This document shows, piece by piece, positions 1 to 64,000 of a stretch of 64,000 bases of DNA. The first letter of the stretch is position 1, and each line of letters begins with the position of its first letter. This DNA comes from Dimorphilus gyrociliatus (taxonomy: Eukaryota; Animalia; Annelida). Position numbers and translations under genes: made by a program. Under the pieces are notes generated by a model. It had not been told where the DNA came from. It saw nothing but the letters and a program-made list of their open reading frames with translations, and made no database searches. The stretch is from the NCBI GenBank assembly GCA_904063045.1, contig CAJFCJ010000018.1, positions 372,001-436,000 of the forward strand, in the 5' to 3' direction.

Positions 1-2599
1 TTTAACGCGTACCACTCGGCACGAGACCATGTTGCTGCTCTAATCGCATCCATTTCTACATTCAAAAGTAAATTACTTCTGAAGGCGGTAATGTACCCTG
101 ATATATCTTTATCTTCGGTCTTATCATTAGTAGATAATCACCTCTGTTTTTAATTGGCGTCGACATCAGCTGATATTTTTCCTATGTATTATCACAGTCA
201 GATATAGAACAAAGGGTTGAAGTGATAATTGGCACACAATTATAGGAGAGTCACTATTATTTTAAAAAAAGATAATAAGCACAGATACATAATGGTGAAT
301 AGATATATTCATAAATTTATTATGAATTTTCTGTAACTATTATTGTTTCCTCAATTTGATTTTATCCAGGCCATTTAGTGGAATTATATTTAATGTTTAA
401 AACTGTAAGAGAGCACAAAGCTGCTTTCGACGATTAAAGAAATGCTAACGTTGTTATTCGTCGTTGATAAAAGGCACTAGATGGCATTTTAGTAGTTGAA
501 GCAATATCCAGAAGATGGAGTTATATGTCACTCTTTTTCTTCCTCAATACTCAGAAAAAATTTAATGAATTAAACCACTTATAAGAATGATTCTCAATTG
601 TAGTAAAAGTATCTTAGCCAAATTTTAATGTGCGGTTAAAACCCGATATTTATCTATTAAATTTTCTAAACAAACTTCAGATGGCACTAGTTTTCATTTA
701 GAAGCGCAATATTTTTGGAGCAATCGAATGCCTTGGGATTATTTCCCAAGTAAGAAACAGTGATACGCCTTGAATTTTTATAACATGTAATTTTAATTAT
801 TTATCAATTGTATATTCTTAGTCATGAAACTGCCGTTCTAGTATATCGTTATCGTAAATGTCAATTTGATGCTTGCAGATAGGCGAAATTATTTTGTTGT
901 ACTTTTCTTCGATCGTAGGTTTAAATATATTATTGGTATTCGACACTCAAGAGGATCCAAAGGTGAAATTTGTCGACGGTACTGCTGGTTTTGATAGCAT
1001 TTTAAAACTTTATAGGTTGACTCTAAGAAGTGTATTGTAAATCGTCTATAGTAATATAGCGAGAGAAGGAGGTGTAGCAAAGGACAAAGGACAAATATTT
1101 GCTTGAAAGCCTATCAATAAATCCACAAAAGAAGCAGGATAGCTTTCAGCCTCGTTTTGGCCACTTTGTAGCAGACGATTCTTTTTCAACGGCTGGATCA
1201 CCAACTTTTATTCGCCCCTTTCTTCAATTAAAATAATATAGATATATTGTTTTCATATTGAACTAGTGGGAGTTTTACCTGGATGAGACTTGAAATGTAC
1301 AAAAATTCAGTGAGTTTTTAAGTTTCTTTTTCTAAAATTCTCTTCTCACTCATCGAGTGGGTTAAATGAAGAGAACTGACAAGCTTATGCAGTAATTGCG
1401 TCACAATAACATTTATATTATATAACTACTCCTCTGATTTGAAATTCTCTCGAAATCTTAAAAGACAAAGGATGCCATTAAGATGACTTCGTGGTGGTCT
1501 TTCATTGTTAATAAAGTGGCTCATTTACATGAGGAACTCATACCAATCAAAACCAAATTTAAAAGACCAACTCAGAGATCTTTCATCTTAAACCGCTTTT
1601 AGGTGAACAGTCTATATCAAACCAGGTGGGACTTGCATAATCTTAGAATTTTGGATGCGACTTCATTCGCCCATCAATCACAGACTGCCCGCATCTTGTA
1701 TTTTCTTTAGGCCTGACTGGTATCGTATGACACTTTTGTTGATATAAATATGAAGCGAGTGGACACTGCACGCTCTTGTGCTTGACCGAACGGATGACCG
1801 GCGCTTGAAAAGTGGCAATTACAGGCGCCAAAATGACGTAAATTCTCGCTAACTTTCCTTAATCGCAATCTGTTCTATAACTCAGCTCTTTTTTGCCTTT
1901 TTTCTTTGAATGCGCAAGCGCCGAAGATGAATGAACATATATAAAAGACCTACGTATATACTTTGATGCGCATTTCCGTCTTTTTGCCATATAATAATTG
2001 GCTTTTGTACCGCCTGCGGATATACGTGTCGTGTAACTGTGACCGTCTTATAAAGGCGTTTCTCTTTCTTTAATCATTCGTTAAAATAAGTGCAAGAAGA
2101 AATTTTGCATAACTTAGAAAATTAACTAACATTTTGTAAGAAATATAGTGAGCATATATGTAAACATAGATGTTGCTTATATATCTATATACATAGTTTA
2201 CACACATACACTGCATACACAATATATATCATTATTACAAGCACACAATGCATGAATGGGCGGGCAGTTTTCGTAAACTTTATCAAATATCGATTTGCAT
2301 TAAGCGAACATTTGTAAATATATATACTGGGAATGTTTTTTTAGAAAATATACACGCATTTTTATAAATTCATATCTTGTGAAACATCTCTGGTAAAAAA
2401 TTTGGCATGCTTTGATTTAGCCGATTTTGCTATCAATTATTTCATTTTTCTTTATACTTGGTATTTTGATTGTATAGTCATGAACGTAATTTTACTTCCT
2501 ATCCTGTTCGTGTATTTGTGTTACGAAGAAGATTAGAAAGAACAAATAAGACAAACACCCTCTCTCTAATCTGACCTCATTTGTTATCGACGCCTCAAA

Positions 2600-2819
2600 C
2601 CGGAAACGACGTCAACCAATGGCGTCTCTCGTTAAGAAGTGCGGTTGACTTGACAGATTACGAGAATGTATAAGAGATAGAAAGAGAGGAACGCGGCACC
2701 AGGTCGCGAATTTTGAGAAACGTGCGCGTTGATGCGGTTAATGTTGATGTACGGACAGGCGTTCCATTTTCAGGCGTTTCTTACAGTCTCCTAGAAGAAA
2801 TGATTTCTTTTAACTATTG
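2600..2819 (+). promoter_or_regulatory. Putative GLI promoter and non-coding first exon
   Basis: CpG-rich patch with CCGGAAACGACGTCA (ETS/CRE-like, 2600-2614), CCAAT (2616-2620) and ATGGCG (YY1-like core). A consensus donor G|GTAAGT follows at 2819/2820. The first GLI coding exon has an acceptor (TTACAG|) at 5014, 8 nt before the ATG, so an upstream UTR exon is plausible. Confidence 0.5.
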
Positions 2820-4835
2820 GTAAGTAAATTTCTTAAACAAAGTTCTATTATAACTTAGCATTACTTTCATAAAGTAAAATTATTTCAAAATTACATTAAA
2901 TCCGTGGGATTGAATTGATCATTTATAGCTTGGATGAATAAGAGTTTCTTTAGTAAATTATGAACAAAAAGAATAATAACATCCCTACCTAGGTAAATCT
3001 GCAAACATACTAGCTGCAGCATATAAAGTGAGCTTGTAAAATTGTTACTTTACGGAAATTAATGAAAATTACCCGCCGTATTTTGACAAAAATTATGCTA
3101 TTTTGCGAAAATACATCTATTTACAACTGTAAATGTTTATTTGTTTAGAAACAATCGATAGAGACATATATTTATGTTTTTCAGATCGAGTATAGGAGAA
3201 TTTAGAATATTTAGCTGGCTTTCGAATTTCGTTTGTTTGCTTTATATATACGATACTTCTTCAGTTGTACAGCGCATTGGACACTCAGATATATCAAAAT
3301 AGGGCTTTGTCTTATTTAATAGCAAAAATTATAAATTCTGTATTAATTTATATACTTCTACATGTATTAATGCATGAAATTTATTATTGTTACGTATCCC
3401 ATATCATTAGATGAGCAAATACGCAGCTGAATGCAAGTTGATGTTTTTATAATAAGGCTATCTATTGAAAGTATATACGGCATTGATCCGTTCGACACCA
3501 ACCCTCCTCTATATAACAAAAATGAGCATTACATATCTGATGAATATAGCGCCTGTCGGCCGTCACCTGTCCTGCTGACACAGCATGAAGCGTCTATCTG
3601 AACAATCTATGTAAGTGTAAGGCTACGGTAGGCGATTACAATAACGTTTTGACAAGCGGACATATTGGATTCGACTGATATATATCTAATCTAACTAATT
3701 TCCACCTGCTTAACAAAATTTTACTTTCACTCTTTTTGCGGTATATGCGTGTTAATGAGCACTGTAATTTATTCATGCGCACATTATTCATGTATTCAAT
3801 GAATACGGGTATTGCTATGAGCGGTTTGATAGTTTGATTAGCACCTTGTCGCAGCTAATTTCGCTTGCTTTTTATAAGCTTTTTCGTTGCTTCAGGGCTT
3901 TCGTTTGCATTTAATGAATACGTTTAGGAGTTTGAAGAGTGCATGGATTTATTGCTTTTAACGAAATATATAATAAATCCTGTGCAGTTCAAATCAAAAA
4001 CACGTTGTTCTAAATGAACTCAAAGTTAACGGCTAATACTGTATGCTCTTGTATATAATGTATATATCACGATATAGAGACGTCAGCGAGCAGTGGCGTC
4101 AAATCCATCTGTTCCAAACTCGACCTCGCTTTGTGCCCCAGCCGCCATCCGCTCAAGCATGAGTGATAAATGGCCCTAAGAGGATGTGCACGCTTGCATG
4201 TATTATGCTGATCTGAAGACTGCTGGGGGTCTTTTCTAGACGTTGAGTATTGCACTGTTGCTATCGATCTGTCAGGGAGAATTCCCTAGGACCATCTCAG
4301 CTGCGTAAATAACCTCTCGACTCAGCAGGCTTTCAATAAGGAATGAGAAAGCAAAGTCAACAAAAGGAAGCACCAGCGTTAAGGTGTGGCTGATCAGGGG
4401 CCTTCTCGAAACGTCACAGCAGGCAACGGAAACAGCTGTATTCAACCTGCATCTTCACACATTTTACTTATTTCAATGTGGGAGACAGTTAAAATTTTTT
4501 GCTATTTTAGTTTTATATAAGTTCGCAAGATCTTCTTCACGATTTAGTATAAATCTCTATATTTGTCATCTCAGTGATATGGTGTTATCTCATTTAAGCA
4601 ATCCAAAAGTATTGGGAAAAGAGGATAATTTTCCCAGGCGATTAAAAAACGTTATCGCTAAATCACCTACGATAAAGCTGTCTTGTAAAAATTTTTACTG
4701 AAGGTCCCTCCAAGCAAAATTCCATCAAATATGTGGGAACAGCCCGTGTAATTTCTCCATCGTAATTATTCTTATTAAGTTTTGTACCCCTTGTGCCTTC
4801 TTTTTGAACGACGTGTGATTGGGTGAGCGTTCCAG

Positions 4836-4875
4836 GACCACGCCTTGTGGGCGGTCGTCGACAATTTGGGCGGCT
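4836..4875. promoter_or_regulatory. Cluster of GLI-type binding-site-like sequences upstream of the GLI coding start
   Basis: TGGGCGGTC at 4848-4856 (GACCGCCCA on the minus strand; 8/9 match to GACCACCCA), GACCACGCC at 4836-4844 (7/9, opposite orientation) and TGGGCGGCT at 4867-4875. Confidence 0.35.
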
Positions 4876-5022
4876 TTTTATGGCACCTTTTCCATTTTAC
4901 CCTTCTTCTGGAACATATTCATCATCCTTCACATAATTTTTGATCATTCAACGATACATATACATAGAAATATGTTTAAGATTTGATTGATTGATAAGCT
5001 GAAATCCGTTACAGAATATGAA

Positions 5023-8000
5023 ATGAGTATCGAAAGCTCCATGGAGGGAGAAGAAAGTAAATTAGCAAAAAAGAAACCCGAAAAAGTCGAAGCGACTTCA
5101 ACCCAAAAAAATGGTAAGCATGAATTTTTTATAGCCAATCGAATAGATAGGAGAGAAAAAAGTTTATCTTTTATGCTGTTTAGAAAACGAATTAGCTGTT
5201 CGCCTATATCAAATTTCTCTGTAAAAACTATACTCCTGCATGTTTATAATGCAAAAAGCATACATTAAAGCTACAAATTTATTAGCTTATATGTATATAT
5301 TTAAAGCCAGGCGTGTGCTATGTATCAAATGAACGAAAAATACATAAAGAAGAGTTTATATTTTGTTGTATCAGTCTTTGAAGAATGTCTGTTTGTGATT
5401 TTGTGTCAAGAAATGCATATACACTATAAATTTGTGTGAGCAAGTAAATAGGGCTGAGAGATTTATGGAAACTAGGGATAGAAGAAGAGCAAGCAGAAGC
5501 GGATGATAATGTTTGTTTTACGTCGACAATCAATTTTCTCGAAATGCCTCATTCGATACTTTCATAGGACTATGTAGACAAGCACTTATATACCCGTGGT
5601 GCGACGTTTGGCCTTAGGGGACAAGGAGACATACGCTGATTAGTATTGGTTAAGACGTTTTGGAAGCGGACGCAGTTTACGCGTCCTGATTAGTAAATTT
5701 AATCGCAATACAAGCTACTAAAGTGTTTAAGTTGAAACGCACATTCAGTTTGAAAAATTTTCACCACCTGCGGCTTGATACTAAAACCCTAATCACAATC
5801 TTTTAGAGACGACATTTCGAGAAGCGTCGAAGCGTTGCTAAGCCCCTATAAAATTCATTCAAATTTCCTCATATCCGCAAGCCTCGGTAAACTGACCGAT
5901 GACCGCTCTCTTGACCATAAGTAGCTATCACCAATGCCACATTTAACGCCTTTTTTATTTCAAGTATCAGGCAGGTGTGGTGTGTCGATGGAGATTTATG
6001 GATATTTTAATTAAAATAATATGCTATCACTAAACTTTCCTGTGCTTTAGATTAATATGTTTACTTGAATTGATAACCACTTTGTACTGAACAAATGGAA
6101 TCTTAAATAGATAACAAGTGATATGAATAACTCTAATTTAGCTAGATCAATCTTGTTTTATGTCGCCAAACTATCGGCGTTCCTTGTCCGCTCAGTGGGC
6201 TTTATTACCATATCCAGCGTCTCCGCATACAGTGCCATCTATTGCATATCTATGAAAAAGTGTTAAATTATTTATTCTATTTATTTCAGATTTTTAAAAA
6301 TTATTCGAAGTAAAGCTTTGGGGAAAATTAGATATTTACTTTAACTTGGAAATTAATTATTATACCAATTGTTAGCTATTAATAATTAAAGAGTCTTTGC
6401 ATAGAGAGTTGCTTTAGACTTATCAGCTTCTATAAACCAGATAGGAGCTCAAAAAATCTTTGAGGGAATGCTAATGAACTTAACGATGCAGTCATGTCAC
6501 CTAATGACCCTCAGCAGGGGGTATATTGTCATTCGAGCGTAAAATGCAGTGATTGGTTGCAGTACAAATGAAAAATTGCACATTCTCCATCAGTGACAAA
6601 GTAGTATTTTGATTAATTGTTGACCGAAAACAACACCTTTACATTCATCTCTGTTAATTCCACTTTAAAAGTGCTCTTTATCGTATAGCAGCGTACTTTG
6701 AAAAAGCAAGATGATATATAATAGGCTTAAGTGTAGATTTTAGAACGCGGAGAAAAGCCAGTCTATGAGAAATGGTGCCAGACTAGGCACTTTGAATGAA
6801 AACTATCTGCACGCTGTCTGTAAAGTACACAGGCAGAGTGCGAGCTGGTGAGGTCTGTTTCTGTTCTCGTTATTCTCAACAAGTAAGTAGCAGTATTAGA
6901 TGCATTGTTTTTTTTTAATAATTATAAGACTAGATTAACAAGAGTTGTTGAATTCCGCTATTTCTGATACGAACAATTTATACAACAAGCATTATAATTG
7001 GGAAAATTTAAATAATATGTATTGTGTAGATGGATAATCTATAAAGGGATTCAAACTTCAAAATTTTTACGAAAGAAATGTCAGATATCTAGTAAGACAT
7101 TATTTGTTATTTCCCTTGCCGAACAATGATGAGTAAACAGTATTGTTTATTGGAAAACAAGTAATAATATACTGATCGGCGTGCAGAGGCCTCCACCTAA
7201 CATTTACCCTTCACAAAAGAACGTAAAGATGTTATTGTCTGCCTTTTGGAGGGCGATATTTTACTATTAAATAATTTTTACTGGACAAAAAATCTGCTTA
7301 CAATTCGATATTTTAAACATAAATAAGTGTATAAGTTTTAAGGTCAATCAGTCGAGATATTAGGCTGTAAAAATGTCTGTTGTACACGTAAGCATTGAAA
7401 TCGCCTATTCCGAAGACATATTTACTCACAGTGTAATTCTATAATAACCTGACAAATCCGTCAACAAAATAGGCCTGAATGGTCTATGTTTACTTAAGAA
7501 TTTTTGTGTTTATTTTGAAAATACCCTATAATTTTTTTCTAGCAAGATTTATGGCGCGTACCGAACTCTATAAAGAACGTCTGTAAACAATTAATGAATG
7601 GCTAAACCGGCTTTTGCATTTTTCTTACAGAATCTTTGGCCAAAAAAGCTCGTAAAAACTCACCGAGCAAGGAGGAATCATCAAAAGTTTTTCAAATACC
7701 ACCTCCTGGTGCACCACTTGCCTTTTTCCCCTTTCATCCTCAAGACCTTGGTCGGTACCCTTTCCTGGATCCGGCATCCTACGCAAGTGAGCATATATTT
7801 TCTTTACTGCTTCCAGACTTGTTTACTTTACACTTTATAAACTTTTCATGTTCATATCCCGCTGGTCTATCGATAGAGATAGGATCTCAGTCATTCATGG
7901 AGCTTTATACATAATTATTCGTTTGTCTAGGTGCGGCTTTCATCAATTCATCTCCAGTTCCCCTCAACTCAAATCTACCGACAACAACAACGGGTGTTCA

Positions 8001-11000
8001 TGGGTTGGTAAACAAATTTATATAACTTTTAATTCTTTGGTTTTTGACCGACAAACTATTCCTAAATCATTCTTTAGGAGCTGTCTCTGTTTATATATCC
8101 ATCAATAATCTTGAATTTACGCATTAATGTATGTAGAATGCACTAAACGTGTGACAGAAGGAGTTTTTCTTTTTATCAAAATTCAAAGCAACGAAAAAAT
8201 AATTAGCGCTTAGCCTTTGAGTGGTTGGACAGTTGAAAAATGATGCGCTCGCTCTCCCTCTGTCATTCCACTTCAGTTACTATTCCTATTGAAAATGCCG
8301 ATAGGCATTTAAAAATGGTATTGACAAGCTGCTTCATTGAACTTTCTTACCATCCATTCGCATAGTTTTTAGACATACCTATCAAAAATGGAAAAAACTT
8401 ATATCCTGAATGAGATTGTTAATAACGCAGAATATGTTTTATAAAAATTTATAAACTACCAGTCATGAATCATTGCATTACATGACAATACAGTGTTGTA
8501 AATTTCATTTACAATCGAAAAACTTATTGATAGTGCTACTTTAATGACTTTAGTGCTTTCAATCTAAAGAAACGCTTTACGCCAAAATTAGTGATTTTTT
8601 AGAACTCAGTTTTGTTTGGTTCAGTATTCAATTGGAAATTATACATGAAAGTCAATATTAAACCATGAAATTCTGATCATATGAATTTGAAAAATGCTTT
8701 GTAGTATAGTATGCGGTTAATCTCAATTACTCATCTTAATAATGTCAATTACACCTTAATATTCAATTAACACCGTCATTGTAAGTCCTTCTACCAATGT
8801 GGCGTAATGCGTAATTGTCATTTTTACACACGCTTCATTTCCCTTTAGAATGTCAAGTTGTATGTTTAAAAATAGACGAGAATTTAAAATCACCCGCACA
8901 AATTTCTATAGTGTACCGTTTTTTTAGCCTATATATAATTTATGCTGGATAGAATGAAGAAGTATGCTAGGAATGTATACATTCTGACAAAAAATCTGAG
9001 ATTAAAAGGTTTCAGGTCATGAAAATTGTGGCCTGAGAGTTATTCTAAACCTTTTAAAGGGAGAAGCGTTAAGTGACAAGAATACGAAGCAAGATTTAAA
9101 TTATATTTGATGTAGGATGTTTTCCTTGTTATTCTTTAACAATACTTTTTGAATCTCATAAAATAACTTGTCTTTTTCTGATTAAACAATCAACGTTTAA
9201 CATGTTTTTTTCGCTTAGCCTACCTGCACCTTTCGATTTGGGAGCAACTTTCGGAATGAGAACGCCGCCCAACACAGCGGCAGCTTCCGGTTGGACTTAC
9301 AATTCCACTTTCATGTTCCATTAGATTATAATTTTTTACATCTTTGATATAGGCTTATCTGTCGATCCGCTGTTGACTTACCATAGATTGCAGCAATTAG
9401 AGCATTATAGACAAACTGCGGCAGCAGCAGCCTATAGGCGCCTTTCTCCCGCAACTTTAGCAGGTGAGTTTTTATTACAGATCTTTCATTCACATGTATC
9501 AATAAACGCCCTGGCTGCATGTCATTAATTTCAATAATGTATTTTTGCAGCCTTACAACAGCAGCAACAACAGCAACCTTTTTATATTCCATCAGCTCCG
9601 TCCGTCGCCAGTCTTCCAACATTTCGCCCTAATCAGTCATTACAAGAAAATCCAATGCAAGCAGGTAGCCCTTGCACAAATTTAACCTCTGTCAGATTAG
9701 GAAAAAAACGAACTTTAAGTTCATCTCCTTATACGGATTTGCTCGACAATGTTGGGGACTCGTTGTTTTTGAATAGCTTGGGATCTTCTTCGAGGTCTAG
9801 CAGCAGCCGTGGTTCATTTGGTCATTTGAATGCTGCATCGATTGGTTCAGCTTTGAGTTCCGGTCAAACGACTCCTTTAACTTTTCCTATTGTCCCGATC
9901 ATACCAATAAATAGAAGACCCCAGACGGAAGAACCTACCGAATCTATAGTATCAAGTACTGTCGATCATGAAAATAAGTCAATAAGAATAAAACAAGAAG
10001 GAAAAGACGGCGAAGAAAATTTCACAGATACCAATTGCCACTGGAAGGGATGTGAACAAGAATTCGACAATCAGGAAGATCTCGTTCGACATATTAACTG
10101 CGATCATATTCAATCCCACAAGAAAGCATTTGTTTGTCGATGGCAAGACTGCACCCGGGAAGAAAAGCCGTTCAAGGCTCAATATATGCTCGTTGTTCAT
10201 ATGCGACGTCACACAGGAGAGAAGCCACACAAATGCACGGTACGGAAATGTTAGGTTGTTCTTATTAGCATATACATGGTCCTTTCTTTCAGTTTGAAGG
10301 CTGTACGAAAGCATATAGTCGATTGGAAAATTTAAAAACACATCTTCGATCGGTATGAATCCAAAACCAATATATTAATATACTGACAATGAAGATAAAT
10401 TTGTATAACTACAGCATACTGGAGAAAAGCCCTACATGTGCGAATTTCCTGGTTGTACAAAAGCGTTCAGCAATGCAAGTGATAGAGCAAAGCACCAAAA
10501 TAGAACTCATTCGAATGCCGTAAGATCTAATTTTTAGAACTAATATCACATTTTTAAATAACGATTAAATCAAATAGAAGCCTTATGTCTGTAAGGCTCA
10601 AGGTTGTAATAAAAGATACACTGATCCGAGCTCTCTCCGAAAGCATGTTAAAACTGTCCACGGTGCTGAATTTTATGCTCAAAAAAGACACAAAGGCTTA
10701 CCGTCAACGGGTGGTGCTGATGCTGATTCTCCACAGAGCGATTCAAAAGATGAAAAGGAAAGGAAGAAAAATGGTTCAGAGCAAAAACTGGATAGCTGTA
10801 AGACTATGATATCTAAATCGCTTAGTCCTGACCAAAGAGAAGGATCAGACAGGGTATTTTTTAGTAATAAAGCTTTAAAGTTGATATTAATGAAACTCAA
10901 TAATAATGACAGGATATAAAGAGCACGTCAAGTTCTAATAAGAATCATTCAAGCCCAAATACAAGCTCTTTATCTAATGGACATAGTCCTCGAACCATTC

Positions 11001-12355
11001 CCTATCAATCTGAAGACAATAATCGAATCGATGTTGTAGAAGATATCGAAATGGATCAGTGGGATATGATGTCACCAGTTGGTTCATGTATGACTTCCTC
11101 CAGATCTCAAATGCCAACTGTTCGAAAGATTTCTTTAAAAAGTAGTGTTCCAGTTGTAAGCGGTTAGTTTCTCAAAATTTTTATTTTAATGTTGATTAAC
11201 GATTTATTCAAAAATATTTAAATAAAACTCCAGATGAAAATAATCAGGTAAAATTTCCTGTTGTAAATATCAGGGTCTTTGTTAGATTCATGTGGCACGA
11301 TTGTTTCATAAATACGTTTGTTGATTGAAAAATTGTTATATTTAAGATACGACTTTCTTACAGATTCGAGAATCGGAAGAAGACATATAATTAACGAGCC
11401 GAATAATTACGAACCCTCCTATTTTAACGCTCCAGCCCCTGCAGTGCAACAATATCCTTTACAAATCCCATCCCTTCCCCCTTCTACTATAACTCATGGT
11501 TCTACTCAAATATCTTCAAGATTCAAATCAGCTTCTTTTTACGACCAACAAACTTTTGTTAGTCCAACTGAAAGACGCGAATCAAATAATTCAGTCAGTA
11601 CATACTATTATAGTATGTATGGAAGTGGATATACTGGCTCCTACGCTGAGAGCAGAAGAACAAGCAACATGTCCACTGGGTCACATTATCCTTATGAGTA
11701 TGATCTTCCGAAGCCTGATCTATGTCACTTGTCTCAGCAAATGGAGCGAGCACATCTCTGTTCAAATCAATTTCGATTTCACTATAACGAAGAACAAATG
11801 GCAAGATATTTCAATTCTCAAGGAATGCAACAAATTTCTGAGACAGAAATAGAAAATAGAAGATCCTCTGAACCTATTCGTAAGAATGATGATTCTGTTT
11901 TGTCAGCTAATAGTAATCAGTTAAGACGCTTTCGATCAGTTGATGCACCTGGTAATAATATACCAGAGCATACAACTTATGAAGAAATGCTAATTCCTGA
12001 AGATATGGAAAAATTTTTAGCAACTAGGGGTTAGTATAGATAAGATTACATGAAAATTGAAATTTTTAATATTGTAATTTCAGAAAATAATAATGAAGAT
12101 TGGAATAGCAATTGCCAATCGTGTAAATATATTCACGTTCAAACGACAGAATCAACCAACGATGAATCGCCAGGCTGTAATCAGGTCTCATCAACAACAG
12201 ACGCATCAAGTATAGAGGATTTCACACCAATAGAAATGCCTGATAATTTCTTGGATTCCATAATTCGGCAGGAAAATTCTAATTTGATAGTAAACGATAT
12301 GTCTTCTACTTTGAGTATTCTAGCAGAGGAAAACCGCTATTTATCTTTGCAATAA
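5023..12355 (+). CDS. GLI: GLI/Cubitus interruptus zinc-finger transcription factor (Hedgehog effector), about 12 coding exons, roughly 940 aa
   Basis: In-frame exons: 5023-5113, 7631-7786, about 7931-8003, 9219-9289, 9353-9463, 9551-10239, 10293-10352, 10415-10519, 10578-10853, 10913-11162, 11364-12029, 12084-12355. Five GLI-type C2H2 fingers ([83 protein letters not shown]). Also [15 protein letters not shown], an RRES/RRTS cluster and the C-terminal [16 protein letters not shown] motif. Confidence 0.96.
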
Positions 12356-12956
12356 ACAGTATTGAAAAGGCGTTGCATGTCTTTTTTAATGTGCTTTTAT
12401 AATTTTTTATCATATCTCATTAACTCTAATTTCGATAGCTTTGGCTTTGTGTATATTTTATTAACTAAAAATGCAGATCTCATTGAAAGCAATAAATTTT
12501 ACATGACAAATACGCTTAAGGATTGAGCCTAAAAACAATTTTTTAATTGCATATTTTTCGCAAGGCGGCAAATATAAGACTGTAAGGCACCACACTGAAC
12601 TACACAAAAATTTATATTGCAAAATCTCTTACTAAACAGGCAATAAATATAATCACAGTTGCCTGATTACATCCTGTAAACGAAAATAATAGGTTCGAGA
12701 CAACTTTTCTGGCACATGAAACATTAATAAACGTATTGAACAAAGATTTCTACTGGTAAAACACTGTGCTGCAGGTACGAATACACATTTTTTCACATGA
12801 CATGAAATTATAATGTATCATACGAAAACTTTTCCACTGCTTTAATTCACAAGAACCTATATTTTTACAATCTTAACGAAGTATATGGATATAAAAAGAA
12901 GGCTACGCGGATTATAGCGCTTGACAGTTTGCAGATTAGAATTAAAGAGAGAGACT

Positions 12957-15900
12957 TTAACGCTTGAATAGACTGAGTATCGAGTGCTTCTTTGAAGACG
13001 GAGGACCCATCAGCATTGGAACTTGGTTTTTGAGTGTTATGGATATCTGTTTTTTTCAATTTCTTTATTTTACCATTGTTCAACGATGCTTACTTTAATA
13101 CTTACTGTACAAGGTGGTTGAAGCCAAGGTTCGCCGTCAATCTGCATTGGAAATCTTTCTCTCGTTCTAAAATAATAAAGTATTAAATTTATATCCGCTT
13201 TAAAGGCAACTTTATTCACCTAATAACTACGTTAGCACATTGTGCTAACCGTCTTCCAGAAGAGCGAAATCCAGCTTTTACTTGTCCAGCATGCATTGCA
13301 CTTTCAACGCCAACTACTTCTAGCATTCCATCGCCTATGTCTGTTTATTATCAACTTTTTATACATTCTTTCAAAGCTAATGAATATAAAAAACCTTGAA
13401 TTGCAAATGACAAGTCCATAGACGACATCGATGATGAGGAATATTCTTTGTCCTTATCCTTCTTTGCTGCTTTTGCAGCTTTTTTACGCTTCTTTGCTGA
13501 TAAATATAACTTTTTTTATCTAAATAGTACTTTGCTATGGTTACTAACCTGAAGGTAAATCGCCCCATAGATTCGTTCCTCCATATATCGATGGAATATT
13601 TAGAATTGCAACACCTTCCAAAGAAGGACCATTTGCAAGATCAAGGGAGCATCCATCACACTATAAGAAAAATGCTAAATCAGTATATTAACTAAATGAT
13701 ATATAACCCAACCATAATATCGATTTTCTCATGTAAATTCTTACATGTCGCTGTGAAAGTTTCACTAGTACCAAATTCAAAATACCATAACTTATTTTTA
13801 ACGCGACTATTAAATTTCTCTGGATGTTTTTCCCTCATGACATGAAATCGATGAGCTATTGAAGCATCCTTAAAAAAGTATAGCTTAGAAAGAAATAGAA
13901 GTTGTAGAAAAAGTCCTTACAACTCCTATAGTAAAATAATTATTTATAATATTGTATGGAATTTCATCGCCTTTTTCATCTGTGCTTTCGTCTTGTCCCT
14001 CAGAAAATTCGATGTGCCATCTATCCATCATTACAGTGGTCGCTTGGTTTAGCTTCAAAAGTATTTTTGTGAGGTTTTCTCCTTCATATCCCCCACCCCA
14101 CCTTAAGCATCTTGCAAGATCATTACCCGTCCCTAGAGGTAACACTGCAACCGGAGGTCTCTTTTCAAAATTCATTTTATCTATTGAGGGAATATATTTA
14201 AATATTTAAACAAAGTGGGGATAGAAACTACCTAAGGCATCTAATAGCCACCCCACTGTACCATCACCTCCACAAGCCAACAATCGACAGTTAGTGACGT
14301 CTTGGAAAAATGACAATCTAACAATAGCACACAAATTAAATATTATTAAATTTTAAACTCAATGAACTTACCCTTCTTTAGGACCTCCTTTCAGTAAGTT
14401 ATATACTTGTCTTGGGTTTAATAAATATTGAAATTTTCTTAAAATTCTGCAAATGTACCAATAAAAATATAGCTCTTGTATACTGTAACTTCACTATTAC
14501 CTTGAACCTTGTTTCCCTCCACTCTTTGGATTAACAAAAACACATAAAGGAGTTGCATTTTCGGATATTGTTATCTGGAATGAACTACCTCCCTAAATTT
14601 CGTATTTATGAACCAGAATTAAAGCAGTGTTTAAAGCAGTCAAGATCGCATTTTCAGAGTATGGTCAGCAATTAGATGAAAGAAAAAAGTTACATTAGAA
14701 AGATTGATTAATAGGCTTGAAAAAAAAGAGAAATATTAATATTAAAATTTGAAAACTGTAGCAGGTTAAAATCATGGTATTGAAGAAACTACCTGTAATG
14801 GACTAATAACTCCATCTAGTGGTAAATTCTCAGAGCTGCATTCGTCTCTAGGCAGCGTATCCCTAATTTTTCTGTCTAAGACGGCTGGTCGAATCGCTGT
14901 GGGAGGAAGAATATGCTCATGCAATGAGCCTAAATAACACTCAGGCGTTTCTAGTGAAGCGCATTTATTGTGTAGCTGTAATGAACAATTCATGGATTAT
15001 GAAAAATCTTATGCGTTTTTAGGTTACCGTAATCTGGCACCATCTACAATGTCTCCCAGTTACTCCATTGTAAGATTTAATAGATTTACGACATCTATCA
15101 CATTTTCCTGCACAATTTCCTTCAACCCAGTGATGTTTCATACGCTAAATGAGAGTAATTTTATAATACGTAAATTATCAACATGCTTAAAAGTATACCC
15201 CAGAGGTTTTTTTTGATTTAACATAAGTCGTAATGCAAGATGCTGGCGCTCTTTGAACGCATCTTTCGTGAACTGTGTATTTACAAACTAGGGAATTGAA
15301 AGTGTTAGATTATTTCTAATAATACGAATATTTCAAAATACATATGCAGGATAATCCTTGCTTTCCCAAGCCAACAAGAAGATTGAGACATAAATTGCAA
15401 TATGCTGGTTTGTTAAAATGCTTTAGTCTCCAAGAGTGAGTCCCATCATCTTTAACATTCTAGACAAGTTTACCATAAGCGTTTAATGATATACTGAGAT
15501 GAATACTAAAACTCCACTCACGGCGTCAAGTCCTAAGAGAACAAGCAGAGGAATCGTGGTTAATCCGCCTTTTTTCCATTCTGCAAGAGAAACAGTCCCA
15601 TCAGCATCGTAATCGATTTCTTGCATCATGTCTTTAAGAATCTATTGTATAAACATTCGCTACAAAAGTGACAGTGAAAACATTCAAACTATAAATGCAT
15701 ACTGGTCTTAGCTCAGAGACATCCCATCCAAGGTACTCGGCCACAGTCATCATTTGACTAATTATCATATCTAATTCCTAAAAAAAACAAGAATGAGCTT
15801 CATAACTTTTGTTTATATAGTAACAAACTTTCGCGTCCAGTATGCCATTTCCATCAGTATCATATAGGAGGAACATAACTGTAATATTTAGGATAAATAA

Positions 15901-17517
15901 AAATAATCAGTCAAATAGAACAATACAAACATTCAAGTTTATCTTCTGGTCTGCCAGCTTCTAAGAGTGATAAATAGCAAACAACTTCCTTGACAAGAAC
16001 TTTTCCAGTCTTCAAGTCTTGACTATCTTTCCTTACTAACATGATAGCTTTGTTGGAATCAGGAAGGACTCCTGCAAATGAGATATACGTAACTCAATTG
16101 ACAAGAGAATTTAATAAGAATGAGGGGCACACTAAATATTCTAGAAACAATTCATTTTTTAAGAGACATACAAACCTTTTACTAAGGATGTATCTGACTG
16201 CCGAATCCACGGATCCTCTGGTAACAATTTTTTATTCATTCAATAAACTCAAAAAGGGTGAAAGAACAGATACGAATGCTTTAAAGACAAGATTCGACAA
16301 TTTCATTCGGAAATTTTATAGAGAAGCCCATCTTCTCAATAGTATAGACTAATGTTTAACATGAATAGGAGGATCTCTTAGGAAAGAAAATATCATGCAA
16401 AGAAATATAGAGTTCCTACCATGATGTACACTGTTCGCACTGTTGCTCGATTTCTTTGATGAACTTCTGGAATGATTGGATGTTTCGGGAGTCTCTGGAG
16501 AATGAGCGAGTTTATCAAGATCCGATGGAGCTGTCGGAGATTTAACTTGTACCCCATGATGAACTGCAGACCCAGTAGATCCTACGAAGTAAGTTTTTAA
16601 CTCATAAACTGAGTGTTTTAGAAAAAAATTAGGAACCGACAAGGAACCTCGATAGTTTAATTCATGCAGCTTCAAATAAAAGTATATATTAATCATCCCG
16701 TAGCGCTCTATTTCGGATAAAAGTTTTTTTTTCAATTTATCTTTATCTCTTCAAGCGAAAGAGCTTATTAAGCGAAAGGGGGCGCTACAGAATAAAAACA
16801 TCTGTTAGATTCTGTGACTGAACTAGGGAACGAGGAAGGGGCGTTATGTTGGCTAACACCAACCTGTTCGCGATCTACGACCAAGGTCAATGCTATTGCT
16901 GCCTGAATCGTGTCTGGAATGTCCAAGGACATGTATCTTCTCTGTCAAGCCATGTAACTTGTCGGCAACTTTATCAGCCAGCGTCGATTTAATTTGCGGT
17001 AAGTCTGCACCGGTGGCTGAGACTTCTTTCACTATCTTACCTTTCAAACTAGTAGGTGTCGTAGGTGGAGCTCTCGGTTGTTTGAGAAAGGAAAGAAAGA
17101 GAGCTTGAACGAGTTCCTCTTCCATTTCTCCCACGTACGACTCCATAAACTTTTTAAAACAGGTGTATGTAATTGGCTAAAGAAAAAGAAAATTTTTTCA
17201 GTGGTTTAGATCCATCTACTTTTTTAAATATGTTTACTTCCTCAGGATTGAATGTTTCATCATTGTTCTGAAACTCCTGCAAAACTTCTTTTATGCTCTT
17301 TCCGGAGTCTATCAATAGAACGTGACCAGTTAAAAAAGCTAAGAATTATATTAAGTATGCAGCCATCTTATAATTATAGCCGATAGCCACAAGTACAAAA
17401 GCACAGTAATAAATTACTTTCCATAGGCTTATGTTAAAGGGTACTAGACTTACATGAAACATATTCTTGTAATTGATGGAATTGGCCAGGACTCATTTTT
17501 TCCCAGACTAAAGGCAT
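12957..17517 (-). CDS. DGKB: Type I diacylglycerol kinase (DGK alpha/beta/gamma class; EF-hands, two C1 domains, catalytic and accessory domains)
   Basis: First exon 17517-17454 ([21 protein letters not shown]), then [32 protein letters not shown] and C1 domains ([17 protein letters not shown]; [15 protein letters not shown]). Catalytic CGGDGTVGW and [26 protein letters not shown], then PMQIDGEPW. Last exon [16 protein letters not shown]...LFKR* with TAA ending at 12957. The paralogue symbol is approximate. Confidence 0.94.
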
Positions 17518-18627
17518 TTTTGTCAATGTACCACACCTTTTCCAACTGCAAAATGTAAAGTCTCAAATTGTAAATACCAGAATTCTATGCGAGATGTCGT
17601 TGTCTGTATGTAATAAGCGTGCAGATCATATATAGAAGTTGCGCGTATGTAAAAGCCACGCCTCATCAACATATAGTATCGATTTTCTATAATTTTATAT
17701 ATTTTCATCGTAATATTTTTTGATAATTCCAACAGCAAACACAAACGAATATAAGGACAAGAATTAACTTAGCATAAAACATATCCCTAATGTTATGAAG
17801 AAAATCAACAGCTCTATGCATGTGAAGTTTATTCATAGCTATATAGGAATAATATACAAGTACAACAGCTAGATAATTATTGTTATTACCTTAAAATCAA
17901 GAAGCAAATCTGAGCAATTAAAGAATGTGAATATATATTACAAATTGTTAAATTAACCCACCTTAATATGATGTTATATTAATCGTCCATATTCCAAAAA
18001 TAATAGCTCAATGTCTGTCCAAAAATTTGCATCAACTTATAACTAAGCAAAACTACGAAATCAACTGCACTGGCTACATAAAACATACACCCTTAACGTA
18101 CCTCTTTTGCGAAAGATTTCACATTCACCCACGCTTTTTTTCTTCTTTAATCAACCAGATGGAGTGATTGTTTTTAATGTAGATAATCGTTTTTTATGCT
18201 ATGCAAAATTGTAATTGGCTCTTAATCGTTCCCTGCAAAAATAATTTACTGGGCGTATGACTTGAACAATTACGGAAATAAGTGTTATTATATAAGTCAT
18301 TGATCTTTGCCGAAGACTTATTTTTTATTTTATTTAACGACAGTTACAGAATGTTAAATATGATATTTTTGATGTAAAACATCCACAGTGGTATTAGAAA
18401 AATCAGTAGCGCGCAGATATGATAAACCAGTTACTGCACATAATGTCGAAATATTTTAGGCATCACAGAATATATCAACTACTAGAATAAACAAAAATAA
18501 GACCAATTCATTTCTCAGTCTCAGTATGTACAATTCCTATTAAAAAAGGCCTCAATCATTATATGCAGGTCGTTGAACAATTTCTGATGTAGTGATTATA
18601 TCACTTCCAGGAGACAGTTTTTAAGTT

Positions 18628-20878
18628 TTAAGCTATCGTACACGAACATTTGCAGTTAGTCCCACAACAACAGCCTCTTTTGCGGGTATCATTTGATTGT
18701 GCGGGAGGAGTTACTGGAGCAAAGTAGGCATGTACAATCAGATTTGGCAATCTGTCCTGTAATTACCATTTGTGAGAAATTAAGGTGAAGTATTAATCTT
18801 TATCGTACCTGAGGGTCAGAGCAGCACGCAACAGCGACAGTACCGTCGTCTACTCGGACCGACAGAGGTTGGTGGAGTCATTGGAGCGAAGTACGCGTGA
18901 ACTATTATGTTTTCAAGGTGTGTCTGTTTCAACAACAAACTCTTTTTTTACCAGCGTGCTGCTCTAACTGCTCTGGTTCGCGTTTAACTAACCTTAAGCC
19001 TTCTTATTCCAGCTCTTGTTATCAGCTGACAATCATATAGCTCAATTCGCTTTAAACCTTGGCAAGCGTTTAAGTGATCTAAACTAGCATCAGTAATTAA
19101 AGGACAGTTATCTAGTTCTAGAACACTTAAATTCTCAGTGGCACACGGTCCGCTTCCCAGATGCCGAATTCCTTCGTCAGTAATCAGTTCACAATGAGAT
19201 AAACTCTGAAAGAGTAAAATGTATATATTAAGATTTAATTTTAAGATAATCCTGTATAAGACTAACTATCTGAGATAGCATTGGACATTGCATTGCTAAC
19301 TGAGCTAAAGTTGCGTCAGTTATTTGATTGCATTCTTCAAGGTCCATTCTTTCTAAGTTATGGCAATTCTGAAAAACTATTTGTTAGTTTTAAACTTTTT
19401 AGAAAAAATGGTTACTCTAGCTAGAGCTTGAAAGCCGTTGTCTGTAAAGTGTGTACACTCTGCAACTTCTAGTGTCTTCAAGTCATGACATCCTTCTCCT
19501 AGTCTTACCAAAGTAGCGTCTGTTAATTGCGAACAACCAGATACACATAAAGTTTTTAACTGTCGGCAATAGGTACTGATATGCTCAATAGCAACATCAG
19601 TAATCTGCAAACAAAGTAGTGAATTATTTTTACCCATAAATATTTTTTATATACCCGGCAGTTTCTCAAGTTAATTAGTTGTAAATTTTTGCAGCCCCGT
19701 GATAGCTTTTCAATTCCTTCATCGGTTACATTTGTACAACCTTTTGCTAAAACATGTGCTAGGTCTTTGCATCCTTGTCCAATCGAATGTAATCCTTCAT
19801 CTGTGATATTGACACACCAGGATATGTTAAGGTGTATCAAATGAGGACAACCAGTTCCTATTGAGATTAGGGATTGATTTGTTATTTCAATACAGGATTC
19901 AAGATTTAGATTGGCCAAACGAACGCAGTACTGGCCAAGATGTCTACTAGTTCTAAAAAAATAAATTAATGAAATAGAATACTTTTACAAATAAAAGAAG
20001 TACAGACTCATCTGATATCTGTTTGCAATCTTTCAAATTTAAAATTTCAATACTACGGCATGATTTCGCAAAAGTGCTGCAACACGAGCAAATATCGATC
20101 AGAACATAATTTGAAAACCAAAAAAAACCTTACACCAAAGCTGCATCTGTTACATGTTTGCAACCACATAAACCAAGGGATTTTAAAAATCCACCACATC
20201 GATGAGCTATGTGCTCCACAATTCGACCTTCGATTGCTACTTGAAAATTAAATAAATCCACTCTCTGCCAGTTGCTTCCATCTAAAGCCAACATATTCCA
20301 ATACTGTTTGCAAACATAAGTAAGTCAATCGCAATTTTAAAACTATATTTCACCTTTGATACTTGTGCACATCTGCATAGTGCCACAACATCAAGGAAAG
20401 AAAATATTCTGAAAAGCCAAAATTAGTATTTGATGGTTATATACTACATAATTTACCTCAACAATAATTCTTTTGGTAATTTCTTATTGATATGACCTTC
20501 TTCCGGAGTTGACGTCGTTGGAATATCAATGCAATTCGTCTACAAATTATGGATATTGATTACTTAAAATTTGAAGCCTTTCGATGACATAAATCATGCA
20601 ATATTAAGTTGTTCACTGTTGCAAAACAACAATCTGAAATAGAAATCTTAGAAATCTAAGCGTCACAGAAATGACATACCACAATCATACTCTGGTAATT
20701 CAAATCGACGTCGGGCTAGTTAAAGAGAAACGAAGAGAAATTTTACTACCGATGGACAAACAAAGGAAGGCAAACTCAAATGGGCTTCGAAGATAAAATG
20801 TAATTTTATACGCACCTCTGACTTGGCTCTAGAGTAGGCATAGCCATTGTAATTACCTCCGTGATTATGATTGTTCAT
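18628..20878 (-). CDS. FBXL20: F-box/LRR protein of the FBXL2/FBXL20 family with C-terminal CAAX
   Basis: ATG at 20878 (MNNHNHGGNYNGYAYSRAKSE), F-box HINKKLPKELLLR|IFSFLDVVALCRCAQV and LRRs (LNLESCIEITNQSL, LEVAECTHFTDNGF, LELDNCPLITDASL, YDCQLITRAGIRRLK). Two alternative terminal coding exons both contain VHAYFAP.TPP. Co-orthologous to FBXL2 and FBXL20. Confidence 0.94.
18809..18923 (-). CDS. FBXL2/20 alternative terminal coding exon A (ends ...SRRRYCRCCVLL*)
   Basis: Acceptor GAAACAG| at 18924, phase-0 ORF THLENIIVHAYFAPMTPPTSVGPSRRRYCRCCVLL, TGA at 18818-18816 and donor CAG|GTACG 7 nt later. A 52-nt intron then leads to exon B (18756-18628: DRLPNLIVHAYFAPVTPPAQSNDTRKRGCCCGTNCKCSCTIA*). 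Confidence 0.88.
18815..18968. repeat. 15-bp inverted repeat (pre-mRNA stem) bracketing FBXL exon A
   Basis: On the transcript, intronic GUUAGAGCAGCACGC (18968-18954) is complementary to exonic GCGUGCUGCUCUGAC (18829-18815): 14 Watson-Crick pairs plus one G-U. Confidence 0.85.
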
Positions 20879-21408
20879 CTTCTACACATTGTTAGATAAC
20901 TACAATGGAAGAATAAAAATGTATATATTTTCATGGAAAAACAAAAGATTATCGCATTGAATATTAAACTGATTCTGATTGGCTGATATATATATATGCA
21001 TATTAATTAGATTAAATCAAAATATAACTGATATTTTCTGTTTATAAATTGTAAACAATTAAAAGAAAATGAATTATGGAAATTTTAAAGAAATTAGTCT
21101 ATTTAAAATTGCAAACTGAAAATTTAATGGTCTTTAAAAGTAGAACTTTTATAAATTTTTTTAAAATGGAACTAATGCGCCATACTAATTAATTTAACAA
21201 ATTAATTTACTTATACTTATAATGTTGATTTGAGCTACTGATTGATCAAGATTTATAATATTGATTCTTATTCTTTCCTTTAAATATCATAGGTGGGAGG
21301 GGAATTTATTGCGTTCCTATTAATGGAAAAGGCGACTCATATAAATTTCATGTTTTATTACTGGATCGCACAATACGTTTGATCATTTAATGATCAGTTG
21401 CCTACAAA

Positions 21409-33682
<12,274 letters not shown>

Positions 33683-33956
33683 AAACTGGTGTTTAAGTAA
33701 TAATTAACTTTAATACTTTAATATAGCAATTTCCTACTCATTTTGTTAATTTATTTATGGATGAGGATCAATAATGTTATCACTAAACTTTTTTTAGATA
33801 AAATATAATAAGCCAAAGTGCTTTCTTTAATTATTGCAAAAATATTTTATTGACTCAATCAAATTTTCAGCAAAACAATGAATCTCATAATAGTAATAAA
33901 CTTTAATTACAATGTTTCCATATTGTAAAGCTTTATTTAATATATGTGACCTTCAC

Positions 33957-35652
33957 TCACATTTTGAAATCTACGTGATCAACTCCTTTCCATCTCCAGC
34001 TGTCTTTTGGTGTGCGAGCTTCGCTGTTTATTCCATAGTCAGTTGAATCAAAAACAGTGCCATGCGAAAAGTGATCTTCAGAATTTATATCTTCCTTGTT
34101 TTCCTCTGGCTGTTCTATAGCTCTTGAAAACAAGAACATTTATTCTTGATAACATAAATATTAATTTTAAGTGTAACTTACTTCTTCTCCCGTTTTCTCT
34201 TTTTATAGCCAACTATGATCAGCACGATAAGAACGAAACAAGTTACGCCAATAGCAATACCTATATGTTTACATATTGAATTAAATTTTTTGGATTTTAT
34301 AGATTAATTTTTCACACCTAGTAAAGGAGCCATTAAGGAAAAAGAACTGTCAGAATATTTACCAACAGTAGCTTTAGTTGTATATAAATCATCTAAAGTT
34401 TTGAATAAATAATAATAAATTTTAGTTTATGGAATATTGGTAGTGAACTTCTCAAAGTATAATCTTCATACCAGTTGAAACTTTGGAAGCACTTGTTTTT
34501 ATTTTAGAAAATGTCGATTCTATTTTAAAATGAAAATATATCAAAATATATATGTATAATATAATCAATTCAACAAACCATCTATTGAAGAAGTCTTAAG
34601 CTGCAAGCGACTGGTTGTAGCTAAAATGAAATTTCATTACTAAACAGATTTCAATGAAAATAGTTCAACATGTATACTTAATTTATAATCCTCTTTTGCA
34701 CATATAACTGACCAATTTCTCTGTGTACATGAATGATCTAACCAATTTTCTTTTTCAGTAACAGATAGGACGACGCAAGATTGGTTAATTTTATTCGGCT
34801 GATCTACTTCCCAATTGAAATAATATTGAGGTCCCCTAGAATTTCCTATAGATTACATAATTAGTAATACTACAAGCAGCCGAAATAATCATAAAATTAT
34901 TTTATTACGCTTTAGTTATAAAAGTACAAGTATCTAATTTTTTATAATACATGTACTCACTCCACTCTGATTTTGAATACCCCACCCAAAACTTTTCAGT
35001 TGACGGTTTCATTTTTGATAAGTGCTCTGTTTTTATTCTGAAAAGAGAACCATTCAGCTTCCGGCAAGTCTGTACACTATTGTACCATGTTCCTTCAGAG
35101 ATATTTCGATAACACTCAGAAGTCTTGTTACAATCATCTGTTTATGAATTGTATCTTTCACAGTTCGAAAAAGGAATGTTTTTATCTACATGTATTATAT
35201 AATTCATCACTTTACCTAAATAACATAGCGCCTTCAAATTTTTCGAACAATCATCAGCTCGCAATTTTCCTTCTTTTATAAAAGCACAAGTTTTATAAGA
35301 TGAATCTTCCGCCGGTGGCATAATATCGCTTTGATCTAAAATTAGAATAAACTTTTTTCTGCTCGAAATTAATTTGCAAATAAAAACAACTTATCACAGC
35401 TCTCCAATCGTGAATCGTCTCTTTTAAGTCTAACCAGCACCTACTAATATTATATTGATTTAAGATTTTCACCAATTGATCTTGATCTTCCTTATTTTCT
35501 AAAATCGGCAGCGTTAATCCTTTGTTCAAACACCATTCTCTTGCTTTATAATAATCAAGACCCACATCTTGATAGAAAAAGACTTTGGCATTTGAAGCAT
35601 AGTTTATTAAAACTATGCAAAATACAAAGAAATGGAAGATTGAAACTCTCAT
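33957..35652 (-). CDS. Type I membrane protein with two C-type-lectin-like domains
   Basis: Signal peptide MRVSIFHFFVFCIVLINYASNA. CTLD1: YYKAREWC...CWLDL...CAFI..LRADDCSKNLKALC. CTLD2: WYNSVQTCRKLNGSL...FWVGI...WEVDQPN...SCVV. S/T-rich stalk, TM GIAIGVTCFVLIVLIIVGY plus KKRKREKK, and last exon ending ...VDHVDFKM* at 33957. Some internal boundaries are unresolved. Confidence 0.7.
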
Positions 35653-36537
35653 ATTACTAAACGTTAGTCTTTGTGTAAGTGAGAAGCTATTTTCTTTTGC
35701 AAATCCTTGGATAGAATTAAGTAAACAATTATATTTAATATTATTGCGGCAACGAGTGAACTTAAAGCCTCAGAAAAACAAAAAGAGATCTTGTTATACT
35801 AAATTTATGCGTTCAATCTAGTCATGAATATGGAATTTTAAAGCAGAGACAGAACGCACGAAACTTCTCCGCAAAACTTTAAATTTTTTGCCGTTTAAAA
35901 ATGCGTATATATACAGTATATATACTGTATATTAATTCGATATTTCTGTATATAGCATATATAGCGTATAATGTTGAAATAATGGCTGTTATAATGCGTA
36001 TAAAAGTTTAACGACTGGATTTTCAAAAAATTTTAGCTGAAAGCATTTATTCGTGCTTTTTTCTGCATAAACCCTAAACGTTAGACAAAAAGAGAGATAT
36101 TTCATAATCATGTGTGAAAAAGTTATCTATAATAAGACTCAATCTTTTGTGACTAATACAATATATATTTCTATATATGGAATCGATTGAAAAATTTATA
36201 CTTAAGTGTCATTCTAAAATTTGGCTATAAAGTCGGAAAACAACATTTATTAGTATAAAACAATAAAAAGGTGTATTAAACACAAGAAGCATACCATATA
36301 AGTATTCTAGACAATTGTAATTCTAACCAATAAATAGTACAAATATATTACCAGATATAAAAAATAAAATGATTAATAAAGTATACACTTAAGGTGCTGA
36401 CAGCAAAAGGTATCAACTAAAAAGATTTTGGAAAGCATTTATAAAGCTCACAAATTATAATTATAGTAAAAAGTTACGTGAATACTGAAGCACAATGAAC
36501 AAAGTTATGTCTACATTTAAAGTATGATTGAAATCTA

Positions 36538-38346
36538 TTATTCATTTCCAAATATAATCATTTGGTGTGAAATTAAAACTTCAATTAACTCTCTCTCATA
36601 TTGAAAAATTTGTAATCGAGTAGCTAAGTCGGCGTCTATTGATTGGAATAGAGTTGGAGCAAAAATTGTTGCTAAGTTATCAGAAGTCATTTTGTTCGTA
36701 TCCTGCATTTTCACAACTCTAAAACCAAAAAGTTAATTACTATTAGCTTTTTAGCTCATTATATTTTTCTTACCTATGAAGGTGCTTCATCAAATACTTT
36801 AAAGTATGATAATGAGCAGGTGGTAACTGCTCAATGCTTTTTTTGAGATTTTCTAATTTTAACGATTCTTGATTAAAATCTCTCTTTATTATTTCCATAG
36901 ACGATTGATATATTTCATACGTAATAACTGGAATGGGAAGCGATCGAAGGTACAGTTTCAAAACAGAGGTTATGACATTTTCATCGTCTTCTTGATTTAA
37001 TTCGATATTTTCCCCTTCTCTATCAAAACCCATCCTAATGAAATCAATGCCATCTAAATGACCGCCTATTCTGTATAAACCTTCAAAATGCACACCTCTG
37101 CGTTCAATTTCCTTGACACACTTTTCAACCACGAAAGGAATTAGATTATTAGTTGCCTTGGCTAAAGTTGTAAGATCAACGCCAAACACTCTTTTAACAT
37201 ATTTCATCTCAGGGGCGCAATCAGATGGGAGCTTTTCAGAGCAATGTTTATGGGCCGCAAAACCACAATCTTGGCATTTCACACCCTGATTCACCAAACC
37301 CCATAAATAATTAGCACAGAAATCACACCAATGAGGACCCATGAAAGAATGGGTTTTGAATTTATGAGGTTTCTCGAATTCTCCTGGTGTATTAGTTACT
37401 TCAGGAGAAATAGTGCTACTGCTTAGAGTTACTGAATTGTTAGATCGACGAGAGATCGAAGATCGACTGCTTGAGGAGTTTTCTAATTCCTTGTGAATAT
37501 TAGGCAGATGATCTTTTAGGTCCACTACAACTTTTGCGCCGCCTGCTCGATCTACGATATTACGTTGCTTTTCAACCATCAATCGATTTAGCATAGCATT
37601 TTCAGTCACAACTTTTGCAGGAATCTTCATTTTTTGAGGAGATTTTAGTTTATTAGAATCAGCTTTTTTTTGGGCAGCTTTCTTTCGCTGTTCAAGAGTA
37701 TATCGGCAATAAGGACTATCTGAATAATTTCTGCTTGACAAAGCTAGAATATAATCAGCAGCCTTCAGTTCTATGTAAAACGTTATTAAACCGTCTGCAA
37801 CTAGGTCTGTTAATGTAGAAAAATACTTGTCTCCTATTTGATGTTGACCTTCATAGTATATCTGATAATTTCTCACTTCATTATTAAATTTAATCATTAA
37901 TGTAAATTGACCAGGGGCTCGCTGACTTTCTCGAACAAGATAGGCACCATCTTCAGTTTTACTCTGCAATAGATTTGTCGCCTCATCTCGGGAAATTGAT
38001 CCGTGATATTCATTACCATAAAAAGACGGTCGATTCTCAATCTAAAAAACATCCAAAACAAAACATTATTTTTGCTAATCAAAGTATTCATCTTTTACAC
38101 GATTTTTATGAGAGGCTACAACCTCAAACAAAAGGTTTATGACGAATTTTTTTCATAAGCTTTAAAGATACAAACCCGCTTAGGACAAATAACAGCCTTT
38201 GGTTTCGGTGCTTGAGTTTGTAAATTGAACACTGTTAAAATATCGTGTTATTATATTGTTTAAAAATAATAAAAATTCATATTACGGTAACTATTCCACT
38301 CATTGGTTTCTCTCCTCTCACTGATTACTGATGATTGACCTTTCAT
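36538..38346 (-). CDS. CHN1: Chimaerin (SH2-C1-RhoGAP Rac GAP)
   Basis: Exons 38346-38286 and a short exon giving WNSY|LFNLQTQAPKPKAVICPKR. A long exon carries SH2 (YHGSISRDEA...YLVRESQRAPGQFTL), C1 (HKFKTHSFMGPHWCDFCANYLWGLVNQGVKCQDC) and RhoGAP (VFGVDLTTL...EGLYR). Last exon NKMTSDNLATIFAPTL...FGNE* ends at 36538. Co-orthologous to CHN1 and CHN2. Confidence 0.93.
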
Positions 38347-38577
38347 TGCAAAAAATAAAATATGATCTTTAGTTGTTAGTTTATTACTGCTCCTACGAAC
38401 GCAAGACATTTTTAGGCAACAAAAATATCCAAGTAGTGAATTTTACCTTGAATTTTTGATGCCATTATTACGAAATTAACGCTAAGCTTATCATCTTTCT
38501 AATTCTTATCTTGAACTAATCCAAAGCAAAACTGACGATAAAATCGTTAATGAATACTTTACATTATCGTCCATCTA

Positions 38578-38591
38578 TGACGTCACTTCCT
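38578..38591 (-). promoter_or_regulatory. Overlapping ETS-CRE composite element upstream of chimaerin
   Basis: AGGAAGTGACGTCA on the minus strand (full CRE TGACGTCA overlapping GGAAGTG), about 230 nt upstream of the chimaerin ATG. Confidence 0.5.
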
Positions 38592-38883
38592 AAATTTCGC
38601 CACCTACAGGATGAGAGCTGTGTAATATACTCATTTTGAACATGTTTATTTACAGGCATCCGCAAATATGCAAGATTCAAGCAATTACAGCATTTATCTA
38701 AACATATAGATAAAAAAGTACTTAAACAGAACATTTCCACTTCTACATGCTCTTTCTATTTAAACAGTGAGCCAACCGGAAGCAAACACTTTTATAGAAA
38801 CACTGACACTCTCAAAAACTACAGTAGAGAAAACTAAGGAATGCTAAAAAAAAGTCGCATTAAGGTGATTTTCAGTATAGTTG

Positions 38884-41604
38884 CTAAGTTGAAGCGCTGA
38901 TTCCAGAATCTGTTCTGGCTTTGGCAGTCTCCTTAAATCCCAATTTCCTGGTTTCAATCTGTAAAATACATGTATCTTAGCTCTTTACCACAAGAATGTA
39001 CTACAAACTTTTTTATCTCCACCGCCTGGTGTGTATGTCATATTATCTTTACTTCCAATCTTTGACTGAGCTTTCTCTCGAAATTCTAACTTAACGTTTT
39101 TAACCTAAAATTGATGAAAATTAGCCTTAAAATTTCTGGAGATAAACCTGGCCTGTTACCTTCACATTACCACCCCCTGGACGATGCTGAGCATTATCCA
39201 ATGATCCTATTCTACTTGATACTTTCCATTCCAGTTTTTCATTTAAAATCTATCCAACGATAAGATTTAGATATTTGACAAATCATATCTTGTACATTAC
39301 CTTTTTTTCTCCACCCTGAGGCTAAACAGCCGGTTTTTATTATTCGACATGTTTTTTAAGTAAAATTACTAAAGAACTAACTAGAAAATAGCTAAACTAT
39401 CAATAAATATTTAATATCTTTCTCAGTTACAAATTTTATATGAATTGATTTAACAGATAAGTTGTAGCTGATGTGAAATCAAAGGTCGAAAAATAGAAAC
39501 CGGCCTTATGCTTCGCATTCTCAAGAGAACCGATTTTGCTCGAAACTTTCCATTCCAATTTTTGAGTTGCAATCTTTAGTTTTAAACAATATTACAACAA
39601 TATATTATTATTAAATAGTAAATAAAACCTTCTTATCGCCACCACTGGGTTTGTGTTTTGCATTATCTAAAGAACCTACTTTAGACTCTCTCTTCCAATC
39701 CAATTTTCTGTTTTCAATCTACGATATCAATTAACAGCATTAGTATTTATACTGTGTATTAGGCAAAACTATAATGTTTAACCCTTTTCCCTCCTCCTTG
39801 TGGTATATGGCTAGCATTTTCCAAAGAACCACATCGCGATTTAATATTTTCGAATTGACTTTTATTTCCCTGATTAAAAAACATAAAGAAAATACTTAGA
39901 ATAAAAGCATAACCAAGGCAAAATTCAAAATATTAACATAGTAAATACAATAGATTTTAAGGGTCACAATTTGTGGTCACAATTTTGCAATTTTTAAATA
40001 AGAAAAATCTTTAACCTACAATTTCAAAAAATCACAATCAAATTTATGTACGTAGATACTAAATAATGATTTTAATACTCAAATGAGTTGCAATGTTAGA
40101 AGGCTTTCTTCAAAGTATTTTTTATGGGCTATCTTTTTCTCAATAAAGAGCTGCTACCTAGTAACCAACCATTTAAGTATAAACAGAAGAAGTATAGTCG
40201 TTAGAAGATTCATAGAACAGATTTCCTGATTTTCTAAAGTTTAGCCTAAAACATGCAAAGACTTACCTTTTGACAGGAGATCCCAGAACTTTCAGAAGTA
40301 GCAGCTGAAAATTTTAAAGTTTCAACAAGTCGAAATTTACAAATTTGGTAAACTATTTGAACATACAGTGTCGTGGCGAAGACCCTCTGCAGGAAAACTT
40401 TGGAATATTTTTTTCCTTTCCCCTAAAACTCTGTGAGTAAACAGAAATTCAGTTAGCCATGTTTTTTACTAGGAAACTGTTGAAGCAAAAAGAGCACTAC
40501 TGAATACAAATTCGACGTTTTTATAGATTTAATTTCGCGACATTCATTTAACACATGTTAGTAAAAGTTCTAAATCTATGAATTGAAACATACATATCTA
40601 AAGTTATATTTTAAACTTACTTCCACAGAGAAAGAATATACACTTTTGTACATTGCTCATTAACAAATCAAAATTGCAATTGCGCTTAAGTTTATTGCTT
40701 GTTTCGAAAGTGAGCTAACACACAACTAGTATACAATATATAGTATTTACAATAATTTCTAACCTGTTGTTCGATTTGTTTATCTGACTTCGTCACGCCG
40801 TCTGGTGATTTTTTTATAGCAGCATTAGCTGAAGCAGTTACACTTCGTTTTGGACTGCTTAAAGAAGATTTTGAGATTGTAGGAATAACTTTCTGAATAT
40901 TTCTTTTAGGAGATGATGGATTGTTAGTTTTTGCCACTGTTGCAATATTTGCTTTGGAAGATAAAGTACTCTCCACTTTAGTGAAAGAATTTTTTGCGGA
41001 CAATTCTACTTTGACAGCATTTGATTTTACTTCTTTAGCTTTGATTTGTTTTCTTTCTTCCAGAGTTTTTGGCAATTTTCGCTCAGAAAGGGGAGCCACT
41101 TTCAATTTATCTTCATCACATAAACCCATTTTTGCGTGTGTGTAATTTTGGGAGAGTGGAAAATTTTTCTTTTCTGCACTATTTATATTATTTGCATCAT
41201 TGTTGGTAGTTGAATTTTCTGAAGTACTCTGATCGTGAAATATCTTAGCAGACCTGCAAATCAACTCATCAGCATTTAGAGGATTATTCAAAATTCCTGA
41301 ATCGCAATTCTGAGGTGTAGATGGAGGTGTTTTTGTTGGGGTGAAAGATATAGAATTTGAAACAGGATTATGAATCTTGATTGGTTCAGATACTTGAGTA
41401 TCCAAATCGATGAGAATATTCGTGTTGATTTCACTCTGAACTATCGGAATTGACTCAGATTTTCCTTGGATATCAACAAGGCTATCGACAGGGTCTGCCC
41501 ATGTGCCCTTAGATGCTATTAATGAATCCATAAATGATTTGTGAACATAAATAGATTAATAAATATATATACATACCATCAACTTTTCTCTTCTCTTCAT
41601 CCAT
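38884..41604 (-). CDS. MAPT: Tau/MAP2/MAP4-family microtubule-associated protein (PTL-1/tau-like) with up to five tubulin-binding repeats
   Basis: Exons 41604-41577, 41515-40764 (projection/basic region), 40430-40367 and 40304-40267. Repeat exons: 39869-39783 ([19 protein letters not shown]), 39718-39629 ([19 protein letters not shown]), 39573-39505/39501 plus 39321-39301, 39249-39160 ([19 protein letters not shown]) and 39104-39009 ([19 protein letters not shown]). Last exon 38958-38884 [19 protein letters not shown] resembles the tau post-repeat segment. The symbol denotes the family. Confidence 0.9.
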
Positions 41605-42148
41605 TTCACCTGGAATGGATATTTTAGAAGCGCTTTACTAACCACAGAAGCTCATCAATAAAAATAACCATCTGCTTTGGGAAAGCGACCCACATTATTT
41701 AGAATGAGAATTAAAAATAGCTTTCACGATTCAACAAATTTAATTGTTTTCCAATTGAAATCAACAATGGAAATAAAAGTTTAGGCCCCACTCATTCACA
41801 AAGCACAAGTTTGACATTCCGAAAAGTCATATGAAAATACTATTATTGATGAAAAAGGAGTAATAGGCCTATTATTGTTAAGTTTAAGAAATACATCTAT
41901 TATCAAACAAATATAGCTACCCTAATCATTTTATGACACATCAAGTTAGAACATGTAGCCTTACCTAAGGCAAATGCTGAGATGATAACAAAAAATCTCT
42001 TACCAAACGAGTGTTCTTAAAATTAGATGTTTCTGTGTAGCTTAGTGTAGAATATATTATGCAAATAAGCTACCCTTAGCATACAGCTATTGACTATTCC
42101 TTCTAAGCCTACTAGCTCCCTCTCACATTTGAAACGCCCTCTATAAAT

Positions 42149-43501
42149 TTATTTTAACTCTAATGTATTACGAACTTCTTCTATAAATCTTTTGCAATAA
42201 AACCGTTTATAATCATAAGGCAAATCGTTCATATCTTTGAGAGCTCTGGAGAGCTTTTCAAATGCTCTATTTGCAGGAATTAGGTCCTTATTGCCATACG
42301 GATCTTTCGGTTCGTAAAATTCTTCAGGCAAATGTCTCCAAAAAACGTTAACTGCTATACCAAACTCTAGAGAGGTAACGTTGTGAAACCACAGAGCTGA
42401 AATTTTCTTCACTACATTTAAGACAAACAAAAAAGGTTATAGGTACAAACCTGGTATAAACAGCACATCTCCCGCATCTAATTCACATTCGTAGCGGCAA
42501 GCTTTATAGAAAAGGGGATATTTCTCCTTATCTGGATTATTAATATCCAAAACTTTAGATTTATCCTCTGTAAGGGAAATAGTCTTCAGCATAAAGGGAA
42601 ATTGATAAAATTTTACCCACTATGAAGATATAAATATTCAGCGTCATCAGGATGATATAAAACTACTGATTTTTTGCCACGAATTTGTATAAGGATATTA
42701 TCCATAATCTAAGGAGGATTTTAATGATAATTACATTATACAAGTAAGTTTTAAGAATTATTTCCTACATCATAATGAGTCCACAATTGAGTACCGGGAG
42801 ATGCCACACGGAAAACACTAGAAAAGTATGAATCTACATCATACAAAGCCGGAAATTTAATATCGCACCCCAACTCAGGGAAATCTCTAGTAAAATCGGC
42901 TGGAATTTTTCTCGGGTCTGTTCCTAATGTCCTCAAATAGTACTTTTCGGACTAGGAGCAAAATTATAAAGAATGGTATTATTGTTAAGAATCTCTTACT
43001 TCTGAGAGAAAATAGCTTTTTAAAGGAAGCGGTTGAGAACATCTCCTGATCAATTCATCAAACTGCAAAGTTCTAGATTTGATATTTTACATAAATTCAA
43101 CTAATATGTCAACAAATAATAAAGGATTGATCAGCATACAAACTTGTATTGAAAGTTTTTTTGGATGAAATCCATCTGAGGAGAAGCGCAAACGTGAAGT
43201 TTAACTTCTTTGTTAATAACAGTATTTATTAAATATTCTGGACTCCATTTAGTAGTACACTCTCCAATATCCAAGCCTTGAAGTACAATAGGCTTCCTCT
43301 GAAATGTAATTTCAGTCATCATTACATATAGCATATCGGTAGATCAATTTCAAGCTCCAAACCAAGATAAATTACTTCTTATTATCGCTCAATATAATTT
43401 TTAAATATTCATACCTCCGTAAGTATATTCATTTTGGCTTCATCTACATTACCGATTTTCATTATTGGTACATTCTTTGTAATGAACTTTAGTTCAGACA
43501 T
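42149..43501 (-). CDS. TYW5: tRNA wybutosine-synthesizing protein 5 (JmjC hydroxylase)
   Basis: [19 protein letters not shown]...EVKLHV...[26 protein letters not shown] and [20 protein letters not shown] (HxD), then ALWFHNV (distal His) and KDPYGNKDL. Confidence 0.93.
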
Positions 43502-43896
43502 CTTGCAGACCAACGAAATTGTTAAAAGCAACGGACCCTCAAATTTAATGCGTTCTTAATTTCGATATGAATATTCACAAATGAGTATTTCCCGTGATAC
43601 ATAAAATGGTAATTTTATTGTCTCCCATTAAATTTGGAAAATTTTACTTAAATAAAATTTGCTTTCATCACTTGTTTAAATTTAGTCTTGAATGTATTTG
43701 GATTTTTGAAAATTTAGAACAATTAAAATTAACTCAGATATAAAATACTATCTAATACTATATTTAAAATAGTTATGTCTATACTTTAATTATTTGATCG
43801 AATATCACTAAGTCAATAAAATAAAGCAAAAAATGTATCCATTGAAGCATTTGAGATTTATCTGCGTAAAACTAAGTATATTTCAAATCATAGACT

Positions 43897-46800
43897 TTAT
43901 GCCTGTTTTTCTTCTTGGCCTAACTCTATTTTCATTTCATTAGGCTGTTGAATTGTCTCGTACAAAGGATTTCCAAATGCCAGATTGTTATCCAAATTAA
44001 TCTCTTCTGTTTTAACATTGTAAGAAGTAGAAGGGACTGAATCACTGTTAACATTTGGTTCATCAATCTGTTGACCATATGGAATTGATTTCCTCGCAAG
44101 TTTTCTCCTGTGTAAAATTTGGTGTTATTTTTTTGACAGGAGTTTCTTAATATTTACCTTAAAACCATAATTCCAAGAAACAACGAAATAACTGCTACCA
44201 AAACACAGGCAGTAATAACTCCAATAATTATACCAAAGTTATGATTAGCTAAAGCAGAGAAAAGGAAGGTTGAGTGATTTATAACTTTTGAAAATTATTC
44301 TAAAGTAAGTTTATGGTTTACCAGATTTTTCGGCTCCGTGTTTTCGATTAAAAGCTGAAACTACATATACAATATATCTAATTGAACAATTTCTGTATTT
44401 GCGCTTACTTTTACAAATTGGATTTTGTCCTGTCCATGAACCCAATGAACATGTTCGACTTAAGTTTCCCAGCTGTAGTTCAAGTCCATCCTTACACCTT
44501 AGCTGGCAAACACTGCCATCCGTATAATTCTCGCAAGACACTTTTGTTATTGACTTGTCTTCCTTAACATTTGGGCAAACTAAAGAACAGTATGATTTAA
44601 AAAATTATCAGCACACTTGGCGACATACAAACGTTTTATACAAGACTTTTTTAAATCCAAACTCCATGTTGAAGTACTTAAACAATCTACCTGTATCTCA
44701 AATATAAGTAACAAATGAAAGTCATTAAATTAATTACCTTTGCCTCCCGAATAATAGAATAATGAGTCTTAACGCATTTAAAAGAGCATTTTGAAAGAGC
44801 AAGAAATGTACAATCTTTGTTTAAAGTTCCGTCAAATTTTACTTTCGGACATTTGTCTTCAAAATTTACAATCACTAGTAGTTAATTTAAAGGACTTAGA
44901 GCGAATAAAACTTACTTTCGCATGTCCTTCCATCTGAACGTAGTTGACTTCCATCTCGACACCCACACCTATAACTATTTCCGTGTGAAAAACAAAAATC
45001 AGAACAATAATGATTTTTACACGGATGTATTTTCCCTCTAGCTGTTGATAAGAAATCAATGAGAAAGGTACCGAAATTTCTTGGTAAGAATACCTTCAAT
45101 TTCTGTAGAATTGTAGAACTTAATCTCGTTAAGTCCATAAAAAATATTTTCGAAAAAGATTTCCTCTTTTTTATTTGGGCTTTTAATGTTTATTCTCCTC
45201 AAACCTTGAGCTTTCCAATCTGTCCAATAAAGATAATCTCCCTGTAGGAGATATTTTAGACCCTGAAATTTTATCATTTTTTTTTAAACCTGTATTTCTA
45301 CATCAAAAGGATCATGAGAGGCTTTGGTATGAAAAACTTTCGTAGTGTTTCCTTCGAAGTCTAGTTTTGTTTTATAAAATATTTCTGTATGTGCGTCACA
45401 CCAAAATAGCTCATCACCTAAAACATGAAAACATTGACTTATCAATTACTAAATAAATTTTTAATTTACTTTGTCTATTTAATGCCACGCCCATAGGCCA
45501 TGTTGTGCCTAACTTGTTGGATAATTTGGTTATTTCAGACCCATCCATAAATGCTCGATTAATCGCTGTTTCGTTTGGCTTTGTTCCTCTTTCAGTTAAG
45601 TATATATAACTGTTTGTTTATCATTAAATCAAAAAAAAAATTGAAATCAGTTGAAATCCTACCCTTTCTCTGGATACAAAGCAATGGATCGTGCTCTACC
45701 ACTCATTTCTAGCAAATTTTTTTTGTGTTCCAATGTATCTAAATGCAAAACTCCAACAAAACTTTTTCTAGAACCATTTTTATATATGCCTTGATCAGTA
45801 TAATAAAGTAGTCGAGCATGTGGGTCTATTGCCAACGAGTCTATTCTAAAAGTCTCTGATTCTAACAAAGGTTAAATAAATGTTTACCGAGAACGCATTT
45901 TTATATTGTGGGACAGCAATTGTAATTTACCATTATGAGTAAGGCTAAAAACCGTTTCAACATTTTCACCTTTCAGATCACTTCTATAAATAAGCTCTTT
46001 CTTACCATCTCCAAACTCACTCCAATAGATTTTTTTATGAATCATATCAAAGTCAACGCCGATTGGTCTACTATCTTTTGGCATTAAAAAAGTTGAAAAT
46101 TTTTTCATCTCATAGTCGACCTGTGGGAAGCATTTATTAAATATATTAAATGAAATGGTAATTAGTACTCTTTAAAAATTTGGCTTACTTTATATATCTG
46201 ATGTTTGTAATCATCAGCAATCAAGAAGAAGTTTGTCTCCGAAATAACTTCTGTTTAAATCCTAATTTATATATGTTTTCTTCAATTGCTTAACTAACCT
46301 GGCTCACAAGATCTGCCATTGTTTTTTAACTTCATTCCATCAACGCAAGAACATTTAGGGCTCTCATTAAAATAGAAACAAAACTGCTCACATTTCTTAT
46401 AATTGCATTTCGCTTGTTCATCTATGGAACCATAGTATCATGTTCTAAGATATTATAAACCAACCGACTTACCTCTAAATTCATTTGTGGAATACTGCCT
46501 ATGAAAAGCAATAAGACCCGTCAAATTCATATACTGAGAATGTGCTACAGTTTTAGGTTTAAAAGCTAAAGTATTGTACTCTGGCAACGCCCCCATTGTC
46601 AGCGCAGCTTTTGATTTCTGATTAACAGCTACATAATCCTGCAGATCATTTAGTAAAAGAACAAGTTTCTTGAGTAGTAAAAGTATTTATTACTCTGTAT
46701 ACGGCAATATTTTTAGGATCATCTATTGAAAAGGAAAAATTTGCCAAATTAAAATTGTCGATTGTAACGGAAAAAATGTTTTTGTTATTTGTCCAATATA

Positions 46801-49800
46801 ATCTGAAAAGATAATTCGACTTTAAATAATTGTATATAGTAGTAGGTAGTTGTAATACCTGTCACTATCAAAGGCTAAACCGGCTATATATTCTGTGTCA
46901 CTTTGTCTAAATAGTTCTTTCAAGCTTCCATCTAAATTCGCTCGAAATATTTTGCCATTACCTAAAATACCCCCTTCGGTCCAATATAATTTACTAAAGA
47001 TGATATTGAAGAACATATTATAAATCTCAAATTATCTTTAGTATCATTTACCCGTGTCTATCATCAACCACAATAAATCTCGGAAAATCTAGATTTTTCA
47101 ATATTTGTTTTAATATATTTTTCACTAGGTTCGCCACCCAAATGGTATTACTTTCAGTATTGGTAAAATATAAATTGTTCAGAGAGTCAACTACCAGATC
47201 TAATGACAAAATCATTTAAGAGACGCTATAAATCATTGTTAACAACCTTCAACATGACGTGTCCCAAAGAATAAAACTGTATTATTGCTCAGATTATTTA
47301 ATTTTGCTCTGTAAATTCGTGGAGTTGAGTGATTGTTTGCACTGAAGTAAATATCCCCTGATTCGTACGTATACGCTTTAAAAACATTTATATTAACAGT
47401 ATTAAGTGTATACTAATGACAGACATTTAGCTTACCAAATCCACTAAATCGAAAGCTCTGTTGTACAAAGAAGCAAAAATCATTAGGTGAGGGAACGCTG
47501 GCTGTTATAGCTCTAGTAGGAATTCTGCATACGCTAGAATGTGTATTATTATTTACCGCATAAATAAACGAGTTTTCAATCAGTGAATTTTCTTTAACTA
47601 AGTGAAAGAATCATATTTTAGAAATTACTAATTGGCAAAGCTTTTTAAATCATCACTGTGGCAAGCTGAATTTTCCAGGTGATATGTGTTGGCACATATG
47701 CATTCTGCCAGTTTTTTTGGGTGGGAAACACAAAAGTGAGAACAATTTAGTTGACGACATTTATCTAACAAATATATATAAATATGTACTATAAGTCAGT
47801 GATGAAATAATTTTATCTTACCAATGATAATTTGATTAGGTTTTTGAAATTCTTTATCATACAGTATCATAGACGTAATTTCATTGATTTTAAGGGCTCC
47901 CTTTATCGTAAAGTTGCTACGATTATAAAATAGTATTTTCCCTTCACCTTTAAAGTCTTTTTGAGCAGCAATAATATACATCTAAGTGAATAAATAAACA
48001 AATGAAAACAAGCTTTCTAATAGTAAGATACTACATCACTGTATGCCAAAGATATAATTGGTTGATCTGAAACAGTTGTATGACTTTGTTGATTTTTTCC
48101 ATTCATATCAATAGAATAAATTTTATTTTCAACAGCATAGTAGAGCCTATTTCAAAAATATAAGTCTTAAGATGTAAATTATAGCTCAAATACTACCTAT
48201 TTTTCTGGTAATCAAGGGTCAGAGCAGCAATATTTTTCTGAAAACTGGCAATAATCATCCTATTTGTTCCACCTAAATTTCCTCGCTCAATACTTTTGCT
48301 GACACCCCAGTCGGTCCAAAACACATACCTAAAAAAAATATTATTTCTTCTAATAAATCAATTTTAACACTCACCCTTGTTCTGGATGAACTACAATTGC
48401 ATGTGGCTCATCTAGATGATCAAACAATGTAAGTAACAATTCTGTATTTTTCACATTCTGCACTTGAATCCAGTTCATTCGTTTGTCTGTCCAAAGTAAA
48501 TTATCATTAATCCAATCGTACGCCAATCCATAAACTTCACGTGATATTCCAAAATGCAAAACATTTATAGAATTGGTCGGCAAGTGTAAAGAAGTAACAT
48601 ATCTGAAATTGATGTAATTTACGTGTAATGTATTACTATTAAATTCATTCAGTTCAATAAATTTGAATTTATATAGGGAAATAACAATTTTACTTGTAAT
48701 CTCTATCAATTAAGTACATTGTACTTCTACCATAATCATATGTTATTGCTTGAAAGTCCCACTCTATGAAACGAGTACCTGAATCTAAAATATAGTATTA
48801 AAAAACTTGTCTATTACAATTTTAAACAATATACCTTTTTTATCAAAATATCTGGAGGTGTATATCGTTGAAGTACTTTTACCATCAAATGTTACTGTAA
48901 TCAACTTAGGACCTTCATAGTGTTTCTCTATAGCAATTATATATAAAACATTTGAGTATTTCTGTATTGAAATTTACCCTTTGTGCAGTTTACTTTGTTT
49001 ACAACTCTCTTTTCACCACTACACAAACATTTAATAGAATCAATTTTAGTTATGCATATTTCGGAACAGTTTCCATTATTTATGCTACAAAGACTTTGCA
49101 CATCTGGTTGGAAAATCTTTTTTAATTGTCATAGTTATTATTTATACCTCGTACCTTTATCGTGATAGGAGTCAATATAAATTTGTATATCGCTGGGAGT
49201 TAGCAATTTTTTCTGAACCATAAAAGGCGACGAAAAATTTCTGTTTAATTGGCCTCTCATGATAGTACTGCAAAAGATACTGAATTAATTTAATATGAAG
49301 AGCGTACTAAATCTTACTCTCTCTCTTTGTCAGCAAAATAGAAATATGTATCATCTACAGCAATTCCAGATATATCACTACCATCTGATAGTAGATTAAT
49401 TGCAAAATATAGACTATATATAGCTATTCAGGATATACCTGCTATTGTATGGAACACTTTCGGAGGTTGGTTTAAATGATCCAGACTGGCAGTAAAAATT
49501 TTGTCTTGTTTTGCACTTGTGAAATAAATAATGCGATCTGTAAATTTATATATATATACTAATATGTAAACAATATATCATTGCAGTTTAATACATACTT
49601 CTGGTATCCAAAAATAACGATGTCCAGATATCTCCTGTCTCCCCATGAACTACATCCAGAATATTAGCTCCATCATAATCTGAGCTTCGTATGATCGGCT
49701 TGTGTATTCCAATCCAATATATCTTTCTAATAACAGCGCAATTTTAGAAAAAGATATACAGTAAAATATAGCGACTTACCTGTTAACAGGATCACATCTA

Positions 49801-50269
49801 ATAGACTTAGGACCTGAGCTATCATCAGATACAATAACTTTTTCTTTTTTTGTGCTAATATCGATAACTGATATAGACTTTTGAAGTAATATTGTATAGA
49901 ACAATAATCCAGCTGAAGAATCAACAGTAAGTCCAGAGATTTTGGATTCTGTAAGATGAACTTTTTATTAATGCGATCTGTCAAAATATTGGAAAAAACT
50001 TTGTAGGAGTTATTCACCTAATTGAATATCCTTAAACAATGTTTCTGAATTACTTTCATAAAATGGAGCTGAATATATGGCGTTACTGGCAGAATCAGCT
50101 ACAAAAATTGTTTTTGATATACTAGATATATCGACTGCTACTGGAGAGGATAAATTCTTCTTCAAAGTATATTTTCTACCATCTAGGCTAAATTGCCAAA
50201 CGCTTTCTAACCCAATATCCGCAACAACTAAAAATTTCTCGATTTCATTTTTCACTCCGTATGAATTAA
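43897..50269 (-). CDS. LDL-receptor-family protein: about four YWTD beta-propeller/EGF units, two sushi (CCP) modules, TM and FxNPxY tail; signal exon not resolved
   Basis: YWTD-like blades (LLWTD, VFWTD, LYWTE, IYWSE, LYYTD, LYWTD). EGF modules near 49050, 47700, 46380 and 44960 (e.g. CKNHYCSDFCFSHGNSYRCGCRDGSQLRSDGRTCE). CCP modules (CPKVKFDG..C...CSFKC; C...CQLRCKDG....RTCSLGSWTGQNPIC). TM IIIGVITACVLVAVISLFLGIMVL and tail ...LAFGNPLYETI...KQA* with TAA ending at 43897. Confidence 0.82.
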
Positions 50270-51993
50270 CTATTTAAAAGACTAAAATGAATAAATAGAA
50301 TGCATAAAAAGTAATTAAAAAGCTGTTGGTTTGTATGATATTCAGATTTAAATATTATATACAATTGTGGTAATTTTATATGACTAGGATTTTAGGGTTG
50401 ATCGATATTTGCATATCTCTTAAAAGAAACAGAAAATTTTAGAGGAACCATATTTATTGTTAGGAGAAACAAATTATGTCATTTTCTCCAAGATGAAGTT
50501 TTTCCTCTAACAAGATAGAACGCCTTATGATGACAGAAATATTGTAACAGGTAAGTATGATCAGTTTGCTCCCTCAAAAAAAAGAGTTTATGATGTATGT
50601 GTTTTAAAATACTGTTTTTCATGAGCCATAATTTAAAAAAGAATAATCAATGAAAGAAATCCAAGTAACAAGGATTCATATCCACGCTGTTGAAAGATCT
50701 TAACAGTATTAAAAAAAAAGTTTAGATAAAAACATAAATTAGAGAGCTAAAGTAGCTGTTACTTATAAAAGAGACTCTAGAATTAATATACTCAAAAAAA
50801 TATCAAGAATAGCTCACAAACTGAATGTTAAACGTGTCCATAAACTTTCTGTTCCATTTTACAAAATTTTTTGATTTTAGCGAAAATCCTTTGCTATGAA
50901 ATAACCCGTCAGTTTGCGAATTTTCTTTCACTACTATAGTTCACTATGCTTAGCTCTATGTTAGCTCTATGGTATGTAGTTTTGTGCTGTCAAGTTTGCA
51001 GGAAATATTTTTTATAAGAGCTAATTCCTCTTTAATGAAAATCTCATTAAAAATATCTATCTCTAAACCATCGTCACATATGCACTTAAGTTATAAAATG
51101 TCAATTTTTCCCAGAACTGGGTAGAGTTAGTAGAATTATTTTAGACCCATTTCCATGATCAATATGAGTTTTGGCAAAATGTAATACCATGGAAAATTAT
51201 TATATCCCTTTCTAATACATCATTTTTCTATTAAAAATAATATATACATGACCTACTTAGACAGTTGTTGAGCTACAACATTACTGTAAAAAATATAATG
51301 AAGAGATTTGCTATCATCTTTTAACAAGTTACGTACCGAAGCATATAAAAAACAAGAAAATCTTGTAGCTAATATTCTGCAAAATATCCATAATATCTCA
51401 AAACAAGTATATTCAGTGAGTTTAGCAAACCAATTTACTAACTCAGATTTACAATTGGTTGTTCAACGTGTTTGAATAGACCCATATTGTTAAATTCAGT
51501 TGGTGAATTCGTGTATACTACACAGAAGAATTATAGTGATATTTAATATTATATTAACACAAAGTCCATGGATATTTTATTTTCTCAAACTGGATATTAC
51601 CAAGCAGTAAAGAAATATAAGTCATTCTAGATGATAATTTTTAAAATTATGATCTATTTTATACTTTTTGTGACGGCTTCTAAAAAACCTTTTGCATACA
51701 TGGCAATGATTATTCACAGTTCTTAGAGATTGATATATTACAAAGAATAAAAACTTTGTATAAGACCCTTTTATATTCCTTAAGGTTTACCTATATGTTT
51801 TGAAGGATTAATAACTAAACAACCAGATGGCTCTGAAGCACTGCCCTAACAAGACATAATCAATAAATTTATCCTACACATTTTTAACCACTCGTCTTAA
51901 AATTCAACAATGAGCGAAGCTTAACCGACAAATCATCATGTAGATGAATGTTAAACCTACAAGAATTTGTCACCGAGGATAAAGAAAAGAATT

Positions 51994-52396
51994 ATGTTGA
52001 AAAAACAGACTTGGACAGTCTTTGCTTTTTTTATGGGAATATGTATTCCTTTATCTTTCGGCCTAAATGACCCTGATATACCCATAATAATAGATGATGA
52101 CGATTCTCCGGAGAAAATAGCATATAATGACGAGGTTAATGAAATAGTGAGAGATTGGCGTACAAGTTTAAGACTTCACAAAACAGATGAAGAAAACGAT
52201 GAAGGGCTAGAAGTGAAAGATGACGAAGATTTTGAAGTAATGCCAAGCCAAAATTTTATTTTTTTTTAAATATAATTTGTTCTAGGTTGGAAGTACCGAA
52301 GAAAACGATCAGGATTCGAACAAAGGAAATACTAACTCAGATTACCCCTATTGGAAAAGAGGTTTCGATCATTTAAAAGACATTGTCAATTTCTAG
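51994..52396 (+). CDS. Small secreted acidic protein, possible peptide-hormone/neuropeptide precursor (117 aa)
   Basis: Exon 51994-52236, a 49-nt GT-AG intron and exon 52286-52396 join in frame. Signal-like MLKKQTWTVFAFFMGICIPLSFG, D/E-rich body, then DYPYW-KR-GFDHLKDIVNF*. Confidence 0.65.
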
Positions 52397-52680
52397 AGTC
52401 AGAACATATAATTCTTCAAAGAGACTATGTTACTTGTGAACAATTCACCGGTATTTGGAGTTCTATTATTATGTAATTGATGGAATCTTTCTTAGTCTGG
52501 ACTTTTGGTTAGCACAAAGAGCACCTTTCAGTCTTGCGAAACAAATGAAAAATTTTACTCAAAATAAAATAAACATTAGCTATTGATACTTTATTTTTTA
52601 AAAAATCAACTAGAAGTTAGCTGAATATAGCTAACTTTCTTAGCTTCAGTATTTTCATCAATATTATTTTTGTTATGAAT

Positions 52681-52766
52681 TGCGCATGCGTAAACAGCAC
52701 TTTCCAGTACACATACATTAAGAATTCAAAATGGCGGATGTATATATCTAAATAGCCGCCATGTTT
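52681..52766. promoter_or_regulatory. AGAP proximal promoter with NRF1-like and two inverted YY1-like motifs
   Basis: TGCGCATGCG (52681-52690), AAAATGGCGG (52728-52737) and GCCGCCATGTTT (52755-52766), about 180-260 nt upstream of the AGAP ATG. Confidence 0.55.
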
Positions 52767-52943
52767 AAAAATGAATCAGAATAATGTGGAGTGAATTCAA
52801 AAGCAGAAGTGTGTTTTCGGACATGCGTACTGTAATATTTTTGAGCCATTTTGAAAACGCGGGTAAGCATCTTTAAGGATTTTACGGAAAATAAGCGGAG
52901 AATGGTTTTTTTGCAACACTTTGAAGAATCAAAATAAGCTAAC

Positions 52944-59350
<6,407 letters not shown>

Positions 59351-59896
59351 CCATCATCAATAATCCCAGCAGACAGCTAGAACGCTTTCCAGTCTCTTCT
59401 GTATTATATTATTTGCACTGAAGAAGTCAATATAGATTTATTTTATGTTTTGATATGTTCATATTTTCAAGGGATTCAGTTAGAAATTATTGAAATGTAA
59501 AAAAATGTGTCAAGTGGATTGACTTTTGAAAATATCGATTATATTTCATGTATTAGGAAATATTTAAAAGAGTTTTAGTTTAAACAAATACTGTAAAATC
59601 GATTCAATTTAGTAAAGCATTAAATGTGTTGTAAAAAAACTTTTCACTTATATGTAAGTGATAACGACGATTTCTTTTCTAGCTATTCTTACTGTTGCAA
59701 TCGCTTTAACAATTAAAGTGAATCTATGCAGATCATAAGTGCTCTGTGCTCTGCATGTACAAAGTTACGAAAGCGTTGTTGATGTTCTGTTGGGAAATCC
59801 ATTGAATTCTAGTCTTATAGCCAACAATCGCATTCTTTTAGTCGATTTACAATATTTTTAGTTTCATCGCATGTTAAGTTAACTTGAGAAATTTAA

Positions 59897-59914
59897 TATA
59901 TATATATATATATA
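59897..59914. repeat. (TA)9 microsatellite between the convergent AGAP and ESYT 3' ends
   Basis: Uninterrupted TA run. Confidence 0.7.
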
Positions 59915-60028
59915 AATATATATGTATATTTAAATTTTGCAGTATATGAATAATTTTGTGTTCAATATGTCTACTCTGAAAATTTTACATCTTTTGTAAT
60001 ACAGCTTGGAAGTGAAGAAATCTCAAAG

Positions 60029-63000
60029 TTAGTGTTTATCTGATTTTGGAGAACTTTCCAAGGGCTCTAGTAAATAAAACCATTCTGTGACAGCCTCAAA
60101 TAAATTTGGAATTGAAGAGAGTGGAATGCACACTTGTCCCATTCGAGTTTGGGACTTACTGAACATTCCAACTTCATTTTTGACGTCAACCAAAAGGGTC
60201 CTATTATAGATTTCACTTTCTTTCAAGCTCCATTCGAATCTATAAACATCATTACTATGAAAACTTATTTATTTTTTTATTTGTTTCCGTCTTACTTTTC
60301 ATCAAAATTAGGATTTAAATTATCCTTTATAACTCTTGTTTTCACTTTCGAACCGTCCGGAACAAGAAAAAGCCGTACGTACGGATCAGATAGTTTGTTG
60401 CTATCTAACCCGACAAGATTCATGCACTTGTGAACTGCTACAATTAATTTTTCTCTTTGCTGAGAATATTTTAAGGTTAATTGAATCATTCCCAAATTCG
60501 ATGTACTTTAAAAGACAATATTACATGATATAAACTAAGTATGATCTGTCTTAAATAAATATCCTCACTTTGCATTTCCTCTATTGCGGAGTCGAATTTC
60601 ACAATCTTCAACACTGCATTTACTTTCTGGGAGTGGGTTTGGGGGCACATCTACTATTTCCACTTCTTTGGTAATTGCGTCAGATTTTTCTTCAATGTTG
60701 TTGTTGGACACATTTGGGATCTTTTCAAAGCTATTTACTTCTTCATTGTTATCCACAGCCCAATCTTCTGGCTTCTGAGAAACTAAAATCTGAAACATGA
60801 TGACATTACAATAATTTTAAAGTTTCCAACACCTCGCTTACTCTCAAGCACAATCTCAAAGTCACAGTACACGATTTAGCTAACGATTTTTTATACTTAT
60901 CAAGCAAAGTAAATGGTCTGTTAATGGTCATATGCGGAGCATCTAGCAGAGAACTCAAACCAAATGTCATTTGCCCCAATAATTTTCCAGATGCCGCCGA
61001 ATCAGTAATCTGTTGTAAAAAATCACTTACTGAAAGAAAACTCTATTTCTATATTACAGAAAGTTCCAAAGCTTCTTGTCTACTGTCTAGGACAAAGAAG
61101 TTAAAGCTTTCTTCGAATACGGGATTTGATGTCCTGGATCTAGAAATGCCTGTATAAGTCTTATTTCCAAGGGAAAGCTTGCATTGTGGACTAGGTTCTG
61201 ACATTCCTTTTTTCTGCCTCTAAGGAGTGAAAAACAAGATTGATATTCCGTTTGAATTTTGTATAAACTAACAATTAAGTTTTTTGCAGAGTCAACATAA
61301 ACCATGAGCATAGCTGTTGACAGTTGTTCTTCTTTGCTGCCACGAGAGTTGTATTCCATAGTAGTCTATGGATAAGAGAAACGTGTGACTTTTGGAAATC
61401 TTTCAAATTACCTCAAAAAAAACAAACTCATCCAAAAAAATCAAAGAATTATTAAAAAAAACCCAGTTATGGAAGCAAATGAAAATTCTTACGTAAAACT
61501 TACCCGACGAAATAATCTTTCCTCCTAGTAAACAGATACTTTTAATATTACATTTACCAGGAAACTCGACTATGAATCCTAAATTTTCTTTTTATACATT
61601 GCAAGTTTACAAAAAATTCATCAATTTACTTACATTGTCTAGGTCCTCCGGATTTTTGGATAGATAGACCCACTGAGCTCTTAAATGAATCATACCCGTT
61701 TCAACTTCATCCAAAGGTAACCACTGATGATTGAACAATCTTCAAATACTCATGGATTATTAAATTTTATGATAATTACCGTATCCATAAGCCCTTGATT
61801 AGCAACCATTTGAACATCAATACTCTTACTTCCAAGCTCATCATCTTCACCTGGATCCTGATCCATCACGTCAATGTCAATAAACATGCCTTGTTTGTGT
61901 TCAACGATTGCCTGTTATATAACAGAAATTAGGAATTGTATAAATAAATGTTGCTTGGTCTATTTGCAATCACCTCAAAATATTCATCCCACTGAGGATT
62001 CAACGTATTATTGATGACCTTCGTTTTATATTTTTGAGCGCCAACATAAATATTACAATATGGATCAGATTTGCCTTTGCCTACTAAATTAAAATCTGCT
62101 TTTTTCAAGTCTCGAGCTTCATAAACATGTAAACGAATGACTCCTTGTGGAACTGGATACTTGAGTTTATTGAGATCGATACCGTGTCCGAGAGATATGG
62201 AATATTTGTTGGGATTCACTAAGTAGTAAGCAAGTTGGTCTTCTAATACAGATCTTATTGTATCGCTACATTGATAAAAATAAATTAACATAGTAAATAA
62301 CTCAATACAAGCTCATTACTTTAGAAGGGGAAAGTCCAAAAGATTTGCAACATTTGTTAAGTCGAAGTCAACTGTCTTTATAAAAAAAAATATATGGCAT
62401 TTAAAAACGTAATATAAGGAAAACAAACTGGTCGAGTTGTGAAAAAAACACTTAAACCACCAATCAGAGGAACTTTGCCAATTAGTGGACTGAAAAGACA
62501 TCTCAGCTGACCATGCACTTGGAGATTCTTTATACCGGCCTGAAATCCTTTTATGGTCACTTTTATTTCGGAATCGCTTGTGAAACTGAAAATAAACTGG
62601 ATAGATATGAATAGTCCATTGTTCAAGAAAATACTTGATTTCCATGTCAAGAATTATTTCATCTCGTCGTACATGATCCGTATAAACTTTTATGCCACCT
62701 ATTCTGGGGGGTGTATCTCCTACGTCAACCCTTTCAAAACGAAAAGGCTTCAATGACTTTGGTAGCGAGTTACTAATGGAAGGTTCTATAGTATTTTTTA
62801 TCAGATCTTGAACGTATTCCCCAATGAATGGCCACATCTGTTTGATCATCTAGACAATATTCATAAAATGAAATTTTTTATTTGAAAGTACCAGCTGTTT
62901 TATTATATATAGGCAGGCCAAAGGTAATATATTTTGTATTTACATACCTTATTTAACCACTCCGCCCTTTCTACATCGGGAAAAAATACCTACAAATATG

Positions 63001-63358
63001 ATTATTTAAATTATTGTATTATGAAAGGTTCACAAAAACTTAAGGAGTAACTTTTTACCCAAGAGGGTAGCTCGTCCAATCTATTTGTTATAGCTGCTCT
63101 TTCATCCCGCACAGCCTGCTTCGCATATTCCAAACGAATTTCATTTTTTCTTGTGTATTCCTGGTGAGCCATATAAAAAAACAAGCCAAGCAAGATCCAA
63201 CTCGTAGAAAACTGCATATAGCCTGCAAACCATGTCCCTAAGAGGACGCCCGACATTTTGAAATACTTTTTCAAAAGCGTCAGCAGCCTAGGTGGTTCGA
63301 AGGATGTCTTCTTCTCTGTTACAGATTTTTCTTCCTTTACCTCACTTGAACTATCCAT
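60029..63358 (-). CDS. ESYT2: Extended synaptotagmin (hairpin membrane anchor, SMP, C2A, C2B, C2C)
   Basis: ATG at 63358 and hydrophobic hairpin GVLLGTWFAGYMQFSTSWILLGLFFY. SMP: ELPSWV.FPDVERAEWLNK..KQMWPFIG. C2A: PQGVIRLHVYEARDL...GKSDPYC...NTLNPQWDEYFE. C2B: LSTAMLMVYVDSAKNL. C2C: GMIQLTLKYSQQREKL...SDPYVRLFLVPD...LNPNFDEK. Stop at 60029. Co-orthologous to ESYT1/2/3. Confidence 0.94.
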
Positions 63359-63819
63359 TCTCGAAACAAGCGTTGCCGTCAAACTTTTCAATACAATGGG
63401 ATACTAAAAAGTTTAAAGAGTTTTGACTAATTATATGCTGACTCTTTAAGATCTCAATTAAAAGTTTGAAAATGGTATTCAAACAAATATTTAAGTCGCC
63501 ATTTTTGAATTATCATTTAGTCCACAGTATCGAGTATGCGTACCTGTCAGATGTCACCACTATTCATATTTTCATAAGGCCTATAAATGATAATATTCTT
63601 GTTGAGTTAACACTTAGATACCGAATTTGCCACTGTAGAACTTATAATAGTTCAAAAGAGTGACACAGTTTACATCGTAAATTACTAATTTACGCCGTCC
63701 TTTCGACAATAATATTTAATCATCTATTTGTTTTTATTCAATAATCAGTTTCATAAAAAGTAGAGAGCATAGACTTTAGAAAACATTTTTTAAATGCCTA
63801 TTTCATTTTGAATCTAGGA

Positions 63820-63999
63820 TTACAAAAAGATATGAGAAGATTTCTCTTCGTAACCGATAAATATATACAATTTTTCGCATGATTCCTTGTTGACGTTAAA
63901 TTGTTCTGTATAGGCCCAATAAGAGTGCTTCAATAGCAAATCTTGGAAATCATGGATAATCTGGCTTAACTTAATAAGAGACACGCCCTCCGCATAGAA
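63820..63999 (-). CDS. Possible last exon of a minus-strand gene entering from beyond the window
   Basis: One frame is open for 59 codons from the window edge (FYAEGVSLIKLSQIIHDFQDLLLKHSYW...SHIFL*). No recognisable family. Confidence 0.25.
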   Translation of the reverse strand, partial: FYAEGVSLIKLSQIIHDFQDLLLKHSYWAYTEQFNVNKESCEKLYIFIGYEEKSSHIFL

Positions 64000-64000
64000 T

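What the first reader, a model, noticed from the sequence alone, without database searches (positions are those of the whole stretch)
18628..18923. FBXL2/20 has a duplicated last exon that switches the prenylation signal (CVLL vs CTIA)
Seen: after ...RAGIRRLK| there are two paralogous terminal exons sharing the VHAYFAP.TPP core. Exon A (18923-18809) ends SRRRYCRCCVLL*; exon B (18756-18628) ends RKRGCCCGTNCKCSCTIA*. Exon A keeps its own donor, and its stop lies only 7 nt before the last junction, so inclusion should escape NMD and demote B to 3' UTR. Skipping A puts B in frame. Known: human FBXL2 (CVIL) is geranylgeranylated and membrane-targeted through its CAAX box; X=L favours geranylgeranylation and X=A favours farnesylation; CDC42 and KRAS use alternative last exons to change lipidation. 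Inference: one SCF substrate receptor yields a geranylgeranylated form and a farnesylated form with five additional Cys (palmitoylation or metal binding) that go to different membranes. I do not know of this being described for FBXL2/20.
Basis: partly seen in the sequence, partly recalled or inferred. Interest (0 to 1): 0.85.

Follow-up and report, generated by a model that had tools for sequence, protein, structure and literature searches.

The report
Two alternative lipid-anchor tails for FBXL2/20
A tiny marine worm's single FBXL2/20 ubiquitin-ligase gene has two copies of its last coding exon, both kept intact by selection, so it probably makes two proteins that differ only in their membrane-anchoring lipid tail; no RNA data could be reached to confirm the splicing.

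Summary
On the minus strand a 9-exon FBXL2/20 gene ends its shared part at 18993 (..RAGIRRLK, phase 0). Two paralogous tail exons follow: A (18923-18809, ..CRCCVLL, stop 7 nt before a GTACG donor) and B (18756-18628, ..CCCGTNCKCSCTIA).

A related worm genome (Logan contigs L001/L002) has the same structure. Silent sites are saturated (dS about 1-2), yet both exons are under strong purifying selection: dN/dS 0.064 for A and 0.058 for B, and 18 of 23 changes in B fall on third codon positions. B keeps all six Cys and a farnesyl-type CaaX (CTIA/CTIS). B has no ATG and is in frame only if A is skipped.

The intron before A is 85% conserved, against 50-61% for the other eight short introns. It forms a conserved 23-bp helix with the end of A and A's donor. 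The scan flagged this stretch separately for that stem (s1-081340).

About 100 full-length FBXL2/20 proteins, 33 distinct metagenome tails and two other invertebrate assemblies carry one canonical tail only.

No transcript evidence was reachable. The farnesyl-versus-geranylgeranyl reading is an inference, weakened because human FBXL2 is prenylated by GGTase3 docked on the LRR domain. This is a new variant of the CDC42/KRAS-type alternative CaaX exon.

The parts
18993..20878 (-). Nine shared coding exons of the FBXL2/20 orthologue: 20878-20816, 20539-20457, 20408-20354, 20303-20134, 20076-20008, 19952-19655, 19604-19416, 19368-19267, 19205-18993. They encode the F-box plus LRR domain and end ..RAGIRRLK at phase 0.
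   Evidence: The spliced model gives one open frame. It is 60% identical over 420 aa to a protein the source names F-box/LRR-repeat protein 20 (P0107). Exon 9 matches human FBXL2 chain 6O60_C residues 319-388 at E = 1.2e-36. The relative has the same exon lengths.
18924..18992 (-). The 69-nt intron between exon 9 and exon A, unusually conserved.
   Evidence: Core identity to L001 is 0.85, against 0.50-0.61 for the eight other short introns of the gene. Alignment.
18954..18980 (-). 5' arm of the conserved RNA helix, inside the exon 9-A intron. It starts 12 nt after the exon 9 donor.
   Evidence: Inverted repeat I2. The helix appears in the MFE fold and in the two-species consensus fold, 23 pairs. 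Duplex energy is -38.6 kcal/mol here and -42.7 in L001.
18809..18923 (-). Tail exon A, the canonical tail ending CRCCVLL. Stop TGA at 18818-18816, then 7 nt to the donor.
   Evidence: dN/dS 0.064 against L001. Aligns to human FBXL2 6O60_C 392-424 at E = 1.1e-9.
18804..18829 (-). 3' arm of the helix. It covers the last 11 nt of A's coding sequence, the stop, the 7 untranslated nt and A's 5' splice site (G|GUACG).
   Evidence: One exon change in L001 (C to U, synonymous Leu) turns a G-C pair into G-U. A second change (C to U after the stop) adds an A-U pair.
18757..18808 (-). The 52-nt intron between A and B (GTACGA...TTACAG). It is within the size range of the gene's other introns and is not conserved beyond its splice signals.
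   Evidence: core identity 0.56.
18628..18756 (-). Tail exon B, the derived tail ending RKRGCCCGTNCKCSCTIA. Stop TAA at 18630-18628. It has no ATG and is in frame with exon 9 only when A is skipped.
   Evidence: dN/dS 0.058; differences by codon position are 2/3/18, P = 1.3e-5. All six Cys codons are kept, two with synonymous changes. Aligns to 6O60_C 391-420.
18329..18627 (-). Shared 3'UTR of about 300 nt, ending at the first AATAAA (18334-18329). It is strongly conserved.
   Evidence: 82% identity over 296 nt to L001, and 93% over the 72-nt block that begins 13 nt after B's stop, with no codon periodicity.

Best explanation
**What it is.** The single FBXL2/20 gene of this worm carries a tandem duplicate of its last coding exon. 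Earlier notes of the scan name the worm as the miniature annelid Dimorphilus gyrociliatus; I did not check that. The gene uses the two exons as alternatives.

**Isoform A.** Splicing exon 9 to A gives the canonical protein. Its tail is CRCCVLL: a CaaX-Leu box for geranylgeranylation plus the two Cys that are palmitoylated in human FBXL2. Translation stops in A, and B then lies in the 3'UTR.

**Isoform B.** Splicing exon 9 directly to B, skipping A, gives a protein with the same F-box, the same LRR domain and the same last beta-strand and AYF loop. Its tail is 7 residues longer, basic and Cys-rich, and ends CTIA (CTIS in the relative). This looks like an H-Ras-type anchor: a farnesyl-class CaaX with several palmitoylatable Cys just upstream.

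**Likely consequence.** The two forms would sit on different membranes or cycle differently, so one SCF substrate receptor would act in two compartments.

**Likely switch.** A conserved 23-bp RNA helix joins the intron before A to the 3' end of A. When it forms, it loops out A and hides A's donor. It also brings the exon 9 donor to about 60 nt from B's acceptor, which is the intron length this animal's spliceosome handles best. That would favour isoform B.

**Shown versus inferred.** Shown: the exon pair, its conservation, selection on both reading frames, the frame logic, and the conserved helix. Inferred: that both junctions are used, which lipids are attached, where the isoforms go, and that the helix controls the choice.
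For: - Anatomy and frame logic are as described.
- The orthologue in a related species (L001/L002) has the same 9+2 exons with identical lengths.
- Silent sites are saturated between the two species (dS about 2 for exons 1-9). Even so, dN/dS is 0.064 for A and 0.058 for B, while the other two frames of B give values above 1.
- In B, 18 of 23 differences are at third codon positions, P = 1.3e-5.
- B keeps six Cys and CaaX = CTIA/CTIS.
- B has no Met, and a stop lies just upstream in its frame within the A-B intron. Only splicing from exon 9 can bring it into translation.
- The Dimorphilus genome paper reports no trans-splicing or operons, a median intron of 66 bp, and splicing tuned to short introns (PMC7854359).
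- There is no poly(A) signal between A's stop and 18334.
- The intron before A is 0.85 identical, against 0.50-0.61 for the others.
- The helix has 23 pairs and is kept in both species at -38.6 and -42.7 kcal/mol. Shuffled introns reach that energy in 10 of 1000 trials for the window and 0 of 1000 for L001.
- Both tails keep the strand and AYF loop of human FBXL2.
- In human FBXL2, C417 and C419 are palmitoylated and C420 is geranylgeranylated (PMC9988375).
Against: - There is no transcript evidence. No Dimorphilus full-length protein or spliced fragment was found in the protein collection.
- Only two species are available, so the age and spread of the duplication are unknown.
- The helix shows conservation and two one-sided changes but no compensatory double change. 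Its exon arm is also constrained by coding.
- The lipid assignment for B is weak. GGTase3 recognises FBXL2 through the LRR domain and AYF loop, not the CaaX (PMC9141697), so B might also be geranylgeranylated.
- The Cys cluster might bind metal instead of palmitate.
Confidence: 0.72

Rival explanations
1. Both exons are used as alternatives, but the lipid class does not switch. GGTase3 docks on the LRR domain and AYF loop that both isoforms share, and geranylgeranylates B as well. Alternatively it adds a second prenyl after farnesylation, as it does for Ykt6. The isoforms then differ in the number of acylated Cys, in charge and in tail length, not in farnesyl versus geranylgeranyl.
For: GGTase3 recognises FBXL2 through regions other than the CaaX. 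The AYF loop is clamped by PTAR1. GGTase3 also geranylgeranylates farnesylated Ykt6 on a neighbouring Cys. Both tails keep VHAYFAP. B has a Cys two residues before the CaaX Cys.
Against: Every canonical tail surveyed ends in Leu or Val, across about 100 proteins and 33 metagenome tails. B has Ala in one species and Ser in the other. That points to selection for a different enzyme class. Whether this genome encodes PTAR1 was not checked.
Confidence: 0.25
2. Exon B is not translated. It is a relic of the duplication, kept because it lies in a strongly conserved 3'UTR.
For: The 3'UTR just after B is even better conserved than B (93% over 72 nt). No transcript joining exon 9 to B was seen.
Against: Changes in B show strong codon periodicity (2/3/18) and dN/dS of 0.058, whereas the five UTR changes show no periodicity. 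Cys codons change synonymously. The acceptor AG, the frame, the stop and the CaaX are all kept.
Confidence: 0.06
3. The conserved intron and helix do not choose between A and B. They serve another purpose, for example binding a protein, holding back removal of the A-B intron, or acting as an enhancer for A's weak acceptor.
For: There is no compensatory covariation. The exon arm is constrained by coding anyway. 10 of 1000 shuffles of the GC-rich intron reach the window's duplex energy.
Against: The intron arm is invariant while neighbouring introns are scrambled. The helix spans A's donor exactly. Both changes in the 3' arm keep or add pairs.
Confidence: 0.35

Closest known systems
CDC42 alternative last coding exons in vertebrates (ubiquitous ..CVLL form versus brain ..CCIF form)
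   Same: Two alternative 3' coding exons change only the last residues of the protein. They swap one lipid-anchor signal for another that has extra acylatable Cys, and the isoforms localise differently (PMC9868626 and PMC10883850, found). The canonical box here is also CVLL.
   Different: CDC42 is a Rho GTPase, not an E3 substrate receptor. This case is a lineage-specific tandem exon duplication in a dinophilid worm. The upstream exon keeps its own donor, so the downstream exon doubles as 3'UTR.
H-Ras C-terminal anchor (..CMSCKCVLS; sequence from my own knowledge) and the KRAS4A/4B alternative exon 4
   Same: Tail B (..NCKCSCTIA or ..CTIS) has the same layout as H-Ras: a farnesyl-class CaaX with Cys at -2 and -4 that could be palmitoylated. 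KRAS also uses alternative last exons to change its second membrane signal.
   Different: No lipid on tail B has been measured. B has three further Cys and a basic patch upstream. It sits on an LRR protein that can dock GGTase3.
Human FBXL2 and FBXL20 (CaaX-bearing F-box proteins; GGTase3 substrate, structure 6O60)
   Same: The protein is 60% identical to FBXL20 over 420 aa. Exon 9 and both tails align to 6O60 chain C. Tail A keeps the C-x-C-CaaX-Leu tail that is geranylgeranylated and palmitoylated in human FBXL2.
   Different: Vertebrates diversified by gene duplication, and both paralogues keep a CaaX ending in Leu. This worm has one gene with two tails, and the second tail has no counterpart in any other sequence surveyed.
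RNA base-pairing that loops out an exon (Dscam/14-3-3 docking-selector systems in insects, from my own knowledge; the scan's unchecked notes on a COQ2 helix and clamped introns in this same genome)
   Same: An intronic arm pairs with a site beyond the alternative exon's acceptor. This loops out the exon and brings the upstream donor close to the downstream acceptor.
   Different: There is a single helix, not competing selector sites. The possible pairing with exon B is not conserved. One arm is coding sequence plus a splice donor. The effect on splicing is untested.

Membership tests
FBXL2/FBXL20 orthologue | N-terminal F-box followed by an LRR domain, collinear with FBXL2/20 over the whole length | tested here: met
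   The spliced model is 60% identical over residues 31-449 to P0107, which UniRef names F-box/LRR-repeat protein 20. Exons give Pfam LRR_6 hits. Exon 9 matches 6O60_C at E = 1.2e-36.
FBXL2/FBXL20 orthologue | Extra C-terminal beta-strand with the AYF loop (VHAYFAP) after LRR13 | tested here: met
   Present in both tail exons and aligned to 6O60_C 391-424. Its role in PTAR1 binding is taken from PMC9141697.
FBXL2/FBXL20 orthologue | C-terminal C-x-C-C-a-a-Leu (CaaX with two upstream Cys) | tested here: met
   Tail A ends CRCCVLL. Tail B departs from this: it ends CTIA, has five upstream Cys and is 7 residues longer.
Alternative last-exon lipid-anchor switch (CDC42/KRAS type) | Two alternative terminal coding exons, each ending in its own Cys-based lipidation signal | tested here: met
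   Both are under purifying selection in frame.
Alternative last-exon lipid-anchor switch (CDC42/KRAS type) | Both splice forms are made | not testable with these tools
   No RNA-seq access. No spliced Dimorphilus product was found in the protein collection. Use of both forms is inferred from selection only.
Alternative last-exon lipid-anchor switch (CDC42/KRAS type) | The isoforms carry different lipids and localise differently | not testable with these tools
   Needs labelling and imaging.
Farnesyltransferase CaaX substrate (tail B) | Cys at -4, aliphatic residue at -2, last residue Ala/Ser/Met/Gln | tested here: met
   CTIA in the window and CTIS in the relative. The rule itself is established knowledge, not tested here. 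Actual prenylation was not tested.
Structure-controlled exon skipping | Complementary arms bracketing the exon's acceptor, conserved beyond neutral expectation | tested here: met
   23 pairs in both species. The intron is 0.85 identical against about 0.55 for the others.
Structure-controlled exon skipping | Compensatory covariation, or a measured effect on splicing | tested here: inconclusive
   Only two distinct sequences are available. There is one G-C to G-U change and one gained A-U pair, with no double change. The effect on splicing is not testable here.

The most novel reading that the evidence does not exclude
Tail B makes FBXL2/20 a doubly prenylated, multiply acylated E3 receptor. FTase would farnesylate the CTIA/CTIS Cys. 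GGTase3, still docked on the shared LRR domain and AYF loop, would then geranylgeranylate a neighbouring Cys of the C-K-C-S-C run, as it does for Ykt6. The choice between this form and the canonical one would be set by a 23-bp RNA helix that folds a 236-nt intron down to the roughly 60 nt that a short-intron spliceosome prefers.
Probability: 0.1. Interest if true: 0.8.

Novelty: new variant of a known kind. Interest (0 to 1): 0.55.

Why it matters
FBXL2 and FBXL20 are the only CaaX proteins among roughly 600 E3 ligases (PMC9988375). Their lipid tail decides which membrane-bound substrates they reach, including IP3R3, p85beta and Vps34.

A natural system in which one gene makes the same receptor with two different anchors would work as an evolutionary experiment. 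It would show that anchor chemistry alone is worth diversifying for an SCF receptor. It would also give a ready-made pair of tails for asking how prenyl type and the number of acylated Cys steer an E3 between compartments.

The conserved helix offers a compact, testable case of RNA structure steering exon choice in an animal with very short introns.

The scope is narrow. So far this is seen in two related dinophilid genomes only, and it rests on sequence evidence.

Tried and rejected
1. The search of protein representatives with the 99-aa LRR exon. The list was swamped by proteins with many LRRs, which sum their scores. Only a few true FBXL2/20 proteins could be picked out by their tails.

2. 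Building a full-length Dimorphilus query from exon pieces aligned to a guide (alignments A3-A10). MAFFT stacks the LRR exons on one another. The best compromise, A10, returned 120 proteins and none was from Dimorphilus. The protein is about 60% identical to every other orthologue, so no foreign query ranks it high.

3. Searching with tail B alone: no candidate.

4. Searching with exon 9. Nearly all hits are genomic read-throughs into the intron. The only close one (P0151) led to the related species.

5. A second, 'selector-like' pairing of the intron arm with the end of exon B (I1; -22 kcal/mol). It weakens to -13.8 kcal/mol in the relative (by my reading of the two sequences, two pairs are broken), so I rejected it as chance.

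6. Rfam scan of 18250-19050: nothing near threshold.

7. Phase-0 GT sites inside exon A that could join part of A to B. All three are poor donors and would duplicate the VHAYFAP strand, so I rejected them on inspection.

Full report
**1. Observation**

- The exon ending ..RAGIRRLK stops at 18993, phase 0, with donor GTTAGT.
- Exon A (18923-18809, 115 nt) encodes a 35-residue tail ending CRCCVLL. Its TGA is at 18818-18816, followed by 7 nt and a GTACGA donor.
- After a 52-nt intron, exon B (18756-18628) encodes a 42-residue tail ending CCCGTNCKCSCTIA.
- The two tails share 17 of 29 residues around VHAYFAP.TPP (E = 2e-12).

I rebuilt the whole gene as nine shared coding exons from an ATG at 20878.

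- All introns are 47-69 nt except the first, which is 276 nt. All have GT..AG ends.
- Isoform A is 449 aa and isoform B is 456 aa.
- Because A is 3n+1 nt long, B is in frame only when A is skipped.

**2. What the gene is**

- The spliced protein is 60% identical over 420 residues to a protein that UniRef names F-box/LRR-repeat protein 20 (P0107).
- Exon 9 matches human FBXL2 in the GGTase3 complex (6O60 chain C, residues 319-388, E = 1.2e-36).
- Both tails align to residues 391-424 of that chain.
- Tail A is the canonical tail: C-x-C-CaaX-Leu.
- In human FBXL2 the CaaX Cys is geranylgeranylated and the two upstream Cys are palmitoylated (PMC9988375).
- The exon 9 boundary after RRL[K/R] is shared across animals. 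Dozens of genomic fragments read through it into a GT.

Earlier notes of this scan name the genome as the miniature annelid Dimorphilus gyrociliatus. I did not verify that. The short introns do fit the published median of 66 bp (PMC7854359).

**3. Comparative test**

The exon 9 search led to Logan contigs from two runs, L001 and L002 (SRR23372229 and SRR31984831). They are the same gene in a related but clearly different species.

- The gene has the same 9+2 exons with identical lengths.
- Exon nucleotide identity is 70-89%.
- Silent sites are saturated, with dS about 2 over exons 1-9.
- Eight of the short introns align at only 0.50-0.61 identity, which is essentially noise.

Against that background both tail exons are clearly coding.

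| Exon | Synonymous changes | Non-synonymous changes | dN/dS |
|---|---|---|---|
| A | 13 | 4 | 0.064 |
| B | 17 | 6 | 0.058 |

- In B, differences by codon position are 2/3/18 (P = 1.3e-5). The two other frames of B give dN/dS above 1.
- All six Cys of B are kept, two through synonymous TGT/TGC changes.
- B's CaaX is CTIA in one species and CTIS in the other, both in the class that favours farnesyltransferase.
- B has no Met, and a stop lies just upstream in its frame within the A-B intron.
- The genome paper reports no trans-splicing or operons.

**4. Distribution**

- Two other invertebrate assemblies whose exon 9 is 87% identical (L006, L008) have a single canonical tail.
- Nearly all of the 117 FBXL2/20 proteins fetched by a profile search of the 5.8-billion-protein collection end C[R/K]CC-a-a-L. 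The exceptions are truncated or read-through models and one predicted ray isoform without a CaaX.
- A scan of metagenome contigs gave 80 loci with 33 distinct tails. All are canonical (last residue Leu or Val). None has a second tail exon, although 68 loci have at least 300 nt downstream.
- The papers searched hold no account of alternative CaaX exons in FBXL2/20.

So tail B is, as far as can be seen, a novelty of this dinophilid lineage.

**5. The conserved intron and helix**

- The 69-nt intron before A is 0.85 identical between the species, a clear outlier.
- Its segment 18954-18980 pairs with 18804-18829. That target covers the last 11 nt of A's coding sequence, the stop, the 7 untranslated nt and A's donor G|GUACG.
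- The helix has 23 pairs. It is part of the MFE fold and of the two-species consensus fold.
- Duplex energy is -38.6 kcal/mol here and -42.7 in the relative.
- The two changes in the 3' arm either keep a pair (G-C to G-U) or add one.
- Shuffled introns reach the observed energy in 10 of 1000 trials for the window and 0 of 1000 for the relative.
- There is no compensatory double change, and one arm is coding, so this is conservation rather than proof.

With the helix formed, A's acceptor and body are looped out and A's donor is masked. The exon 9 donor then sits 12 nt before the helix, and B's acceptor 47 nt after it. The 236-nt skipping intron would thus behave like a roughly 60-nt intron, which is the size this animal splices best. 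I therefore read the helix as favouring isoform B. This is inference. The same stem was flagged separately by the scan (s1-081340).

**6. The 3' end**

- There is no AATAAA or ATTAAA between A's stop and 18334.
- The roughly 300-nt 3'UTR is itself strongly conserved: 82% overall, and 93% over a 72-nt block starting 13 nt after B's stop, with no codon periodicity.

**7. Which lipids**

The shift of X from Leu or Val in every other tail to Ala/Ser in both B tails argues for a real change of enzyme class.

Human FBXL2, however, is modified in vivo by GGTase3.

- GGTase3 grips the concave LRR surface and clamps the A-Y-F loop.
- The CaaX end is not even seen in the crystal.
- The same enzyme adds a geranylgeranyl next to a farnesylated Cys in Ykt6 (PMC9141697).

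Both worm tails keep VHAYFAP, so B could still meet GGTase3.

The layout of tail B, N-C-K-C-S-C-T-I-A/S, is most like the H-Ras anchor, which is farnesyl plus two palmitates (H-Ras sequence from my own knowledge).

My estimates are as follows:

| Claim | Probability |
|---|---|
| B is expressed through skipping of A | about 0.85 |
| B carries a farnesyl | about 0.6 |
| The helix controls the exon choice | about 0.5-0.6 |

**8. Verdict**

The core of the interpretation, two functional alternative CaaX tails, is well supported by selection but lacks RNA evidence. The lipid assignment is plausible but not secure.

This is a new variant of a known kind, the CDC42/KRAS-type alternative last exon that swaps a lipid anchor. 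Here it occurs in an E3 substrate receptor and is joined to a conserved exon-looping helix. It is known from two related genomes only.

Noticed in passing
window 18804-18815 versus 18631-18642 (minus strand): In an ungapped DNA alignment of A and B, the 12 nt spanning A's donor (TCAGGTACGATA) match B's last coding codons (TCGTGTACGATA, which encode S-C-T-I) at 10 of 12 positions. The match is 8 of 12 in the relative. B's CaaX box may have arisen from former 3' flank after loss of the old stop, with the same sequence becoming a splice donor in copy A. The protein alignment suggests a 7-residue insertion instead. The origin is unresolved.
   Followed up: partly
window 18329-18627 (minus strand): The 3'UTR is more conserved than the coding exons (93% over the 72-nt block beginning 13 nt after B's stop). 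It contains a small palindrome (GTGATATAATCAC) and ends at the first AATAAA. It probably carries regulatory sites. No Rfam family matches.
   Followed up: partly
window 20540-20815 (minus strand): The first intron (276 nt) is 74% identical to the relative, well above the 50-61% of the other introns. It may hold a regulatory element.
   Followed up: no
P0278 (Narcine bancroftii FBXL20-like isoform X2): A predicted ray isoform replaces the tail after VHAYFAPVTPPA with an unrelated sequence that has no CaaX. Vertebrates may have tail-less FBXL20 isoforms. This is a prediction only.
   Followed up: no
L001 3513-3953, minus strand of the locus: The gene caller behind the protein collection called a 146-aa antisense ORF across exons A and B in the relative, instead of the real exons. 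This is one reason the tails are absent from the protein database.
   Followed up: no
window 24000-33700 (+ strand): A large multi-exon gene on the opposite strand looks like a neurobeachin/BEACH-WD40 family member (NBEAL-like, as other notes say).
   Followed up: no

Follow-up and report, generated by a model that had tools for sequence, protein, structure and literature searches.

A long-range RNA helix probably helps to decide which of two lipid-anchor tails is given to an FBXL2/20-type F-box/LRR protein encoded in the window, the whole 64,000-nt stretch of Dimorphilus gyrociliatus DNA that was analysed here. The last coding exons of the gene are a tandem pair of paralogues, A (CVLL) and B (CTIA, or CTIS in a close relative), and the end of exon A is predicted to pair with the middle of the intron upstream of it. 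We consider it reasonably probable that this helix represses exon A, the ancestral one of the pair, and steers splicing towards exon B, a direction that we infer. Alternative splicing controlled by RNA structure is already known as a class of mechanism in flies and humans, and the FBXL2/20 instance is new. Its standout features are that CaaX-plus-stop coding sequence serves as one arm of the helix and that an E3-ligase adaptor is switched from one type of lipid anchor to another.

Gene structure and alternative last coding exons

RNA contigs placed the 3' end of the gene on the minus strand of 18300-19700. The exon map (Table 1) was based on RNA contigs from four public marine runs compared with 1,401 nt of the locus; these contigs belong to a third lineage that is not the window's own strain, and their exons are about 5-8% off the window. 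Assignment to FBXL2/FBXL20 followed from LRR exons together with a C-terminal ...HAYFAP...RYCRCC-CaaX tail, where the tails align, and the 71-aa exon is 77-87% identical to proteins named 'F-box/LRR-repeat protein 2/20' in their sources.

Table 1. Features of the 3' end of the FBXL2/20-type gene, in window positions
Feature	Positions	Strand	Basis
Exon	19696-19655	-	RNA contigs
Exon	19604-19416	-	RNA contigs
Exon	19368-19267	-	RNA contigs
Last constitutive LRR exon, 71 codons; donor joined to either the A or the B acceptor	18993-19205	-	RNA contigs
Conserved intron block: donor GTTAGT, 5' helix segments, A-run	18943-18992	-	47/50 identical to L001
Intron, last constitutive exon to exon A, 69 nt, GC 0.42	18924-18992	-	RNA joint 18993>18923, run X1
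Helix extension, 5' side: GAG (18973-71), ACC (18977-75), CG (18980-79)	18971-18980	-	pair probabilities 0.94-0.99
Core helix, 5' arm GTTAGAGCAGCACGC, middle of the 69-nt intron	18954-18968	-	pairing; 15/15 identical in L001
Exon A, cassette, ...RRRYCRCCVLL-stop, ancestral CaaX tail type	18809-18923	-	both joints in one 173-nt contig
Core helix, 3' arm GCGTGCTGCTCTGAC: C-V-L-L codons, TGA (18818-16), one further base	18815-18829	-	pairing
Helix extension, 3' side: CUC (18813-11), GGU (18809-07), CG (18805-04)	18804-18813	-	predicted pairs; RNA joint 18809>18756
Intron, exon A to exon B, 52 nt	18757-18808	-	RNA joint 18809>18756
Exon B, coding part, exon A paralogue, ...GCCCGTNCKCSCTIA-stop (CTIA)	18628-18756	-	joint 18993>18756; translation

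The RNA-confirmed introns of this gene measure 47-69 nt, and a median intron length of 66 bp has been published for D. gyrociliatus (PMC7854359). The intron upstream of exon A was found to be one nucleotide longer than the 68 nt of the original prediction, since the RNA joints place it at 18992-18924. Its GC content is as unusual as that prediction had it (0.42 against 0.21-0.29 in the four other confirmed introns), overall GC content being 33%.

Both ways of joining exon A are represented in the RNA contigs. The two inclusion joints, 18993>18923 and 18809>18756, occur together in one 173-nt contig from run X1, and the skipping joint 18993>18756, which skips 236 nt, is present in contigs from runs X1, X4 and X5. 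Exon A is therefore a true cassette exon, and the two mRNA forms bear out the earlier proposal that exons A (CVLL) and B (CTIA) define alternative isoforms. With exon A included the protein ends in CVLL and exon B becomes 3' UTR, and with exon A skipped the protein ends in CTIA. The exon A stop codon (TGA, 18818-16) is followed by six exonic bases and then the GT donor, and exon B extends as 3' UTR to about 18344. In run X1 contig depth was approximately 51 for the skip form and approximately 29 for the inclusion form, and in X4 and X5 the skip form alone was assembled; the isoform evidence consists of assembled contigs, whose depth is a poor measure of abundance and gives no reliable ratios. 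At the end of the exon 19368-19267 (19267-19271, minus strand) the related-lineage RNA contigs read AATT where the window reads GATA, so that a shifted joint with non-canonical ends reported at this position reflects substitution and not non-canonical splicing.

A predicted stable helix between the intron and the end of exon A

The pairing of 18968-18954 with 18829-18815 was confirmed from the sequence as 15 consecutive pairs, of which 14 are Watson-Crick and one is G-U. Across small bulges the core is continued by GAG:CUC, ACC:GGU and CG:CG, giving 23 bp in total with a computed duplex energy of -38.6 kcal/mol, where GGU comprises the last base of exon A and the donor GU, and CG the donor positions +4 and +5. 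Pair probabilities were 0.98-1.0 for the core and 0.94-1.0 for the whole helix in a pre-mRNA context of approximately 640-646 nt at both 37 and 20 °C. Folding of 19000-18750, the check that had been suggested for the stem, recovered the core helix in both the minimum-energy and the centroid folds. This 251-nt segment folds only moderately better than its shuffles (z = -1.95); the signal lies in the specific helix and not in general foldedness.

The gene model from the RNA joints agrees with the predicted geometry, in which the loop encloses the exon A acceptor and the stem lies 5 nt from the donor, the five bases 18814-18810 standing outside the core stem between it and the last base of exon A. 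On its other side, the 5' arm is followed after 5 nt by a conserved A-run (18949-43), which is the probable branch region, 19-25 nt ahead of the acceptor of exon A. The arrangement is thus that of a loop-out pairing, with arms that bracket an exon and splice sites, a stable predicted helix and an enclosed exon that is alternatively spliced.

The chance rate was estimated from dinucleotide shuffles for perfect helices of at least 15 bp that contain no more than one G-U and span no more than 300 nt, and came to 0.25 helices per strand per 64 kb. Helices with at least nine G-C pairs numbered 0 in 40 shuffles. The real window holds two helices of the required length and purity, of which the CaaX-exon helix is the sole GC-rich one. 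Within 3 kb, the best partner of the intron arm is the end of exon A at -28.9 kcal/mol, with the next best at -15.5, and the end of exon A is the unique best partner over this distance in the window and in the close relative alike. A comparison with Rfam families returned nothing near threshold.

Conservation of the helix in a close relative

When the last constitutive exon was used as query in a word search, a single close relative with genomic DNA was retrieved, all other matches having at most 87% identity. Its contigs (Logan L001, L002 and L086) are mutually identical at the locus, and it is referred to here as L001. Nothing further was found with the exon B ORF as query for relatives, a metagenome scan for further relatives gave 80 loci of which none was close, and an ORF antisense to the gene in L001, used as query for relatives, matched itself only. 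The layout of L001 is the same as that of the window, and in L001 exon A ends in CVLL and exon B in CTIS.

Exons are 79-89% identical between the window and L001, and the four other confirmed introns are 42-52% identical, which is saturation, and keep no block of the kind found upstream of exon A; the intron between exons A and B is 52% identical. Against this intron background the 47/50 identity of the conserved block has a binomial P = 2e-12, and even against exon-level identity it has P = 0.03. The original prediction had named absence of the arm from a relative keeping both exons as grounds for abandoning it, and in L001 the arm is instead intact (15/15). Strong purifying selection thus acts on the intronic arm in a relative with both exons. 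The exon arm is doubly constrained besides pairing, since it codes for CVLL and the stop and adjoins the donor.

Three changes fall on the 3' strand of the helix in L001: a synonymous C>U at 18824 that turns a G-C pair into G-U, a C>U at 18814 that turns an A.C mismatch adjoining the core into A-U, and an A>C at 18803 that gives an extra G-C pair at the outer end. As these changes keep or add pairs, the duplex of L001 is stronger than that of the window, with an energy of -42.7 kcal/mol. The two-species RNAalifold consensus kept all 23 pairs, with a one-sided change in 1/23. The compensatory substitutions that had been proposed as a check on orthologues amounted to 0/23 pairs changed on both sides, in a comparison of two sequences only, and the evidence for the helix is consequently one of conservation and not of covariation.

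Other structures in the region fared less well. A conserved fold in the interior of exon A, together with base pairs between the upstream donor and the A-B intron, was suggested by pair-preserving changes in RNAalifold, and was rejected because the single-species folds disagree and most changes break the pairs of the other species. The supported structure is the 23-bp helix alone; the outermost AU-rich pairing of the upstream donor, which lies outside it, differs between the two species. A second partial arm that the original prediction placed just upstream in the same intron, CAGAGCAG, is indeed present (18975-18968). The alternative register that it was thought to allow is not conserved, as the sequence in L001 is CAGAGAAG and the C->A change weakens this register, and the GAG of CAGAGCAG fits better when read as lengthening the one helix than when read as offering another register.

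The comparison with Dscam docking and selector sites that accompanied the original prediction is not supported, as the arm has only one conserved partner. The exon B sequence CTAACTGC (18659-18652) is exactly complementary to GCAGTTAG (18964-18971, -), which overlaps the start of the intron arm, and it is the next-best site of the arm with a score of -31.7 in the window and -24.3 in L001. It was rejected as a second selector, being not conserved in L001 and never competing in the ensemble. This complementarity is probably due to chance, since both sides changed in L001 without compensation. An alternative donor, CTG|GTAAAA, which would make the conserved intron block exonic, was likewise rejected: the two species do not share the reading frames, that of the window meeting a stop at its third codon, and the donor is used by no RNA joint in the contigs.

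Further conserved stretches were observed along the transcript. Inside exon A, a run of approximately 53 nt (18844-18896, -) has 92% identity to L001 and includes long stretches in which no synonymous change has occurred, and the internal folds predicted for it differ between species. The 3' UTR after exon B is 81% identical to L001 as a whole, as high as the coding exons, and contains blocks of at least 90% identity at 18543-18609 and 18372-18472 (-), which on sequence conservation may be regulatory elements. A public gene call at L001:3184-3624, on the minus strand of the locus, describes a 146-aa ORF that runs antisense to both exons; stops interrupt it in the window, and it is thus almost certainly a gene-caller artefact on eukaryotic DNA.

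Distribution in other animals and origin of exon B

Across 120 protein matches and 84 loci from other animals each C-terminal exon recovered was of the exon A type (CVIL, CVLL or similar), and a second, exon B-like exon was absent from these same matches and loci. As the other animals sampled have a single exon of the A type, exon A is the ancestral one and exon B a lineage-specific duplicate. Exon B (window 18628-18923 (-) region; L001:3296-3586) was seen only in the window's lineage and in L001, and carries a cysteine-rich GCCCG.NCKCSC stretch, with CTIA in the window and CTIS in the relative. Under the usual CaaX rules a box with L in last place is geranylgeranylated, and one with A or S there is farnesylated. 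Exon B is a young duplicate that alters the predicted prenyl type. Human FBXL2 is geranylgeranylated, and is palmitoylated on cysteines next to the CaaX box (PMC9988375); our literature search found no paper on a farnesyl-type FBXL2 isoform.

Genomic loci that have only one CaaX exon, 23 in number, were compared in the same way: their upstream introns matched the exon ends no better than they matched shuffled tails, and no clean helix was found. A clean helix is accordingly seen only where the A/B choice exists. One of the loci with a single CaaX exon, L010, gave an apparently strong duplex that was rejected as a diffuse GC-rich interaction and not a clean stem, and it has no second CaaX exon downstream. 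In a more distant animal (L004), a second, degenerate copy of the last constitutive FBXL exon with 80% identity lies at 6848-7060, 2.8 kb downstream of the first. The same contig has an 845-aa reverse-transcriptase/PHD ORF at 405-2942, approximately 1.1 kb upstream of the first FBXL copy and approximately 3.9 kb upstream of the degenerate one.

Proposed mechanism and alternative explanations

In the mechanism that we propose, the two tails would differ in kind, exon A encoding a geranylgeranyl-type and exon B a farnesyl-type CaaX box, and the interrupted 23-bp helix with its 15-bp GC-rich core would join the middle of the intron to the last 15 nt of exon A and the donor. When formed, the helix would enclose exon A, together with its acceptor and the likely branch region, in a loop of approximately 125 nt, would leave the exon A donor partly paired, and would reduce the unpaired distance from the upstream donor to the exon B acceptor from 236 to 12 + 47 = 59 nt. 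Exon A would then be skipped in favour of direct splicing to exon B and the CTIA isoform, whereas the CVLL isoform would become available once the helix was opened or bypassed. The modelled loop, the partial pairing of the donor and the position of the arm adjoining the likely branch region fit repression of exon A. All three effects of the helix favour skipping, which agrees with the observation that looped-out exons are included less, the more so with more stable helices (PMC8052449). Conserved long-range intron pairings have also been found to modulate splicing in Drosophila (PMC2724269). A predicted helix probability near 1 does not on its own explain why exon A continues to be included in some transcripts. 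A broader suggestion, which we make tentatively and regard as possible but doubtful, is that the helix, beyond repressing exon A, is a structural shortcut in an animal with splicing geared to introns of approximately 50-70 nt, and brings the oversized 236-nt A-skipping intron to an effective length of approximately 59 nt, letting the new exon B be used at all and so creating the geranylgeranyl/farnesyl switch.

Several other explanations of the conserved block can be weighed against repression of exon A. The block could be a protein-binding splicing element, or reflect donor or branch constraint in a tiny intron, with its complementarity to the exon being incidental, and this would account for the block (18992-18943) reaching past the paired bases into CTGGTAAAAAAA and the donor, for AGAGCAG being present twice and for the lack of any pair changed on both sides. 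We nevertheless judge it rather unlikely, because four other introns of the same gene keep no such block, because chance would very rarely give a conserved 15-mer a perfect partner at a distance of 125 nt, precisely where the alternative exon ends, and because all three 3'-strand changes are pair-friendly. Chance complementarity devoid of function draws on the scan having covered the whole window with 0.25 such helices expected per strand per 64 kb, but no GC-rich helix of this kind arose in 40 shuffles and the intron arm is conserved 15/15 where neutral intron sequence is saturated, which makes this a very improbable account.

A functional helix might also act in the opposite direction, promoting inclusion of exon A, or might only delay or order splicing, for instance by holding the exon A donor until the upstream intron has been removed. 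The conservation evidence is equally compatible with such an effect, and the substantial inclusion of exon A in X1 despite a very stable predicted helix would be in keeping with it. The acceptor and exon body are nevertheless in the loop, the arm is 5 nt from the A-run and the donor GU is paired, features that lower inclusion in published cases (PMC8052449), and each of the three runs covering the junction yielded the skip form; we therefore find an opposite or timing effect unlikely. Least probable of all, and given hardly any weight here, is an ADAR-type editing duplex in which the intronic complementary sequence would direct A-to-I editing at the end of exon A. Such a role is suggested by an exon-intron duplex of at least 23 bp that spans the stop codon and by the overlap of conserved long-range pairings with editing sites in human (PMC8052449). 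The only A of the exon arm lies in the UGA stop, and its conversion to UGG would cause read-through into exon B out of frame. A 5' G neighbour is the context least favoured by ADAR. The target A has just such a neighbour, the duplex is short for ADAR, and no T>C (plus strand) is listed at 18816 in the RNA contigs, which drop rare variants and include four differences that are not displayed.

If repression of exon A by the helix is true, the gene offers a compact and easily mutated case of RNA structure choosing between two lipid-anchor signals of a conserved E3-ligase adaptor, with all parts of the switch lying within 240 nt. Since the helix has a coding arm, a single 25-nt stretch specifies the RNA fold as well as the protein tail, the stop codon and the splice donor. 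The case also bears on how alternative splicing over longer distances takes place in genomes with very short introns.

Comparison with known systems

The FBXL2/20 helix is like the long-range pairings of Drosophila (Raker et al. 2009, PMC2724269) and human (Kalmykova et al. 2021, PMC8052449) in that conserved complementary boxes bracket an alternative exon, in that conservation is far above that of the surrounding intron, and in that lower inclusion of the looped exon is expected. It is unlike them in that one arm is exonic and coding, consisting of CaaX codons and stop where theirs are intronic, and in that its span is only approximately 125 nt in a genome with introns of 47-69 nt. The looped exon carries a stop codon and the choice consequently swaps the C-terminal lipid-anchor signal. 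As in exon 10 of tau (MAPT), the donor of a cassette exon is drawn into the pairing (here GGU and CG), which would limit U1 access and lower inclusion; the tau structure is a local hairpin at the junction, whereas the FBXL2/20 donor pairs with the upstream intron, so that the exon is enclosed in its entirety.

Dscam, 14-3-3zeta and Mhc use competing structures between docking sites and selectors. The FBXL2/20 gene shares with these systems tandem duplicated alternative exons and an intronic element that pairs near one of them, but it has a single conserved partner and thus falls outside the docking/selector type. Exons A and B are also not strictly mutually exclusive at the RNA level, since the A form contains B as 3' UTR. 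In yeast, intron structures reportedly shorten the effective distances between splice sites, in work attributed to Goguel and Rosbash in 1993 and to Meyer et al. in 2011. These distance-shortening helices lie within one constitutive intron. The FBXL2/20 helix is comparable in that bridging the 236-nt skip intron leaves approximately 59 unpaired nt, an ordinary intron size in this gene, and differs in that it would make an alternative and unusually long intron usable.

At the protein level, alternative C-terminal exons of KRAS4A/4B change lipid anchoring. Alternative C-terminal exons of CDC42 give a prenylated CVLL form and a palmitoylated brain form (PMC9868626). No RNA helix has been described in either case. 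Like CDC42 and KRAS4A/4B, the FBXL2/20 gene swaps the CaaX or lipidation signal of a membrane-targeted protein by means of alternative last coding exons, and unlike them it belongs to a family of SCF substrate adaptors.
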